Shown one piece after another: positions 1 through 64,000 of a stretch of DNA of 64,000 bases. Under the pieces are notes generated by a model, which saw only the letters and a list, made by a program, of their open reading frames with translations, did no database searches and had not been told where the DNA came from. The translations under genes and the position numbers were made by a program. The stretch spans positions 4,710-68,709 of the forward strand of contig CAJFRA010000004.1 of NCBI GenBank assembly GCA_904419295.1, in the 5' to 3' direction. This stretch comes from Candidatus Pseudobutyricicoccus lothianensis. GTDB lineage: Bacteria; Bacillota; Clostridia; Oscillospirales; Butyricicoccaceae. Numbering within the stretch: position 1 is the first letter of the stretch; every line of letters starts with the position of its first letter.

Positions 1-505
1 GACAAGATCTTCCTTGTGGCGTTGCCATCGCACCGATAGAAGCGGGAAACCGTTCCCCAGTGGATGCATATATCCGCGAAGAGTGGGGCGGTCCGCTGCT
101 CGTCACGCGGGGCAATCCATATGATTCCCGGCAGTTGCCTGGGTTTGCCGCTTGGCAGGGCGAACGGCTGGTTGGCGCGGTCCTCTACCGTTTGCATGGT
201 GCAGATTGCGAGGTAGCCGTTTTGTTTTCCCTTTTGGAAAACAAAGGCATTGGCTCCGCTTTGCTCCGGCAGGTCATTGCCCTGGCTGCCAGCCAACCAT
301 GCCAAAGGGTTTGGTTGGTGACCAGCAACGACAACACCCATGCCATCCGCTTTTATCAGAAATTCGGCTTTTCGCTCAAGGCGGTCCACACATCAACAGC
401 TTTGATGAGATCCGCCGGTTGAAGCCCCACTTGCCTGCGCGGGGGATCGACGGTATCCCTTTGGCACACGAGTTTGAATTTGAGTGGAACATAGCCAAAG
501 AGTAA
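1..505 (+). pseudogene. GNAT family N-acetyltransferase, 5' end cut by the window edge, apparently frameshifted near 387..392
   Basis: The frame of ORF 60..422 stays open back to nt 3 and carries the GNAT core (GIGSALLRQV...IRFYQKFGFSL) before stopping at 420..422. The expected C-terminal continuation (INSFDEIRRLKPHLPARGIDGIPLAHEFEFEW) is in the frame of ORF 152..505. The frame switch maps to CACACA at 387..392. Confidence 0.6.
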
Positions 506-510
506 CCGAA

Positions 511-547
511 TCCCCACAGGGCCGATCGGCCCTGTGGGGATTTTTTT
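511..547 (+). terminator. Rho-independent terminator after the GNAT gene
   Basis: TCCCCACAGGGCC-GATC-GGCCCTGTGGGGA perfect hairpin followed by TTTTTTT. Confidence 0.85.
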
Positions 548-584
548 GCCCATGTTGCTGCTATCCTATGTTCTTTTTCAAAAT

Positions 585-626
585 AGCAAAAACACCCTCT
601 TTGCCAACGATACAAAGAGGGCGTTT
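585..626 (-). terminator. Rho-independent terminator for the minus-strand 637..2139 gene
   Basis: On the minus strand, CGCCCTCTTTG-loop-CAAAGAGGGTG stem (one mismatch) followed by TTTTTGCTATTTT. Confidence 0.6.
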
Positions 627-636
627 GAATTTTGCT

Positions 637-2139
637 TCATCCAATGGCGGTGCCTTCCGGCTCATTGGGGTCGAATTGCAGGGCATACTGCAGCGTGACA
701 AAGACGTCATCGAGAGACATTGTGTTTCTCATCCGGTAGTCTACACCGGTCTGGGCCGGGTAACACCATTTTTTCTGGTGAACATAGTTTGCCCAGCTAT
801 CCATCAACCATCCATCCTCGTTTTCCGCCGCTTCGTAGCTCACATAACCCCGGCACTCGGTTCCATCTTGGGGGAAGGAAAAAGCGGCGAACCAATCCGA
901 TCGGGTAGAAGTGCCCATAAACCAGCTTTGGTTCTGATAGGTTATTTGTTGCAGCTGGTAATAAGGCGCTGTATAGACCTGGCCCTCTCTTTCACACAAC
1001 ACCCGGCCAGTCACCGCCCCTTTTTGGCTCCAGCCTTCGTTCAATGGCCACAGCTGCAGCGCATCCGTTCCACGAAAGCCCGGATCCACCGCCCAGCGGA
1101 AGTGATGATAGATGCGCCACCGCTCCCGCGTGCCAGGCAGTTCCACCGCTACACCCGTCATATGCATCTCTTTGACGTCATATTCCGTCGTGGATACGAG
1201 TGCCCCATCTTGGATCGTGGTCACTCGCCGGCCAGGATTGACGGCGATGTCCTCTTCCGTGGTCACTACCCGCAAGGCCCCTTGACATTCTGCCAGATCT
1301 TCTGCCGAAAGATCGTCCAGCACTTCCTGCGGAAAGCCCAGGTCCAGCAGTTGCTGCCGCAATGGCTCCTGCTGCGCCTGTTCTGCCTCTTGCCGCAGGC
1401 TCCAATCCATAGGGTATTGGCAGGAAAAGACGCATCCTACCACTATGCTGGCGCACAAGGCCACTGCCAGCGCGAGAGCCAGGACCCCGTTGGAAAGCCG
1501 CACCGGCGCGGCTTTGATCAGATACCCTGCTTCATCCAAGGCGGAAGACAGCCGGTACAAACTGCGGATCAAGAAGAAGTATGCGCATAACAGCAGCAGG
1601 GGCAGCAGCCATCCGGCATATTGCACCAAAGCCAGCACGCACACCACGCCATACCACACCAACAACGCTACGATACTGCCGCAATAGGCAGGCAGCCCCG
1701 CCTTTTTCCGCACACCGCTCAACCCCAAGCCCAGGCAGCCGATCTGCGCAAGCATGACCGCCGTGGAAAGCAGCAGCGCACCCGGCGAGGCCAACAATTC
1801 CGTCAGGCGTTGCCCCCTAATGGAGCTGAGCGCCAGCAGATCGATATAGATGTAGGCAGTCCGCATCAAAGTGAGCAGCCAAAAAACGCGAAAGCCGATG
1901 TTTTCCCGGCGCAAGGTGCGGGCGCCCAACCAAAGCAGCACGGAACCGACAGCAGGCAGCAGATAGGGGAGCCAGGAAAATTGGAACGTAATTGTGCCGA
2001 GGATCAATCCGGCCAAAATTTGGCGCATTGCCCGCCGCCAGGGCGTGGTGCCCTTTACCACATCTTCCGGCGGCAGCAGGGCAGAAAGATCTTGTTGCAG
2101 CTGTTCTTCCTCGCAATTTTCCCACCGTTGCTCATCCAT
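637..2139 (-). CDS. Multi-pass membrane protein with a large C-terminal extracytoplasmic domain; putative anti-sigma partner of the upstream ECF sigma factor
   Basis: 500-aa ORF. Its start overlaps the sigma gene stop by 8 nt (2132..2139). The N-terminal half has several hydrophobic segments, and I do not recognise the C-terminal roughly 260 aa. The anti-sigma role is inferred from position only. Confidence 0.55.
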   Translation of the reverse strand: MDEQRWENCEEEQLQQDLSALLPPEDVVKGTTPWRRAMRQILAGLILGTITFQFSWLPYLLPAVGSVLLWLGARTLRRENIGFRVFWLLTLMRTAYIYIDLLALSSIRGQRLTELLASPGALLLSTAVMLAQIGCLGLGLSGVRKKAGLPAYCGSIVALLVWYGVVCVLALVQYAGWLLPLLLLCAYFFLIRSLYRLSSALDEAGYLIKAAPVRLSNGVLALALAVALCASIVVGCVFSCQYPMDWSLRQEAEQAQQEPLRQQLLDLGFPQEVLDDLSAEDLAECQGALRVVTTEEDIAVNPGRRVTTIQDGALVSTTEYDVKEMHMTGVAVELPGTRERWRIYHHFRWAVDPGFRGTDALQLWPLNEGWSQKGAVTGRVLCEREGQVYTAPYYQLQQITYQNQSWFMGTSTRSDWFAAFSFPQDGTECRGYVSYEAAENEDGWLMDSWANYVHQKKWCYPAQTGVDYRMRNTMSLDDVFVTLQYALQFDPNEPEGTAIG

Positions 2140-2683
2140 CGTCTTCCCCTCCCAACTTTTTCCGCAGCCGTTTTTTCACCCGATAAAGCCGCCCTTCCAC
2201 CGCCCGCTCAGTCAACCCCAGTTCCGAAGCGATTTGAGCGGTTGGCTGCATATAATAATATTTGCGGTAAAATAAATTCCGCTCCCCAGGCGTCAGTCCA
2301 TCCAGAGCCCGCCGCAACCGTTCCGCCCGTTCACGGCGGAGCAGCGCTTCTTCGGGCCCTTCCTCTGTGGAGGGCAAATCCTGGGGCAGTTCTTCCACGC
2401 TTGCCATCCCTCCCTTGCCCCTCAGCCGGTTGAGGGCTGTATTGCGTGCCAATGCAGAAAGCCAGCCGGTCCAGCTGCCTCGCCCAGGGTCATAGGAATG
2501 GACCTTCTGCCACACAAGCAGCATGACATCCGATAAACATTCTTCTCGTTCCTGCCCGTCGGGCAGGATGGGGTAGATGACATAGCGCAGCAGTGGGCCA
2601 TAGTGCCGCACGAGACCATCCATACCCAACGGGTCTTGCCGGCGCAGCAACGCGATCAATTCCTCTTCCTGCCTTTTCATCAC
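2132..2683 (-). CDS. RNA polymerase sigma-70 family (ECF-type) sigma factor
   Basis: 183 aa. Region 2-like segment LLVWQKVHSYDPGRGSWTGWLSALARNTALNRLR, and region 4 HTH LTPGERNLFYRKYYYMQPTAQIASELGLTERAVEGRLYRVKKRL. Confidence 0.85.
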   Translation of the reverse strand: MMKRQEEELIALLRRQDPLGMDGLVRHYGPLLRYVIYPILPDGQEREECLSDVMLLVWQKVHSYDPGRGSWTGWLSALARNTALNRLRGKGGMASVEELPQDLPSTEEGPEEALLRRERAERLRRALDGLTPGERNLFYRKYYYMQPTAQIASELGLTERAVEGRLYRVKKRLRKKLGGEDDG

Positions 2684-2837
2684 CTCTCAACCCACCTTCG
2701 CTCTTTCTGCTTTCTATTTTATACTACACGATCTTTCGAGAAAACCCATGACATGCCACAAATTTTTACAATAAATCCTTGTGCCGTGCCAAGCAGATAG
2801 AACATGGTAAATTTTGAGTTCCCGCCGACCAAATCTC

Positions 2838-2866
2838 TTTACATCCGCCAAAATTGGCGGTATGAT
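2838..2866 (+). promoter_or_regulatory. Sigma-A-type promoter candidate for the pentapeptide-repeat gene
   Basis: TTTACA (2838..2843), a 17-nt spacer, then TATGAT (2861..2866). The spacer contains the small palindrome CCGCCA-AAAT-TGGCGG. Confidence 0.5.
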
Positions 2867-2952
2867 AAATTTTATTCAAAGTCATGTGAGCGGGCAGGCC
2901 GTCCTGTGGGGGGATCTCTGCCGGTGCGCGATTGTATGGGAGAGTGATAGGT

Positions 2953-3555
2953 ATGTTTGAACGCAGATCTTATGATGGACACGATTTTTCTGGTGCAGTA
3001 GGTGCCGAAGGGCAGTATGAAGGCCTGGAGTTCCACGATTGCCAATTGGAAGGGGCCAACTTCACCGAAGCGGTTTTCCGCAACTGCAGTTTTGAAAAAT
3101 GTCGTTTTTCCGGAGCCAAGTTCAATGGGGCTCAGTTCATCCACTGCGCCATCGTCAACTGCACCTTCCAATATGCCAGCTTGTTTGGCGCATCCTTTGA
3201 AGAATGTAAAATGACAGGCACTGTGTTTGTCGGTTCTGATGCTTCAGCCCTGACGATCCGCGGAGGCGACTGGTCTTATACGGATCTGCGGGAAATGGAT
3301 TTTTACAAAATGGATCTGGAGGGCATCAACTTCCGGGGAGCGGATTTCAACCGGGCCAAACTGGAAAAATGCCGCATCAAAAATTGCAACCTAGAAGGGG
3401 CTGTCATCAGCGGAGCCAGCTTCCGCGATTCTGATTTAAGGGACAGCAACATTGCCGCCACCGATATCTTAGGGGCCGATTTCCGTGGCGCCCGCATCGA
3501 TGTGGAACAAGCCATCGACATGGCCCAGGCCTTGGGAGCCCGTTTCGAGCCATAG
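2953..3555 (+). CDS. Pentapeptide-repeat protein (Qnr/MfpA-like length and architecture)
   Basis: Continuous A(D/N)LXX-type repeats (GANFTEAVFRNCSFEKCRFSGAKFNGAQF...). Start moved to ATG 2953 because GGGAGAG lies 8 nt upstream; the track start is 2932. Confidence 0.85.
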   Translation: MFERRSYDGHDFSGAVGAEGQYEGLEFHDCQLEGANFTEAVFRNCSFEKCRFSGAKFNGAQFIHCAIVNCTFQYASLFGASFEECKMTGTVFVGSDASALTIRGGDWSYTDLREMDFYKMDLEGINFRGADFNRAKLEKCRIKNCNLEGAVISGASFRDSDLRDSNIAATDILGADFRGARIDVEQAIDMAQALGARFEP

Positions 3556-3593
3556 GGGAGGGGAGTGCCATACAACAAGAGATCCTGCTATTT

Positions 3594-3830
3594 TTGCTGC
3601 CCAACTGCCCGTATTGCAAACAGGCGCTCCGGTGGCAGCAAGAGCTGCAACAACAATATCCGGAGCTGGCCAAGCTGACGATCCGCAATGTAGACGAGGC
3701 GGCAGAACCTGTTTTTGCCGGCGGCTATGGCTACTATTTTGTGCCATGTTATTTTGTTGGCGGCGTCAAAATGCACGAAGGGGCGGCCACCAAAGAAAAA
3801 ATTGAGGCAGTGCTGCGATCCGCCTTGTAG
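3594..3830 (+). CDS. Thioredoxin/glutaredoxin-fold small protein (CPYC motif)
   Basis: PNCPYCKQA active-site motif and about 80 aa in length. TTG 3594 has no SD. The frame is open upstream and would encode a beta-1-like EILLFLL, so the start is uncertain. Confidence 0.7.
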   Translation: MLPNCPYCKQALRWQQELQQQYPELAKLTIRNVDEAAEPVFAGGYGYYFVPCYFVGGVKMHEGAATKEKIEAVLRSAL

Positions 3831-3843
3831 AAGCGGTGTGGAA

Positions 3844-3868
3844 GGCGGGGCCGACGCCCCGCTTTTTC
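3844..3868 (+). terminator. Rho-independent terminator
   Basis: GCGGGGC-CGAC-GCCCCGC hairpin followed by TTTTT. Confidence 0.7.
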
Positions 3869-3992
3869 CTTGCCCAGTGCCGCTAAAAAAGAGGGCAAGC
3901 CTGTGGCGCATTTTCTTGAAAAACCATGGAGCAGATGATATAATAGCCAGGTTATTTGGGTCAAGCGAAGTAAAAATTTGGGGGTATGAACG

Positions 3993-5477
3993 ATGTTTAA
4001 AAAGGGTTTTGACAATGACATGTATCTGAAAATGCAGTCGGAACACATCCTGGAACGCATCGGCCAGTTTGGCGGCAAGCTCTATCTGGAATTTGGCGGC
4101 AAACTCTTCGACGATTACCATGCGTCCCGTGTGCTGCCCGGTTTTGAGCCAGACAGCAAAGTGCGTATGCTGCAGACCATGGCCGATAAAGCGGAGATCG
4201 TTGTGGTCATCGGTGCGGAAGACATTGAAAAAAATAAAGTGCGGGGCGACTTGGGCATCACTTACGATGCCGATGTGCTGCGCCTGATCGACGCCTTCCG
4301 TTCCATCAATCTATATGTAGGCAGCGTGGTCATCACCCGCTATGCCGGCCAAGCGGCTGCCGACCAATTCAAGACAAAGCTAGAGCATCTGGGGCTGCCG
4401 GTCTATCTTCATTACCCCATTCCAGGTTATCCCGCCAATGTCCCTCTGATCGTCAGCGACGAAGGCTATGGGAAAAATCAATATGTGGAGACAAGCCGCC
4501 CCTTGGTGGTGGTCACCGCCCCTGGGCCGGGCAGCGGCAAAATGGCCGTATGCCTTTCGCAGCTGTACCATGAGCACAAACGGGGCATTACAGCAGGCTA
4601 TGCAAAGTTTGAGACTTTCCCCATTTGGAACCTGATGCTCAAGCACCCGGTGAACCTGGCTTATGAAGCTGCCACTGCCGATTTAAATGACGTGAACATG
4701 ATCGACCCCTATCATTTGGAAGCCTATGGGGATACCGCGGTCAACTACAACCGGGATATTGAGGTATTTCCCGTGCTCAATGCCATTTTCGAAACCATAT
4801 CCGGCAAAAGTCCATACCGGTCCCCCACCGATATGGGCGTCAACATGGCGGGCTTTTGTATTGTAGACGATGACGTAGTGCGCCAGGCGGCCAAAGACGA
4901 AATCATCCGCCGGTATTACAAAGTGATGTGCGACTATCGCATCGGCCGAGTGGATGAAAACGCGGTGCGCAAAGTGGAAAGTGTGATGACCCAGGCTGGG
5001 GTGGATGTTTCAATGCGCAGTGTTGCCCAGCCTGCCATCGACAAAGCCGAAGAGACGGGCGAACCCGCCGCCGCTCTGGAGCTGCCGGACGGCCATATCG
5101 TCACCGGCAAAACATCCCCGCTGTTGGGCGCCTCCTGTGCCATGCTCATCAATGCCCTCAAAGCGCTGGGTGGCATCAACGATGACATCCATCTGCTCTC
5201 CCGCAACATCATCGAGCCCATTCAGCGGCTGAAGACCGGATATTTGGGCAACAAAAACCCCCGTTTGCACACCGACGAAGTGTTGATCGCCCTCACCATC
5301 AGCGCCACCACCAACCCGGCAGCCGAATTGGCCATCAAGCAGCTGGGGAAGCTGCGGGGATGCGAAGCCCATTCCACCGTCATACTTTCTCAGGTAGACG
5401 ATAATGTCTTCCGGAATTTGGGCGTCAATTTGACGTGTGAACCCAACTATCAAACCAAAAAGTTGTTTCACAAGTAG
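3993..5477 (+). CDS. DUF1846 / UPF0371 family protein
   Basis: 494 aa. The N-terminus MFKKGFDNDMYLKMQSEHILERI...FGGKLFDDYHASRVLPGFEPDSK is typical of the UPF0371 family. Confidence 0.85.
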   Translation: MFKKGFDNDMYLKMQSEHILERIGQFGGKLYLEFGGKLFDDYHASRVLPGFEPDSKVRMLQTMADKAEIVVVIGAEDIEKNKVRGDLGITYDADVLRLIDAFRSINLYVGSVVITRYAGQAAADQFKTKLEHLGLPVYLHYPIPGYPANVPLIVSDEGYGKNQYVETSRPLVVVTAPGPGSGKMAVCLSQLYHEHKRGITAGYAKFETFPIWNLMLKHPVNLAYEAATADLNDVNMIDPYHLEAYGDTAVNYNRDIEVFPVLNAIFETISGKSPYRSPTDMGVNMAGFCIVDDDVVRQAAKDEIIRRYYKVMCDYRIGRVDENAVRKVESVMTQAGVDVSMRSVAQPAIDKAEETGEPAAALELPDGHIVTGKTSPLLGASCAMLINALKALGGINDDIHLLSRNIIEPIQRLKTGYLGNKNPRLHTDEVLIALTISATTNPAAELAIKQLGKLRGCEAHSTVILSQVDDNVFRNLGVNLTCEPNYQTKKLFHK

Positions 5478-5584
5478 AAGCTGCCTTGCCGCGTTGTTCT
5501 GGAACAGTAGCGCCAGCTGCTTCCCCGTCTTTTGCATAATCTGCCCGCTTTCTGTCACACTAATGGCATATTGGGGGATGAGAT

Positions 5585-6019
5585 ATGACCATTGCGATCC
5601 TTGGGGATGCCGGCGGTCAGCTGGCCTACTATTTGGCACAATGCGCAGGCTCGGCGGAGTACGTTCTGCTGATGCCGCAAGAAGGGCAGTGTTATGATGT
5701 ACTTTTGGCCGCGCCCGGCGTGCGGCAAGCACCTCGTTGTGCCACACAGGCCCTTGTAGCACATGATCTGGATGCCGCAGCTCTGGCAGGCCAGGTGCAG
5801 GCAGGCACAGTGATCACCTATGGCACGGAAAAAAGTACGTTATGTTTGTCATCCGCCGCCGACTCCTGCCTGGTGGCCCTGCAGCGCGAAGTGGTGACCT
5901 GCCAAGGTCAGACCATGGGCATCGGCGAACTGCGCTTGCCTGGCACCGGGCTATCCGGCGAACAAGTGTGCGGCGTAGCCGGCGCTTTGGCGGCATGTGG
6001 CTGGCCGGGCCTTCCATGA
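5585..6019 (+). CDS. Hypothetical protein
   Basis: 144-aa ORF with a GGGGGATGAG SD-like run upstream and a terminator downstream. I recognise no family. Confidence 0.4.
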
Positions 6020-6037
6020 CTTTTTTTATGATGCAAA

Positions 6038-6070
6038 GCGGCAGAGGGTGTTCCCTCTGCCGCTTTTTGT
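6038..6070. terminator. Hairpin terminator between convergent genes, probably bidirectional
   Basis: GCGGCAGAGGG-TGTT-CCCTCTGCCGC followed by TTTTTGT on the plus strand, with a T-rich tract on the minus side. Confidence 0.6.
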
Positions 6071-6086
6071 CGCAGACAGTACAATA

Positions 6087-6983
6087 TCAGCTTTCAATAA
6101 TGCCTGCTGTGCGAAGTGAATCCAACAGCTCATTTAGCTTATTTGCCACATCTTCTGCAGAAGCAGATGCTGGGGTGGCAATATTTTCAACTGCCGTGCC
6201 CGGTGTCACAGGACCAGTCGGGCCAGTGGGACCGGTGGCACCTGTTGCGCCAGCGGGGCCAACATCACCTTGCGGTCCTGTGGGACCCGTAGGGCCAGTG
6301 GCTCCCGTCGCACCGGCTGTGCCGGCGTCACCCTGCGGCCCTGTAGGACCGGTGGGACCAGTAGGACCCGTGGGCCCGGTAGGGCCAGCATCACCTTGCG
6401 GCCCTGTGGGACCGGTAGGGCCAGTGGGGCCAGTAGGACCGGTGGCACCCGTCGCGCCTGTCGCACCGGTAAGGCCCTGTGGGCCGGTGGGACCTGTGGG
6501 GCCCACTACCGACAACAAGGTAAACTGGGGCGACGTGCTGGGATCGCCCGAAGCACCATTGACATTGGCACGATATAGGCTGCCATTAAAGTAGACTAGA
6601 TCGCCTGCCTGGTAAAAGGCCGCCGGATCAAATGCCGTGGCATCGCTCACGCCGGGGCCGGCAGGGCCCGTCGGGCCAGTAGGGCCGGTAGGACCAGTCG
6701 CACCGGTAGCTCCAGGGAGACCTTGCGGGCCGGCAGGGCCGGTGGCGCCTGTCGGACCAATTGGGCCTACAGGCCCTTGGAACCCTTGCGGTCCCTGCGG
6801 GCCAGTGGGGCCGGTCGCCCCGGTGGCTCCGGTGGCACCTGTCGCACCGATCGGGCCTTGCGGGCCCATGGGGCCCGCAGGTCCCATAGGGCCGGTGGGG
6901 CCGGTAGGACCTGTAAAACAGCATGCAGGGGTACAGCAGGACCAGCGGTTCCCCCAGCTGTTGTTGTTCGAATAGCAACTCAT
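6087..6983 (-). CDS. Collagen-like triple-helix repeat protein (BclA-style spore-surface candidate) with a Cys-rich N-terminus and a central CBM5/12-like segment
   Basis: Two G-X-Y blocks (29 and 33 triplets, mostly GPT/GAT/GPQ) flank [32 protein letters not shown]. The N-terminus is [23 protein letters not shown]. Start moved to ATG 6983, which is 6 nt after GGAGGG; ATG 6989 abuts the SD. Confidence 0.9.
6207..6503 (-). repeat. Collagen G-X-Y coding repeat block 2 (33 triplets)
   Basis: 9-nt periodic GGN-CCN-ACN style repeats. These generate long spurious ORFs in other frames and on the other strand. Confidence 0.9.
6651..6911 (-). repeat. Collagen G-X-Y coding repeat block 1 (29 triplets)
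   Basis: Same repeat type as block 2. Confidence 0.9.
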
Positions 6984-7000
6984 GAACATCCCTCCGAGAG

Positions 7001-7028
7001 TATTTTATGTACTGGCCGGCCCGGTGGT
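7001..7028 (-). promoter_or_regulatory. Sigma-K-type promoter match upstream of the collagen-like gene
   Basis: The minus strand reads AC, 17 nt, then CATAAAATA, an exact fit to the B. subtilis sigma-K consensus AC-N16/17-CATAnnnTA. The implied leader is very short. Confidence 0.4.
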
Positions 7029-7228
7029 TCGTATAAGGAAATACACGGCAGGGAGAGAGCAGTGGGAAAATTCACCCAAAGGGCAAAAAAAATCGTGAAA
7101 CCATCTGCCGCCTGTGAACAAACTATGGTATAATATTTTTGATCTGCCCGAGCCGGCCCAATATGGCCTTCTCGCTTGGGCAAGATAGGGCCTTGGCTCC
7201 GGCCAGGCAAAGGAAAGGATGAAAGCAA

Positions 7229-8476
7229 GTGAATACTAAGCAAATCTGGGATATTATCGACCAGCAGCAGGAGGATCTGATCCGTTTTTGCTGCGATATG
7301 ATCAAAATTCCTTCGGAAAACCCTCCCGGCGATGTGGAGGCGGTGACCAAATTCATCTGTGATTTTCTCGATTCCTATCACATCCCCTATGAGATCGTGC
7401 GCCCAGTTCCTGATCGGCCCAACATTCTGGCCACCTTTGGCAAAAAAGGCGGGAAGCGCGTAGTCTTCAACGGCCACTGCGATGTGGTGCCAGCCGGCGA
7501 CCCCGCCAAATGGGATTTTCCGCCTTACAGCGGTGAGATCCGTGACGGCCGCATCCTGGGTCGCGGTACATCGGATATGAAGTGTGGCCTGGCTTCTTCG
7601 CTATATGCCATTGCCATGTTGGCCAAACACAACGCCGAACTGCAAGGGGAGATCCTTTATACCATTGTACCCGATGAAGAGACCGGTGGATACTATGGGA
7701 CCCAGTGGCTCTTTGAACACGGCTATATTCAAGGGGATTGGGGCATCGTCCCTGAGCCTACCGGCTATGACAACATCGAAGTGGGGCAAAAGGGCAACTT
7801 GGGCATCCATATCACTATGTCAGGCCGCAGCGCCCATGGCAGCCTTGCGCCCTATGTAGGCCAAAGTGCAGTGGAACGCATGATGGAACTGCTGCAAGAG
7901 CTGAAAGTGCTGCGGGAGATCAAAGGGGAGTACCAGGGCGAGATCGCTCAGGTGATGGAAGTGTCCAAAAAGGCCATTCAAGACATTCAAAAAGTGCCTG
8001 GAGTAGAGAACTGTTTGGACCATGTCACCGTGAACTTCGGTGTGATCCAGGGCGGTACCAAATACAACATGGTCGCCGATTCTTGCGAAGCGGACATCGA
8101 CTGCCGTGTTCCCATTGGCGTGCCCGGCGAAAAAGTGCAGCAAAAAGTGGCGGAGATCATCGAGAAATTGGGGCTGCAGGATTGCTGCAAAGTGGAATAC
8201 CGGGGCGGCCGCACAGGCAATTACTGCTCCATCCAGGATCCCCTCGTGGTCTCGGCCAAGCGGTGTGCCAAAGAGCTGATGGACGTAGATCTGATCTGCG
8301 CTTACCAATGGGCCAGCAGCGACACCCGTTATTTCCGCGAAGCGGGCATCTCCACCATTCAATACGGTCCCTCCAATGCGGAGGGTATCCACACCTACAA
8401 TGAAACTGTGGATGTGAAAGATGTGGTCAACGCCTGCAAAATGTATGCGGGCATGATTCTAGATCTGATCGGCTGA
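7229..8476 (+). CDS. M20 family metallohydrolase (ArgE/DapE-type deacylase or peptidase)
   Basis: 415 aa with NGHCDVVPAGDPAKWDFPPYSGEIRDGRILGRGTSDMKCGLAS, characteristic of the ArgE/DapE/M20 family. Confidence 0.85.
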   Translation: MNTKQIWDIIDQQQEDLIRFCCDMIKIPSENPPGDVEAVTKFICDFLDSYHIPYEIVRPVPDRPNILATFGKKGGKRVVFNGHCDVVPAGDPAKWDFPPYSGEIRDGRILGRGTSDMKCGLASSLYAIAMLAKHNAELQGEILYTIVPDEETGGYYGTQWLFEHGYIQGDWGIVPEPTGYDNIEVGQKGNLGIHITMSGRSAHGSLAPYVGQSAVERMMELLQELKVLREIKGEYQGEIAQVMEVSKKAIQDIQKVPGVENCLDHVTVNFGVIQGGTKYNMVADSCEADIDCRVPIGVPGEKVQQKVAEIIEKLGLQDCCKVEYRGGRTGNYCSIQDPLVVSAKRCAKELMDVDLICAYQWASSDTRYFREAGISTIQYGPSNAEGIHTYNETVDVKDVVNACKMYAGMILDLIG

Positions 8477-8536
8477 TGGTCTTCTACAGGGGCGCCCGGT
8501 TGGGCGCCTCTTGTTTTGCCGATGGGAGGTTTGCTT

Positions 8537-9775
8537 GTGATCTTATATCTATTGCTGGCCCTCAGCGCCCTGATCGGGTTGGTGGCGTTGATATTGCTGC
8601 TGGCTCAGAGCCGCAAACTGGAACAGTTGACCCAGCAGCTGGAAGAACAGCAGGAAACGATCCGTCAGGCCATGGAGCGGGACAGCCGGATCGAAACAGC
8701 CCTTCAGCTGCAGGGGCAAACGATGCAGGAACATTTGAGCGCTCTGCGGCAGCAGCAGGGCACTGAAGCCTTGCAAAACGAACAAAAGCTGGAAAATCTG
8801 CGCCGCACTTTGCACTATTCCCTCGGCCAGATGCAGCAGGAAAACCAGCGGCAGCTGGATGCCATCCGCCGTACCGTGGATGAAAAGCTGCAAGATACGC
8901 TGGAAAAAAAGTTGAACGATTCTTTCGCCCTGGTGAGCCAGCGGCTGGAACAGGTGTATAAAGGGCTGGGCGAGATGCAGACTCTGGCCGTTGGTGTGGG
9001 AGACCTAAAAAAAGTGCTTTCCAATGTGAAGACCAGAGGGACCTTGGGCGAACTGCAGCTGGGGGCTATTTTAGAGCAGATCTTATCGCCGGAACAATAT
9101 GCCCGAAATGTGAACACCAAGCCGGGCAGCGGGGCAGTGGTGGAATTCGCCGTCAAACTGCCGGGAGACGGCGACCAGCCCGTTTGGCTGCCCTTTGATT
9201 CCAAATACCCTGGTGACGCCTATGAACAGCTGCTCGCAGCCTATGACACCGGCGACGCCCAACAGGTGGAGCAAGCCCGCCGCGTCCTGCGGGACCGCAT
9301 CCGCGGTTTTGCCAAAGACATCCACGACAAGTACATCGAGCCACCTTATACCACCGATTTTGGCTTGATGTTCCTTCCGGTGGAAGGTCTGTATGCCGAA
9401 GCGGTGCGCATGGGCCTGGTGGAGCAGCTGCAAGGGGAGTATAAAGTGAATATCACCGGCCCGACCACTACGGCTGCGCTGCTCAACAGCTTACAGCTGG
9501 GTTTCCGCACGTTGGCGGTACAAAAGCGATCGGCTGAAGTATGGAAAGTGCTCGGCGCGGTCAAGAGTGAATTCGGCAAGTTCGCCACTGTGCTGGAAGC
9601 CACACAGCGCCGGCTGAACCAGGCAGGAGAGGAGCTGGACAAGTTGGTTGGCGTGCGCACCCGGCAGATCCAACGGACGCTGCGGAATGTAGAAGAGGAT
9701 GCCGCCGCACAGCTGCCGCACACCACAATGGCGCAAACGACAGAAGAAAAAGGAGACGACCCATGTTTCAAGTGA
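8537..9775 (+). CDS. rmuC: DNA recombination protein RmuC
   Basis: N-terminal TM segment, a long coiled-coil, and an RmuC core (LGELQLGAILEQILSPEQY...FGLMFLPVEGLYAEAVR). Start set at GTG 8537, 7 nt after GGGAGG; the track start is 8516. Confidence 0.85.
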   Translation: MILYLLLALSALIGLVALILLLAQSRKLEQLTQQLEEQQETIRQAMERDSRIETALQLQGQTMQEHLSALRQQQGTEALQNEQKLENLRRTLHYSLGQMQQENQRQLDAIRRTVDEKLQDTLEKKLNDSFALVSQRLEQVYKGLGEMQTLAVGVGDLKKVLSNVKTRGTLGELQLGAILEQILSPEQYARNVNTKPGSGAVVEFAVKLPGDGDQPVWLPFDSKYPGDAYEQLLAAYDTGDAQQVEQARRVLRDRIRGFAKDIHDKYIEPPYTTDFGLMFLPVEGLYAEAVRMGLVEQLQGEYKVNITGPTTTAALLNSLQLGFRTLAVQKRSAEVWKVLGAVKSEFGKFATVLEATQRRLNQAGEELDKLVGVRTRQIQRTLRNVEEDAAAQLPHTTMAQTTEEKGDDPCFK

Positions 9776-10893
9776 TCAAACAAGAGGGGAGTGCCCGCCG
9801 GGGTGTTTTTACTTGCCCCCACGGCACTGTGCAGACCCCGGTGTTTATGAATGTAGGCACCCAAGCCGCGATCAAAGGCGCCCTTTCGGCGCAGGACCTA
9901 AAAACCGTTGGATGCCAAATCGAGCTTTCCAATACATACCATCTCCATGTGCGCCCCGGGGATGATGTGATCCGGCAGCTGGGCGGCCTGCACCGCTTCA
10001 TGGGGTGGGATGGCCCCATTTTGACAGACAGCGGCGGTTTTCAGGTGTTTTCTCTGGCCGGCCTCCGAAAGATCAAAGAGGAAGGGGTCCACTTTGCGGC
10101 GCATACCGATGGCCGCCGTATTTTTATGGGGCCTGAAGAGAGCATGCGTATCCAGTGGAACTTGGGCTCCGACATCGCCATGGCCTTTGATGAGTGCATT
10201 GAAAACCCGGCGCCCCATGATTATGTGCGCGATTCCATCCAACGGACTGTGCGCTGGCTGGACCGCTGCAAGACCGCCCTGGCACAGTTACAGCAGCAAG
10301 ACGATACGGTAAACCCCGGCCAAGTGCTCTTTGGCATCAATCAGGGCGGGACCTACCACGACTTGCGCATCCAGCACATGCAGCGCATTGCGGAGCTGGA
10401 TCTGCCCGGCTATGCTTTAGGGGGACTGGCTGTGGGCGAGCCCACAGACGTGATGTATGGTGTCATCGAGGCAGTGGAGCCATACATGCCCAAAGACAAG
10501 CCCCGCTATTTGATGGGGGTTGGCACTCCTTCCAACATCATCGAAGGGGTTGCCAGGGGCGTGGATTTCTTCGATTGCGTCATGCCCGCCCGCAATGCCC
10601 GCCACGGCCATTTATTCACTTCTCAAGGCATTTTGAATATCAAAAATGCAAAGTATCAGCTGGATGATGGGCCTATCGACCCCCAATGCCAGTGCCCTGT
10701 ATGCCAGCGTTATTCCCGGGCCTATCTGCGCCATTTGTTCAAAGCAGAGGAGATGCTGGCCATGCGGTTTGCTGTGACACACAACCTGCATTTTTACAAC
10801 CACTTGATGCAGCAGATCCGCGATGCGCTGGACGAAGGCCGGTTCGACGCCTTCCGGCGCGAGAATTCCGCCAAGTTGGGCCAGCGCATTTAG
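9763..10893 (+). CDS. tgt: tRNA-guanine transglycosylase (queuine tRNA-ribosyltransferase)
   Basis: 376 aa with ARRGVFTCPHGTVQTPVFMNVGT, LTDSGGFQV and the zinc motif CQCPVC...H. AAGGAG SD upstream. Confidence 0.95.
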   Translation: MFQVIKQEGSARRGVFTCPHGTVQTPVFMNVGTQAAIKGALSAQDLKTVGCQIELSNTYHLHVRPGDDVIRQLGGLHRFMGWDGPILTDSGGFQVFSLAGLRKIKEEGVHFAAHTDGRRIFMGPEESMRIQWNLGSDIAMAFDECIENPAPHDYVRDSIQRTVRWLDRCKTALAQLQQQDDTVNPGQVLFGINQGGTYHDLRIQHMQRIAELDLPGYALGGLAVGEPTDVMYGVIEAVEPYMPKDKPRYLMGVGTPSNIIEGVARGVDFFDCVMPARNARHGHLFTSQGILNIKNAKYQLDDGPIDPQCQCPVCQRYSRAYLRHLFKAEEMLAMRFAVTHNLHFYNHLMQQIRDALDEGRFDAFRRENSAKLGQRI

Positions 10894-10950
10894 GGCTTGC
10901 CAAACGGCAACAGATGGGATATACTAGTTTTCAGCGAACAATTCAGGAGG

Positions 10951-11238
10951 ATGGAGAACGCCATGGAATGGACTGCCTATATTTGGATCATCGCCACCTT
11001 TGCCCTGTTTTATTTTCTGCTGATCCGGCCCCAGCAAAAGCGGGAGAAAAAAGACCGCCAAATGCGCAACTCGCTGGAAGTAGGAGATAATATCGTCACG
11101 ATTGGCGGCATCGTGGGCAAGATCCTCACCATCAAGGACGACGAGATCACCATTGAGACCAGTGCAGACCGGACGAAGCTAGCCTTTAAAAAATGGTGTG
11201 TGCAATCGAAAGTGGAATCCGGCGAAACCAAAGAGTAA
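10951..11238 (+). CDS. yajC: Preprotein translocase subunit YajC
   Basis: FLLIRPQQKREKKDRQMRNSLEVGDNIVTIGGIVGKI is a YajC signature. The start is either ATG 10951 or ATG 10963, both after AGGAGG at 10945..10950. Confidence 0.85.
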   Translation: MENAMEWTAYIWIIATFALFYFLLIRPQQKREKKDRQMRNSLEVGDNIVTIGGIVGKILTIKDDEITIETSADRTKLAFKKWCVQSKVESGETKE

Positions 11239-11249
11239 TGGAATAAAAG

Positions 11250-11298
11250 CCTCTGGCATATGTATGAATCATGATACTGATGCCGGAGGTTTTGTTTT
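11250..11298 (+). terminator. Hairpin plus T-tract after yajC; its 3' arm contains the SD of the next gene
   Basis: CCTCTGGCAT, a 20-nt loop, then ATGCCGGAGG, followed by TTTTGTTTT and immediately ATG 11299. Confidence 0.45.
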
Positions 11299-11679
11299 AT
11301 GCAACCAGAAAAAAATAACACAGTACAAGTCATCACCCGTACATTGGCGGCAGGCGGCATAGGCCTGGCTCTCACTCTGCTGTTGTTGCTGTTCGCCAGT
11401 GTTTTGCTGCTGCAGGGCATCTTGTCGCCGGGATGGGTGGGTGTTTGCCCCTATGTGGCATTGGGGCTCGGCGCCCTTGGCTGTGGAGTTGCTTCCTCTC
11501 AATGCCCCAAACGGTTGTATGGCGCTTTGGGAGGTGGTTTGCTCATGGCCTTGTGTTTGGGGCTGTTGGGGCTTCTTTACACCAAAACCGATCTTTCGCC
11601 CTTGGGGGTTATTGTGTCCCTGGTCCTATGTCTGCTGCCTGCGGCTCTGGGCAGCATCGTCACCAGCTTATTCCGGTGA
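11299..11679 (+). CDS. Small polytopic membrane protein (TIGR04086-like; family name recalled, not verified)
   Basis: 126 aa with four hydrophobic segments. The GGAGG SD lies 9 nt upstream and a terminator follows downstream. Confidence 0.5.
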   Translation: MQPEKNNTVQVITRTLAAGGIGLALTLLLLLFASVLLLQGILSPGWVGVCPYVALGLGALGCGVASSQCPKRLYGALGGGLLMALCLGLLGLLYTKTDLSPLGVIVSLVLCLLPAALGSIVTSLFR

Positions 11680-11726
11680 AGAGAGTTGCCCGATCGCTCC
11701 GCGCTCCTTTTGTAAACAAATGTATA

Positions 11727-11760
11727 ACCGCTTTGCCAAAAAGGGCAGAGCGGTTTTTTG
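11727..11760 (+). terminator. Rho-independent terminator
   Basis: 11-bp stem AACCGCTTTGCC / GGCAGAGCGGTT followed by TTTTTT. Confidence 0.7.
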
Positions 11761-11977
11761 TTGTGTGCCAAGGAGAAAAGCTGCGAAAATGGCAAAAATC
11801 TTCCCACTTTATCTTTGCAATATGGTACAATAACTGCAAGGCAATCATTCTGTGACCTTTGGGTGGATGACTGCTTATAAGCCAATTTGGTTCGGCAGCT
11901 GCTTTGCTGCAAACCATCAAGGTACAAAGGGGACGTCTATGTGCCCCGAGCCACAATGCAAAGGAGTGTTTGGCGCA

Positions 11978-13384
11978 ATGGAATATCAAAAACAGATCCA
12001 GGAATATTTTGCAGCTCACCGGCAGCAGCTGGTGGATGCGGTATGCCGCTTGGTGCGCATCCGCAGCGTGGGGGAAGACCCGCAGCCCGGTATGCCTTAT
12101 GGCCCTGGCCCGGCGGCAGCTTTGGCAGAGGCATTGGAGATGGCGGGGCAAATGGGTTTTGCCACCCGCAACTATGAGAACTATGTAGGCACCGCAGATC
12201 TGAACGATCATCCCACCCAGCTGGCCATCTTGGCCCATTTGGATGTGGTTCACGAGGGCACTGGTTGGACTGTGACCGAGCCCTACGAGCCGGTGGAAAA
12301 AGAGGGCAAGCTCTATGGCAGGGGAACGGGGGACGACAAGGGGCCCGCCGTTGCCGCTCTGTTCGCGATGAAAGCGGTGAAGGAATTGGGGATCCCGCTG
12401 CAAAAAAATGTGCGCCTCATCCTCGGCACAGATGAAGAGCGGGGCAGCCACGACCTGACTTATTATTTCAGCAAGGAAAAAGCGCCGCCGATGTCTTTTT
12501 CGCCAGATGCCAACTACCCTGTGATCAACATTGAAAAAGGCGGCCTGCGCAGCTCTTTCACCGGTCAATGGCAGCCCAGCGAAGCATTGCCCCGGCTGGT
12601 CCGGCTGGAGGGCGGCAACACGGCCAATATCGTGCCTCAGCAGGCATTCGCCTTGCTAGAGGGCATCGACCTGGAGACCGTGCGCAAACATTGCGACGCC
12701 TATCAGGCCAAAACCCGCGCTCAATTCCAAGTCTCTCAAGAGAATGGGCTGGTACGCATCGACGTATTGGGCCTGAGTGCCCACGCCTCTATGCCGGAAA
12801 AAGGCAACAATGCCATACAGGCTCTGGTGGAAGCGGTAAGCACACTGCCTCTGGCCAAAAGCTCCAGCTTTGACCACCTGCAGGCCGTCGCCCGCTTGTT
12901 CCCCCACGGCGATTATCTGGGCCGCGCCCTGGGTGTGGACCAAAAAGACGATATCTCCGGTGTTTTGACGCTGAATCTGGGCATTTTCCATATGGATCTG
13001 GAGCATCTGGAAGGGGTCATTGACAGCCGCACGCCCATCTGCGCCAATGAGATGAACATGTCCCGTGTGGTGGCCCGCCGGCTGGCAGAATACGATCTGC
13101 AGCTGGAAAACACCCGTATGAACCCGCCCCACCACACACCGGCAGATTCTCCCTTGGTCAAGACCTTGCTTTCCATTTATGAAAACTACACGAGCCGCCA
13201 GGGCGGCTGTATCGCCATCGGTGGCGGAACTTATGTGCATCACATCGAAGGCGGCGTCGCGTTTGGCTGCGCTTTCCCCGAAACGGACAACCATTTCCAT
13301 GGGCCTGATGAATTTGCCGTTGTGGACGATCTGCTCATTAGCGCCCAGATGTTTGCCCAAGCTATCGTAGAGTTGTGCGCTTAG
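11978..13384 (+). CDS. pepV: M20 family dipeptidase (PepV/Sapep-type)
   Basis: 468 aa from ATG 11978, with AAGGAG upstream. Motifs include LAHLDVV, GRGTGDDKGP and GGGTYV near the C-terminus. The track ORF starts 42 codons too early. Confidence 0.8.
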   Translation: MEYQKQIQEYFAAHRQQLVDAVCRLVRIRSVGEDPQPGMPYGPGPAAALAEALEMAGQMGFATRNYENYVGTADLNDHPTQLAILAHLDVVHEGTGWTVTEPYEPVEKEGKLYGRGTGDDKGPAVAALFAMKAVKELGIPLQKNVRLILGTDEERGSHDLTYYFSKEKAPPMSFSPDANYPVINIEKGGLRSSFTGQWQPSEALPRLVRLEGGNTANIVPQQAFALLEGIDLETVRKHCDAYQAKTRAQFQVSQENGLVRIDVLGLSAHASMPEKGNNAIQALVEAVSTLPLAKSSSFDHLQAVARLFPHGDYLGRALGVDQKDDISGVLTLNLGIFHMDLEHLEGVIDSRTPICANEMNMSRVVARRLAEYDLQLENTRMNPPHHTPADSPLVKTLLSIYENYTSRQGGCIAIGGGTYVHHIEGGVAFGCAFPETDNHFHGPDEFAVVDDLLISAQMFAQAIVELCA

Positions 13385-13442
13385 CGGGACTTTCATACAA
13401 GTCAGCGGTGCGACTGTTTGATCCAAGAAGGAGGGAGCCTCA

Positions 13443-13823
13443 ATGAATTCCATCGAATCCAGCGTGTTCTTTTTGCCGTGCAAAAATTTAGAAGAGACCA
13501 AGCTCTATTACACAGAGGTACTGGGGCTGGGCATTTACCAGCACACCCAAGGCAATTTGATATTGGACACCCATTATGGCTATTTAGGCTTTGTCCAGTA
13601 TGGTGATGGCCGGCCCATGGCCACTGGGGTGTGCTTATCTTTCAACTGTCCAGACCGCGCCGGCGTCGATGCCTGGTACGAAGCACTGCGCGGCCGGCCG
13701 GAATGCCAAGTACAGGGGCCCCCGGCCCACCATGCCCAGTTCCCGGTCTATTCTTTCTTTTTGAAAGATCCCAATGGCTATACATTGGAATTTCAAAAAT
13801 TGGATGAGGAGGCTTCCCGGTGA
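13443..13823 (+). CDS. VOC (glyoxalase/bleomycin-resistance/dioxygenase) family protein
   Basis: 126 aa, with FFLPCKNLEETKLYYTEVLGL...FFLKDPNGYTLEF. Confidence 0.75.
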   Translation: MNSIESSVFFLPCKNLEETKLYYTEVLGLGIYQHTQGNLILDTHYGYLGFVQYGDGRPMATGVCLSFNCPDRAGVDAWYEALRGRPECQVQGPPAHHAQFPVYSFFLKDPNGYTLEFQKLDEEASR

Positions 13824-14338
13824 AAAAACTGTTGATCGTAGTGGATTACCAAAATGATTTCGTCACAGGCAGCTTGGGGTTCGAAGGGGCCCGCAGCATA
13901 GCTTCCGCTCTGCGCCAAAAGATCGAAAGCTATCGCAGCGCCGGGCAGGATGTAGTTTATACCTTGGATACCCACGGTGAAGGCTATTTGCAGACACAAG
14001 AGGGAAAAAGGCTTCCAATATCCCATTGTATCAAAGGCAGTGAAGGTTGGAAGCTTTCCAGTGAGATCGCAGGTTTATTACAAGGCTGTACCTCTTTTTG
14101 CAAGGGGACCTTTGGCAGCCTGGAGCTGGCAAAATGGTTGGAGGGCCAAGCTTATGACCAAATAGAGCTATGCGGCGTTGTCACGAACATCTGCGTGCTC
14201 TCCAATGCTGTGCTCTGCAAAGCCGCTTTGCCAGAAGCACAGATCTTGGTGGACCGCACCTGTGTGGCAGGAGCGGATGAAACGCTAAACCAAGCTACGT
14301 TTGCCGTGCTGCGAGGCATCCAGGTAGACGTTCTTTGA
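13820..14338 (+). CDS. Isochorismatase-family cysteine hydrolase (nicotinamidase-like)
   Basis: LLIVVDYQNDF...LDTH...CGVVTNICV catalytic pattern. The GTG start overlaps the upstream stop (GTGA). Confidence 0.8.
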   Translation: MKKLLIVVDYQNDFVTGSLGFEGARSIASALRQKIESYRSAGQDVVYTLDTHGEGYLQTQEGKRLPISHCIKGSEGWKLSSEIAGLLQGCTSFCKGTFGSLELAKWLEGQAYDQIELCGVVTNICVLSNAVLCKAALPEAQILVDRTCVAGADETLNQATFAVLRGIQVDVL

Positions 14339-14498
14339 CAGGCAACAAAAATGCCCGGAGGTGCCAGCCAGCGCCTCCGGCATTTGTCTGCTTTGTTACA
14401 AATTTTTAAATTTTAAGAAATTCGAAAGAGTTTTATCAAAGACCCAGAAAGAAATCACTGTTAGGATAGCAGTGTACCGTGAGGAAGGAGCAGAAGGC

Positions 14499-15185
14499 AT
14501 GAACATTCTTGTGTGCGACGATGAAAAGGAGATCGTAGATGCCATTGAGATCTATCTGAAAAACGAAGGCTATCAGATCTATAAAGCCTATGATGGGCAA
14601 CAGGCCCTGGAAGTGCTGGAGCAGCATCCGATCCAATTGATCATTATGGATGTGATGATGCCAAGGCTGGATGGCATCCGGGCCACGCTGAAGATCCGGG
14701 AAACACAGAACATCCCGGTGATCATGCTGTCGGCCAAAAGCGAAGACACCGACAAGATCATGGGCCTGAACATCGGCGCAGATGATTATGTGACAAAGCC
14801 CTTCAACCCCCTGGAACTCATTGCGCGAGTCAAATCTCAGCTGCGGCGCTATACCAAGCTGGGCAGCGTGCAGGCCAAGGAAAATGTGTTCCAGACAGGG
14901 GAGCTGGTCGTAGATGACGAGCGCAAAGAGGTGACGGTGGATGGCGAACCCGTGCGCATGACGCCTGTGGAATACAAGATCTTGCTGCTGCTCATTCGCA
15001 ACGCAGGGCGTGTGTATTCCATTGAGCAGATCTACGAAAAAGTGTGGAACGAACCGGCTTACAGCCCCGAAAATACCGTTGCGGTACACATCAGGCGCAT
15101 TCGGGAAAAAATTGAGATCAACCCGAAAGAGCCAAAATATTTAAAGGTGGTATGGGGAATTGGATACAAAATCGAAAAGATTTAG
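14499..15185 (+). CDS. OmpR-family response regulator
   Basis: Receiver domain (MNILVCDDEKEI...IIMDVMMPRLDG) plus a winged-helix output domain (LTPVEYKILLLL...VWGIGYKIE). Start at ATG 14499, after GAGGAAGGAG. Confidence 0.9.
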   Translation: MNILVCDDEKEIVDAIEIYLKNEGYQIYKAYDGQQALEVLEQHPIQLIIMDVMMPRLDGIRATLKIRETQNIPVIMLSAKSEDTDKIMGLNIGADDYVTKPFNPLELIARVKSQLRRYTKLGSVQAKENVFQTGELVVDDERKEVTVDGEPVRMTPVEYKILLLLIRNAGRVYSIEQIYEKVWNEPAYSPENTVAVHIRRIREKIEINPKEPKYLKVVWGIGYKIEKI

Positions 15186-17520
15186 CTATTCCATCTGGGT
15201 CAAGGCCATTGCGGTGCTTTTGGTCCTGGGCGCCTTTGCGTTGGGCGCCGCCCAGGTCTATGACATAGCCCAACAGGCTCAGACAGGCTACACGCCCACG
15301 CTGGCCCAAAATTACGATACCAGCGATTCAGCCTTTTGGAATGCCACAGACCTGGAAAACTGCGTCTTGCGAGTGGCGCAACTGCGGGATGAGACTTACA
15401 TCAAAGAAGGCCGGACCATTACCCAGGAGCGGTTGGTCAACTGGTGGCGGAATTTTTGTGAAAGTGAATTTCCATCCTATTACTACAACGAATATTACGA
15501 CCGCCACTATGCCTACCAGGAGCCTCCCGAAAGCTATTATGCCTATTCCCAACATTGGGAAGAGGACCTGGAGCAGCTGCTGAGTGAAAGTACGCTGGTA
15601 CTCAGCCGGGATGAAAAGGGGAATATCATCGCTACCCGCCAAGGACCGGAGGCCGAAGGGGGGTTGAAGGAGTTTGAGCAGGCCTATCAAAGCGTGCTGG
15701 AAAGGCTGCCCCAAGAGTGTATCGCCAATGATCTGAATGAATATCGCTCCTACATGGCGACCATTCAAAGTGAGCCCAATCTTCACTATTACGTGAACCA
15801 CGACGGTTTTGTGTTCACAAACCTGCCTGATGGGCGAGAACCCACTTATACAGACCAGCCCATTTATTTTGTGTTGGAGAATGGCAGCGTTCAAATGCGC
15901 ATGGGCGGCACACGGATCAGCGGCGTTTTGGGCTCCGGTGGCTATGCCATCGAGGAGACGGCGGATGATATTTTCTCTCCCAGCGGCTGGTACGATGGCT
16001 TTTACAGCAACATTGACATTCTGAATCAGTACAGCAGTACAGATACAGCCTATATTTGGCTGACCCAAGAGTACGTAGAGCCCATCCAGCAAAAAATAGA
16101 GTACGACCGGGCGCTGACTTTGGACTATATGCGCTTTTTCGGTGTGGACGTTTTGGTCCTGCTGGCTGGTCTTATCTATCTGATCGCCGCTGCCGGTAAG
16201 AGCCGTACTGGTGAATCTGTACGCCTCATCTGGCTGGACAAAATGTTCACTGAGTTCAACTTGTGTTTGCTGGTCGGTGTCGCCGGCATCTATACCGGCT
16301 TATGTTTCCTCTCGTGGGAAATGCAGTCCCGCAATTTCTTGTTGGGTTCTTCCGTGGCTTGTGCTGCGGTGTTTTTGGTCTTGCTGCTCTCTCTGGTGCG
16401 GATGATGAAAGGGCACCGTTTCTGGCGCAACTCTCTGGTATGGAAGCTCTGCAAATGGCTGGCAAAGCCCTTTCAAAAAGCATGGAGAGCTATCCAGCTC
16501 AGCTTGAATCAAGGACCCACTGTGAAACGGACCGTATGGTTTACCGTATTGTTTGGCACGCTGTGCATGCTGCTGGCCATCGTGTTCCCGCTGGCCATCG
16601 CCCTCATCGTGTTGGCCGCTATTTTCGTACACAAGCAGGCGCTGGCCTACCAGACTGTGCGAGATGGCGTGACAGAGATCTGCAGCGGACATCTGGATTA
16701 TCAGATCAACACCGGGGAGGATAACTGTTTTAGCGATCTGGCAGCCGATATCAACCACATTGCCGATGGCCTTCACGCGGCGGTGGAGAATGAGCTCAAA
16801 AGTGAACGGATGAAATCGGAATTGGTAACCAATGTCTCTCACGATATCCGCACACCGTTGACCTCTATCATCACCTATGTGGATCTGATCCAAAAAGAGG
16901 GGCTAACCAGCGAGAATGCCCCCGGGTATTTTGATGTGATCAGTCAAAAGGCCATGCGGCTCAAGGCGTTGACCGACGATCTGTTTGAAGTTTCCAAAGC
17001 CTCCAGCGGCAACATCCAAGTCCATTGGGCCGATGTGGATCTGGCAGATCTGGTCCGCCAAAGCCTGGGCGAATTGAGCGATAAAGTAGAGGCCTCCGGC
17101 CTGGATTTCCGGGTCAATTTGCCCGCCGATGGCATTGTAGTGCGCGCCGATGGCAAACTGCTTTGGCGCGTGGTGGAAAACCTCCTTTCCAATGTGTTCA
17201 AATATGCCATGCCCGCCTCTCGCGTCTATCTGGATGTGACAGAGCACGCAGGGCACGGTGTGTTTACCGTGAAGAACATTTCGGCCTATGAGCTGAACAA
17301 CGTGGCAGCAGAAGAACTGATGGAGCGCTTCAAGCGGGGCGACGCGGCACGTCACAGCGAAGGCAACGGCCTGGGGTTGGCCATCGCCAAGAATTTTGTA
17401 GAGCTGCAGGGCGGTGTCTTCCAGATCACCGTGGATGGCGATTTGTTTAAAGCCATGGTATGCTTGCCCAAGGCCAACCGGGCAGACCGTCCGGCCCCCG
17501 CAGAGCAAGAAGAAAAATAG
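15160..17520 (+). CDS. Sensor histidine kinase with a large N-terminal extracytoplasmic domain
   Basis: H-box VSHDIRTPLTSIITYVDLI and an HATPase_c region (GNGLGLAIAKNFVELQGG). The TTG start overlaps the response regulator gene's 3' end. Confidence 0.9.
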   Translation: MDTKSKRFSYSIWVKAIAVLLVLGAFALGAAQVYDIAQQAQTGYTPTLAQNYDTSDSAFWNATDLENCVLRVAQLRDETYIKEGRTITQERLVNWWRNFCESEFPSYYYNEYYDRHYAYQEPPESYYAYSQHWEEDLEQLLSESTLVLSRDEKGNIIATRQGPEAEGGLKEFEQAYQSVLERLPQECIANDLNEYRSYMATIQSEPNLHYYVNHDGFVFTNLPDGREPTYTDQPIYFVLENGSVQMRMGGTRISGVLGSGGYAIEETADDIFSPSGWYDGFYSNIDILNQYSSTDTAYIWLTQEYVEPIQQKIEYDRALTLDYMRFFGVDVLVLLAGLIYLIAAAGKSRTGESVRLIWLDKMFTEFNLCLLVGVAGIYTGLCFLSWEMQSRNFLLGSSVACAAVFLVLLLSLVRMMKGHRFWRNSLVWKLCKWLAKPFQKAWRAIQLSLNQGPTVKRTVWFTVLFGTLCMLLAIVFPLAIALIVLAAIFVHKQALAYQTVRDGVTEICSGHLDYQINTGEDNCFSDLAADINHIADGLHAAVENELKSERMKSELVTNVSHDIRTPLTSIITYVDLIQKEGLTSENAPGYFDVISQKAMRLKALTDDLFEVSKASSGNIQVHWADVDLADLVRQSLGELSDKVEASGLDFRVNLPADGIVVRADGKLLWRVVENLLSNVFKYAMPASRVYLDVTEHAGHGVFTVKNISAYELNNVAAEELMERFKRGDAARHSEGNGLGLAIAKNFVELQGGVFQITVDGDLFKAMVCLPKANRADRPAPAEQEEK

Positions 17521-17636
17521 CTCATTGCTTTCTTGCCGCTCTGGCAAAGAGAGAGGTCATGGAGAGACCATGTGCCTTGTGACCTATCGAACCGCCTTCG
17601 AGGCAAAAACAAAACAACCGAACAGCAATTTCCCTG

Positions 17637-17668
17637 GCCCGGCATACTTTTTGTGTGCCGGGCTTTTC
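17637..17668 (+). terminator. Rho-independent terminator after the kinase gene
   Basis: GCCCGGCA, an 11-nt loop, then TGCCGGGC, followed by TTTT. Confidence 0.6.
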
Positions 17669-17842
17669 CCTTGGCATCGGATAAAACCACCAAAATAGAG
17701 CGCACCTTTTTCCTGCTTTTTGCATAAACTCTGGCCATTTGATCGAGATAAATCTTCCCGCCACCTTTGGTTTGTGCTATACTGAGGTATACTAAGAGAG
17801 GCGGCAAAGGGAGAGAGACCGCCATGTAAGGAGGTAATTGCT

Positions 17843-18346
17843 ATGCTCGATATCATCATGGATCGCCGCAGCATCCGCAAATTTACGCCGGAAAAAGTGA
17901 CGGAACAGCAGGTGGAGCAACTGCTGCAGGCTGCGGTCATGGCGCCATCGGCTCAAAACCGGCAGCCTTGGCATTTTATCGTGTGCGATGACAAAACTCT
18001 GTTTCAGCAATTTCAGCAGATCCACCCCTATTCTAAAATGCTGGACGAAGCTCCACTGCTGATCGTAGTGTGTGGCGATACCCAACAGCAGGCTGGCCCT
18101 CAATTTTACCTGGAAGACTGCGCTGCAGCTACAGAGAATATCCTGCTGGCTGCCCATGCTTTGGGGTTGGGTGCCTGTTGGCTGGGGCTCCCGCCCGATT
18201 CTGAACGCCAGGCCCAAGTGCAGCAGTTGTTCCGCATGCCAGAGCACATCAAACCCTTCTGTGGGATCGCTCTGGGCGTGCCGGCCCAACAGCCGTCGCG
18301 GCCAGAAAGAAAGCTGGATGGACTTGTCCACAAAAATATTTGGTAG
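17843..18346 (+). CDS. Nitroreductase family protein
   Basis: MDRRSIRKFTPEKV...APSAQNRQPWHFIV motif. AAGGAGG SD upstream. Confidence 0.85.
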   Translation: MLDIIMDRRSIRKFTPEKVTEQQVEQLLQAAVMAPSAQNRQPWHFIVCDDKTLFQQFQQIHPYSKMLDEAPLLIVVCGDTQQQAGPQFYLEDCAAATENILLAAHALGLGACWLGLPPDSERQAQVQQLFRMPEHIKPFCGIALGVPAQQPSRPERKLDGLVHKNIW

Positions 18347-19181
18347 TCTGCGTCAGTGCCTACGGCAGGTGAGGGAAGTCGTAGGCCAGATGGTGGAGCG
18401 CTATTTTCAAGACCAAGTGGCTCGTTCCTCGGCGGAACTGGCTTATTATATGCTGTTTACCCTGTTTCCGCTGCTGATCTTTGCCAATGTCATCATCAGT
18501 TCCTTTGATCTATCGGCGCTGGACTTGGTGGAAAACCTGAGCATGATCCTGCCGGAGCAGATCGTAGGGCTCATTGCAGAGTATATCGCCTATATTGCCA
18601 GTTTACAACCGAGCACCATGCTGTATGCCGGCTTTGTGCTCACGCTGTACTTTGCATCCCGTTCCATCAATTCGTTGATGCTCTCCATCGGTACCGCTTA
18701 CCGGCAGCCACGCAAAGGCAAGATCAGTTTTATCTTCTCCATGTTGGTGGCCGGCGTGCTCCTCATCTCCATTTACTTGTTGTTGGCACTGATCTTGGTC
18801 AGCGAAAATTTCTTGGTTTTGCTCTCCCGGGTGACGGAGATCTCCGATTCGTTCATCCGCCTGTGGAATTGGCTGCGTTTTACCGTAGCCCCAATCTATG
18901 TCTTTCTTATCGTCACCTTATTTTATAAGATCGCGCCGTCCCGCTGGCTCCGGTTCCGCCGAGCCATGCCTGGTGGCCTGTTTTTTGTTACAGTGTGGTC
19001 GGCCATTTCCTACTTTTTTTCTTACTATGTGTCCAATATTTCCAATTATTCTCTGCTATATGGTTCATTAGGTGCTATCATGATCTTGATGTTGTGGTTT
19101 TATATCACAGGCATCATCCTCATCATGGGCGGGCACCTAAACCACATCTTACTGGTGCGCAAACAAGACAAACAACATTAA
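18318..19181 (+). CDS. YihY/BrkB (ribonuclease BN-like) family membrane protein
   Basis: ARSSAELAYYMLFTLFPLLIF and six hydrophobic segments. Start set at ATG 18318; the track ORF starts inside the nitroreductase gene. Confidence 0.8.
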   Translation: MDLSTKIFGSLRQCLRQVREVVGQMVERYFQDQVARSSAELAYYMLFTLFPLLIFANVIISSFDLSALDLVENLSMILPEQIVGLIAEYIAYIASLQPSTMLYAGFVLTLYFASRSINSLMLSIGTAYRQPRKGKISFIFSMLVAGVLLISIYLLLALILVSENFLVLLSRVTEISDSFIRLWNWLRFTVAPIYVFLIVTLFYKIAPSRWLRFRRAMPGGLFFVTVWSAISYFFSYYVSNISNYSLLYGSLGAIMILMLWFYITGIILIMGGHLNHILLVRKQDKQH

Positions 19182-19201
19182 GAAAGGAACAGGTGATCAT
19201 T

Positions 19202-20170
19202 ATGGAAAAAAGGATTCTGGCAGCGCAGGTCGCGGATCTGACCCCTGCCCGAGAAGAGCGCTTGCGCCAGGCGGCAACGGATTGCGGTTTTACCTTAAAA
19301 GTGCTGACAAAAGGCCAATACGATCGGGCCGATCTGCAAGACTGCGAAGTGCTTTTTGGCAATTTCCCACCGGCCGATTTAAAATATATTCCAAACCTCA
19401 AATGGGTGGCCACTGCCTCTGCGGGCGTAGATGCCTATGTGGCCGATGACATCTATCCCCATCCTGGGGTGATCCTCACCAATTCCAGCGGCGCTTATGG
19501 CATTGCCATTGCAGAACATTTGCTCACCGTCACTTTGATGCTGCTGCGCCGTATGCGGGAATACGAGGAGGGCCAGCGCCAAAAGCGTTGGAAGTATCTG
19601 GGCAAGATCCGCTCGGTATTTGGCAGCACGGTCACCATTGTAGGCATCGGCAACATCGGCGGCAATTTTGCCAAACGGTGCAAAGCCATGGGAGCAACGG
19701 TGCGTGGCGTCAAGCGCACGCCGGGTGAGAAGCCGGAATACATTGATGAGTTGTATCTGACAGAGGAGCTGGATCAGGCCATTCAAGGGGCGGATGTAGT
19801 CGCGCTGTGTCTGCCCGGCACCAACCAGACGCAACACATCATTACAGAAAAGCAGCTGAACGCAATGAAGCCCGGGGCTATTTTGCTGAACATTGGCCGC
19901 GGCACCGCCATTGACCAGCAAGCTTTGTGCCAGGCCCTGGAGAGCGGGCATCTGGGAGGCGCCGGGTTGGATGTGACCGATCCCGAACCCCTGCCGCCCG
20001 AAAGCCCTCTGTGGACAATGGGCAATGTGGTATTGACCCCCCATATCTCCGGCAACGACTCTTTGGACTACACCACAGAAACCATTCTGGATCTGTTCAT
20101 TGAAAACTTGTCCCATTATGTAAAAGGGGAGCCCATGCACAATGTGATCGACCGAAAGATCGGCTATTGA
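19202..20170 (+). CDS. D-isomer-specific 2-hydroxyacid dehydrogenase family protein
   Basis: NAD-binding VTIVGIGNIGGNFAKRCKAMGATV and catalytic-region LLNIGRG...TPHISG. Start at ATG 19202. Confidence 0.85.
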   Translation: MEKRILAAQVADLTPAREERLRQAATDCGFTLKVLTKGQYDRADLQDCEVLFGNFPPADLKYIPNLKWVATASAGVDAYVADDIYPHPGVILTNSSGAYGIAIAEHLLTVTLMLLRRMREYEEGQRQKRWKYLGKIRSVFGSTVTIVGIGNIGGNFAKRCKAMGATVRGVKRTPGEKPEYIDELYLTEELDQAIQGADVVALCLPGTNQTQHIITEKQLNAMKPGAILLNIGRGTAIDQQALCQALESGHLGGAGLDVTDPEPLPPESPLWTMGNVVLTPHISGNDSLDYTTETILDLFIENLSHYVKGEPMHNVIDRKIGY

Positions 20171-20271
20171 TCTGCTGTAAAGGCAAATTGCTTTATAGCA
20201 GATAACGCATTATCCCCATGGTAAAAGAATGATTTTTTATCGAAAGCTCTGTAAAGCAAAATAGCATTACA

Positions 20272-20306
20272 AATGGCGCCAGCCAAAAGCTGACGCCATT
20301 TTTTTG
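20272..20306. terminator. Hairpin terminator between convergent genes
   Basis: AATGGCG-C-CAGC, CAAAA, GCTG-A-CGCCATT, followed by TTTTTT on the plus strand. The minus side is T-poor. Confidence 0.55.
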
Positions 20307-20318
20307 CATCCGTTTACT

Positions 20319-21113
20319 CTAGTTGCTGTAACCCCGCCGGTTGCCAACGGTGCGGCATCCATTGTTGTTATTGCTGTTGTTTGAATTGGTCTCCCGCATG
20401 TAATCTGCGTATTTGGGTGGGAAGAATTCATCCACGGGGAATTTGAATTGCTGGAACAGGTCACAAGGGTCGTCAACATTGCAGTTGCTGCCCGAGCAAT
20501 CCTTTTCTGGCATACAGATATCGTAGGCAGGCATCAGCAGCTGAATGTCGCGTTCCAGTTTGATGATACTGAACTGACCCAAGCTGGCAAACAGCTGTTT
20601 CCCTTCGTCACAGATCACAATGTCATCGTCAAAGCAGCGGCAAATGTTATCGGGAATGTCACTGAGCACACAGTCGCCGCAGTTGCAGCCTTCCAACACT
20701 TTGACATTCAAGCACACAGGGTCTACCACTTCCACAGTGGCAATGGGCAGGTTGGTCTTTTCAAAGTTTTGCAGATCGCAATCCTGGGGCAGATACTGAG
20801 AACTGAAGATCCGCACGCTGCCTTCGCTGCCAAACAGCACGGTGCGTTTGTCATAGGTGGCCAAACCGCAAATTTCCCGCGGACGCCCCATCCCTACGAA
20901 GGCGTCGGCCGTCACCTTATAGAAGTACTTCACGTCCACGGTATAAAAGCCTTTGTTGAACGGGATGACTTCCACATCGATGTAAGCCCAGAGCAATTCG
21001 GCCGAGCGGGCCTTTACACTGGTAGCGCTGTCCAAAATTGCTTGGGAACAGCGGGTGGGGTAGACGCGCAGATCCTGCAGGCATTCCTTATCATTGCAAG
21101 TCGCGTCTTGCAT
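20319..21113 (-). CDS. Cysteine-rich protein; proposed 3' segment of a split gene (spore coat/exosporium-type composition, family not identified)
   Basis: 264-aa ORF with 17 Cys by my count, clusters such as GCNCGDC and NICRC, and an Asn-rich tail. Its ATG directly follows the recombinase TAG in the same frame, with no SD of its own. Confidence 0.6.
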   Translation of the reverse strand: MQDATCNDKECLQDLRVYPTRCSQAILDSATSVKARSAELLWAYIDVEVIPFNKGFYTVDVKYFYKVTADAFVGMGRPREICGLATYDKRTVLFGSEGSVRIFSSQYLPQDCDLQNFEKTNLPIATVEVVDPVCLNVKVLEGCNCGDCVLSDIPDNICRCFDDDIVICDEGKQLFASLGQFSIIKLERDIQLLMPAYDICMPEKDCSGSNCNVDDPCDLFQQFKFPVDEFFPPKYADYMRETNSNNSNNNNGCRTVGNRRGYSN

Positions 21114-22580
21114 CTACTTTTCCAATGGATAAATGGTCAGCGAAAATTGCCGGCTGCCATCCTTTATGCGGTAATATTCCACCCGCGAGATCAAGCACCG
21201 GAGCAATTTGTTTTTCTCATTGATATCCTTTGTTCGGTCATAATACTCCAATGGGGAGATAGCCGGTTTATCCACGCAGCACATTTCTATTTTACGTGCC
21301 TGTTCCAGCTGGTGCAGTTGGTTTTGTGCTTCTTTTTCCCGTCGGGCCAGCTCCTGCTGCCGCCTGGCATAGTCTTCCGCCGAATAGATCCCCTGTTCCA
21401 ACAGATCGCACAGCCGGCCTTTCTGCATGCCAATTCGATGGAGCTCGCCATTCAGCGCTTCTAGTGCCCCTTGCTTTTGCCTTTCCCCCTGTGTGACCGG
21501 GCCCAGATTTTGAAAGCGGTCTGATTCCCTGGCCAGCGCGCCTAACACAGCCTGCTCCAAAGATGCCAGCGGAATAGAAGGGCTGCACCCTGCCGTGCGG
21601 CACAGCAACACAGGTTTCCCCCCTTTGCTTGGCTGGTATTGGCGCTGCAGTTTCTGGCCGCAGTGGCCGCAGAAGACCAGCCCTGCAAGAGGGTTTTTGA
21701 ATTCCCCTGTAAAATATGAGCTGTGGCTCCGGCTGGTAAACTGCCGCTGGACCTGGTCAAATTGCTGCTGGGATACCAGAGCAGGGAAGGCGTCTTTGAC
21801 TACGATCCACTCTTCCTTTGGGCGCTCTACGGCGCGGTTTGTGTCAGATGCCCGCTTCTTGCGTTGAAAGCACGTGCGGTTGTAGAGCAGCGTGCCCGTA
21901 TAGACAGGGTTTTGCAAAATGCGGCGGATGGCGGTGCGGCTCCACTGGGCAGACTTTTTAGGCGGCACACCTGCGCCGTTGAACAGACCGGCAATGCGTT
22001 GGCAGCCCTGTCCACCGGCATATAATGCAAAGGCTGTTTGCACCCAGGGCGCCGCATACGGATCAGGCTCCAAAGTAGGCCGTTTTCCTTGCCAAGCGCG
22101 GACATAGCCAAAGGGGACCTCTGAAACATGAGCTCCTTCTTTGGCAGCGGCCAAAACACCCCGGTGCATCCGCCTGACGATCAGCTTGTACTCTTGCCGC
22201 GCCATAAAGGCTTCAAACTCCGAATAGGTCTCATCCATCTCATCGTTCAGGTCGTAGACCCGCCGGGGAGTCATGATCTTACACCCAGCATGGCGGAATG
22301 TATCCAATATGATGCCTTGGGATGTCATGTCGCCCCGGCCCAACCGATCGATGTCCATACAAAGCACAGCATCATACCGAAGGGCGCCCACATCTTCCAG
22401 CAGACGGAGCATCTGTGGGCGCAAGTAGAGGCTGCTGCCTGAAACGACCTCCTCGTACACCTGTGCGATGCAAAGGCCTTGCTGCTGTGCAAAATCCAGC
22501 AAGGTCTGCCGGTGCCGGCTCAGTACATCGGGATCTCCTTCGTCGCTGCGGGATTTGCGCAGGTAAATAGCGGCAGTCAT
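21114..22580 (-). CDS. Large serine recombinase
   Basis: 488 aa. N-terminal resolvase catalytic domain (AAIYLRKSRSDE...DRLGR), a recombinase domain, a Cys4 zinc ribbon (CGHCG...CRTAGC) and a C-terminal coiled-coil. Confidence 0.9.
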   Translation of the reverse strand: MTAAIYLRKSRSDEGDPDVLSRHRQTLLDFAQQQGLCIAQVYEEVVSGSSLYLRPQMLRLLEDVGALRYDAVLCMDIDRLGRGDMTSQGIILDTFRHAGCKIMTPRRVYDLNDEMDETYSEFEAFMARQEYKLIVRRMHRGVLAAAKEGAHVSEVPFGYVRAWQGKRPTLEPDPYAAPWVQTAFALYAGGQGCQRIAGLFNGAGVPPKKSAQWSRTAIRRILQNPVYTGTLLYNRTCFQRKKRASDTNRAVERPKEEWIVVKDAFPALVSQQQFDQVQRQFTSRSHSSYFTGEFKNPLAGLVFCGHCGQKLQRQYQPSKGGKPVLLCRTAGCSPSIPLASLEQAVLGALARESDRFQNLGPVTQGERQKQGALEALNGELHRIGMQKGRLCDLLEQGIYSAEDYARRQQELARREKEAQNQLHQLEQARKIEMCCVDKPAISPLEYYDRTKDINEKNKLLRCLISRVEYYRIKDGSRQFSLTIYPLEK

Positions 22581-22696
22581 ACCATCACCTACTTTCGTAA
22601 AGTCATAATTGGCTGCAAAAAGGGGTAAGACCTGTCCTTACAAAGAATTTTCCGGTGCGTACTGGAATGCGATAAAGTCAGGCCTGCCTTGCCTCC

Positions 22697-22724
22697 ATTC
22701 TATGCAAGTCAAGTGCAGCTATGA
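22697..22724 (-). promoter_or_regulatory. Sigma-E-like promoter match upstream of the recombinase gene
   Basis: The minus strand reads TCATAGC, 13 nt, then CATAGAAT, against the B. subtilis sigma-E consensus TCATATT-13/15-CATACAAT. It lies about 115 nt upstream of the ATG. Confidence 0.35.
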
Positions 22725-22807
22725 ATGCAGCCATTGAGTCCCCCGGTGTGGCTCGGCTTCCGGCTTTTCCTCCATCTGATGGTTTCTCCGGCCTGCTATT
22801 GTAAAAT

Positions 22808-22848
22808 GAAAAAACCTGGCCGGTACCCCATACCGTGCCAGGTTTTTG
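22808..22848 (-). terminator. Rho-independent terminator after the flavodoxin-like gene, insulating the recombinase gene
   Basis: AACCTGGC-CGGTA...TACCG-T-GCCAGGTT long hairpin flanked by A-run and T-run, so T-tracts are present on both strands. Confidence 0.7.
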
Positions 22849-22863
22849 TTCGGCTGTTCCCAC

Positions 22864-23391
22864 TTAGTCGCAAGGCAGGCTGCGGCCAAACTGGTAAAAT
22901 TCATCCAAAATCGCCGGCGTCTTCTGCTCTTTTCCAAAGACTGTTTTTACCCCCAGATCTTGCAAATGGAGATAATCCAGGAACGAGTTTTGATATTCGT
23001 ATAAAGCACCGCCATATACATTGTCGCTGCCCGAGCTGAGGAACATTGCCGCTTTTTTCAAGTTTTTCGGCTTATCCAGGGCATAAATGCGGTGAATGGC
23101 ACACTGCAGTTGGGCGGTAAAGCCATGGTAATACACCGGCGAAGCCAGCACTAACATCTCTGCTTCTTCCAGCAGTGGGTAGATCTGCTGCATGTCATCC
23201 TGCTGGATGCAACGGCCGTTCCCTTTGGTATGGCAGTACTCACAAGCACGGCATCCGGCAATTTTCATTTGTGCCACTTGAAAGACATCTACTTGATGCC
23301 CCGCTTCTCGTGCTCCTTTTGCAAAAGCTTCCACCATCGCCGCCGTATTTCCCTGCGGCCGGGGGCTTCCGTTCCATACCAATATTTTCAT
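22864..23391 (-). CDS. Flavodoxin-like fold NAD(P)H-dependent FMN reductase family protein
   Basis: MKILVWNGSPRPQGNTAAMV...LVLASPVYYHGFTAQL. Start at ATG 23391, 8 nt after AGGAGG. Confidence 0.8.
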   Translation of the reverse strand: MKILVWNGSPRPQGNTAAMVEAFAKGAREAGHQVDVFQVAQMKIAGCRACEYCHTKGNGRCIQQDDMQQIYPLLEEAEMLVLASPVYYHGFTAQLQCAIHRIYALDKPKNLKKAAMFLSSGSDNVYGGALYEYQNSFLDYLHLQDLGVKTVFGKEQKTPAILDEFYQFGRSLPCD

Positions 23392-23562
23392 CACAGTTTC
23401 CTCCTATCCAGATCATGCAGTTTTTTTGCGCTGCGAAAACACAGCAAAATGTCCATGTGCCGCTTTCAGCGACAAGGCCAGGGAATCAAAGCATATGGTC
23501 CTGATATTCACATATACACCTCGGCTTTTTCCCGTGCTGGTAATGTACTGCAGGCTCGTGAA

Positions 23563-24687
23563 TCATGCTTCCAAGGTTTGAGCCACTTGGGCCAAATGGC
23601 GGATGATGGGCAGTTTTTGCGGGCATTTGCTCTCACACTGGCCACACCCAATGCACTGGGATGCCTTTCCATGTTTTTCTGCCAGTACCGCATACCGTGC
23701 CTTGGCCTCAGCCTGCCAGCCATCTTGCCGATGCTGGTTATACAGGCTGAAGTAACGGGGGATGGGGATGCCCTGGGGGCACCCACTGGTGCAGTAGCTA
23801 CAGCCTGTGCAGGGGATCGACACTTCCTGACGCAAGATCGCGGCACACTGGCGCAGGATCTGCTCTTCTTGTTCATCCAATGGCTGAAAATCCTTCATAT
23901 AAGAAATGTTGTCCTCGACCTGCTCCAAGTTGGACATACCGGATAGCACCATAGCCACGCCTGGTTGGCTGGCGGCAAACCGAATGGCCCAGCTGGCCGG
24001 GCTGTGCCCGGGAGCATGGCGCTCCATCATTTGTTGGGCTTGCACAGGCACAGCCGCTAAAGTGCCTCCTTTGACAGGCTCCATCACGATTATGGGCTTT
24101 CCATGGCGGACACAGACATCATGGCACAAGCGGGATTGAATGACCGCGTGATCCCAGTCCAAATAATTCAACTGGATCTGTACCACATCCACTTCGGGGT
24201 GTTCCCGGAGGATCTGGTCGAGCACTGTGGCACTGTCGTGAAAGGAAAAACCGGTGGCCCGAATACGGCCTTGGCCTTTTAATTCTTGAAGCAGCTGAAA
24301 ACATCCCAACTTTTGGGCCAAGGCATATGTACGGGCGTTGAGGCCGTGAAGCAAATAGCAGTCAAAATAGTCTACACCGCATTTCATCAGCTGCTCTTCA
24401 AAATACTGCAGCGGGTTGCTGTCTTCCTTCATTTCCAGGCAGGGCATTTTTGTAGTCAGCCAAAAGGATTCCCTTGGGTGCCGTTCCACCAAAGCCTGCC
24501 GCATAAAAGATTCGCTTTTGTAGTCCAGATAAGAATAAGCAGTATCAAAATAGCGAAACCCGGCCGCCAAAAAACGGTCTACCATGGCACACAATTGCTC
24601 CATATCCACATCACTGGGGTCATCTGGGTCTATATGGGGCAGCCGTAGGCAGCCAAATCCCAATTTTTTGCCTTCTTCTAAAAACAT
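23563..24687 (-). CDS. Aldo/keto reductase with a C-terminal 2x[4Fe-4S] ferredoxin-like domain
   Basis: AKR N-terminus (LGFGCLRLP...FDTAYSY) and two C-terminal Cys clusters (CTGCSYCTSGCP, CIGCGQCESKCP). Start at ATG 24687, after AGGAGGAG. Confidence 0.85.
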   Translation of the reverse strand: MFLEEGKKLGFGCLRLPHIDPDDPSDVDMEQLCAMVDRFLAAGFRYFDTAYSYLDYKSESFMRQALVERHPRESFWLTTKMPCLEMKEDSNPLQYFEEQLMKCGVDYFDCYLLHGLNARTYALAQKLGCFQLLQELKGQGRIRATGFSFHDSATVLDQILREHPEVDVVQIQLNYLDWDHAVIQSRLCHDVCVRHGKPIIVMEPVKGGTLAAVPVQAQQMMERHAPGHSPASWAIRFAASQPGVAMVLSGMSNLEQVEDNISYMKDFQPLDEQEEQILRQCAAILRQEVSIPCTGCSYCTSGCPQGIPIPRYFSLYNQHRQDGWQAEAKARYAVLAEKHGKASQCIGCGQCESKCPQKLPIIRHLAQVAQTLEA

Positions 24688-24839
24688 GTTCACTCCTCCT
24701 GCCATTCCGTTCTCATGATTCCATCTTAAAGGCGCCTCCCGCGGAAGTCAAATACTTGATTCGGATACCCGGCAATGCGCGGCAAGCATGGTTTTAAAGG
24801 ACATGCACTGCCGCATAGGGATGGTCTGAGGTGATCGAA

Positions 24840-25061
24840 ATGGTCCAACCCGATTGGAAAGAAGGGGATGTGGCCTGGGAAGCCGACCTCCAGCTGGCAA
24901 ACGGCTATGTATGCCATGTCCGGGTCTTGCATCCCAGCCCCCGCGGGATCTTAGCCCAGCTGAAAGCCATTGGCCGCTTGACCAACTGTGTCTGGTCTTA
25001 CGATGGCCAAACAGCAGAGCAGTGGGAGAAGGCACTGGAAGAAAGCCAACAAAAGGAGTGA
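24840..25061 (+). CDS. Small hypothetical protein (73 aa)
   Basis: GAGGTGA SD 5 nt upstream of ATG 24840, and a strong terminator immediately downstream. I recognise no family. Confidence 0.45.
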   Translation: MVQPDWKEGDVAWEADLQLANGYVCHVRVLHPSPRGILAQLKAIGRLTNCVWSYDGQTAEQWEKALEESQQKE

Positions 25062-25063
25062 CA

Positions 25064-25090
25064 GCCGGCGGTTTAGCCCGCCGGTTTTTT
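25064..25090 (+). terminator. Rho-independent terminator
   Basis: CCGGCGG-TTTAGC-CCGCCGG followed by TTTTTT. Confidence 0.75.
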
Positions 25091-25160
25091 CATGTTCTGT
25101 CTCCTTAAGAATCGCTTGATCTCAAAGCAGAAAAAATGCAATCACCAGGCAATTTTTCTC

Positions 25161-25189
25161 TTGCAAAATGCAGGGGAATGGACTATTAT
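25161..25189 (+). promoter_or_regulatory. Sigma-A-type promoter candidate for clpB
   Basis: TTGCAA (25161..25166), a 17-nt spacer, then TATTAT (25184..25189), directly upstream of CIRCE. Confidence 0.5.
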
Positions 25190-25193
25190 AATA

Positions 25194-25220
25194 TTAGCAC
25201 TCAGGGTGATAGAGTGCTAA
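25194..25220 (+). promoter_or_regulatory. CIRCE operator (HrcA binding site)
   Basis: TTAGCACTC-agggtgata-GAGTGCTAA is an exact match to the CIRCE consensus TTAGCACTC-N9-GAGTGCTAA. It lies 40 nt upstream of the clpB ATG. Confidence 0.9.
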
Positions 25221-25260
25221 TATTCCTATAAACTGTAAATACGAAGGAGGTCCTTCCTCT

Positions 25261-27876
25261 ATGAACTTAAATCAATTCACGCAAAAATCTGTAGCCGCCA
25301 TACAAGCGGCCCAAAGCCTGGCTGTAGAGCATGGCAACCAGCAGATCGAGCAGGCACATCTGCTGCTGGCACTGTTGCAGGATGACCAAGGGCTGGTGCC
25401 CCAATTGCTGACCGCCATGGGCACTGCCGTGTCAAACTTTACAGAAAACGTTCAGGCATTGGTGGAACGGCTGCCCAAGGTCTCAGGCGGTGGCCGAGAG
25501 GCAGACAAAGTTTACATCTCCCAGCAGGTGGATCAGGCGTTGCAGCAAGCCGAGCAAGTGCGTATCTCCATGCAGGACGAGTATGTTTCCGTGGAGCACC
25601 TGTTCCTTGGTTTGCTGGACAAGGCCGATCAAACACTGAAAGAGCTGTTCCGCACGTTCTCCATCACCCAAGAGAAAATCATGCGGGCTTTGGCCTCTGT
25701 TCGTGGCAACCAGCGAGTGACCAGCGACAACCCAGAAGAGACCTATAATGCTCTGAAAAAATACGGCACAGACCTGGTGGAGCAGGCCCGCAAAAACAAG
25801 CTGGACCCGGTGATCGGGCGGGACGATGAGATACGCAATGTCATCCGCATTCTATCCCGCAAGAGCAAAAACAATCCGGTGCTCATCGGGGAACCCGGCG
25901 TGGGCAAAACAGCCATTGCCGAAGGGCTTGCCCAGCGAATCGTCAAAGGGGATGTGCCCGGCAGCCTAAAAGATAAGACCATCTTTTCACTGGACATGGG
26001 CAGCCTAGTGGCCGGCGCCAAGTACCGCGGCGAGTTCGAAGAACGCCTCAAAGCAGTCTTGAATGAAGTGCGCAAATCCGAAGGGCGTATCTTACTGTTT
26101 ATCGATGAGCTGCACACCATTGTGGGCGCCGGCAAGACCGAGGGTTCCATGGATGCCGGCAACTTGCTCAAACCCATGCTGGCCCGGGGTGAGCTGCACT
26201 GCATTGGTGCAACCACACTCAACGAATACCGTCAATACATCGAAAAAGATGCCGCTCTGGAGCGGCGCTTCCAGCCTGTTATGGTCAACGAACCCTCGGT
26301 GGAGGATGCGATCGCCATCTTGCGCGGTCTGAAAGAGCGGTATGAAGTTTTCCACGGCGTCAAAATCACAGATGGTGCGATCATCGCCGCTGCAACTTTG
26401 AGCAATCGCTATATCTCCGATCGCTTTTTGCCCGACAAGGCCATCGACCTGATTGATGAAGCCTGTGCCATGGTGCGTACCGAGATCGACTCCATGCCCA
26501 CTGAGCTGGATGTGATCCGCCGCCGGATCATCCAGCACGAGATTGAGGAAGCGGCTCTGAAAAAAGAGACAGATAAGCTTTCCAAAGAGCATCTGCAAGA
26601 GATCCAAAAAGAACTGGCCGAGATGCGCGAGGAGTTCAACGCCAAAAAGGCCCAGCTGGACAACGAGAAGAACGCCATTGGCAAAGTGCAAAAATTGCGG
26701 GAAGAGCTGGAAACTGCCAACGCCGCTTTGGAAAAAGCCCAGCGGGAATACGATCTGAACCGGGCGGCCGAGCTGCAGTACGGCAAGATCCCCGCCCTAA
26801 AAAAGGAGCTGGAAGAGGAAGAGGAGCTGGCCAGCCAAAGCAAGGCCCAATCGCTGCTGCGGGATAAAGTGACCGAAGAAGAGATCGCCAAGATCATCCA
26901 GCGTTGGACCGGTATCCCTGTCTCCCGTTTGATGGAGAGCGAGAGAGAGAAGCTTTTGCATTTGGAAGACATTCTGCATCAGAGAGTGGTAGGGCAGGAT
27001 GAAGCGGTCCGTCTGGTGGCAGAAGCGATTCTGCGCAGCCGTGCCGGCATTGCGGACCCCAACAAACCCATCGGCTCTTTCTTATTCCTCGGTCCCACCG
27101 GTGTGGGGAAGACCGAGCTTGCCAAAACCCTGGCTCAAGCTCTGTTTGACAGCGAAAAAAATTTGGTGCGCATCGACATGTCGGAATACATGGAAAAATT
27201 CAGCGTATCCCGCCTGATCGGCGCTCCTCCGGGATATGTGGGCTATGAAGAAGGGGGGCAACTCACAGAAGCGGTGCGACGCAAGCCCTACAGCGTCATC
27301 TTGTTCGACGAAGTGGAAAAAGCCCATCCCGATGTGTTCAACATCTTGCTGCAAGTGTTGGACGACGGCCGCATTACCGATAGCCAAGGCCGCACAGTGG
27401 ATTTTAAAAATACCATCATCATCTTGACTTCCAACTTGGGCAGCCAGTTCTTGCTGGATGGCATCGGCCCCGATGGCGAGATCAGCCAGCAGGCCAAAGA
27501 CCAGGTCAATCAGCTGCTGCGTCAATCCTTCCGGCCAGAGTTTCTCAACCGGCTGGATGAGATCGTCTTCTACAAGCCGCTGACAAAGGAGAATATCACC
27601 AGCATCATCGACCTGTTGGTAGCGGGTCTGAACCAACGCTTGGCCGACAAACAGCTGACTGTCCAGCTGACCCCGGCTGCCAAGCAGTATATCATCGACA
27701 GCGCTTACGATCCCATCTATGGCGCCCGTCCTTTGCGCCGCTTTTTGCAGCATACTGTGGAAACCCTCATCAGCAAAAAGATCATTGCCGACCAGGTGGA
27801 ACCCGATGCTTGTTTGCTTGTGGACTGTGTTGCCGGAGAATTGACAGTGGAGAGCCAAACTGTACAGGACAAATAA
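25261..27876 (+). CDS. clpB: ATP-dependent chaperone ClpB
   Basis: 871 aa. Clp N-domain, two AAA+ modules ([10 protein letters not shown] and [12 protein letters not shown] Walker A motifs) and a long middle coiled-coil. Confidence 0.95.
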
Positions 27877-27886
27877 ACTGCTTTCG

Positions 27887-27927
27887 CCGTGTGGCCACCG
27901 GAAGATTTCCGGGCCACACGGTTTTTT
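27887..27927 (+). terminator. Rho-independent terminator after clpB
   Basis: CCGTGTGGCC, loop, GGCCACACGG, followed by TTTTTT. Confidence 0.85.
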
Positions 27928-27952
27928 CTGCAAGAAGATACTTGTTGTTCTC

Positions 27953-28049
27953 TGCAAGAGTCGTATACTTTGCGCGTATGGATGCAAACAGCCTCTTTGG
28001 GCGGATGGTTTCCGCAGAGCGGGCCCGGTGAAACCTTATCAGGCATCAA
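27953..28049 (-). other. Proposed 5' segment (32 codons) of the split Cys-rich CDS
   Basis: AGGAGG (28064..28059) lies 9 nt before TTG 28049. It encodes MMPDKVSPGPLCGNHPPKEAVCIHTRKVYDSC up to the CTTGCA core. Beyond the core, the same ORF runs through the clpB terminator and antisense into clpB. Confidence 0.35.
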
Positions 28050-28237
28050 AGCAGATTACCTCCTGAATCAAATTTGAAGTTTCCTTCAATACATCATATT
28101 CCACAGAGGCCCAGTGGTGCATGGTTGCCGCGGCGGCCTGGAGTGCTTTTCCGGGCTTTTGTGCCATTTGCCGGTTGACATCCGCGCCAGATGGGGTAAA
28201 GTAGAGGGAGAACATGCAAACAAAAGGAGAAAAAATC

Positions 28238-28933
28238 ATGGAGATCACCATTCACCAGTTGCTGCCCGGCGCGCGGGAGGCCCGCGGCATCGCCGTGATC
28301 ATCGATGTGTTCCGCGCCTACAGCGTGGAATCCTATGCATTTGCCCAGGGGATGAAGCGGATCTACCCAGTGGGAGATATGGAGGAAGCCTACCGGCTGA
28401 AACAGCAGCATCCCGATTATCTGCTGTGTGGTGAGCGGGAAGGGCGCAAACAGGCAGGGTGTGATTTCGGCAATTCACCGCTGGAAATCATCCAGCATGA
28501 CTTGACTGGCCGCACCATGGTACATACCACCAGCGCCGGCACGCAAGGGCTCGAAAACGCCACCAACGCAGACCTGTTGTTGGCCGGTTCGCTGGTCAAC
28601 GCGGCTGCTACGGCAGAATATATTCGCCGCCAGGACCCTCAGCATGTCAGTTTGGTATGCATGGGTCTTGCTTGCCGCCGCCCCACTGACGAAGACACTT
28701 GTTGTGCCGAATACCTCCGCGCCTTGTTGCTGGGGCAACCCTATGACCGGGAAGCTGCGATCCAGCGTATGCGTCAAGGGGATGGGCAGCGCTTTTTTAT
28801 CCCGGCAGATCAAGCCTTCGCCCCCAAAGAAGATTTTGATCTGTGCACGCAATTCGACCGCTTCCCCTTTGCGCTGCCGGTGCGCTATGATTCTGATGGG
28901 CGCAAATACATCGAAAAAGTAGAAGTACTCTGA
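28238..28933 (+). CDS. comB: 2-phosphosulfolactate phosphatase family protein
   Basis: AVIIDVFRAYSVESYAF...CGEREGRK..GCDFGNSP...HTTSAGTQG is typical of the ComB family. Start at ATG 28238, after AAGGAG. Confidence 0.8.
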   Translation: MEITIHQLLPGAREARGIAVIIDVFRAYSVESYAFAQGMKRIYPVGDMEEAYRLKQQHPDYLLCGEREGRKQAGCDFGNSPLEIIQHDLTGRTMVHTTSAGTQGLENATNADLLLAGSLVNAAATAEYIRRQDPQHVSLVCMGLACRRPTDEDTCCAEYLRALLLGQPYDREAAIQRMRQGDGQRFFIPADQAFAPKEDFDLCTQFDRFPFALPVRYDSDGRKYIEKVEVL

Positions 28934-29052
28934 TCATTGCTTCTTTTTCCATTGGAGTCAAAAGGCGACTGTACCGTTCTCGCCCCGGCCATCCCCGCAT
29001 ATCTATAAGCAGAGACGCCAAAGGCTTTTTTTCAATATAGTAAAGGCGGGGA

Positions 29053-29778
29053 ATGACTATGGTAAACAGACGGAAAGAGGGCCAACACAGGCTTTGGTTG
29101 GCTGGTATTGTGCTGGCAATGGCTGTGCTATCCGGCGTGCTGTGGCTGCGGCAGTATGAAAACCCATGGCACCCCACCGGCGGCGCCATCTCCTACATTC
29201 CGCAAGTGATATTGGATCCGGGCCATGGCGGGATGGATGGAGGCGCGGTCTCCCAAAGCGGCATTCAGGAAAAGGATCTCAACCTGGCCATCTCCCTCAA
29301 GACCCGTATGTTGCTCAAGCTATGCGGCATTGATACTGTGATGACACGGGACAGCGATGTCTCGCTGGATTATGTGGAAGGGGCCACGGTTCGCCAAAAC
29401 AAGCAGAATGATTTGAAGGCGCGGGCCGATGTGGCAGCCCGCTACCCGGAAAGTGATTTCATCAGCATCCATATGAATCAATTCCAACAATCCAAATACC
29501 ATGGCGCCCAGGTCTTTTATGGGCAAAACAGCCTTTCACAGCAGTTGGCTCAAGGGATGCAGGATGCCTTTCGCCAAGTGTTGGATCCGTCCAATGATCG
29601 GAAAATAAAACCTGTGCCAGAGGGCGTCTATGTGATGAGAAAAGTGACAGCGCCAGCTGTCATCGCCGAATGTGGCTTTTTGTCCAACCCCCAGGAAGCG
29701 GAAAAACTGGCGCAAGATGATTACCAAACCAAAGCCGCTCTGGCCATTGCAGGGGCTTATTTGCGCTTTGCCGCCTGA
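29053..29778 (+). CDS. cwlD: N-acetylmuramoyl-L-alanine amidase, CwlD-type (germination-specific)
   Basis: N-terminal TM segment, then ILDPGHGGMDGGA...DFISIHMNQF...AVIAECGFLSNPQEA. The size and layout are those of CwlD. Confidence 0.8.
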   Translation: MTMVNRRKEGQHRLWLAGIVLAMAVLSGVLWLRQYENPWHPTGGAISYIPQVILDPGHGGMDGGAVSQSGIQEKDLNLAISLKTRMLLKLCGIDTVMTRDSDVSLDYVEGATVRQNKQNDLKARADVAARYPESDFISIHMNQFQQSKYHGAQVFYGQNSLSQQLAQGMQDAFRQVLDPSNDRKIKPVPEGVYVMRKVTAPAVIAECGFLSNPQEAEKLAQDDYQTKAALAIAGAYLRFAA

Positions 29779-29796
29779 GCGGGGGAAGGGGAAACT

Positions 29797-31164
29797 GTGA
29801 AGAAAAAAACGGTGTATGTGTGTTCTGCCTGTGGCCACGAAACTGCCAAATGGATGGGGAAGTGCCCGGCCTGCGGCCAATGGAACACTCTGGAAGAGAT
29901 GACGGTTCGGGAAGAAAAAAACGCGTTTGTGCCGTCCGCCAACCGGTTGGCGCCCCAGCCGGTTCCTGTGTGCGACATCGATCTGGATTCCGACAAACGG
30001 GTCAGCACGGGAATTGGTGAGTTTGACCGGGTATTGGGCGGCGGCCTCGTGGTGGGCTCTCTGGTTCTGGTCGCTGGCGAGCCGGGCATTGGCAAGAGCA
30101 CTTTGTTGCTGCAAGCCTGCAAAAATATGGCCAAGCACCATACGGTGCTCTATGTAACGGGCGAAGAGTCTTTGGCGCAGATCCGAATGCGGGCCGCCCG
30201 CACAGACGCGATGGAACCATCGCTGCTGATCTTGCCGGAGACTGATCTGGAAAACATCTTTGAAGTGGCAGGCCGCATCCAGCCCGGTGTGCTGGTCATC
30301 GATTCCATTCAGACCATCAACAGCAGCACCAGCACTTCCATGCCGGGCAGCGTCTCCCAGGTGCGCGAAAGCACGCTACGCCTGATGCAGTTTGCCAAAC
30401 AAAGCGGCACATCCACTTTTTTAGTCGGGCATGTGAACAAAGATGGCGGCATAGCCGGCCCCAAAGTGCTGGAGCACATGGTAGATACGGTGCTTTATTT
30501 TGAGGGAGAGCGTTATGCCGCCCATCGAATGCTGCGGGCAGCCAAAAACCGTTTTGGTTCCACCAATGAGATCGGTATGTTTGAAATGGCCCAAAGCGGC
30601 TTACAAGAAGTAGTCAACCCCTCGGCAGCCCTGATCGCCGGCCGCCCGGAGGACGCCACAGGAAGCTGTATCGTTTGCACACTGGAGGGGACGCGGCCGC
30701 TGCTGGCCGAGATCCAAGGCCTTGTGACCAAAACAGCCTATGGCGCAGCCCGCCGCATGGCCGCCGGCATTGATTACAATCGAGCGGTGCTGCTGCTGGC
30801 TATTTTGGAAAAGCGGGCCGGGCTGATGCTGAGCAATTACGATTCCTATGTCAATGTAGTTGGAGGCATGCGCATCGATGAGCCAGCCGTGGATCTGGCG
30901 GTGGCTGTGGCAGTGGCTTCCAGCTATTTGGAACAGCCTGTGCACCGTCAGACAGCACTTTTTGGCGAAATTGGTCTGGCCGGCGAGATCCGGGCGGTCT
31001 CTGGCACCGAGCAGCGTTTGCGCGAGATCTATCGTCTTGGTTTCCGCCGCTGCATCCTGCCCCTTCCCGGAAAAGACAAACTGGATCTGCCTGATGACCT
31101 GGAGCTGGTGCCTGTGCGAGATCTGCGTGAAGCGATCCGCGCGGCTTTTAAGGGCAATAATTGA
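29797..31164 (+). CDS. radA: DNA repair protein RadA/Sms
   Basis: N-terminal zinc finger CSACGHETAKWMGKCPACGQW, Walker A GEPGIGKST, the KNRFG motif and a Lon-like C-terminal domain. Confidence 0.95.
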   Translation: MKKKTVYVCSACGHETAKWMGKCPACGQWNTLEEMTVREEKNAFVPSANRLAPQPVPVCDIDLDSDKRVSTGIGEFDRVLGGGLVVGSLVLVAGEPGIGKSTLLLQACKNMAKHHTVLYVTGEESLAQIRMRAARTDAMEPSLLILPETDLENIFEVAGRIQPGVLVIDSIQTINSSTSTSMPGSVSQVRESTLRLMQFAKQSGTSTFLVGHVNKDGGIAGPKVLEHMVDTVLYFEGERYAAHRMLRAAKNRFGSTNEIGMFEMAQSGLQEVVNPSAALIAGRPEDATGSCIVCTLEGTRPLLAEIQGLVTKTAYGAARRMAAGIDYNRAVLLLAILEKRAGLMLSNYDSYVNVVGGMRIDEPAVDLAVAVAVASSYLEQPVHRQTALFGEIGLAGEIRAVSGTEQRLREIYRLGFRRCILPLPGKDKLDLPDDLELVPVRDLREAIRAAFKGNN

Positions 31165-31172
31165 AAGCAATG

Positions 31173-31216
31173 CAACAGCCGGAGCCTTTGGATTAGCTCC
31201 GGCTGTTGTTTTGTTT
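31173..31216 (+). terminator. Rho-independent terminator after radA; may also serve the convergent small ORF
   Basis: 13-bp perfect stem CAACAGCCGGAGC / GCTCCGGCTGTTG followed by TTTTGTTT. Confidence 0.8.
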
Positions 31217-31234
31217 GCAGGAAAAGGGCTGCAC

Positions 31235-31360
31235 TCAGCCCTGGCGCTGTACGAAATAGACACAGGTGTCGTGGCTTCCTCCTGCCGGCATGGCGCGGTG
31301 CAGCACACATTGACCCAGCTGGTTGTAAATACACCCGGTCTCACTGCAATTCAAACTCAA
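31235..31360 (-). CDS. Small Cys-containing protein, DUF1540-like (41 aa)
   Basis: GGAGGGAAG SD 8 nt before TTG 31360. It encodes LSLNCSETGCIYNQLGQCVLHRAMPAGGSHDTCVYFVQRQG, whose C-x4-C-x-YN-x4-C...C-x-YF pattern resembles DUF1540. It is part of a longer track ORF, 31235..31492. Confidence 0.4.
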   Translation of the reverse strand: MSLNCSETGCIYNQLGQCVLHRAMPAGGSHDTCVYFVQRQG

Positions 31361-31451
31361 TCCGCTTCCCTCCGTTGCAACAATTTCCGGTAATATTTTG
31401 GCCTTCCTTTTCCAAAATATAAGGGAAATCAAAAAGGCGGTGCAATAGAAG

Positions 31452-32429
31452 ATGAGAGCAGCGGTATGTATGGCGTCCACCGCGTTGATCATCGGCGGGA
31501 TGTTTTTGGGCAGCCCTTATCGGGCAGATCACACGCCGGTAAGCGTTCAATCCATCCTGTGCGAACAGGCGGATATTTACGACACGGTGACGATGAAAGG
31601 GAAAGTAGAAGCGCAGCACAAATGCCGCGTATTCCCACCAGGGACAGCCACAGTGGGGCGGATCTATGTCACACAAGGACAACCGATCGAAAAGGGGGAG
31701 CCGCTGGTGACCTTATACGTCACAGGAGACGGAACGGAACTGCGGCAGGCGGCAGAGGAAGGTGTGCAAGGGCTGGAAGAATGGTTAGGCTCTGCTGCTA
31801 TCCTCCCTTCAGGAACCGTAGATACCCAGCCTACTGCCGTCACGCTGACAGCGCCTCAGACCGGCATCGTGATGGACATTTACTGCCAGGAAGATGAGCT
31901 CGTCACGCCTCTGGCCCCTTGTGTTACCATTGCCGATCTGACCGATCTAGTCGTGCGGGCACAAGTAGGGGAGGAGCAATTGGCTGAAATAGCAGTTGGC
32001 CAAGAAACCACAATGACTTTTGAAGCGTTTCCCGAGACAGAAAAAATAGGACGTATCATTTCCATAGCACCCTATGCAAAAACCGGTTCCTTTCTGGGGC
32101 AAGAAGGCCCGGTGCAAACCGATGTGCTGTGTTCCATCAGCAACACAGATGGAACCATTCGCCCAGGCTACACCGTGACTGTGAAGGCCAAAACCCAAAG
32201 GCAGCCCAACGCATTGTTGCTTCCCTACAGCTGCATCGGCCAGGACGAACAAGGCCGGGAGTATGTGATGGTGGCGCAAGATGGCTTTGCCCGCCGCCAG
32301 TTGGTAAAAACCGGTCTTGAACTGGCAGACCAAGTGGAGATCACCGCAGGGCTGACGGCCCAGGTCCCGGTACTGCAAGATCCCTCCTCGGTCCAGCCTG
32401 GCCAACGGATCGAGGTGCATGACCCATGA
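31452..32429 (+). CDS. Efflux transporter periplasmic adaptor subunit (HlyD/MacA-like)
   Basis: N-terminal TM segment and a lipoyl/beta-barrel-type sequence (GRIYVTQGQPIEKGEPLVTL...GYTVTVKA...). Translationally coupled to the permease gene (ATGA overlap). Confidence 0.7.
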   Translation: MRAAVCMASTALIIGGMFLGSPYRADHTPVSVQSILCEQADIYDTVTMKGKVEAQHKCRVFPPGTATVGRIYVTQGQPIEKGEPLVTLYVTGDGTELRQAAEEGVQGLEEWLGSAAILPSGTVDTQPTAVTLTAPQTGIVMDIYCQEDELVTPLAPCVTIADLTDLVVRAQVGEEQLAEIAVGQETTMTFEAFPETEKIGRIISIAPYAKTGSFLGQEGPVQTDVLCSISNTDGTIRPGYTVTVKAKTQRQPNALLLPYSCIGQDEQGREYVMVAQDGFARRQLVKTGLELADQVEITAGLTAQVPVLQDPSSVQPGQRIEVHDP

Positions 32430-33607
32430 AATGGCGGGATATGGGGGTACTCGCTTTTAAAAATGCTTTGCGGTCCGGGTACAAAACGGTGCTCTGCATA
32501 TTGGCTGTTTGTGTGGGCATTGCCTCTGTATATTTAATTGGTGAGATCTGCTGCAACGCAGAACAGCAAATTGCAAATGAAATTAAAAAAAGCGGCTTGG
32601 GCGGTGTCATGGTTTTTGCCCAGGAGGAAGAGGCTGCGTTGACCATCGGCCAGATCCGCCAGCTTTCAAAAGACGTACCCCAGATCGAGGCAGCGATGCC
32701 CATTTTTTCGGAGTATGGCGACTTCAAGCTGCGCAACCTGTCCGGCAACGCCCTGGTATGGGGAGTTGATGAGCAGTTCCAACAGATCTTCCACGTGCAG
32801 CTGCTCCATGGCCGTTTACCGTCGGAACAAGAGGTCCGCCAATGTGCCAAAGTAGCCGTCATTGAAGACACATTGGCACAAAAAGCATACCAACGCCACA
32901 ATGTGGTAGGCAAAGAGATCGTTCTCACCTTAAATGGCATGCCAGAAACCTATACCATCATCGGGGTAATCACTTCACAAAAAAGCGGCGTCAATGCATT
33001 GATCGGCGGTGATAAGCTGCCGGCCTTTGCCTATATTCCCTATACCACTGCCAATTTGTGCACCGGCAAAGAGACAACCGGACAGCTGGCACTGAGCTAT
33101 GAAGAACAGGCGGATACCCAGGCCATCACCACTTTTGCTCTAGGGAGGCTGGAACGCCAACAGGGCAGTGAATTCTCTGCTGAAAACATCGGCGGTTATG
33201 TGGATACATTTTCCTCTATTTTGCAGATGGTATCGGTGCTTATCACTCTCATTGGTGGGATCTCCCTGCTGGTGGGCGGTATCGGAGTGATGAATTCCAT
33301 GATCGCGGCAGTCGAAGGGCGCCGCCGCGAGATCGGCATTTATATGGCCATTGGTGCCAGACGGCGGGATATCATTGGTTGTTACCTGCTGGAATCCATC
33401 CTAATCTGTCTTTTCGGCGGCATAGCAGGGGGGATTTTCGGTGGAGGTTTGCTGTTCCTGGGGGCCCATGCTCTGGGCGTGGCATTGGAATTCCATTTGC
33501 GCTACCTTCTTTTGGCCGAAAGTGCAGCCCTGGGGTGCGGCCTTCTGTTTGGCATACTGCCCGCTTTCCGAGCGGCCAACATGAGCCCCATTGCCGCCAT
33601 GCGCTGA
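32426..33607 (+). CDS. ABC transporter permease, MacB/FtsX-type
   Basis: N-terminal TM segment, a large extracytoplasmic MacB-like domain, then three C-terminal TM segments of the FtsX type (GIGVMNSMIAAVEGRRREIGIYMAIGARRRDI). Confidence 0.8.
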   Translation: MKWRDMGVLAFKNALRSGYKTVLCILAVCVGIASVYLIGEICCNAEQQIANEIKKSGLGGVMVFAQEEEAALTIGQIRQLSKDVPQIEAAMPIFSEYGDFKLRNLSGNALVWGVDEQFQQIFHVQLLHGRLPSEQEVRQCAKVAVIEDTLAQKAYQRHNVVGKEIVLTLNGMPETYTIIGVITSQKSGVNALIGGDKLPAFAYIPYTTANLCTGKETTGQLALSYEEQADTQAITTFALGRLERQQGSEFSAENIGGYVDTFSSILQMVSVLITLIGGISLLVGGIGVMNSMIAAVEGRRREIGIYMAIGARRRDIIGCYLLESILICLFGGIAGGIFGGGLLFLGAHALGVALEFHLRYLLLAESAALGCGLLFGILPAFRAANMSPIAAMR

Positions 33608-33657
33608 TCGTTTCCGTCAGCAGATCCAACCGGATTTTGCCGGTAAAAATTGCATTC

Positions 33658-33711
33658 AAAAAACCACCTCCTTACATCGGAAAATCAGCCGATGTTCGGG
33701 GGTGGTTTTTG
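33658..33711. terminator. Bidirectional hairpin terminator between convergent genes
   Basis: AAACCACC...ACATCGG-AAAATCAG-CCGATGT...GGTGGTTT, flanked by an A-run and a T-run. Confidence 0.75.
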
Positions 33712-33749
33712 TCAAGACTGGTATGGTCTTGATCTACGTGGCCAACCCT

Positions 33750-35339
33750 TTAAAACCGAGCCATTACCAGGCTGTCGCCCGGCTGCAGCAAGGTATCGCC
33801 GCCGGGTATGATGGCTTCGCCGGGCCGCTGCACCAGTACGACCAAACTGCCTTTGGGCATCTCCAGAGAGCCCAACGTACGTCCACACCATTTGTGGCCT
33901 TTTTCCAATACGATCTCTTCCATCGTCAGATTGCGCCGGTTCTCAAACTCATTTCCTGCAATCACCAAAAGGTCACCAGACTGCAATCGGGTTTTTCCAT
34001 TGGGGGCAATCACCTGTTTTTGCCGCAAAATAGCGCTGACCAGCAGGCCTCGCGGCAATGGCAGCTCTTGCAAAGCCTGGCCCTCCCAAGGGTGGCCGGC
34101 CTCTACTTGCAATTTGATGAAAGACAGCGGACTTTCTTCCTGGTAATCGTTGAAGGTTTTTCGTACATCGGCAGAAGAGTCGATCATGTTGAGCTTTCGT
34201 GACATCCACGGCAGCAGAGACCCTTGCAGGGCGATGGAAAGCAACACAATGCAAAACACCAGATTAAACAGATCGTACCGCATGGGGATCTGCTGCAGCA
34301 CTGCATAAATGGCAAATACAATGGAGGCCACACCTCGCAGCCCCGCCCAAGAAACCAGTGCAATTTGCCGCGCTGGGGCGCGGAATGGCGCCAAGATCGC
34401 CGTTGTTGCCACCGGACGTGCTACAAATGTCATGAACAACATGATAAGCAGCGCGGGCAGTGCCACAGACGGCAATTTTGCGGGAGTGACCAGCAGCCCC
34501 AACAAAAAGAAGATCATCATTTGAGCCACACCAGTGAGCACATCGAAAAAACGGACTTGGTTCCGCTTTTTGGGAATGCTGGAATTGCCCATCCAAATAC
34601 CGCAAATATACACACTCAAGTAACCGTTCCCGCCCAAAGCATTGGGCAGCGCATAGGCCAGCAGGGCAGAAGCCAATACAAAAATCGTCTCGCCTTCCGC
34701 CATATTGAAGTGGAAACGATTCAATAGCCAAACTGTGGCTTTGCCGATCAATACGCCAAACAGAAGCCCCAAAACGATCTGCTTAGCCAACATCCAAGGC
34801 ACCGAAATTTGCTGTCCAGCGATCAGCGTAGTAAATACTACTGTCAGCATATAAGACATCGGATCATTGGACCCCGACTCAATCTCCAGCAAAGAGGCTG
34901 TGTTATACTTGAGGTTGAGCTGTTGGGAGCGTAGCATATTGAATACCGATGCCGCATCTGTGGAAGCAATCACAGAGCCTGTGAGCATGCCTTCCAACCA
35001 ACTCAAGCCCAGTGCATAGTGGGCAAATGCCCCGACGAGCAGGGCCGTCAACACCACGCCTACAGTGGAAAGCAGCACAGATTGGGCCGCCACAGATCGG
35101 GCTTGTTTCACATTGGCTCCAAAACCGCCGTAGTACATGATAAAGATCAGACACACTGAGCAGAGGATCTCTGCGGCTTGGTAATTATCAAAAGGAATTC
35201 GAAATAAGCCATTTTCGCCAAAACACATACCCAGGGCGATGAAGACCAACAACGATGGGACAGGCAATTTCTCAATGTACCGGTTGACCAATACGCATAG
35301 AGCGATCACAACGCCTGTTAATAATAGATATTGATTCAA
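33750..35339 (-). CDS. K+/H+ (CPA1, NhaP2-type) antiporter with a C-terminal TrkA-C domain
   Basis: NQYLLLTGVVIALCVLVNRYIEKLPVPSLLVFIALGMCFGENG, about 12 TM segments, and a C-terminal RCK_C-like region. Start set at TTG 35339, 7 nt after GGGAGGA. Confidence 0.85.
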   Translation of the reverse strand: MNQYLLLTGVVIALCVLVNRYIEKLPVPSLLVFIALGMCFGENGLFRIPFDNYQAAEILCSVCLIFIMYYGGFGANVKQARSVAAQSVLLSTVGVVLTALLVGAFAHYALGLSWLEGMLTGSVIASTDAASVFNMLRSQQLNLKYNTASLLEIESGSNDPMSYMLTVVFTTLIAGQQISVPWMLAKQIVLGLLFGVLIGKATVWLLNRFHFNMAEGETIFVLASALLAYALPNALGGNGYLSVYICGIWMGNSSIPKKRNQVRFFDVLTGVAQMMIFFLLGLLVTPAKLPSVALPALLIMLFMTFVARPVATTAILAPFRAPARQIALVSWAGLRGVASIVFAIYAVLQQIPMRYDLFNLVFCIVLLSIALQGSLLPWMSRKLNMIDSSADVRKTFNDYQEESPLSFIKLQVEAGHPWEGQALQELPLPRGLLVSAILRQKQVIAPNGKTRLQSGDLLVIAGNEFENRRNLTMEEIVLEKGHKWCGRTLGSLEMPKGSLVVLVQRPGEAIIPGGDTLLQPGDSLVMARF

Positions 35340-35414
35340 AAGGCAATCCTCCCTTTGGAGACTTTTGTATACGATTCCATTGTAGCGTATTGAAGGAGGG
35401 AGGGCAAGGGAATT

Positions 35415-35451
35415 TAGCAAAAGAAAGAGGGGAGGCCAAATGCCTCCCCTA
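35415..35451 (-). terminator. Rho-independent terminator after the M14 peptidase-like gene
   Basis: On the minus strand, AGGGGAGGC-ATTTG-GCCTCCCCT followed by CTTTCTTTTGC. Confidence 0.65.
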
Positions 35452-35474
35452 TAAAAATCTATTGATGCATATTT

Positions 35475-37982
35475 CTATTTCTGCTGATAGAGAGCGTTAA
35501 ATAGCAGTTTGAACGTGCCATGGGTCTGGCAGCGATGCTGAGGTGCGAAGCCATATAGGACGACATCGCCTTGGCCGCAATGAACTTGCAACAGAGCCGG
35601 TGTGCCAGCAATCAATTCTTCTCCTACCAACAAGCCGCTCTGCAGCACATCTTTCTGGGCATAACAAGCCGCCTCTTCGTATTGGTCGGCGGAGAATTTC
35701 TCCTTGACCTGCAGAACAGGACCGTTCCAATGGAAGGCCAGCGCTTTTTTCGGCATGCCGTAGCACAGAGGATGATTGGTATCCAGCTGAATGTGCAATG
35801 TGGAGCCATGGGTATTGAATTCAGTAAGCGATTTGCCAGCCGCCAGGTTCTTCACTTTGAGCCCGCAGGCTTTGGCTGCAAAATCACAGGACTGGTTAAA
35901 GGCCAACAGCCGGCCGCCTTTTTCCACAAAGGCGCGGATCGCATCCATACCTTCTTGGCCCAAACCGCTCTGTTTCTCGGGAGGCTGCTTGCCCACATAT
36001 TGCATCATGCTCTCAAAGCGGGGGTCATCTTGGTAATGTTGCGGGCCATACAGCATTTCATACTGATCGCTGGGTAGGATCAGCACATCAAATTCATCCA
36101 GCTTCCCGCCAGTGATGTCTTCATCCATTACAGTGGTGTAGGAATATGCCATCCGCTCCAGCAGCAGGCGGGTCCAGCCCTCATCGGCATTGCCGGTGTA
36201 ATAGCGCTGATACATCGCCACTTTCAGCGGCTTGATCTCTGTCATCTGGGGATATGGCTGCTCTACAGTGCGCACCACAGCATGAGTCTCATCAAAAATG
36301 GGGTTGAGCGCTGCGGCATCGCCTTCGACATAAAAGTCGTGCCACGGGCAGGTATCGATGCGTTGCACTCGATAGCCCGCTTTCAAAAGCAGGTTTACCG
36401 TGTGGTAGCTTTCGTTTTCTTTGGCGGAGATCACATAGCCCTTTGCTTGGGGCACTTGTACGGGTGCTGGCGCCGGAAGGGAAGTGAAGGGTTCGAATGC
36501 TCCCTCTACTTTGGCGCAAGCGGGAACCACTTCTACACCCATGTATTCTGCCACCGTATCGCTGGCCGTATCAAAAGCCGTCAACGCTCCATTCAGATCG
36601 TGGGTCCAGAAATTATCGGGGTACAAAGTGCGGCCCAGCAAGTTCATAGCAACACCCATCTTCGGCTGTGCCAGCGGCACCAAGATGGAACCTTCCGGAT
36701 AATTGTGTCCATTCACCTGGAAAGGAGCGGTGGCGCGATGCATCTCCAGCCCCTGATCCAGCAGCATCTTCAGCAGGGCACGGAGCACGCTCTGATCGAA
36801 TTGATCGGCCGAAATGATAAACGCCTGCTCGTCGCTCTCGGCGCCCCGCTGGGTCTGACGCAGGGCTTTCTGGGTCATGTTGAACAAAATTTGCTGCCGG
36901 TTTTTCGCCATGGTATCCAGCACGGTGTAAGCTGCGCAATATTGGCGTTTTACAATATCGCCCAGACGCCACCAGCCGCCCGGCCAGGGATGTGTGAAGT
37001 GGACTTGCTGCCCATAGAACGGGGTGGCCGTATCGTGGTTGCCCTCCAGCTGCTCTGGATGGATATAGAGCGGCGTAGCCAATTTGGCATTGGCGCTTTC
37101 ACTGAGCATGCCGGCAATGTTATGGCTGTTGGTGATCCAGTGGTAACCATAATGGCCCCATCCCGGGAACTGAGCCATCATAGTGGCGCCAGATAGCCCT
37201 TCTTGCTCCATGCGATAACACATATTCGCCCCGTAGAGGGATAGTTCGTTGTAAACCAGAGGATCGGTATAAGGCCGTACCGGGTTTTTATATGGCGGCA
37301 CAAAGATGCGGGCGCCATAACTGCCCATGTGATGGTGATCGAAATAGGATTGGGGTGTCCATTCTTTGAACAAGATATCCCCCATGTATTGGGACTCTAT
37401 AATATTATGGGCGAAAGAATCCCGGTTGTTATCGTGGCCTGTATACTTATGGTATAGGGAAGGATAGTTACATCCTTCGTATTCGGTACCCAGCGTTGCA
37501 TTGTACCAGTCAGTCACCATGATCTGCCCGTCAGGATTGAAGCAGGGGACCATGACCAATACCACATTTTCCAGGATATTTCGAATCTCTTCTGTCTCAC
37601 CGCAAAGCAGATCATAGGCCAGCTGGGGAGCCATTTGCGTGCCGCCGATCTCTGTGGCATGCAGGCTCATGCTTTGCACGCTCACCGCCTTGCCCCGGGC
37701 CACCAGTGCCTGAATTTCCTCCTCGGAAAGGCCGCGAGGGTCTGCGATCTTTTGGTTGTCTTGACGGATCTCTTCCAGATGAGCAAAGTTTTCAGGCGAA
37801 GTGATGATAACCTTCAAAAAGGGATTCCCCTCGGTAGAAGGCCCCATGTCTGTCACCTGAATACGGTCGGATTCAGAATCCAACAATTTGTAATATTCGA
37901 CGATTTTATCCCAACGTGCAATTTTTCGATCTGCACCCAATGGGAACCCAAAAAACGCCTCAGGGGATGTGATGTGTGGCAT
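35475..37982 (-). CDS. M14 family metallopeptidase-like protein with a C-terminal class-I-glutamine-amidotransferase-like domain
   Basis: 835 aa from ATG 37982, with AAGGAGG upstream. The N-terminal half resembles a zinc carboxypeptidase (SMSLHATEIGG...VPCFNPDG). The C-terminal roughly 230 aa resemble a GATase1-like fold (FDVLILPS...GGRLLAFNQS). Confidence 0.75.
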   Translation of the reverse strand: MPHITSPEAFFGFPLGADRKIARWDKIVEYYKLLDSESDRIQVTDMGPSTEGNPFLKVIITSPENFAHLEEIRQDNQKIADPRGLSEEEIQALVARGKAVSVQSMSLHATEIGGTQMAPQLAYDLLCGETEEIRNILENVVLVMVPCFNPDGQIMVTDWYNATLGTEYEGCNYPSLYHKYTGHDNNRDSFAHNIIESQYMGDILFKEWTPQSYFDHHHMGSYGARIFVPPYKNPVRPYTDPLVYNELSLYGANMCYRMEQEGLSGATMMAQFPGWGHYGYHWITNSHNIAGMLSESANAKLATPLYIHPEQLEGNHDTATPFYGQQVHFTHPWPGGWWRLGDIVKRQYCAAYTVLDTMAKNRQQILFNMTQKALRQTQRGAESDEQAFIISADQFDQSVLRALLKMLLDQGLEMHRATAPFQVNGHNYPEGSILVPLAQPKMGVAMNLLGRTLYPDNFWTHDLNGALTAFDTASDTVAEYMGVEVVPACAKVEGAFEPFTSLPAPAPVQVPQAKGYVISAKENESYHTVNLLLKAGYRVQRIDTCPWHDFYVEGDAAALNPIFDETHAVVRTVEQPYPQMTEIKPLKVAMYQRYYTGNADEGWTRLLLERMAYSYTTVMDEDITGGKLDEFDVLILPSDQYEMLYGPQHYQDDPRFESMMQYVGKQPPEKQSGLGQEGMDAIRAFVEKGGRLLAFNQSCDFAAKACGLKVKNLAAGKSLTEFNTHGSTLHIQLDTNHPLCYGMPKKALAFHWNGPVLQVKEKFSADQYEEAACYAQKDVLQSGLLVGEELIAGTPALLQVHCGQGDVVLYGFAPQHRCQTHGTFKLLFNALYQQK

Positions 37983-38188
37983 AAGAAACAAACCTCCTTT
38001 GCAGTAAGACCTCATGCGGCCCACTTCGATTTGCCGCAAATAATATGTACTGTCTTGAGAATAACACAAAAATCCATAAAATACAATCGCATTTTAAGAA
38101 TTTTATTATAAAAAATCACCAAAAATTAAGATCTCAAATTGGTTAATAGCAGCTGTAAAGGGGAACGGCAGACAGCGGAAGGTTTATT

Positions 38189-38215
38189 AGTTTACATAAA
38201 ACAGTTTACATAAAA
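38189..38215. repeat. Tandem direct repeat AGTTTACATAAAA x2 (14-bp period) in a divergent intergenic region
   Basis: Identical 13-mers at 38189..38201 and 38203..38215. Confidence 0.8.
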
Positions 38216-38291
38216 TATATTTCTCTTTTCTTTTTTCACCGCTCCTCTTGCTATCTGCTCCAAAGACGGGTATAGTAAAAAGTAAGATCCG

Positions 38292-38320
38292 TCATATCCT
38301 CTGCTGCCACTGCATAAGAT
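38292..38320 (+). promoter_or_regulatory. Sigma-E-like promoter match upstream of the spoIIM-like gene
   Basis: TCATATC (38292..38298), a 14-nt spacer, then CATAAGAT (38313..38320). Confidence 0.4.
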
Positions 38321-38331
38321 GGCAGCAGAGG
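38298..38331 (+). promoter_or_regulatory. Perfect 12-bp inverted repeat overlapping the promoter match and the SD of the spoIIM-like gene
   Basis: CCTCTGCTGCCA, a 10-nt loop, then TGGCAGCAGAGG. The 3' arm runs into GAGGTGA, the SD for ATG 38340. Confidence 0.6.
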
Positions 38332-38339
38332 TGACGAAA

Positions 38340-38942
38340 ATGACTCGAAAGAGAAAGCGGGACATGCGCTTGCCAATGCCTGCGGGAACTGTATTGCTGT
38401 TGCTCTGCCTTGCTTTGGGGGCGTTGGCTGGCAGTTTGTTGTTCCGTGGCAGTCTGCCGCAAGCGCAGGATCTGACCGCACAATTGGATCGCCAGGCCTC
38501 TGCTGGCCGCCTGGCTCTATTTTTTACTCTCTTCTGGGACAGCCTACGCTACTTAGTGCCGTTATTTCTGTGTGCCTATTTTCGTTTCGGCGCTTTTGCT
38601 GTACCACTTCTTTTTGCGGCTAAAGGTTTTTCTTTGGCCCGTACAGCAACTGCTTTTTTGGCAAGCTATGGCCTGCGTGGATATGGAGCCTTTTGGCTGG
38701 CTTACTGTATCAACGGCTTTTTTGTCCTATTGTGTTTGCTGGCATTGGGGAGCCGCGTTATAGCCTTGTGCTGTGGGCAACGGAGCGTCCCCCGAGGCCA
38801 CCATTCTTTTCTGCGCATTCATCCTGGGCCAGCGTATTATGAATGTGCTTTGGTCTGCTTGGCACTTTGCCTGCTATGCAGTCTGGTCGGCTGTATTCTG
38901 ACTCCACTTTTCAGCACTGCAGCACTTGCCATGATCACTTGA
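38340..38942 (+). CDS. spoIIM: Stage II sporulation protein M-like membrane protein
   Basis: About 200 aa with 5 TM segments, a basic N-terminus and an FAAKGFSL segment comparable to the KG motif of SpoIIM. Its position next to xerD matches other Firmicutes. The start is either 38340 or 38319. Confidence 0.5.
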   Translation: MTRKRKRDMRLPMPAGTVLLLLCLALGALAGSLLFRGSLPQAQDLTAQLDRQASAGRLALFFTLFWDSLRYLVPLFLCAYFRFGAFAVPLLFAAKGFSLARTATAFLASYGLRGYGAFWLAYCINGFFVLLCLLALGSRVIALCCGQRSVPRGHHSFLRIHPGPAYYECALVCLALCLLCSLVGCILTPLFSTAALAMIT

Positions 38943-38963
38943 GTAAAACAGGAGGAAACTGCT

Positions 38964-39860
38964 ATGGAAGACCGGTTTCTCGGTTTCCGCCGCTATTTGG
39001 TACAGCAAAAACGAGCGGCCCCCAATACGGTTGCATCCTATTTGCGGGATGTTGCCGGCCTGGACCGGTTCGCCGGTTTTTCTGCCGATATCGATTATGC
39101 AGCAGCTTCTCCTGACCTGGTGTCTAGTTATCTAAACCAGCTAAAAGACCAAGGGCGGAAACCTTCTACTTTAAATCGGGTGCGTGCTTCGATCAGCTGC
39201 TACTATCGCTATTTGACCGAACAGGGGATCGCAAACGGGAACCCGGCCAAATCTGTCCCTTTGCCACTGCCCAGCCGGAGCATACCTGCCATTTTGACAA
39301 CAGCAGAGATGGACCGGTTATTGTCTGCCCCAAACGATCACGACATATTATCCTGCCGGGATCGAGCCATGTTGGAACTGTTGTATGCCACCGGGCTCAA
39401 AGTAACGGCATTGACTGCGTTGAATGTGGACGATCTGCATTTGGACATGGGGTTTTTGCGCAGTGCCGGCCGGCATGAGCGGATGCTCCCGTTGTATCAG
39501 ACTGCGGTGGACAAGCTGCGGGAATATATCAAACGCCGCCCTGCGTTGCTGCAAGACCCAGGGGAGCCTGCCTTGTTCGTCAACAGCAATGGAGGCCGGT
39601 TGACGCGCCAAGGTTTTTGGAAGATCATCAAGCAGCGTGCCCGCCAAGCCGGCATCCAAAAGGATATCACGCCCCAAAGTTTGCGCCATTCCTTGGCCAT
39701 TCATCTGCTGCAGAATGGAGCCACACCCCAAGACCTTCAGCAGATCTTGGGATACGAAGATCCAACCGCAGCCCAGCAGTACGCCAAACTGTTTCGCCAG
39801 AGTTGGATGGGAAACTACAGTCAACTTCATCCCCGGGCCGGGAAAAAGGGGAGCTGCTGA
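38964..39860 (+). CDS. xerD: Tyrosine recombinase XerD-like
   Basis: 298 aa. SAM-like N-domain (FLGFRRYLVQQKRAAPNTVASYLRDV) and a catalytic domain with R...HxxR...Y (LRHSLAIHLLQNG...LGYEDPTAAQQY). Confidence 0.8.
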   Translation: MEDRFLGFRRYLVQQKRAAPNTVASYLRDVAGLDRFAGFSADIDYAAASPDLVSSYLNQLKDQGRKPSTLNRVRASISCYYRYLTEQGIANGNPAKSVPLPLPSRSIPAILTTAEMDRLLSAPNDHDILSCRDRAMLELLYATGLKVTALTALNVDDLHLDMGFLRSAGRHERMLPLYQTAVDKLREYIKRRPALLQDPGEPALFVNSNGGRLTRQGFWKIIKQRARQAGIQKDITPQSLRHSLAIHLLQNGATPQDLQQILGYEDPTAAQQYAKLFRQSWMGNYSQLHPRAGKKGSC

Positions 39861-39886
39861 CCGGAGAAAAAGGAAGGAGAACGTTT

Positions 39887-40051
39887 ATGTCCAGAGCAGT
39901 AGGGTCGTCCGTTTTATCTCTATTGGGTGGCATCGTCGGTTTGTTCCTAGGAGCATTTTTAAATCAGCCCATGGAAGGTGCCATTGTTGGCACTTTGGTC
40001 GTTGGCATTGGCTGTATCGTCTATGCTGTCGATCAACAGGAACGAGACTAG
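39887..40051 (+). CDS. Small membrane protein (54 aa)
   Basis: GGAAGGAG SD upstream of ATG 39887, two Gly-rich hydrophobic segments, and a strong terminator downstream. Confidence 0.5.
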   Translation: MSRAVGSSVLSLLGGIVGLFLGAFLNQPMEGAIVGTLVVGIGCIVYAVDQQERD

Positions 40052-40090
40052 ATCTCAATGTAGTGATTGGTTCCGAAATCTGCAACGCAA

Positions 40091-40130
40091 AACAGCCGTC
40101 TGGTAAAGACCGAGACGGCTGTTGCTTTTG
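40091..40130 (+). terminator. Rho-independent terminator
   Basis: AACAGCCGTCT, loop, AGACGGCTGTT, followed by GCTTTTG. Confidence 0.8.
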
Positions 40131-40309
40131 GAAACCTTATAAGGATCAAGCGAAAAGAGGAGGTTTGCAGCTCGAATCACAATTATACCAAATGTGGGTT
40201 TTGTATAATTGAGTGGAGGTTTTTATGGAGTCCTCGCACCAAGGCTCTGATTTGGGTCTATGCCGGCAAATCAGCGAATCCAACCTAAACATTACAGCAT
40301 TTTGTCCTT

Positions 40310-40338
40310 TTGCAATTCAAGTGCTATTTTGTTATACT
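40310..40338 (+). promoter_or_regulatory. Sigma-A-type promoter candidate for the second tyrosine recombinase gene
   Basis: TTGCAA (40310..40315), a 17-nt spacer, then TATACT (40333..40338). Confidence 0.5.
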
Positions 40339-40421
40339 AATTCCATTGACGCGCAGCCACGCCAGCGTTGCTTTTTAAATTTTTTCATTTCCTAAGCTTT
40401 TCCCAGAAAGGACTGTTCTTC

Positions 40422-41537
40422 ATGGATTACCGCGCTGAAGCGCCAGAAGAAATCCGAAATTATTTAACGTATATGGAAACCATCCGCGGCCGGTCACGCC
40501 GCACCTGCCAAGAATATTTTTTGGATCTTCGTACATTTTTCCGTTTTTTGTTGCGCAAGCGCCAACTGGTGCCTGCCGATACACCTTTTGAACAAATTTC
40601 GATCGATTGCGTGGATCTGGATCTGATTTCCAGCGTTACATTGACCGATCTTTACGATTTTCTCAGTTTTGCCAGTCACGATCTCCCCAAATATCACAAA
40701 AGTGCTTCTTCCCCCACTGGAAACGGCGCCAGCGCCCGTTCCCGTAAAGTAGCGGCCCTCCGTTCCTTTTACCGGTATTTGACCGAAAAAGTGCATAAAA
40801 TCGAGCACAATCCAGTACAAAACTTGGATTCTCCCAAACTCAAACGGTCACTCCCACGCCACCTTTCTTTTCAGGAAAGCGTGGATCTGCTCCAGCACAT
40901 TGACAGCGAATATCCGGAGCGGGATTACTGCATCATCACATTATTTTTAAACTGCGGGCTGCGGGTATCCGAATTGGTGGGCATCAACCGGGGTGATGTG
41001 CGCGGCGATACGCTGCGTGTGCTGGGCAAGGGCAACAAAGAACGCATTGTCTATTTAAACGAAGCCTGCCAACAAGCCATACAAGCCTATTTGCCTACCC
41101 GCATCCAACCGCGGCCCGAAGATGCCAATGCCCTATTTATCAGTCGTTTGGGCCGCCGCATCAGTGCTCAAACCGTGAAATGGATGGTCGGACGCCAGCT
41201 GGAAAAGGCCGGTTTGGGCGACAAAAATTATTCGGCTCACAAATTGCGCCACACAGCTGCTACGCTCATGTATCAAAACGGCGTAGATGTGCGCACATTG
41301 AAAGAAGTGCTGGGCCATGAAAACCTGGATACCACTATGATTTATACCCATGTGACTGACGACAATATGAAACAAGCTGCCCAATATAGCCCGTTGGCCC
41401 ATGTGGTGCCGCCTCGGCGAGAAAAAAAATCCGCCGTGCAATCCAAAGACCCGGTGGATCAAAAAACAGAGGACTCATCTCCCCTATCATCGGAGCAAAA
41501 CGAAGCAGAGACAGCAGATGCCGCCGATCGCGAATGA
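40422..41537 (+). CDS. Tyrosine recombinase (XerC/integrase family) with an acidic, low-complexity C-terminal tail
   Basis: IRNYLTYMETIRGRSRRTCQEYFLDLRTFFRFL N-domain, and a catalytic domain with ...HKLRHTAATLMYQNG...LGHENLDTTMIYTH. The tail PPRREKKSAVQSKDPVDQKTEDSSPLSSEQNEAETADAADRE is extra. Confidence 0.85.
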   Translation: MDYRAEAPEEIRNYLTYMETIRGRSRRTCQEYFLDLRTFFRFLLRKRQLVPADTPFEQISIDCVDLDLISSVTLTDLYDFLSFASHDLPKYHKSASSPTGNGASARSRKVAALRSFYRYLTEKVHKIEHNPVQNLDSPKLKRSLPRHLSFQESVDLLQHIDSEYPERDYCIITLFLNCGLRVSELVGINRGDVRGDTLRVLGKGNKERIVYLNEACQQAIQAYLPTRIQPRPEDANALFISRLGRRISAQTVKWMVGRQLEKAGLGDKNYSAHKLRHTAATLMYQNGVDVRTLKEVLGHENLDTTMIYTHVTDDNMKQAAQYSPLAHVVPPRREKKSAVQSKDPVDQKTEDSSPLSSEQNEAETADAADRE

Positions 41538-42395
41538 TTATTCACTACGGCGCCATTCCATCTCCACCAATCCCTGCAATTGCAAGGTGATACGGCCTGC
41601 CTCGTCGATCATTTGAGCTGCTGCAGGCCCGTTTTGCCCGCCAAACAAGGAAAAAGCAAAGCCATTTCCTTCTTCTCCCTCGCTCAGCAACGTACAGCCA
41701 GCGGTGTATACCGTATTGCCCACTTGGGCCTGTAAACTGCCGGCCAAGCATATCCCCCGTTGACCGGTGGGGGTGCGCAGCTCTTCCACTGCTGAAACCA
41801 GCCGGCCTTCCTTTTGCGAAAAATCTCCCTCCGCTTGAAAAAAGGCGGTATACTTCCCTTGCCCATCCTGGCGCAAGGCTGCTAGACGGATGACACATTG
41901 CCCGTCATCATAGATCGTTTTCCCCTGGCTGTCTGCCAGGTCGTTCAGATCCACTTCCAGCGAAAAGACACCCTCCACTGGTTTGCGCGCCAGGGTATAG
42001 CGGGTGTTTTCCGCCAAATAATCAATGCCCCGGGTATGTATTCCCAGCCAGCCGCTGTACCACGCAACCAAACCAACGCAGAGCCCCAAGACAAGCAGAC
42101 CAGCAAGGGCCCCCAGACCTATCTTCCATGCCCAGCGCTCCCGGCGGCCTTCCCGGCTGTAAGCACCGGGCAAAGCCTCCAACAAAGCCTCATAAAAATC
42201 AGAAAAACTGCCGCCGTATACACTTTGCGGCGGCTTTTTTTGCGCTTGCGCCTCCAACAAAAGGGTATAGATGCCATCCAGAGCCTCTCTCCGGTCATCG
42301 ACTGGCGCAATATCACGGCAAAGGCGCTGGTGCAAGCGCCGGAATTCCGCCCAATAGGGGCCGCTCAGCCCCTCGTTTTCTCGCTTGCTTCCCAT
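41538..42395 (-). CDS. Hypothetical single-pass membrane protein
   Basis: 285 aa with one central TM segment (IGLGALAGLLVLGLCVGLVAWY). It lies 4 nt downstream of the cytidylate-kinase-like gene. Confidence 0.6.
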   Translation of the reverse strand: MGSKRENEGLSGPYWAEFRRLHQRLCRDIAPVDDRREALDGIYTLLLEAQAQKKPPQSVYGGSFSDFYEALLEALPGAYSREGRRERWAWKIGLGALAGLLVLGLCVGLVAWYSGWLGIHTRGIDYLAENTRYTLARKPVEGVFSLEVDLNDLADSQGKTIYDDGQCVIRLAALRQDGQGKYTAFFQAEGDFSQKEGRLVSAVEELRTPTGQRGICLAGSLQAQVGNTVYTAGCTLLSEGEEGNGFAFSLFGGQNGPAAAQMIDEAGRITLQLQGLVEMEWRRSE

Positions 42396-42399
42396 GTTC

Positions 42400-43005
42400 T
42401 CACAGTGCCTGTGCCAGCTGCACGATCATTTCAACGCAGCGTTCTTGTCCGATCTCGCCGCTGTTGAGGGACAAGTGGTAATTTTGGGCCATCCCCCATT
42501 CCCGCTCGGTGTAATGCTTATAATACAGCCTGCGGCGGCGGTCTTTATCGTCCAGTCTCTTTTCCGGGCTTTGTTCCGATGTGCCATACCGGCGTACGAT
42601 TCGTTCTGCCCTGGCTTTAGGGTCTGCGTGAATAAAAACGTGGAAACAATCGGTCCTGTCTTTCAATATGAAATCAGCACACCGGCCCACAATGACACAT
42701 TTTCCTTTCTCAGCCAGATCCAAAATTACTTTCCGCTGCATGGCCCACAAAAAATCATCCATCGAAGGGCCGGCCATCACACCGGGAAAACTCAAATGCG
42801 AAAAGGCAGCAGCCAGCCAGTTTTTCGCGCTGGCATATTCGCCGTTCTCCTCTACAAAACCTTCGGAAAATCCGGTTTCCATCGAAATTTGCTTGACCAG
42901 CTCTTTGTCATAGTAAGCATATCCCAACTTTTTTGCCACTTCTTTGGCAATGGTCCGGCCACCGCTGCCGAATTCACGGCTGATCGTAATGATATTTTTG
43001 CTCAT
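42400..43005 (-). CDS. Cytidylate kinase-like family protein
   Basis: MSKNIITISREFGSGGRTIAKEVAKKLGYAYYDKELV is typical of the cytidylate-kinase-like (AAA_18) family. Confidence 0.8.
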   Translation of the reverse strand: MSKNIITISREFGSGGRTIAKEVAKKLGYAYYDKELVKQISMETGFSEGFVEENGEYASAKNWLAAAFSHLSFPGVMAGPSMDDFLWAMQRKVILDLAEKGKCVIVGRCADFILKDRTDCFHVFIHADPKARAERIVRRYGTSEQSPEKRLDDKDRRRRLYYKHYTEREWGMAQNYHLSLNSGEIGQERCVEMIVQLAQAL

Positions 43006-43129
43006 AGAACCGAAATCTCCTCCTTATGAGATCGCTAGTTGTCTTTCCTTGTCATTATACAATGGATAGCGGAGCAAAGGCAAGAAGAGTTCTGCCTACC
43101 AAAGCCCAAATGCCTCGTTCATAATGCTT

Positions 43130-43852
43130 TCAATGGGCGTGTGTATGGCCCACACTGAGCAGCAATGCCAGCAAGACACCGCATAGCAGTAGGAAAAGCA
43201 AAACACCTCGCTTCCCTTCTGCTTTGGTCTGCGTCAGTTCAAATGCTGCGGCAAACAACATGGAGCCCGCCGCTACCGAAAGGCAGAGGGAAAGCCAGAG
43301 CGGCGGCATGTGTCCAGCCATTGCCCCCAGCACGGCACCCACCATCAGCGGCAGGCCACACAAAGCAGAAAAAGCCACTGCCCGGCCTTTTTTCCAGCCG
43401 CCCTGCATCAATGGAAGAGCTGCCGCCATGCCGCCCGGCACATTGTGCAACGCGATCAATCCAGCCCGGCGCAAGACCTCGTCTTGCTGTGCCGCACCGA
43501 TCACAAATCCTTCTGGCAGATTGTGCAGCATCAGCGCCAGCACAATAATAAACCCAGCCGATAGCATCGCGCCCCCCTGCCGGTCGGCAGGCCGCCGCAT
43601 GTGTTCGACCCCTTCGGCCAGGGCGACGAAACCGGCGCCTCCCAAAAGCCCCAACCCCACCAGCCACAAGGGGCTGTGTTCGACCGCCTCCGGCAGCAGA
43701 TCGAAAAAGGCCATGCCCATCATCACACCTGCTGTAAAATACAGCAATCCAGCCAGGTCTTGCTGCTTACCGCCCATGTGGCAGGCCAGCAGACCGCCTA
43801 ACCCTGTGCCCACCACACCGGCCAAAAAAGAATAAAGAATTGCTTGTTCCAT
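43130..43852 (-). CDS. ZIP family metal (zinc) transporter
   Basis: FFDLLPEA, HNLPEGF and HNVPGG motifs. 240 aa from ATG 43852, with AAGGAG upstream. Confidence 0.85.
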   Translation of the reverse strand: MEQAILYSFLAGVVGTGLGGLLACHMGGKQQDLAGLLYFTAGVMMGMAFFDLLPEAVEHSPLWLVGLGLLGGAGFVALAEGVEHMRRPADRQGGAMLSAGFIIVLALMLHNLPEGFVIGAAQQDEVLRRAGLIALHNVPGGMAAALPLMQGGWKKGRAVAFSALCGLPLMVGAVLGAMAGHMPPLWLSLCLSVAAGSMLFAAAFELTQTKAEGKRGVLLFLLLCGVLLALLLSVGHTHAH

Positions 43853-43998
43853 GAAATTCGGGTCTCCTTTGCACAGCCTGAACAATTGGCAGGCTGATTT
43901 GTGTTGCGGAATGGATATTGTGTTCCCGCCCACTCTATTCTATAATACTCTTATAGCAAAATGGATCGCAATACCAATGAAATGAGGAGGAAATGATC

Positions 43999-44667
43999 AT
44001 GAGCACTGTATTCACCGAAAAAGTCCACGCTTATCTCATCGGCCTGTTTTACCGGAACTTGAAAGAAGCCCACGGCCAGCGGGGTGTGGAATGCTTCATC
44101 AAGTGCACTCAAAAAATGGCAGAACAACGGGGCGCCCGGATGGCTCTGCGGGTGTTGCGGGATGGCTATGAACTCAACTTCAAAGCCTATGCCGCCTACG
44201 GCGAATGGACCTCCAGTTTCCCCCGCCGCTCAGAAGAGGTAGGGCAATATCCAGATAAAGAAACAAAGAGCTACCTGTGCGCTTGGCGGGATACCTTTGC
44301 CGAGATGGACTTGGTGGAGTGCGGCATGGTCTATTGCAAAGAGATCGACCGCAGCATCGTGCGCGGCTATAACCCCGACTTGGTTTTCCAACTGAAAAGC
44401 TATCTGCACAACAGCCCTTGCTGTGACATGGTGTTCAAAGATGGTCTTGTGGGCGAAGATGCCACACCGAAAAGTGAGACAAAAAAGCCCTGGGACTACC
44501 ACTGTGGTCACGTGTATAAGACCTACCGGGAGAATATTTTGGATATTTTCCCCCAAGATCAAAACGTATTGGACCAGGTAGACGCCCAATTTACCCAAGC
44601 TTTTGGTGCCGAGGCTTTGGAGACGGTGAAAGGATATCTGTGCACAGATTTCAATCGCATTGGATGA
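43999..44667 (+). CDS. L-2-amino-thiazoline-4-carboxylic acid hydrolase-like family protein (name recalled, moderate confidence)
   Basis: 222 aa with CGMVYCKEIDRSIVRGYNPDL. Start at ATG 43999, 8 nt after GAGGAGG. Confidence 0.5.
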   Translation: MSTVFTEKVHAYLIGLFYRNLKEAHGQRGVECFIKCTQKMAEQRGARMALRVLRDGYELNFKAYAAYGEWTSSFPRRSEEVGQYPDKETKSYLCAWRDTFAEMDLVECGMVYCKEIDRSIVRGYNPDLVFQLKSYLHNSPCCDMVFKDGLVGEDATPKSETKKPWDYHCGHVYKTYRENILDIFPQDQNVLDQVDAQFTQAFGAEALETVKGYLCTDFNRIG

Positions 44668-45719
44668 GTGAGATATTGAATCAGATCCCCGGGCCTTTGC
44701 TGCAATGGTATGACAGCAGGGCCCGGGTCCTGCCCTGGCGCAGCCAACCGACCCCCTACCGTGTATGGGTCTCTGAGATCATGCTGCAGCAGACTCGGGT
44801 GGAAGCCGCCCTTCCCTATTTTGACCGGTTTATGGCCGTCTTGCCGGATATCGCCGCTTTGGCACAGGCGCCGGAAACACAGCTCCTAAAATTGTGGGAG
44901 GGCCTGGGCTACTACAGCCGGGTACGCAACCTGCAAAAAGCCGCCCGCCAAGTGATGGAGCAATGGGGCGGCATGTTACCACAGAAGCTGGAGGACTTGA
45001 TGGCGCTGCCCGGCATCGGCGAATACTCCGCCGGCGCCATTGCTTCCATCGCCTACGGGCAACGCGTTCCTGCGGTAGACGGCAATGTATTACGCGTCGT
45101 TTCCCGGTTGTTGGCCAGCCGCGAAAATGTGATGGATCCCAAAGTCAAGCGTCAGCTGCGTCAGCAGGTGTGGGATATCATCCCTGCCCAGCGCCCCGGT
45201 GATTTCAACCAATCGCTGATGGAGCTGGGTGCCCTTGTCTGCCTGCCCAACGGCAAACCACTTTGTTCTGGCTGCCCGCTGGAAAACCTATGCCTGGGCA
45301 ACCGGCTCGCCATTGCCCAAGAGCTGCCAGTCAAGCCGCCAAAGAAAGCCCGGCGCGTGGTGCCGCGCACGGTATTTGTCCTTTGCAGCCAAGGCAGGCT
45401 GCTGCTGCACCGCCGGCCATCCCGTGGGCTGCTGGCCTCTTTGTGGGAGTTTCCCGGGCAAGACGGACACCTTTCCTTGGAGCAAGCTGCAGAAACTCTG
45501 GCCCAAGCAGGCATCCAGGTCTCCTCCATTGCTAGCCTGGGGGAACACACCCATATCTTCAGCCATGTGGAATGGCCCATGGTCTGCTATCAGGTGGAAT
45601 GCCTTCCCTTTCCGGCTGCAGAGGACTATGTTTGGTGTACACCGCAGCAACTGCAGGAACAGTACGCGCTGCCCTCGGCCTTCCGCCCCTTTGCCCAGTG
45701 GTTGCGCCTGACACCTTAA
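44664..45719 (+). CDS. mutY: A/G-specific adenine DNA glycosylase MutY
   Basis: LPWR..PTPYRVWVSEIMLQQTRV, the HhH-GPD segment LPGIGEYSAGAI, a 4-Cys iron-sulfur loop (C..C..C....C) and a NUDIX-like C-terminal domain. ATGA start/stop overlap with the upstream gene. Confidence 0.9.
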   Translation: MSEILNQIPGPLLQWYDSRARVLPWRSQPTPYRVWVSEIMLQQTRVEAALPYFDRFMAVLPDIAALAQAPETQLLKLWEGLGYYSRVRNLQKAARQVMEQWGGMLPQKLEDLMALPGIGEYSAGAIASIAYGQRVPAVDGNVLRVVSRLLASRENVMDPKVKRQLRQQVWDIIPAQRPGDFNQSLMELGALVCLPNGKPLCSGCPLENLCLGNRLAIAQELPVKPPKKARRVVPRTVFVLCSQGRLLLHRRPSRGLLASLWEFPGQDGHLSLEQAAETLAQAGIQVSSIASLGEHTHIFSHVEWPMVCYQVECLPFPAAEDYVWCTPQQLQEQYALPSAFRPFAQWLRLTP

Positions 45720-45740
45720 AAACTTTCCCCTATAACAATC

Positions 45741-45780
45741 AAAAGGTTCTCCTGCCCAGATGAGAAGGAGAACCTTTTTT
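45741..45780. terminator. Bidirectional terminator between convergent genes
   Basis: Perfect 13-bp stem AAAAGGTTCTCCT / AGGAGAACCTTTT, flanked by an A-run and a T-run. Confidence 0.85.
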
Positions 45781-45785
45781 CATCC

Positions 45786-46646
45786 CTATGATCTTCTGCT
45801 TTCGCCGGCCTGCCCATCCCTTATAAAAGGGTATTGGATCACATCGGACAGCAATGGGCCGTAAGCCTTTACCTTCCGGAACGTATTGCCCATCATCTCT
45901 TTCTCGCGATAAGCGCGGATCTGTGCCATATCAAAATCAGCAAAATAAAGCCCTTCTGTCATCTCATCGGCCAGCAGCAGCGTGTTGTCGACGCATATGC
46001 CATCTTCATTCCAGCAGATCGGACTGAATGCACAAGATCTGCCCGCATTTTGCCCATTGGGGTTTGCCATGGCGACTCCTACCATATTTTCATACGCACG
46101 GGTAGAAAGGGCTTGCACCCGGGGGACCATCGCGCCGCAGTCATTGGGCACTAAAATGATCTCAGCCCCTTGCAGCATCAAAATGCGCGCACTTTCCGGA
46201 TACTCCCTGTCGTAGCAGATCATAATTCCCAGCTGAACGCCGTGAAAATCGCAGACTTTGAAACCATCGCCGCTTTCCAAACACCGCTCATCCGCAAAAT
46301 CGCAGGTGTGCACTTTGGAATATTTCATCAAGACTCTGCCGTCTTTATCGATCACAAAGGCGGAGTTCTGCGGCTTTGTACGGCCTTTGGTAAATGCGGT
46401 GGCTACAAGGCCAATCCGCTGCTTTTTGGCCTCTTGGCACAATCGCCGGAGCCACGCTCCATCCTCTTCCAGCACTTTGTGATCATCCACCGGCAAGGTA
46501 TAACCGGTGGCAAAACATTCTGGCAGCAATACTATGTCGGCGCCTTCTTTGGCTGCAGCAGCCATCTGTGCGGCGATGGTCTCTAGATTTTTGCTCACTT
46601 CTCCGCTGACAGAACGCATCTGCAAGACAGCTACACGAAAATTCAT
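45786..46646 (-). CDS. Carbon-nitrogen hydrolase (nitrilase superfamily) protein
   Basis: VAVLQM...ADIVLLPECF (Glu), a K-containing segment and the ICYDREYPE (Cys) catalytic triad context. Confidence 0.85.
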   Translation of the reverse strand: MNFRVAVLQMRSVSGEVSKNLETIAAQMAAAAKEGADIVLLPECFATGYTLPVDDHKVLEEDGAWLRRLCQEAKKQRIGLVATAFTKGRTKPQNSAFVIDKDGRVLMKYSKVHTCDFADERCLESGDGFKVCDFHGVQLGIMICYDREYPESARILMLQGAEIILVPNDCGAMVPRVQALSTRAYENMVGVAMANPNGQNAGRSCAFSPICWNEDGICVDNTLLLADEMTEGLYFADFDMAQIRAYREKEMMGNTFRKVKAYGPLLSDVIQYPFIRDGQAGESRRS

Positions 46647-46667
46647 ATGACACCTCTTAGATACATG

Positions 46668-47951
46668 TCAATTTTCCGGTGGGGTCAAAATGCTGGAGAT
46701 CCCTTCGGGAATGACAGTCACCGTTCCTTCACGCCCCAGCAGCCGGTCAGCCATCGCCAATGCTTCCTCCATGGAATGAGCCGGTATCATGTGGAAATCC
46801 TTTACGATCTCATCTGGCGCATCGCTGACAAAAATCACTTTGCATTTCATCAGCACCCGGGCAAAGACTTGTGACTGCCACTGGTCGGCTACCGTCTCTT
46901 CTTGGGGCACGGCCAAAATCTGCTCCATGATGGCAGCGGCATCCCGGTTTTGGCGGAAGGTCTCATAAAACACATCGCCGCCAATGCCATCGGCACACTG
47001 GGCTGCCATGATGATCACCCCGCCCTCGTGGCAGGCCACTTCTGCAGTGGACATCCCTTTGACCGCTTGATAGATGTTCTGGTCCAACGGATAGCCGTTG
47101 TTGCTCGTCACCACAACATCCGCTGCGATGCTGGGGCTCTGGCACAAAGACGCCAAAAAGCGCGTGCCGGCCAAATGCGCCTGTTCACAATCGCCTGCAA
47201 AAGAGGCGATGGCCCTTTTCTTGGAGTCGATGACTGCATTGACGATGAACGCTAAGCTTGCTTTGCGGGCTGCCCATACCATATCCCGGTGGATGGGGTT
47301 CCCCTCCAAAATGCCGGCCCGTGCGTGGGGATCGTCGATAAAGGCGGAGCAGTGGTTGGCATACACGGTCTGGCGGGATGCCACACCGGGCAGCACACTT
47401 TTGCGGCCTCCGGAAAAACCGGCGAAAAAGTGGGGTTCGATGAACCCTTCCGCCACCAACAGATCTGCCTGGGCCGCCAAACGGTTGATATACAACTGCC
47501 CACCAGAAGGCAAAGTGCCCAGGTGTACCATATTGGCGTCATCTGCACAGTCGTGTACTACGATCTTCTCCCGTGCTGCGATCTCAGGGCCGAATTTTTC
47601 TTCCAGCTCCTGGGGTGTGGTGCCCCGGTGGCAGCCTGTGGCGATGAGAAGCGTGATCTGAGCCTGAGGATTTCCCCGGCGGATGGCGGCTAGCATCTGA
47701 GGCACGATTGCGCAGCTGGGCACGGGCCGGGTGTGGTCACTGCACAGCAGCACCACGTTTTCTTTCCCCTTGGCCAGCTCTTCCAGTCTGGGTGTGCCAA
47801 TGGGCTCTTCCATCGAGCGTGCCACCAATTCTTCCGGCGTGCCTTGGGGCACATAGGTATCCAGCCGGCTCTCAATGATGCCGGCCAGCCGCTCTTCTGG
47901 CAAATTGAAACACAGATGCCCTCTGCCATAGGGCAGTTGAATGGATGTCAT
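46668..47951 (-). CDS. larA: Nickel-pincer-dependent 2-hydroxyacid racemase/epimerase family protein (LarA homolog)
   Basis: 427 aa. IQLPYGRG...LLCSDHTRPVP...GFIEPHFFAGFSGGRKS..PG is typical of the LarA N-terminal domain (DUF2088). Confidence 0.8.
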   Translation of the reverse strand: MTSIQLPYGRGHLCFNLPEERLAGIIESRLDTYVPQGTPEELVARSMEEPIGTPRLEELAKGKENVVLLCSDHTRPVPSCAIVPQMLAAIRRGNPQAQITLLIATGCHRGTTPQELEEKFGPEIAAREKIVVHDCADDANMVHLGTLPSGGQLYINRLAAQADLLVAEGFIEPHFFAGFSGGRKSVLPGVASRQTVYANHCSAFIDDPHARAGILEGNPIHRDMVWAARKASLAFIVNAVIDSKKRAIASFAGDCEQAHLAGTRFLASLCQSPSIAADVVVTSNNGYPLDQNIYQAVKGMSTAEVACHEGGVIIMAAQCADGIGGDVFYETFRQNRDAAAIMEQILAVPQEETVADQWQSQVFARVLMKCKVIFVSDAPDEIVKDFHMIPAHSMEEALAMADRLLGREGTVTVIPEGISSILTPPEN

Positions 47952-47976
47952 GGCATTTCCTCCTCTCCAGCCAATA

Positions 47977-48621
47977 TCAGCCCGGCTGGTCTTCTGCTAA
48001 ATCAAAACGCAGCGGCTCGGGCAAATGGCTTTGGTCATTGATATACACAACGCGCGGCAGCCCCGCCCCTTCGTATTCAAATTTGCTGACTGCCGTATTG
48101 CCCACAATACACCGCTCCATTTGTTCATAGGGGCGGCCTTGGGCTTTGTTCAAATAGGTCTGTATGGTGAACCCATGGGAGACGACCGCTACAGTCCCTC
48201 CTGGGTTTTCCCCAACGATCTGGTCGATGGCTCTCTCCATCCGTTCATAGACCTGGCGGGTGCTTTCGCCGCCTGGCGCTTGGAAATGAGACACATCATT
48301 CTCAAATTGGCGAATGGCTTCTGGGAATTGCCCCCACCCGCTCTTAGATTGTCCTTCCAGCTGACCCAGGTCGATCTCATTGAGTGCAGGCAGAATGGTA
48401 CAAGGGGCCCCGGTCTGACCGCACAGCAGTTGGGCGGTCTGGCGCGCCCGCTGCAGGGCCGACACATAGACCCGGTCTAAATGGACGCCAGCAAAGCGTT
48501 GGGCCAGCAAACGGGCCTGCTCCATGCCCCGTTCGTTCAGAGAAGTATCCAGTTTCCCCTGGAATATACCGGCCAAATTGCTGTCGGTGGTGCCGTGGCG
48601 GATCAGATACAGCGTGGTCAT
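47977..48621 (-). CDS. Histidine phosphatase family protein (phosphoglycerate mutase-like)
   Basis: LYLIRHGTTDSN catalytic RHG motif, and VSHG later in the sequence. Confidence 0.85.
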   Translation of the reverse strand: MTTLYLIRHGTTDSNLAGIFQGKLDTSLNERGMEQARLLAQRFAGVHLDRVYVSALQRARQTAQLLCGQTGAPCTILPALNEIDLGQLEGQSKSGWGQFPEAIRQFENDVSHFQAPGGESTRQVYERMERAIDQIVGENPGGTVAVVSHGFTIQTYLNKAQGRPYEQMERCIVGNTAVSKFEYEGAGLPRVVYINDQSHLPEPLRFDLAEDQPG

Positions 48622-48636
48622 CCAAAGCGCCCCCCT

Positions 48637-49512
48637 TTAAATGCGGGCGCGACCAAAGCAGAAGATAGCCAGTGTGCCCGGCCCCGCATGGGTGCCAATG
48701 ATGGGCGTCAAGTAGCGTATCTCCACATCGCGCGGTTTGATCTGCTCACGGACCATCTGTTCCAGCATTTGGGCATCTGCCAGGCAATCGGCATGAGCGA
48801 TGTAGATCACCTGGTCTTCGGCGTCGAGAATGTATTCTTTTGTCAGGCGGCACAGTTCTTCCACCGCTTGGCGGCGGCCCCGCACCTTGGCCAGCGGGGT
48901 CAGCTTTCCCTCTGCACTCAGATACATCACAGGCTTGATGCCAACCAGTGTGCCGAAAAAAGCGCTGCCTCTGGAAAGGCGGCCGCCCCGATACAGGTGA
49001 TTCAAATCGTCTACAGTAAAGAAATGGCAGGCCGTTTGCTTCAGCTTTTCCAGTTCCTCCATCAACTCATCCAAAGGCATGCCAGCCTGCTGCAGCCGCA
49101 CCGCTTCCATGACGATGATCCCCTGCCCCATCGAAGCAGCACCGGTATCAAAAGAAAGCACGCGGCGGCCCGGGTATTTCTCCATCAATTCTTTGGCGAT
49201 CATTTGCGATGTGCCAAATGTCCCACTCATATTGGCCGCAAACCCGATGTAAAGTACATCCAACCCCTGCTGCAGAGCAGGTTCATAGGCATTCAAAAAT
49301 GTGGGCATATCCACCTGGGTCGTGGTAGGCATCAAGCCGCTGCGCACCCGTGCATAGAACTCTTGGGGCGGCACTGTCTTGCCAAAGTCGTCTTTGATCT
49401 CTTTTCCATCGATCACCAACCCGTGGGCCAGCCATCCCACTTGGTTCTCCTCCATCCACTGGGGCGTCAGGTCTGTTGTGGTATCTGTAAAGATCTGATA
49501 GGTCCGTTCCAT
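48637..49512 (-). CDS. DegV family fatty-acid-binding protein
   Basis: YQIFTDTTTDL...TTQV...SGTFGTSQ... pattern and a length of 291 aa. Confidence 0.9.
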   Translation of the reverse strand: MERTYQIFTDTTTDLTPQWMEENQVGWLAHGLVIDGKEIKDDFGKTVPPQEFYARVRSGLMPTTTQVDMPTFLNAYEPALQQGLDVLYIGFAANMSGTFGTSQMIAKELMEKYPGRRVLSFDTGAASMGQGIIVMEAVRLQQAGMPLDELMEELEKLKQTACHFFTVDDLNHLYRGGRLSRGSAFFGTLVGIKPVMYLSAEGKLTPLAKVRGRRQAVEELCRLTKEYILDAEDQVIYIAHADCLADAQMLEQMVREQIKPRDVEIRYLTPIIGTHAGPGTLAIFCFGRARI

Positions 49513-49641
49513 GGTCGATCCCTCCGCAAAGGCGCAGGCGCGCCGGTATTTTCTTCTGGGGCGCCTCCCGCTGCCAGGATACTCTGAAGAGAGGCCTTGC
49601 CCGTTTGTCTCTCAATTGGTGCTATTATAACACATTTGCCT

Positions 49642-50670
49642 TCAAACGTCGAGCTTCATATAGCCGTCTTTCACCCAGCCGACCCGGCGCAACAGCTGGT
49701 TGACGCCCAGCGCCGTGACGGCGGGCAGCAAAAAGTGGACCAGACCAATGAGCAGAAACGTGTGAGGCGTTGCTCCCATGGTGCTCAGCGTGGTGAACTG
49801 CCCCACGAGCCCGCTGGTCCCCATGCCAGCGCCAGCCGCGTTATTCGTCATACCAAACAGTGCTGCGCTCACGACCCCGCCCAAAGCGCTTGCCACTGTG
49901 GGCGCAATCCAGATCTGGGGATGGCGCAGTATGTTGGGCACTTGAAGCATGGAAGTCCCGATCCCTTGGCTCAGCAGGCCGCTGACTCCATTTTCCCGGA
50001 AGGACATGACGGCAAACCCGACCATTTGGGCGCAGCAGCCTGCTGTGGCAGCGCCGGCGGCCAGGCCGGAAAGCCCCATCATAATACACAGGGCCGCCGA
50101 ACTGATGGGCAAAGTGAGGACCATGCCCACCACGGCGCCTACGACGAGGCCCATCGGCACAGGCTGCAAAGCAGTGGCTTCATTGATCAGCGCACCCAGC
50201 CAATGCATGAAGCTCTGCACATAAGGCCCTACAAAATTGCCCGCCAATCCCCCTGCTACGATCGTGACGATGGGGGTTATTATAATGTCCACCGGTGTGC
50301 GTTTAGAGACCAGCTGACCAATTTCAGCTCCTACCGCAGCGCCAAGAAAAGCACCGACCGGGCCGCCGTTGCCTCCCCCTGCCGCATAACCGATGGCACC
50401 GCAGCACCCGGCTGAAAACATCACCAAAGGGTCTGCCCCCAAGCCATGGCCCACCGCCACGCCAATGATGGCGCCCACCACGGGCGAGCTAGCCCCCAAT
50501 ACCCCTGTCAGCGGTTCTAAAAATGAAAGAGGCTCAAAGCGGGCCAATTGAGAAAGGATCAACCCGATGATCAAAGAGGAGAACAGCCCCAATGCCATGG
50601 CGCTGAGGGCTTGTACACAATACCGCTGGAATATGCGACCCAAGATCGTTTCATTTTTTTTGGAGGCCAT
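49642..50670 (-). CDS. PTS EIIC-like polytopic membrane protein
   Basis: Gly-rich protein with about 10 TM segments. The N-terminus ...QALSAMALGLFSSLIIGLIL resembles the family annotated as PTS sugar transporter subunit IIC. Start at ATG 50670. Confidence 0.55.
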   Translation of the reverse strand: MASKKNETILGRIFQRYCVQALSAMALGLFSSLIIGLILSQLARFEPLSFLEPLTGVLGASSPVVGAIIGVAVGHGLGADPLVMFSAGCCGAIGYAAGGGNGGPVGAFLGAAVGAEIGQLVSKRTPVDIIITPIVTIVAGGLAGNFVGPYVQSFMHWLGALINEATALQPVPMGLVVGAVVGMVLTLPISSAALCIMMGLSGLAAGAATAGCCAQMVGFAVMSFRENGVSGLLSQGIGTSMLQVPNILRHPQIWIAPTVASALGGVVSAALFGMTNNAAGAGMGTSGLVGQFTTLSTMGATPHTFLLIGLVHFLLPAVTALGVNQLLRRVGWVKDGYMKLDV

Positions 50671-50929
50671 GATAGGTCCCGCCTTTCCGAAAGAAATACA
50701 AAAAATCACTTCCCTGCGCTGCCATAAGAGCGGTCCGGGAATCCTTGCCCATCATACCATACCTGACTGCCTGTTTCAAAGGGATTCTCCCGGAAAAAAC
50801 CGGTTTTTCCCCTCCTATGACTTTCTTTTTCTCGCATTTGTGGTATGATGGTATCAGTTGCCCGCCGGCGACCCGGGAGGGGGCGCCGCCCAAAGCGGGA
50901 CATACCCTGCCACAGTGAAAGGAGAGCTC

Positions 50930-53896
50930 ATGAAAACACGCAAAAAACGATGGATCGCCCTCTTGTGCGCCTTGTGCCTGGCGTCTTCTACCCTGCCAGT
51001 ACAGGCTGCCGCAAGCGGGTCCTATTCCGATTCTTATGACATCGCCAATGGGCTGCGCTATACCACTGCTTCCTCGGAAAGCGGTGGGGTGCGGCAGCAG
51101 TCCTTCCGTCTGGAATATACGCCGGGCAAAGATGTGATGCCCATCGTGGCCTATGGCAGCAAACTGTACGGAAAATCCGACATCAATGAAATCATCGACT
51201 ATGTGCAGCAGCAGGGACAAAGCGTCTATGGCGCGGCCAATGCCGATTTCTTTGTCCTTTCCACTGGCCTGCCTTCGGGCCTTGTGGTGAATGACGGCCG
51301 CTTAGTCAGTTCCGACGGCATGTGGAATGCCGTGGGCGTCAAACCCGATGGAAAAGTGATCGTAGGGGCTCCCCAAATGGCCATGAGCCTTTATTCGGCC
51401 AACACAGGCGATTACCCCATTTATGCGCTGAACAAGCAACGCACCGATGCGGGCATCTATCTGCTCAACAGCGATTTTTCCAGTGAGACCCGCAGCACCG
51501 GTACAGGTGTTACTGTCGTGCTCACTCCGGTAGATGACAGCGACCTCAAGATCGGCCAAGACAAACAATTTACTGTCACTGCGGTCAACACCGATGTCTC
51601 TGGCTCCACCCCCATTGCAGAAGGCCAATATATCCTCACATCTTCCAACGCCTATAACAACCGGGGCTATACCATCACATCCCTGCAAGTGGGCGAAACT
51701 GTGACATTCCGTGCAAACGTCTACAACGAATCGTTCCAAGATGTGATCTACGCCTGTGGCGCTGGCGATATGGTGATGAAAGATGGCGTCATCCAGTCGG
51801 GCCTTTCCTCCGCTTCGGACCCGCGCACTCTGCTGGGTGTGCGGGACGACGGCAGTTGTGTGGCTTTGGTCCACGACGGCCGTCTGGAGATCAGTGAAGG
51901 GATCTCCCTGCGTGAAGGTGCTCAGCTGCTGGCCAACCAGGGCTGCACCAATGTAGTAAACCTAGATGGAGGCGGTTCTTCGGCAGAGGCCATTCGTCAA
52001 CCCGGCTCCCAGGAGACCGAGGTCGTCAATACACCGTCCGATGGCTCCCTTCGCAAATGCGCCAACTACATCCTTTTTGTAAACACTGCCCAGAAGACCG
52101 GCGAAGAGAGCGGCGCATTCGTCACGCCCCACAGTGTTGCCACGCTGAAAGGGGCTCAGATCACGTTAGGCGCCGACACCTTCGACCAACATTATTACCC
52201 CGTCTCTTCCTATAGTTCCGGCTTCCGAGTCACCTCTCCCAGCGACCAAGCCATCAGCGGCAATGTATTCACTGCGCCAGATACGGCAGGGGAATATCTC
52301 ATTTCGTTGGATCATCCCACAGCCACATCCATACCGGCTGAGATCACCGTCTATTCCGAGCCGGATCGCGTGTTGGTGCGCAGCAATGGGAAGGATGTAT
52401 CCTCCCTTACGATGGACCCAGGTGAATCCATCGATCTGGATCTCGACGCTTATGCCGAATCCCGCATTCTTTATGAAACCGATGAGCTGTTCCAGTGGAG
52501 CGTCACCAATAATGTAGGTACCATCACCCAATCCGGTGTGTTCACCGCTTCTGGCACATCGGGCGCCTCTGGCGAAATCGTGATCCGTCACAATGGCTGG
52601 AGCACCTCGATCCCCGTCACAGTTGGCCAGATGCCTGCTGTGTTGGATCAGTTTGAAGGCAATCCCAAGTACATCGTCACTTCCGATCACAGTGCTGTCA
52701 CCGGCACTGCCCAGGTAACACACTCGCTGGATCATGTGCGCTATGGTTCAGGCGCGCTGGAGCTGACCTATACAGGCGGCTCTTCCCTTTCTGATTCTGG
52801 CGCCATCGTATACACGGCCAATGTACCTCTCAAGTGTTCCGGCGCCGACAGCTTGACCTTCTTTGCCAAAGGCGATCCGGCGAAAGCCTTGTACATCAAC
52901 TTCTCCATGCGCGACGGCTCCACAGAGCAGCGGGCATTCAACGCCGGTGAGAACTGGAGCTTGGTTACCGTCAGCGTTCCGTCTGGTGCGGTGGCAGTCG
53001 AAAGCTTCAGCGCTTCCATCTCCAAAGGTGCGCAAGGTTCGGTGTACATCGACCAAATCTATGCCCACTACAATGATGCCCAGCCCGATACTACACCGCC
53101 TGCCATTGCCATCACCACTGGGGAAGACAACAGTTTAACCGCCACCATTACAGACAGTTCCGCTTTCCCGCTGGAAAGCAGCAAAATTTCGGTCCAGTAT
53201 GATGGCGAAGCAGTGAGCTTCCTCTATGACGACCAGACTGGCACCCTGACGGCTTCTTTGCCTGATGGAAGCGAAGGCCTGCACCGGCTGACCATTGAAG
53301 CGCAAGATTGGGCCGGCAACATCGCCCGGCAAAGCCAGGATCTAGGCAGTGCCGGCACTACGGTGTTTGAGGATATGGCAGACCACTGGGCCCGGGATTA
53401 TGCCGAATTCTTACGGAATAAAAATGTGTTTTCCACGGATACCAATTTTATGCCGGACACTTACACGACAAACGAGATGGCAGCAACGCTGATCTCCCGT
53501 TACCTGGGGTTGGATACCTCCCAATACACCTCTGTAGAGCTGCCTTATGGCGATGCATCGCAGATCTCCGATTGGGCGCTCCCCCATGTGAAGGCGCTGT
53601 ACCAAGAGGGCATCATGATCGGTACTACGGTCAACGGCAAGTCTGTCTTCCAACCGGGCAACGCGGTAAGCCGTGCCCAGGTAATGACTTTGCTGGGGCG
53701 CACTTTGGTGCGGGGATATGACTATCAGCCCGCCTCCTACACCGATATGGATACGGTACCAGCTTGGGCTCGAGACCATATTGACCTATTGTCCTCCCTC
53801 GGCATCGTCAACGGCTATAGCGGTACGACTGATATCCGGCCGCTGAGCTCGATCACCCGGGGCGAGTTTGCTTCCCTGCTTTATAAACTGTATTGA
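50930..53896 (+). CDS. Secreted phosphodiester glycosidase (NAGPA/DUF2233) domain protein with Ig-like repeats and three C-terminal SLH domains
   Basis: Signal peptide MKTRKKRWIALLCALCLASSTLPVQA. ANADFF...NLDGGGSS glycosidase core. SLH motifs at FEDMADHWARDYAEFL, YGDASQISDWALPHVKAL and YTDMDTVPAWARDHIDLL. Confidence 0.85.
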   Translation: MKTRKKRWIALLCALCLASSTLPVQAAASGSYSDSYDIANGLRYTTASSESGGVRQQSFRLEYTPGKDVMPIVAYGSKLYGKSDINEIIDYVQQQGQSVYGAANADFFVLSTGLPSGLVVNDGRLVSSDGMWNAVGVKPDGKVIVGAPQMAMSLYSANTGDYPIYALNKQRTDAGIYLLNSDFSSETRSTGTGVTVVLTPVDDSDLKIGQDKQFTVTAVNTDVSGSTPIAEGQYILTSSNAYNNRGYTITSLQVGETVTFRANVYNESFQDVIYACGAGDMVMKDGVIQSGLSSASDPRTLLGVRDDGSCVALVHDGRLEISEGISLREGAQLLANQGCTNVVNLDGGGSSAEAIRQPGSQETEVVNTPSDGSLRKCANYILFVNTAQKTGEESGAFVTPHSVATLKGAQITLGADTFDQHYYPVSSYSSGFRVTSPSDQAISGNVFTAPDTAGEYLISLDHPTATSIPAEITVYSEPDRVLVRSNGKDVSSLTMDPGESIDLDLDAYAESRILYETDELFQWSVTNNVGTITQSGVFTASGTSGASGEIVIRHNGWSTSIPVTVGQMPAVLDQFEGNPKYIVTSDHSAVTGTAQVTHSLDHVRYGSGALELTYTGGSSLSDSGAIVYTANVPLKCSGADSLTFFAKGDPAKALYINFSMRDGSTEQRAFNAGENWSLVTVSVPSGAVAVESFSASISKGAQGSVYIDQIYAHYNDAQPDTTPPAIAITTGEDNSLTATITDSSAFPLESSKISVQYDGEAVSFLYDDQTGTLTASLPDGSEGLHRLTIEAQDWAGNIARQSQDLGSAGTTVFEDMADHWARDYAEFLRNKNVFSTDTNFMPDTYTTNEMAATLISRYLGLDTSQYTSVELPYGDASQISDWALPHVKALYQEGIMIGTTVNGKSVFQPGNAVSRAQVMTLLGRTLVRGYDYQPASYTDMDTVPAWARDHIDLLSSLGIVNGYSGTTDIRPLSSITRGEFASLLYKLY

Positions 53897-53907
53897 TCCT
53901 TGTCAAA

Positions 53908-53946
53908 AGCAGGGGCGCAGCCGATGGCTGCGCCCCTGCTGATTTT
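53908..53946 (+). terminator. Rho-independent terminator
   Basis: 15-bp stem AGCAGGGGCGCAGCC / GGCTGCGCCCCTGCT followed by GATTTT. Confidence 0.8.
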
Positions 53947-53960
53947 CCGCTACTGGTCTT

Positions 53961-53994
53961 CACACAAAAGAAAGCGACATACTTTATGTCGCTT
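53961..53994 (-). terminator. Rho-independent terminator for the 54069..54404 gene
   Basis: On the minus strand, AAGCGACAT-AAAGT-ATGTCGCTT followed by TCTTTTGTGTG. Confidence 0.6.
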
Positions 53995-54068
53995 CGTCAC
54001 TCTACCTCATTCTCTCTACTTCTTTTCAATTTAGCAGTCCATCTATCTCCCCTGTTGACACTGAGTTT

Positions 54069-54404
54069 TTATTGTGCCGGTGTTTGATACAGGGCGGTAC
54101 CGCAATGGGGGCAGCGGCTGTTTTCCGTGTTCTCCTCTTGCCACAGTGGCAGCATCCGCCCGCATACTGGACAGCGCAGGCTATGCCATGCCACACAAAG
54201 ACCCGTGCCCATCAAGCCAATGCCAATGCCCATAAAAAAGTAGGATGCCCGCCAAAGCGACTGTCCTCCCAGTGCTACTAAAACTATGCATAGCCCCAGC
54301 AGCATACAGGCGTTGATCCATTTTTTCACTTTTTTCTGTTTCACCTTTTTCACCTCGCCTTCAGCATAAGGCGGGTGCGTAAAAGAATGCGGGTCGCAGT
54401 GCAA
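54069..54404 (-). CDS. Small membrane protein with a C-terminal zinc-ribbon (CPVC...CPHC)
   Basis: Two TM segments followed by CPVCGRML...CPHCGTAL. The true start may be the internal GTG at 54344, preceded by GAGG. Confidence 0.45.
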   Translation of the reverse strand: MHCDPHSFTHPPYAEGEVKKVKQKKVKKWINACMLLGLCIVLVALGGQSLWRASYFFMGIGIGLMGTGLCVAWHSLRCPVCGRMLPLWQEENTENSRCPHCGTALYQTPAQ

Positions 54405-54409
54405 AGCTC

Positions 54410-54447
54410 AGGTAAAATTTGAAAGCCGCAGGAGATCCCTGCGGCTC
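54410..54447 (-). terminator. Rho-independent terminator after the lipoprotein gene
   Basis: On the minus strand, AGCCGCAGG-GATCT-CCTGCGGCT followed by TTCAAATTTTA. Confidence 0.65.
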
Positions 54448-54464
54448 ACTTGTCTCCGTATTCT

Positions 54465-55310
54465 TCAGCCGTTGTCTTCTTCATCCGGTTGCCAAATATC
54501 CTGCGCCAGCAGATCTTGCAGTTCTTCCAGCGGGATCTCCACCAGATATGAGCCTGGACTATCTGTGCGCACGCCTGTTTCTGCCAAGCATAGATACAGC
54601 GTATTTTCCCCTAAAGCAAAGTCATTTTCTTGTTGTTCCAAGGTTACTTGCGGCAGCCAACTGCGCTCTACCTGGTTTGTCTCGCACCAGCTTTCCACCA
54701 GCTCGTTCAAAGTCTGTTCCACTTCGCTCTGTTCCCCTTGAAACAGCTCCTCCAGTTTGACGGGCCAGCCAGTGCCTACATCAAACGTATCGCCAATGTA
54801 AATGACTTTTTCCTGTTGATTGATATCTTGGTAGCGGTATGTGCGCAACAAGCTGACCCTCTGGTCTGTCAGCTCCAGTGGCTCATATGTATATTCCACA
54901 TGGTAGATGGCAGTGGCCTGCTGCGCTGTCTGCCAAGACTCGCCATAGGAGGCTTGGACCTGGCTAAAATAGCTGTCGCAATCTTCTTTCAGCGTGGCCA
55001 ATTCACTTTCGTAATACTGGTTGATTTTTTTGATGGTTGGTGCTTTGGACCCACTTTCCGCCAGCTGCGGCAATTCTGCCCGATATGTGGCGGCTACAGC
55101 GCCCGAAGGCAGCGTCAACTGTTTCTCATACACCAGGTCTTCCTGCTCCAATGTTACAGGCTGGCTCTCTTGCGGCTGCTGGTTGACTTGGTTGCTGGTG
55201 TCTGGCAATTCGTCCTGCTGGCGAAACCGGGCCACACTGCACCCGCCGGCGCAAGAAACCACCAACAGACCTGCTAAGGCAAGGGCGGCGCGGGTCATTT
55301 TCTTTGGCAT
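54465..55310 (-). CDS. Lipoprotein (DUF4163/DUF3298-like, tentative)
   Basis: Signal peptide with the lipobox LLVVSC. The mature part is acidic, with a KKINQYYESELATLKEDCDSYF segment. Confidence 0.65.
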   Translation of the reverse strand: MPKKMTRAALALAGLLVVSCAGGCSVARFRQQDELPDTSNQVNQQPQESQPVTLEQEDLVYEKQLTLPSGAVAATYRAELPQLAESGSKAPTIKKINQYYESELATLKEDCDSYFSQVQASYGESWQTAQQATAIYHVEYTYEPLELTDQRVSLLRTYRYQDINQQEKVIYIGDTFDVGTGWPVKLEELFQGEQSEVEQTLNELVESWCETNQVERSWLPQVTLEQQENDFALGENTLYLCLAETGVRTDSPGSYLVEIPLEELQDLLAQDIWQPDEEDNG

Positions 55311-55450
55311 ATCCTTTGTCCTCCCGAACCGATGGCACAGGCTTCCCTGCCCGGCCGATCAATGCTTTTTAGGACCATATTATATCTTTTTTTCAAATTA
55401 GCGTCAACTATCCCAGGGTTTTTCTCTGTTTTTGCCGTTTTCCTCTGGGA

Positions 55451-55492
55451 ATAAAAAGCCGGAAGTCCATCTATCTGACTTCCGGCTTTTGT
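55451..55492 (-). terminator. Rho-independent terminator after the amidotransferase gene
   Basis: 13-bp stem AAAGCCGGAAGTC / GACTTCCGGCTTT with T-tracts on both strands. Confidence 0.75.
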
Positions 55493-55493
55493 C

Positions 55494-56219
55494 TTATTTT
55501 CCACAATGTTGGCGAACATTCTCCAAGAAGTAGGTAAACAAAGGCGCCATATCGGGCGTCCGTTCATCCCGCATCAGGTTGGTCAAGCGTTCCGGGTGCC
55601 ACTGTACGCCAAAGATGGGCAAACTCTCGTGTTCGTAGGCTTCGATCACATCATCCGGTGCAGACTTGGCCGCCAGCTTCAAGCCAGGAGCCAACTTGCG
55701 CACTGCCTGGTGATGAGTGCTGTTGACCATAAACTCATGGCCCAGCAGCCGCTCTACAAAAGATCCCGGCTCAGCCACCACTTTGTGCCGCAGCTCGTAG
55801 CTGCTGTGGAACAATCCCTTCTGATGGGCCAGGTCCTGATAGATATCTCCGCCCAAATAGATGTTGATCAGCTGCTCGCCGCGGCAAATTCCCATCACTG
55901 CCTTGCCTTGGGCCAGCACTTCTTTCAAAATGGCATATTCATATTTGGTGCGGGGCGGATCGGTATGGACCGTGTCGTTGTATACGCTTTCGCCAAACAG
56001 CTCCGATTCCACGTCAGGGCCGCCAGCCAGCAAAAGGCCATCGCACATCTGCGCCAGTTCCTCTGGGCATTGCTCTCCGCCCAGCACGGGGATAGCGCCG
56101 GCCATGGCCACTGCCCGGGCATAAGCCGCAGGGCTGCGCAGTTCCCGCGCGCCGCTTGCCAATACGCCGGAATCCGAGGGGATCAAGATCACCAGTTTGT
56201 CATTCCACATTTCTATCAC
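55494..56219 (-). CDS. Gamma-glutamyl-GABA hydrolase-like class I glutamine amidotransferase (peptidase C26)
   Basis: GICRGEQLINIYLGG (nucleophile Cys), STHHQAV and GVQWHPE motifs. Confidence 0.85.
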   Translation of the reverse strand: MIEMWNDKLVILIPSDSGVLASGARELRSPAAYARAVAMAGAIPVLGGEQCPEELAQMCDGLLLAGGPDVESELFGESVYNDTVHTDPPRTKYEYAILKEVLAQGKAVMGICRGEQLINIYLGGDIYQDLAHQKGLFHSSYELRHKVVAEPGSFVERLLGHEFMVNSTHHQAVRKLAPGLKLAAKSAPDDVIEAYEHESLPIFGVQWHPERLTNLMRDERTPDMAPLFTYFLENVRQHCGK

Positions 56220-56304
56220 CTGTCAATCTGTCTGTGAATTTGTGAGGGCTTCCTCAAGCTATGTTATCATACCAGAACCACAGCCCTTTGACAAGCACCC
56301 CAGT

Positions 56305-56334
56305 CCATTGTGTAAAATTTACTTTACACAATGG
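56305..56334. promoter_or_regulatory. Perfect 12-bp inverted repeat (candidate operator) in the divergent promoter region upstream of the Na/Pi transporter gene
   Basis: CCATTGTGTAAA-atttac-TTTACACAATGG. A TTGACA hexamer lies at 56288..56293, just upstream. Confidence 0.5.
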
Positions 56335-56439
56335 GTTTACTGTTGACGTTCTACCCCTCTGGTTGCTATCATGAAAGCAGCGGAATTTACAAAAGATTTA
56401 CACAAAAAATCCATTGAGAATGGAAGAGGAGAAGAAGGT

Positions 56440-58221
56440 ATGAATATTCTTTCGCTACTCAAACTGCTGGGCGGCTTGGGGCTGTTTCTCTACGGCATGC
56501 TGACTATGGGCAACGCCTTGGAAAAAATGGCTGGCGAAAAGCTGGAAAAAACCTTGGAGACCGTGACCGGCAATATCTTCAAGGCAGTCGGTGTCGGCGC
56601 CTTGGTGACAGGCATCATACAAAGCTCATCGGCCACCACTGTCATGGTGGTGGGTTTCGTCAACGCAGGCATCATGAATTTGAAGCAGGCCGTGGGCGTC
56701 ATTATGGGTGCTAACATCGGCACCACTGTAACAGCCCAGCTGCTGCGCTTGGATAGTTCCGGTGCAGTGGAAGGCAGTTTGCTCATGCAGATCCTGAAAC
56801 CCTCTATGTTGGCGTATGTGGCGGTCGCCATTGGTGCCGGCTTGTTTATGTTTGCCAAAAAGCGGAAGCTGCACGACTTTGGCGAGATCCTGTTGGGTTT
56901 TGGTGTGCTGTTTATCGGTATGTCTGTCATGGAAGGCAGCGTTACCGCCTTGCGGGATATGCCTTGGTTCCAACAGATGTTCACCTTGTTTACCAACCCG
57001 GTCTTGGGCATTTTGGTTGGTTTAGGTGTCACCGCTATTATTCAGAGCTCGTCTGCTTCCATCGGTATTTTGCAGGCGGTGGCAGCCACAGGCGCTATCA
57101 CATATGGCGCTGCCATTCCCATTATCCTGGGGCAGAACATTGGCACTTGTGTCACAGCTTTGCTCTCGGCCGTTGGGGCGAATAAAAATGCGAAGCGTGC
57201 CGCTATGATCCATTTTTATTTCAACTTGATCGGCTCTGTTGTGTTCATTGTGATCGTATACGCCGCCAATGCGTTCCTCCACTTTTCTTTCTGGGACGAC
57301 CCCATTGGCAAAGCGGGCATCGCCAATTTCCACACGGCTTTCAATGTGGCATGTACGTTGTTGTTCATCCCATTCCACAACGTGTTGATCACATTGGCCG
57401 AAAAGACCATCAAAACCAAGCCCGCAGAAGAGAGCCAGGTCGTGGAGGACCTGAGCCGCTTGGATCAACGTTTTTACAGCTCCCCCGCTGTTGCGTTGGA
57501 TCAATGCAATAAGATCATCCTTTCCATGGGCAAGTGCGGCATGCAAAACTTGAATATGGTCGATGCTGCCCTTGTAGACGGCAAGCCGCCCCACAGCGAG
57601 ACATTCAGGGAAAATGAAAGCTTTCTAGACCGGGCAGAAGCTCGCCTCAATTCATATATGTTGGGCATCAAAGAGGAAGATCTGTCGGAAAGCAGCCGAA
57701 AGACCTATGCGGAGATGCTCCATTCCATCGGTGATTTTGAGAGGGTGGGCGACTATGCCGAAAACCTGCTGGAAATTTACGAGGACATGCAGGAACGTGG
57801 CACCACGTTTTCTCAAGAGGCCACCTCGGAATTGCGGGTCATGAGCCTGGCAACAGAGGAGATCGTAAGTCTGACAGTCACCGCCTATGAGACTTCAGAC
57901 GCCGCTGTCGCCCGTCAGATCGAACCGCTGGAAGACGTGATCGATTCCATTAAGGAAGCTTTGAAGAGCCGGCACATTTCCCGTTTGCAAAATGGCATTT
58001 GTACAGTCAACACCGGCATTCCCTTCTTGGATATCATCCACAACTATGAAAAGATCGCCGATCACTGCTCCAATGTCGCCGTCTATGTGATGATGCGTGC
58101 CGACGATGCCCAGCAGTTTGATATTCATGAATATCGCAAGATCCTCAAAGATATCCGCACAGATGAATTTCAAGCTTTCAGCAGCCTATACGAAAACAAA
58201 TACTTGAATAAAGTGATCTGA
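56440..58221 (+). CDS. Na/Pi cotransporter family protein with a C-terminal PhoU-like domain
   Basis: LGGLGLFLYGM..M...L and the duplicated IQSSSA motifs of NptA-type transporters. The C-terminal PhoU repeats include DYEKIADHCSNVA. Start at ATG 56440. Confidence 0.9.
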   Translation: MNILSLLKLLGGLGLFLYGMLTMGNALEKMAGEKLEKTLETVTGNIFKAVGVGALVTGIIQSSSATTVMVVGFVNAGIMNLKQAVGVIMGANIGTTVTAQLLRLDSSGAVEGSLLMQILKPSMLAYVAVAIGAGLFMFAKKRKLHDFGEILLGFGVLFIGMSVMEGSVTALRDMPWFQQMFTLFTNPVLGILVGLGVTAIIQSSSASIGILQAVAATGAITYGAAIPIILGQNIGTCVTALLSAVGANKNAKRAAMIHFYFNLIGSVVFIVIVYAANAFLHFSFWDDPIGKAGIANFHTAFNVACTLLFIPFHNVLITLAEKTIKTKPAEESQVVEDLSRLDQRFYSSPAVALDQCNKIILSMGKCGMQNLNMVDAALVDGKPPHSETFRENESFLDRAEARLNSYMLGIKEEDLSESSRKTYAEMLHSIGDFERVGDYAENLLEIYEDMQERGTTFSQEATSELRVMSLATEEIVSLTVTAYETSDAAVARQIEPLEDVIDSIKEALKSRHISRLQNGICTVNTGIPFLDIIHNYEKIADHCSNVAVYVMMRADDAQQFDIHEYRKILKDIRTDEFQAFSSLYENKYLNKVI

Positions 58222-58230
58222 CGGCAGATC

Positions 58231-58265
58231 AAAAGAGGCAGGGAAACCTTGCCTCTTTTGTTTTA
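58231..58265 (+). terminator. Rho-independent terminator
   Basis: AAAAGAGGCA, loop, TGCCTCTTTT, followed by GTTTT. Confidence 0.8.
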
Positions 58266-58515
58266 TCCGATACCATTCCTTCACATGCTATGCCTTTCCC
58301 ATTTGTTTCTCCCACCCTTCTCGTCTCCAGCGCACCATCGCAGCTATTTTCCGCCGCCCCCTATTTTGTGGATATTTTTCGTAGAATCCCCTTTCCTTTT
58401 TGTTCATTTTATACAAGCACAAAAACAGGATTTTACAAAGTTCCTCTGGAAAAGCGCTGTAATTTCCGGTATGATAAAAGATAATAAGACATATGCATGA
58501 AAGGGGAGGCTTTGT

Positions 58516-59445
58516 TTGCTGTATGCTATCATCGACGTAGGCTCCAACTCTATCCGCATGACCATCTTTCGCTGGGAAGATGGCAAAGTGGATATGTTGC
58601 TGAACAAAAAAAGCATGGCCGGCCTAGCCGGTTATGTGGAAAAAGGGAAATTGAATGAAGCGGGCATCAAAAAATGCAGTGAGGAGATCGCCAGCTTTGT
58701 CAAACTGGCGAAAAATGTAGAGGTGGACGGTATCTCTATCATTGCCACGGCATCGCTGCGCAACATCTCCAATCTAGAAGAGGTGCAGGCCGCTCTGGAA
58801 AGCCGCTGTGGGTTGCGCGCCCAGGTACTCACCGGTCAAGAGGAAGCCCGCCTGGATTTTGTGGGCGCCTCTCGTTACCTATCTGTGGATAGCGGCGTAC
58901 TCATTGACATCGGCGGCGGCAGCACGGAACTGGTCCTGTTTGAAAAGGGTTCCATCCGGCACCTGACCAGCCTGCCCATCGGTTCCTTGAACCTATATGC
59001 TCAATATGCCTCTGCTCTCTTTCCTACGGAAAAGGATCGCAAGCGTATGAAAGCCCGCATTCAGAAAGAATTGAAGGCCATCGATTGGCTGCCTCCAACA
59101 GAGCCTGTAGCCTTGTGCGGCATCGGCGGTACGGCCCGCGGCTTCTTTAAGATCTGCCGTGAACTCTATGGTGTGCCCAAATGCCAGAACGAATTGGATG
59201 CCAGCTACATCGGCCAAGTGAATAAAAAATTGAAAAGTCAAGATATCCATGAAATGCAAAGCATTTTTCGCGCCGTGCCCGACCGCGTGTTCACCATTTT
59301 GCCCGGTATGATGATCCTGCATCAAGCTGCAAAGAAATTTGGCGCCCAGCGTTTTTTGGTCAGCAAACCGGGCCTGCGCGAAGGCTATCTCTTTGACCGG
59401 GTGCTGCCCCAAGTGCAAGTCTCGGCCTCAAATGTAACAGATTGA
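58516..59445 (+). CDS. Ppx/GppA family phosphatase (exopolyphosphatase-like)
   Basis: YAIIDVGSNSIRMTIF...DIGGGSTEL are ASKHA-fold motifs of Ppx/GppA. TTG start after AGGGGAGG. Confidence 0.85.
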   Translation: MLYAIIDVGSNSIRMTIFRWEDGKVDMLLNKKSMAGLAGYVEKGKLNEAGIKKCSEEIASFVKLAKNVEVDGISIIATASLRNISNLEEVQAALESRCGLRAQVLTGQEEARLDFVGASRYLSVDSGVLIDIGGGSTELVLFEKGSIRHLTSLPIGSLNLYAQYASALFPTEKDRKRMKARIQKELKAIDWLPPTEPVALCGIGGTARGFFKICRELYGVPKCQNELDASYIGQVNKKLKSQDIHEMQSIFRAVPDRVFTILPGMMILHQAAKKFGAQRFLVSKPGLREGYLFDRVLPQVQVSASNVTD

Positions 59446-59484
59446 TTTCGCGAAACAAGAAATGAAGGATTGTGGGAATAAGTT

Positions 59485-61626
59485 ATGTGTGCCAAAAGCA
59501 ACTGTGAATATATGCAAAACCGTGAGCTCTCCTGGCTCCGCTTCAACCAGCGGGTACTGGAAGAAGCGGATTGTACCACGCTTCCCCTGCTGGACCGATT
59601 GAACTTCATCAACATTTTCACCACCAACCTGGATGAATTTTTTATGGTGCGTGTAGGCAGTTTGACAGACTATATGGCCTATGCCCCTTCATACCACGAC
59701 AACAAAACTGGTATGACGGCCCAGGAGCAATTGGAAGAGATCTTCAAAGCCGTGGGCCCGCTGTATCAGGCCCGCGACCAAGCCTATGCCACCGTGATGG
59801 GCCGGTTGCGCAAAGAAGGGGTCCAGCATGTGGAGGTCGGAGAACTGAACCGCGAAGAGCACCGGTTTGTCGAACGGCTGCTCAAAACCTCTATTTTGCC
59901 CGTTCTCTCCCCCCAGATCATCGACCCCCGCCATCCATTCCCCCACCTGAACAACAAGCAGCTTTACATTGCTGTAGATCTGGAGCAGGGCGGCAATCCC
60001 TTGTTGGGCCTCATTCCCCTGCCTCCGTTGGTAGAGCGGCTGATCTTCCTCCCCGGCGGCGAAGGCCACTTCCTGCTGGCAGAGGATATTCTGCGCCACT
60101 ACGCCGAACAGGTCTTTGAGATCTATAAAGTAACAGGGACAGCGGTCATCTGCGTCACCCGCAATGCAGACTTAAATACGGACGCCGGTTTTTTTGATGA
60201 AGATCTGGATTACCGCCAGTATATGAGCAAAATGTTGAAAAAGCGGCGGCGCCTGCTACCTGTGCGTCTGGAGATACAAGGCAGTTTGAGTGACAGTTCT
60301 CTGGATTTTCTGTGCAGCAAATTAAAGTTGGATCCGAGCCAGGTTTTCTACAGCCAAGCCCCACTAGACCTGAGCTTTTACAGCCGGCTGGATACGCCGC
60401 TGCCCGACGTGCAGCGGCAAGCACTCTCCATGCCGCCCTGCGCCCCCAAAAACAGCCCTTGTTTTGGAGGCTCCGAAACAATGACTGTCCAACTGGAGCG
60501 GCAAAAGCATATTTTGCTCAGTTATCCCTACGAAAGCATGCAGCCCTTTTTGCAGCTCATACGTGAAAGCGCTTCTGATCCGGCTGTGATCTCCATCAAG
60601 ATCACCCTGTATCGCATTGCCCGGCAGAGCAAGCTGGCAGAATACTTGATCACAGCGGCGGAAAACGGCAAAGAGGTAACGGTCCTCATGGAACTGCGCG
60701 CCCGCTTTGACGAGCAGAACAACATAGAATGGGCGCAGCAGCTGGAAGAGGCGGGCTGCCGGGTGATCTACGGCATGGATGGCTTTAAAGTCCACTCTAA
60801 AATTTGCCTGATCACCCGCCAAGAAAATGGGCAAGTGCGCCATCTGACCCAAATCGGTACTGGCAATTACAATGAAAAGACAGCCCGCCTGTATACCGAT
60901 TTTTCCTATTTGACCACAGACCCACAGCTGGGGGCCGATGCCGCCATGTTCTTTACGAATTTAGGCGTGGGCAATTTGGAAGGGGTTTATCAAAAGCTTT
61001 GGGTGGCGCCTGCCGGCTTTAAGTCCAACATTTTGGCCGGCATCGATTCCCAGATCCAACTGGCCCGCCAGGGCCTTGGCGGCTCTATCTTCATCAAGTG
61101 CAATAGTGTGACAGACAAAGACATCATTCAGCGGCTGGAAGAGGCCAGCCGGGCCGGCGTGCAGATCCGCATGATCGTGCGGGGCATATGCTGCCTGCTG
61201 CCCGGTGTGGAAGGCCATACGGAAAATATCCAGATCATCAGCGTAGTGGGCCGGTTTTTGGAACACTCTCGTGTGTACTGCTTTGGCCGCGGTGAGCAGG
61301 CCAGTCTTTACATCGCCTCTGCGGATCTGATGACCCGCAACACAGAACGCCGGGTAGAGATTGCCTGCCCCATCGAGCCGCCTCATCTGCGTCAACAGAT
61401 CCTTGCCATGATGGATTCCATGTGGCAAGACAACGTAAAGGCCCGCGTACTGCAGCCTGACGGCACCTATGCACGGCGGGAGGCGCCGGCTGGTGCGGCT
61501 CTGCGCTGCTGCCAAGATGAATTTTTGGAGCATCTGCCCTATGTGGCCGCTCCACCTGCTGTTGAACCTGCACCCCAGAAGCCCCGTCTTTTTTCTTCCT
61601 TGCGCAGTCGTTTTCACCGCAAATAA
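59485..61626 (+). CDS. ppk1: Polyphosphate kinase 1
   Basis: NRELSWLRFNQRVLEEA N-terminus and two PLD-like HKD regions (FKVHSKICL..., RFLEHSRVY...). 713 aa. Confidence 0.95.
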   Translation: MCAKSNCEYMQNRELSWLRFNQRVLEEADCTTLPLLDRLNFINIFTTNLDEFFMVRVGSLTDYMAYAPSYHDNKTGMTAQEQLEEIFKAVGPLYQARDQAYATVMGRLRKEGVQHVEVGELNREEHRFVERLLKTSILPVLSPQIIDPRHPFPHLNNKQLYIAVDLEQGGNPLLGLIPLPPLVERLIFLPGGEGHFLLAEDILRHYAEQVFEIYKVTGTAVICVTRNADLNTDAGFFDEDLDYRQYMSKMLKKRRRLLPVRLEIQGSLSDSSLDFLCSKLKLDPSQVFYSQAPLDLSFYSRLDTPLPDVQRQALSMPPCAPKNSPCFGGSETMTVQLERQKHILLSYPYESMQPFLQLIRESASDPAVISIKITLYRIARQSKLAEYLITAAENGKEVTVLMELRARFDEQNNIEWAQQLEEAGCRVIYGMDGFKVHSKICLITRQENGQVRHLTQIGTGNYNEKTARLYTDFSYLTTDPQLGADAAMFFTNLGVGNLEGVYQKLWVAPAGFKSNILAGIDSQIQLARQGLGGSIFIKCNSVTDKDIIQRLEEASRAGVQIRMIVRGICCLLPGVEGHTENIQIISVVGRFLEHSRVYCFGRGEQASLYIASADLMTRNTERRVEIACPIEPPHLRQQILAMMDSMWQDNVKARVLQPDGTYARREAPAGAALRCCQDEFLEHLPYVAAPPAVEPAPQKPRLFSSLRSRFHRK

Positions 61627-61639
61627 AATTGCTTATTTT

Positions 61640-61683
61640 GCAGCAGATGGTCTTATCCGAAAGGCTATCTGCTGCTTTGTTGT
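61640..61683 (+). terminator. Rho-independent terminator after ppk1
   Basis: GCAGCAGAT, loop, ATCTGCTGC, followed by TTTGTTGT. Confidence 0.7.
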
Positions 61684-61891
61684 GGCAGAGCTGGAAGATC
61701 TGTGAATGACTTGTAAACTTTGTGCTTATTGCCTACGATTTTCGCAAACTTTGTCGAATGTTCGTCGTCCTTTTCCTTTACAAATCAAAGCAAAGGCTTT
61801 AAGATAGTGTAGAAGTGGATTTATGGGTTTCCAGCTTCCATTTCTTCACAATTCATTGCAGTCATTTAGGCAAATTTATGAGGTGAGACGT

Positions 61892-64000
61892 TTGAAGATC
61901 GGCATAGACATCGGCTCCACCACCATCAAATGCGTGGTTTTGGATGACAGCGGTGCCCTGGTATCCCAGAGTTACGAGCGTCATTTTTCCCAAATCACCG
62001 AAAAGGCGGCGGAGATGCTGCGGCGCATCCGGCAGCAATACCCTCAGCAGTCGGCAGTGCCCCTCTCCATCACCGGTTCGGCCGGCATGGGGATGGCCAC
62101 CAGCTGCGGCATTCCTTTTATTCAGGAAGTCTACGCCACCCGCTTGGCAGCCAATACTTATCTGCCCGGCACGGATGTGATCATCGAGCTGGGGGGCGAA
62201 GATGCCAAGATCTTGTTTTTGACTGGCGGTACAGAAGTGCGTATGAATGGCACTTGTGCCGGCGGCACCGGTGCATTCATCGATCAAATGGCCACTTTGA
62301 TGAAGTTGACCCCGGATGAGATGAACCAACTGGCCACCCAGGCCACACAGACTTATACCATCGCTTCCCGCTGCGGTGTATTCGCCAAGTCTGACATCCA
62401 GCCCTTGCTGAACCAAGGCGCTCAGAAAACAGATGTGAGCCGCAGCATTTTCTTTGCGGTGGTCAACCAGACCATTGCAGGGCTGGCACAAGGCCGCCCG
62501 ATTCAAGGGCATGTGGTCTATTTGGGCGGGCCTCTCACGTTTTTGAGCGAGCTGCGGCGCTGCTTCGATGAGACGCTGCATACGACCGGCCTGTGCCCGG
62601 AAAATTCGCTTTATTATGCGGCGTTGGGCGCAGCCCTTTCTTCCCAGGACCAGGTGGAACTGGATCAGGCCATTGACCGTTTGGAGCATTATCACAACAA
62701 AGAGCAGTACGCCTCCATCCCTCCTCTGTTCCGCGACACGGCCGAATACGAGGAATTCATTGCCCGGCACCAGCGGGACCAGGTGGAATATGCCGACCCC
62801 GCCACATACCAGGGCAAAGCTTATCTGGGCATCGATTCCGGCTCTACCACCGTAAAGGCGGCTGTGGTCACCCAAGATGGCCGCATCCTTTGTTCCCTTT
62901 ACCGGCCCAACAACGGCAACCCCGTGGAGATCGCCCGGCAGTTCTTGCTGGATTTTTACCGGGATTATCCCCAGATCCAAATTGCTTCCAGCGCGGCCAC
63001 CGGCTATGGTGAAGAGCTGATCCAAAATGCCTTTCTGGCCGATTACGGTGTGGTGGAGACTGTCGCCCATTTTACGGCTGCCAAGCGGTTCATGCCTGAT
63101 GTGGATTTTATCATCGACATCGGCGGCCAGGACATCAAGTGCTTTAAGATCCGCAATGGCGTCATCGATAATATTTTCCTCAATGAGGCCTGTTCCTCAG
63201 GCTGCGGCTCTTTTTTGCAAACCTTCGCCAATGCTTTGGGGTATTCGGTGGAGGAATTTGCTCAAAAAGGCCTGCTGGCTGATGCGCCAGTGGATCTAGG
63301 CTCCCGCTGCACGGTTTTTATGAATTCACAAGTCAAGCAGGCGCAAAAAGACGGCGCATCCATCGAGAATATTTCGGCGGGCCTTTCCATCAGCGTAGTC
63401 AAAAATGCCCTGTACAAAGTCATACGAGCCACCAGCGCCAGCGAACTGGGGCAGCACATCGTGGTACAGGGTGGCACCTTCCTCAACGATGCGGTTCTGC
63501 GGGCTTTTGAGCAGGAATTGCAGTGCCAGGTGGTCCGCCCCAGTGTGGCCGGGTTGATGGGCGCCTATGGCGCGGCCCTTTATTCCATGAAAAACCAGAG
63601 TGGTCACAGCACTCTATTGGGGCCCCAAGCTCTGGCAGAGATGGTGCATGAAGTCAAAACAGCCCAGTGCGGCCTATGCAACAACCACTGTAAACTGACG
63701 ATCAACAGTTTTGGCGGCGACCGCCGGTTTATCAGCGGAAACCGCTGTGAACGCCCTGTCACACGCCGTGCTCCCGGCGAAGCACCGGACATTTATGAAT
63801 ACAAGCTCAAATTGCTGCGCGGTTTTGAGCAAGCTTCCCGGCCAGGGCCTTATGGCAAGATCGGCTTGCCCATGGGGCTGAATTTCTATGAGCTGTTGCC
63901 TTTCTGGCATACATTTTTCACCCAGCTGGGGTTTGAAGTGGTCCTTTCTCCCCTCTCAGATCGTTCTCTGTATTTGCTGGGTCAGGGCAGCATCCCCTCG
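61892..64000 (+). CDS. Acyl-CoA dehydratase activase-related protein (tandem BadF/BadG/BcrA/BcrD ATPase domains), 3' end beyond the window
   Basis: It is absent from the ORF track because the frame never closes. My translation from TTG 61892 (GAGGTGAG SD upstream) gives LKIGIDIGSTTIKCVVLDDSG... A second ATPase domain starts near 62820 (YLGIDSGSTTVKAAVV), and a QCGLCNNHC segment lies near 63660. Confidence 0.85.
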   Translation, partial: MKIGIDIGSTTIKCVVLDDSGALVSQSYERHFSQITEKAAEMLRRIRQQYPQQSAVPLSITGSAGMGMATSCGIPFIQEVYATRLAANTYLPGTDVIIELGGEDAKILFLTGGTEVRMNGTCAGGTGAFIDQMATLMKLTPDEMNQLATQATQTYTIASRCGVFAKSDIQPLLNQGAQKTDVSRSIFFAVVNQTIAGLAQGRPIQGHVVYLGGPLTFLSELRRCFDETLHTTGLCPENSLYYAALGAALSSQDQVELDQAIDRLEHYHNKEQYASIPPLFRDTAEYEEFIARHQRDQVEYADPATYQGKAYLGIDSGSTTVKAAVVTQDGRILCSLYRPNNGNPVEIARQFLLDFYRDYPQIQIASSAATGYGEELIQNAFLADYGVVETVAHFTAAKRFMPDVDFIIDIGGQDIKCFKIRNGVIDNIFLNEACSSGCGSFLQTFANALGYSVEEFAQKGLLADAPVDLGSRCTVFMNSQVKQAQKDGASIENISAGLSISVVKNALYKVIRATSASELGQHIVVQGGTFLNDAVLRAFEQELQCQVVRPSVAGLMGAYGAALYSMKNQSGHSTLLGPQALAEMVHEVKTAQCGLCNNHCKLTINSFGGDRRFISGNRCERPVTRRAPGEAPDIYEYKLKLLRGFEQASRPGPYGKIGLPMGLNFYELLPFWHTFFTQLGFEVVLSPLSDRSLYLLGQGSIPS

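What the first reader, a model, noticed from the sequence alone, without database searches (positions are those of the whole stretch)
20319..28064. A cysteine-rich CDS appears split by a ~6.86 kb segment that ends in a large serine recombinase (skin-like intervening element candidate)
On the minus strand a short ORF has a strong SD (AGGAGG 28064..28059, 9 nt before TTG 28049) and encodes MMPDKVSPGPLCGNHPPKEAVCIHTRKVYDSC. After that it degenerates into sequence that runs through the clpB terminator and antisense into clpB. About 6.86 kb further along the same strand, the 264-aa Cys-rich ORF (21113..20319) begins MQDATCNDKECLQDLRVY... Its ATG follows the TAG of a 488-aa large serine recombinase directly, in the same frame, with no spacer and no SD of its own. 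Both breakpoints contain CTTGCA (plus-strand TGCAAG at 27953..27958 and 21095..21100), and in both the TGC is an in-frame Cys codon. Recombination inside the hexamer would therefore delete 6,858 bp and create a 290-aa ORF reading ...CIHTRKVYDSC-NDKECLQDLRVYPTRC... A recombinase gene at the extreme end of the insert, co-oriented with and next to the 3' gene half, is the layout of known sporulation-specific intervening elements (skin in sigK, SPbeta in spsM). The window also carries other sporulation genes. There are caveats. Only 6 bp are shared between the junctions. A second in-frame TGCAAG copy at 27929..27934 is an alternative junction that would add 8 codons. The cargo (clpB, oxidoreductases) looks like housekeeping rather than phage-derived.
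Basis: partly seen in the sequence, partly recalled or inferred. Interest (0 to 1): 0.85.

Follow-up and report, generated by a model that had tools for sequence, protein, structure and literature searches.

The report
Recombinase element splitting a spore-type gene
A 6.9 kb DNA element carrying its own serine recombinase sits precisely inside a conserved cysteine-rich, late-sporulation-type gene of a human gut Oscillospiraceae bacterium; it looks like a new example of the "skin"-type elements that are cut out during spore formation to rebuild a gene, but excision itself has not been observed.

Summary
On the minus strand, 28046..27951 encodes the first 32 residues and 21090..20319 the last 257 residues of a 280-300 aa Cys-rich protein family. 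About 2,200 homologues exist, and nearly all are uninterrupted. A relative keeps the intact gene in identical synteny, so the 6,858 bp between the fragments is an insertion.

One detail needs correcting. It restores the conserved CRDKEC, not CNDKEC. The reconstructed attP is dyad-symmetric around this GA.

The element is a stripped-down relative of full prophages that occupy the same codon in sister species. It keeps only two of their genes: an intact 488-aa large serine recombinase, and a 73-aa ORF that I propose as the recombination directionality factor. The rest is non-phage cargo: CIRCE-controlled clpB and two oxidoreductases.

The target gene has a conserved sigmaK-type promoter, and the recombinase gene has a sigmaE-like one. 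The gene is split in about 40% of the sampled species, at three or more sites.

Mother-cell excision is inferred, not shown; no attB or attP junction was found. I class it as a new member of a known kind.

The parts
28092..28118 (-). sigmaK-type promoter of the split gene (ACCACTGGGCCTCTGTGG-AATATGATG; AC-N16-[C/A]ATAnnnTG)
   Evidence: The motif is present at a constant position in 35 of 36 homologous loci, against 2.2 expected in shuffles (max 8). It has only 7 matches in the 128 kb of both window strands, one of them upstream of a collagen/BclA-like gene. The consensus is as described for sigmaK (PMC3789822).
28074..28089 (-). conserved 5'-UTR hairpin TTGAAG-loop-CTTCAA between promoter and SD
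   Evidence: It is seen in nearly all upstream regions of homologues, with variable loops. Its function was not tested.
27951..28046 (-). 5' fragment of the Cys-rich gene (codons 1-32, MPDKVSPGPLCGNHPPKEAVCIHTRKVYDSCR); SD at 28064..28059
   Evidence: It matches the N-termini of intact homologues. All nucleotide differences from the intact orthologue L001 are synonymous. It is identical in two other gut metagenome contigs.
27924..27976 (-). attL (host arm B - GA core 27950..27949 - element arm P')
   Evidence: Host similarity to intact genes ends at GA.
25261..27876 (+). cargo: clpB (871 aa), with a perfect CIRCE/HrcA operator at 25194..25220 and its own sigma70-like promoter
   Evidence: NCBIfam TIGR03346 scores 1349 bits, above cutoff. 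The CIRCE sequence was verified and the promoter was found in the scan. clpB is absent from all other elements at this site.
24840..25061 (+). orf73, candidate recombination directionality factor; GCATAGGGAT -10-like box at 24813..24822; intrinsic terminator at 25063..25086
   Evidence: Apart from the recombinase, it is the only gene shared between the window element and the related elements and prophages. The family has only 22 clusters in 5.8 billion. In the full prophage it sits just after the cro-like genes. It has no Pfam, NCBIfam or PHROG family.
23563..24705 (-). cargo: aldo/keto reductase with C-terminal 4Fe-4S dicluster domain
   Evidence: Pfam PF00248 plus Fer4 families.
22864..23394 (-). 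cargo: NADPH-dependent FMN reductase/flavodoxin-like protein
   Evidence: Pfam PF03358.
22697..22724 (-). sigmaE-like promoter upstream of the recombinase gene (TCATAGC-N13-CATAGAAT)
   Evidence: It is the only match to the strict sigmaE-type pattern in both strands of the 64 kb window. One of the 4 matches to the relaxed pattern lies directly upstream of spoIIM. This is a consensus match only.
21114..22580 (-). large serine recombinase (488 aa): Resolvase + Recombinase + Zn-ribbon domains, catalytic YLRKS(10)R motif
   Evidence: Pfam PF00239, PF07508 and PF13408; PHROG 95 integrase at 1e-100. It is 57-61% identical to recombinases of elements and prophages in the same site.
21066..21118 (-). 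attR (element arm P, overlapping the recombinase stop codon - GA core 21092..21091 - host arm B')
   Evidence: The reconstructed attP (P-GA-P') has 15/26 dyad matches (p=4e-4), whereas attL and attR have 9/26 and 7/26.
20319..21090 (-). 3' fragment of the Cys-rich gene (last base of codon 33 to stop; 257 residues DKECLQDLRVY...)
   Evidence: It aligns to residues 33-289 of intact homologues with no frameshift or stop. dN/dS against other copies is 0.03-0.17. The exact protein is indexed in 98 blocks of public assemblies.

Best explanation
The segment 21093..27950 is a degenerate prophage remnant. It integrated by large-serine-recombinase (LSR) attP x attB recombination at a GA dinucleotide in codon 33 of a conserved Cys-rich gene. 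That gene has a late mother-cell (sigmaK-type) promoter and most likely encodes a spore coat or exosporium component.

Of the ancestral phage, only the recombinase and a 73-aa partner (orf73) remain. I propose orf73 as the recombination directionality factor (RDF). The rest of the element is non-phage cargo: HrcA/CIRCE-controlled clpB and two oxidoreductases.

Proposed mechanism:
1. In the sporulating mother cell, the recombinase (from a sigmaE-like promoter) acts together with orf73.
2. They recombine attL x attR and excise a 6,858-bp circle.
3. This rebuilds a 289-aa ORF (...YDSCRDKEC...), which the sigmaK-type promoter then expresses.
4. The germ-line (forespore) copy stays interrupted.

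Shown: the insertion, its exact boundaries, the att architecture, the intact recombinase, the phage ancestry, and conservation of both gene halves.
Inferred: the RDF role of orf73, the sigma-factor assignments, the spore function of the gene, and the timing and occurrence of excision.
For: Split of a normally continuous gene:
- There are 2,201 homologues, nearly all full-length.
- L001 has the intact gene in identical synteny.

Boundaries and att sites:
- Host similarity ends and starts at GA.
- The reconstructed attP is dyad-symmetric in four element lineages (15-20 of 26 positions).

Recombinase:
- It is intact, with three domains.

Phage ancestry and the shared core:
- L063-L066 are full prophages (terminase, portal, capsid, sheath, CI/Cro) in the same site. 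Their recombinase is 59% identical, and an orf73 homologue follows the cro-like genes.
- L067-L072, L060 and L061 carry recombinase plus an orf73 homologue plus an ABC-transporter cargo.
- L062 carries recombinase plus homologue plus DnaB.
- None of the window's cargo genes is shared with these elements.

Target-site recurrence:
- IMG/VR prophages whose recombinases are only 33-40% identical abut the 3' fragment at residues 31-33.

No decay of the gene halves:
- dN/dS is 0.03-0.17 for split copies, the same range as for intact copies, with no stops or frameshifts.

Fixation in the species:
- 19 of 22 contigs read carrying the exact 3' fragment show the window's arrangement.
- No intact allele at 90% identity or more was found.

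Regulation:
- The sigmaK-type promoter is present in 35 of 36 loci.
- The same motif precedes the collagen-like gene in the window.
- The unique strict sigmaE-like motif lies upstream of the recombinase, and the relaxed motif also marks spoIIM.

The organism has sporulation genes: a CwlD-like amidase and SpoIIM.

Precedents are skin, SPbeta, gin and yin (PMC5595907, PMC5025042, PMC10747680).
Against: - No excised form was seen. The degenerate attL/R/B/P scan of metagenome contigs returned only two integrated attL copies, and a degenerate attP pattern (conserved among the window, L013/L062 and L063 arms) scanned against viral contigs returned nothing. Bulk assemblies would rarely capture mother-cell products, so this is weak negative evidence.
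- The Cys-rich protein has no Pfam, NCBIfam, PDB-sequence or fold match. Its spore role rests on promoter type and composition only.
- Promoter assignments are consensus matches, partly chosen after seeing the sequence.
- The orf73 upstream box (GCATAnnnAT) lacks a clean -35 element.
- orf73 has no similarity to known RDFs, although RDFs are generally unrelated to each other.
- Within-species diversity is too low to measure selection in the split state.
Confidence: 0.6

Rival explanations
1. Fossil insertion. The element integrated once and has lost the ability to excise, so the Cys-rich gene is permanently inactivated in this species. The halves look intact only because the event is recent or drift is slow.
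For: No attB or attP junction was detected. No intact allele exists in this species. The cargo looks like domesticated host genes with host GC content and a CIRCE operator. Some related loci carry shortened or interrupted recombinases: L044-L046 at 336 aa, L060 with an apparent frameshift, and L116 at 430 aa. The gene is evidently dispensable for growth.
Against: The recombinase and orf73 are intact even though every other phage gene has been lost. The same two genes survive in three other cargo-replaced elements. Both halves, the promoter and the SD are intact, with dN/dS no higher than in uninterrupted genes. Loss of all phage genes and gain of new cargo implies long residence, during which an unselected 870-bp ORF would be expected to decay.
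Confidence: 0.17
2. The element is mobile but not developmental. It excises for its own transfer, or as a vegetative on/off switch ('active lysogeny' or phase variation), in response to cues other than sporulation. Gene repair is then incidental.
For: Sister elements are complete prophages with CI/Cro switches, and these must excise on induction. The yin element of C. botulinum is excised at all growth phases (PMC10747680). The sigma-factor assignments here are only motif matches.
Against: The window element has no repressor, replication, packaging or transfer genes. A strict sigmaE-like motif, unique in the window, precedes the recombinase. The target gene is sigmaK-type, so repair matters only in the mother cell. 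In one relative, the DNA between attL and attR includes ligA, ispH and scpA; vegetative excision there should be lethal.
Confidence: 0.18
3. The crossover is, inside the CTTGCA hexamer (or the alternative copy at 27929), giving ...YDSC-NDKEC...
For: CTTGCA is shared by both junctions and is in frame.
Against: Intact genes read TG(C/T)-(AGA/CGT)-GA(T/C); the R codon belongs to the host arm (attL) and AAT to the element arm. Across the four lineages compared only GA is common to all (two share TGA), and it is the centre of the attP dyad. In the 59-homologue alignment the flanking residues are nearly invariant, and every homologue inspected reads SCR(D/E)KEC.
Confidence: 0.03
4. Assembly artefact or chance ORFs.
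For: One sample gives contigs that break inside clpB (L112/L117), which shows that chimeric joins occur nearby.
Against: The same arrangement is present in about 20 independent assemblies, including one identical over 20.8 kb. Both junctions were recovered separately.
Confidence: 0.01

Closest known systems
gin element in gerE of Bacillus cereus ATCC10987 (GirC recombinase + GirX RDF; PMC5595907)
   Same: It is a non-phage gene-intervening element inside a late mother-cell gene. It is excised by a large serine recombinase plus a small RDF. Its attachment site has an imperfect inverted repeat around central dinucleotides, and both genes are sporulation-regulated.
   Different: gin is 28.6 kb, carries three recombinases and sits in Bacilli. 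Here the element is 6.9 kb with one recombinase, the target gene is different and uncharacterised, the host is Oscillospiraceae, and excision has not been demonstrated.
skin elements in sigK (B. subtilis SpoIVCA/SkrB; C. difficile CD1231 + CD1234, PMC5025042)
   Same: It is a degenerate prophage that retains the recombinase and a roughly 70-aa RDF. The recombinase gene lies at one end of the element. The mother-cell sigma cascade controls excision (sigmaE for spoIVCA in B. subtilis; sigmaE + SpoIIID for CD1234).
   Different: The skin target is a sigma-factor gene, so excision gates the regulatory cascade. Here the target looks like a structural, sigmaK-dependent gene. The cargo also differs: a heat-shock chaperone and oxidoreductases.
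SPbeta prophage in spsM of B. subtilis (SprA + SprB; PMC4191935, PMC5499854)
   Same: The target is a late, spore-surface-related gene. Both active prophages and defective derivatives occupy the same site in related strains. The RDF lies among the phage early genes.
   Different: SPbeta is a 134-kb inducible phage. The window element has no phage functions left, and its recombinase and RDF are unrelated in sequence.
yin element in yabG of Clostridium botulinum (PMC10747680)
   Same: It is a clostridial intervening element with a large serine recombinase, a predicted small RDF with a putative sigmaK promoter, and a sigmaK-dependent target.
   Different: yin is unique to one strain and is a prophage. 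The present site is occupied in many species by many element types.

Membership tests
Sporulation gene-intervening element (skin / SPbeta / gin class) | The element interrupts the coding sequence of a gene that is continuous in relatives, and precise removal restores the ORF | tested here: met
   The intact orthologue sits in the same synteny, and the rebuilt 289-aa ORF matches the family, including CRDKEC.
Sporulation gene-intervening element (skin / SPbeta / gin class) | The element encodes a large serine recombinase | tested here: met
   PF00239 + PF07508 + PF13408, 488 aa, S10 motif.
Sporulation gene-intervening element (skin / SPbeta / gin class) | attL and attR share a short core; attP has inverted-repeat arms around the central dinucleotide | tested here: met
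   GA core. attP dyad is 15/26 in the window and 15-20/26 in three other lineages; the attL and attR hybrids are not symmetric.
Sporulation gene-intervening element (skin / SPbeta / gin class) | The interrupted gene is a sporulation (mother-cell) gene | tested here: inconclusive
   A conserved sigmaK-type promoter is present in 35 of 36 loci, and the same motif precedes a collagen/BclA-like gene. The protein itself has no known family or fold. There are no expression or proteome data.
Sporulation gene-intervening element (skin / SPbeta / gin class) | A recombination directionality factor is encoded in the element | tested here: inconclusive
   orf73 is the only non-recombinase gene shared by four cargo-divergent elements and the full prophage. 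No interaction or activity test was possible.
Sporulation gene-intervening element (skin / SPbeta / gin class) | The recombinase and/or RDF is under a sporulation sigma factor | tested here: inconclusive
   A strict sigmaE-like motif, unique in the window, lies upstream of the recombinase. A CATA-type -10 box lies upstream of all orf73 homologues. These are motif matches only.
Sporulation gene-intervening element (skin / SPbeta / gin class) | Excision occurs during sporulation, yielding attB in the chromosome and a circular element | not testable with these tools
   Only assembled contigs could be searched. Two attL hits were found, and no attB or attP.
Temperate prophage | Carries structural, packaging, lysis and lysogeny-control genes | tested here: not met
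   The window element holds only the recombinase, orf73, clpB, an aldo/keto reductase (AKR) and an FMN reductase. Relatives L063-L066 do meet this criterion.

The most novel reading that the evidence does not exclude
Programmed mother-cell DNA rearrangement of this spore-surface-type gene may be a common, repeatedly evolved feature of gut Oscillospiraceae and Butyricicoccus-like bacteria.
- The gene is split in about 40% of the sampled species, at three or more independent sites, by unrelated serine-recombinase lineages. Inserts range from 1.4-kb minimal units to full prophages.
- Some elements have captured host housekeeping genes: CIRCE-controlled clpB here, and ligA/ispH/scpA/lysA/lon in strain LBM23126.
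- In those cases the element cannot be lost from the germ line, and excision is tolerable only in the terminal mother cell.
- orf73 would define a new RDF family.
Probability: 0.35. Interest if true: 0.8.

Novelty: new member of a known kind. Interest (0 to 1): 0.65.

Why it matters
Developmental gene rearrangement by intervening elements has been demonstrated only in a handful of Bacilli and pathogenic Clostridia.

If confirmed, this case would add several things:
- It would extend the phenomenon to abundant, hard-to-culture human gut commensals.
- It would name a new, widely conserved sigmaK-type Cys-rich protein as a likely spore-surface component.
- It would show a natural series at one attB site, from active prophage through cargo-swapped remnant to minimal recombinase unit.
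- It would provide new recombinase/attB/attP sets plus a candidate RDF family for genome engineering.

The housekeeping cargo raises the testable idea that such elements become unlosable by capturing host genes.

Tried and rejected
- Crossover inside CTTGCA, and the alternative TGCAAG at 27929: rejected by DNA comparison with intact genes and by attP symmetry.
- Crossover at the shared CGACT: rejected because it would frameshift (inspection).
- Family assignment of the Cys-rich protein: no hit in Pfam, NCBIfam, PHROGs or a PDB sequence profile. The AlphaFold model (pLDDT 68) searched with Foldseek against PDB also found nothing. PF27077, listed for some homologues, could not be reproduced with the local Pfam copy.
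- Family assignment of orf73: none.
- Degenerate attP pattern (conserved among the window, L013/L062 and L063 arms) scanned against viral contigs: 0 hits.
- Degenerate attL/R/B/P scan of metagenome contigs: only two integrated attL copies.
- Within-species dN/dS in the split state: too little variation.
- Tracing the origin of clpB: the closest non-conspecific ClpB proteins (87%, Lawsonibacter/Pseudoflavonifractor) sit in an ordinary hsp20-clpB locus. One sample gave contigs breaking inside clpB (L112/L117). I could not tell whether this is a rearrangement or a chimeric assembly.
- Compositional contrast: none. The element is 53.3% GC and the window 53.7%.


Full report
**1. The observation**

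- On the minus strand, an AGGAGG SD (28064..28059) precedes TTG 28049 / ATG 28046.
- The ORF opens MPDKVSPGPLCGNHPPKEAVCIHTRKVYDSC and then runs into the clpB terminator.
- A 488-aa ORF (22580..21114) ends in a TAG that is followed directly by the ATG of a 264-aa Cys-rich ORF (21113..20319).
- The two CTTGCA copies lie 6,858 bp apart.

**2. Is one gene split?**

Yes. I joined the two pieces in silico and searched 5.8 billion protein clusters. This returned 2,201 homologues. Nearly all are 270-300 aa, and those inspected begin MPDKVSPGPL…VCIHTRKVYDSCRDKECLQDLRVY, so they cover the 32-aa piece and run straight across the junction.

The best full-length relative, P0002, is 85% identical. It lies on a 77-kb contig (L001) in the order radA – amidase – comB – [intact gene] – 2-hydroxyacid dehydrogenase – BrkB – nitroreductase. 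The window has the same order on both sides of the two fragments. The 6,858 bp between them is therefore an insertion.

**3. Exact boundaries**

I aligned the window's two junctions to the intact gene of L001.
- The 5' side matches through …TCT TGC AGA GA.
- The 3' side matches from GA T AAG GAA TGC….
- Only the GA dinucleotide belongs to both: 27950..27949 at attL and 21092..21091 at attR.

Natural triads of empty and occupied sites in other species show the same thing: L008 versus L061/L014, and L007 versus L062/L063/L013. Only (T)GA is common to attB, attL and attR.

Recombination at GA rebuilds TGC-AGA-GAT-AAG = C-R-D-K. In the 59-sequence alignment the flanking residues are nearly invariant, and every homologue inspected reads SCR(D/E)KEC.

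The reconstructed attP (P arm – GA – P' arm) is dyad-symmetric about this GA: 15 of 26 positions, p≈4e-4. The hybrid attL (9/26) and attR (7/26) are not. Three other element lineages give 15, 19 and 20 of 26. This is the architecture expected for a large serine recombinase, with GA as the central dinucleotide.

**4. What the element contains**

- The 488-aa protein has the Resolvase, Recombinase and Zn-ribbon domains, matches PHROG 95 'integrase' at 1e-100, and keeps the N-terminal YLRKS(10)R catalytic motif.
- The remaining genes are an FMN reductase, an aldo/keto reductase with an Fe-S domain, and a bona fide ClpB.
- clpB has its own sigma70-like promoter and a perfect CIRCE operator, TTAGCACTC-N9-GAGTGCTAA, at 25194..25220.
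- A 73-aa ORF (24840..25061, + strand) has a good SD and its own intrinsic terminator.
- No phage structural, replication or transfer gene is present.
- GC content equals that of the flanks: 53.3% against 53.7%.

**5. Relatives show where it came from**

A scan of one genome per species found this gene split at the same GA in at least five other genomes.

I then looked for homologues of the window's cargo in those elements. Only the 73-aa ORF has any. Its family is tiny, at 22 clusters in the whole database. Every context I examined is an element inserted in this same gene:
- L063-L066 are complete prophages, with CI/Cro-type repressors, DnaB, terminase, portal, capsid and sheath. A 492-aa recombinase, 59% identical to the window's, lies next to the 3' fragment. 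The orf73 homologue sits immediately after the cro-like genes, a usual place for an excision factor.
- L067-L072, L060 and L061 carry the recombinase and the small ORF divergently at the attL end, plus an ABC-transporter cargo.
- L062 carries the recombinase, the small ORF, DnaB and a hydrolase.

Across four cargo types, the shared core is the recombinase plus orf73. On this basis I propose orf73 as the recombination directionality factor. It has no detectable family, which is typical of RDFs. The C. difficile RDF CD1234 is 72 aa and likewise an orphan (PMC5025042).

More distant prophages in IMG/VR, with recombinases only 33-40% identical, also abut the 3' fragment at residues 31-33. This codon is an old and widely used attB.

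**6. Is the host gene a sporulation gene?**

The protein has no Pfam, NCBIfam or PDB relative. Its AlphaFold model has a confident β-sheet core (residues ~36-120) flanked by low-confidence Cys-rich segments at the N-terminus and after residue ~120, and no significant fold match.

The evidence for a sporulation role is regulatory.
- 35 of 36 homologous loci carry AC-N15-17-[C/A]ATAnnnT at a fixed distance upstream of the start codon. Shuffled sequences give 2.2 on average and at most 8.
- This is the sigmaK pattern: -35 AC and -10 CATA…, as described for C. difficile and B. subtilis (PMC3789822).
- The motif occurs only 7 times in both strands of the window. One occurrence lies directly upstream of a collagen-like (BclA-type) gene, with a strikingly similar -35 region.
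- The window also encodes a CwlD-like amidase and SpoIIM, so the organism has sporulation genes.

**7. Control of excision (inferred)**

- A strict sigmaE-type pattern ([TG][ACT]ATA-N15-17-CATAnA[ACT]T) occurs once in 128 kb. That single match, at 22724..22697, lies in the 283-bp gap upstream of the recombinase gene and in the correct orientation.
- The relaxed pattern has four matches. One lies directly upstream of spoIIM, a classical sigmaE gene in B. subtilis (the regulon assignment is from established knowledge).
- All orf73 homologues have a GCATAnnnAT box 20-30 nt upstream of the start codon, but no clean -35 element.

These are consensus matches, partly chosen after seeing the sequence. 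They are leads, not proof.

The resulting model has the same logic as spoIVCA/skin and SprB/SPbeta. An early mother-cell sigma factor drives recombinase and RDF expression. This leads to excision, and sigmaK then transcribes the repaired gene.

**8. Is the split gene still under selection?**

- Split copies show no stops or frameshifts.
- dN/dS between split copies is 0.03-0.17, the same range as between intact copies.
- All twelve or so differences between the window's 5' fragment and L001 are synonymous.
- The window's exact 264-aa fragment is indexed in 98 blocks of public assemblies. Of 22 contigs read, 19 show the window's arrangement, and one of them is identical over 20.8 kb.
- No intact allele at 90% identity or more exists in the database.

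The element therefore appears fixed in this human-gut species, whose closest named relatives by ClpB are Lawsonibacter and Pseudoflavonifractor. Within-species diversity is too low to measure selection directly in the split state.

**9. Search for excision products**

A 38-nt degenerate pattern matching attL, attR, attB or attP of this strain found only two metagenome contigs. Both are integrated attL copies at 98-99% identity. A degenerate attP pattern, built from positions conserved among the window, L013/L062 and L063 arms, found nothing in viral contigs. Assemblies represent the majority vegetative form, so this neither supports nor refutes developmental excision.

**10. Comparison with known systems**

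The closest known systems are:
- gin in gerE, a non-phage element with GirC + GirX (PMC5595907);
- skin in sigK;
- SPbeta in spsM;
- yin in yabG.

Literature searches found no report of an element in this gene or in Oscillospiraceae.

The structural membership criteria are met: interrupted gene, large serine recombinase, and att architecture. The functional criteria are inconclusive or untestable here: sporulation gene, RDF, sigma control, and timed excision.

I class it as a new member of a known kind. I put about 0.97 confidence on the structural reading and about 0.6 on the full developmental-excision model.

**11. Wider pattern (beyond the finding)**

- Among about 53 species-representative genomes retrieved with this protein, about 23 have the gene split. 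Retrieval used peptide patterns from the window protein, so this fraction is not an unbiased estimate.
- Besides codon 33, there are splits near residue 75 (L040-L042).
- There are also splits at residue ~153 in Butyricicoccus-like genomes (L043-L056). Those inserts are only 1.4-3.2 kb and consist of a smaller serine recombinase plus a NUDIX gene. Their own attP is dyad-symmetric.
- In the complete genome of Oscillospiraceae LBM23126, the 19.5 kb between attL and attR carries ligA, yunB, ispH-S1, scpA, a lysA-like gene, lon and others. These are core chromosomal genes. Together with the CIRCE-regulated clpB here, this suggests that such elements can trap host genes.
- If these elements still excise, excision would be tolerable only in the terminal mother cell.

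Noticed in passing
L043-L051, L053-L058 (genome contigs; Butyricicoccus, Intestinibacillus and related MAGs): The same gene is split at a second site (…EAVVE|T-LDPL…, residue ~153). The inserts are only 1.4-3.2 kb and hold a smaller serine recombinase (433 aa in L049) plus an antisense NUDIX gene. Their attP arms, GTTCCGATTGCTGCGGCACA / TGTGCCTCAGCAATCGGAAC, are dyad-symmetric. In L044-L046 the recombinase is shortened to 336 aa.
   Followed up: partly
L040, L041, L042 (and L058): There is a third split site near residue 75. A recombinase 32-33% identical to the window's lies directly upstream of the 3' fragment, and the 5' fragment is not within 10 kb. In L058 a recombinase likewise lies directly upstream of a 3' fragment, but that fragment begins near residue 149, so it belongs with the ~153 site.
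   Followed up: no
L059:10105-20105 + L017:1-10000 (CP176394.1, Oscillospiraceae LBM23126, 1633216-1652704): The 19.5 kb between attL and attR of the same split gene carries core housekeeping genes: ligA, yunB, ispH-S1 fusion, rpiR, a dacB-like gene, scpA, a lysA-like gene and lon. The recombinase is also there. I did not check whether these genes are single-copy.
   Followed up: partly
window 28074..28089 (-) and the equivalent position in ~30 loci: A conserved hairpin, TTGAAG-(3-8 nt loop)-CTTCAA, lies just downstream of the sigmaK-type -10 box, at the predicted 5' end of the mRNA. It could be an mRNA-stabilising stem-loop or a regulator site.
   Followed up: no
window 25194..25220 (+): A perfect CIRCE/HrcA operator (TTAGCACTC-N9-GAGTGCTAA) lies in front of the element-borne clpB. 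The cargo gene is therefore wired into the host heat-shock regulon.
   Followed up: partly
window 7001..7028 (-) upstream of 6087..6989 (-): A collagen-repeat (BclA-like) gene carries a sigmaK-type promoter, ACCACCGGGCCGGCCAGTACATAAAATA, whose -35 region closely resembles that of the split gene. It is probably another spore-surface gene.
   Followed up: partly
window 38294..38320 (+), 38319..38942 (+), 38964..39860 (+), 40368..41537 (+): A sigmaE-like motif lies directly upstream of a SpoIIM-family gene. It is followed by an XerD-like ORF (judged from its N-terminal sequence only, not scanned) and then a gene with Pfam Phage_integrase domains.
   Followed up: partly
L112 and L117 (both from sample ERZ27234799): Two contigs of the window species diverge from the window inside clpB. 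L112 reads Crp…clpB'–5' fragment–comB. L117 reads recombinase–FMN reductase–AKR–orf73–clpB''–another 2-hydroxyacid dehydrogenase–GH3. This is either a strain rearrangement through a second clpB locus or a chimeric assembly.
   Followed up: partly
window 23490..23515 (-): A second relaxed sigmaE-like match (ATA-N16-CATATGCT) lies upstream of the FMN reductase cargo gene. That gene and the recombinase could be co-expressed in the mother cell.
   Followed up: no
L027 (5' fragment 2638-2733, 3' fragment 6181-6939): A ~3.4-kb element sits at the same codon, with its recombinase on the opposite strand to the gene. The 'recombinase co-oriented with the 3' half' layout is therefore not universal. In L060, L061 and L067-L072 the recombinase instead sits at the attL end.
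   Followed up: no
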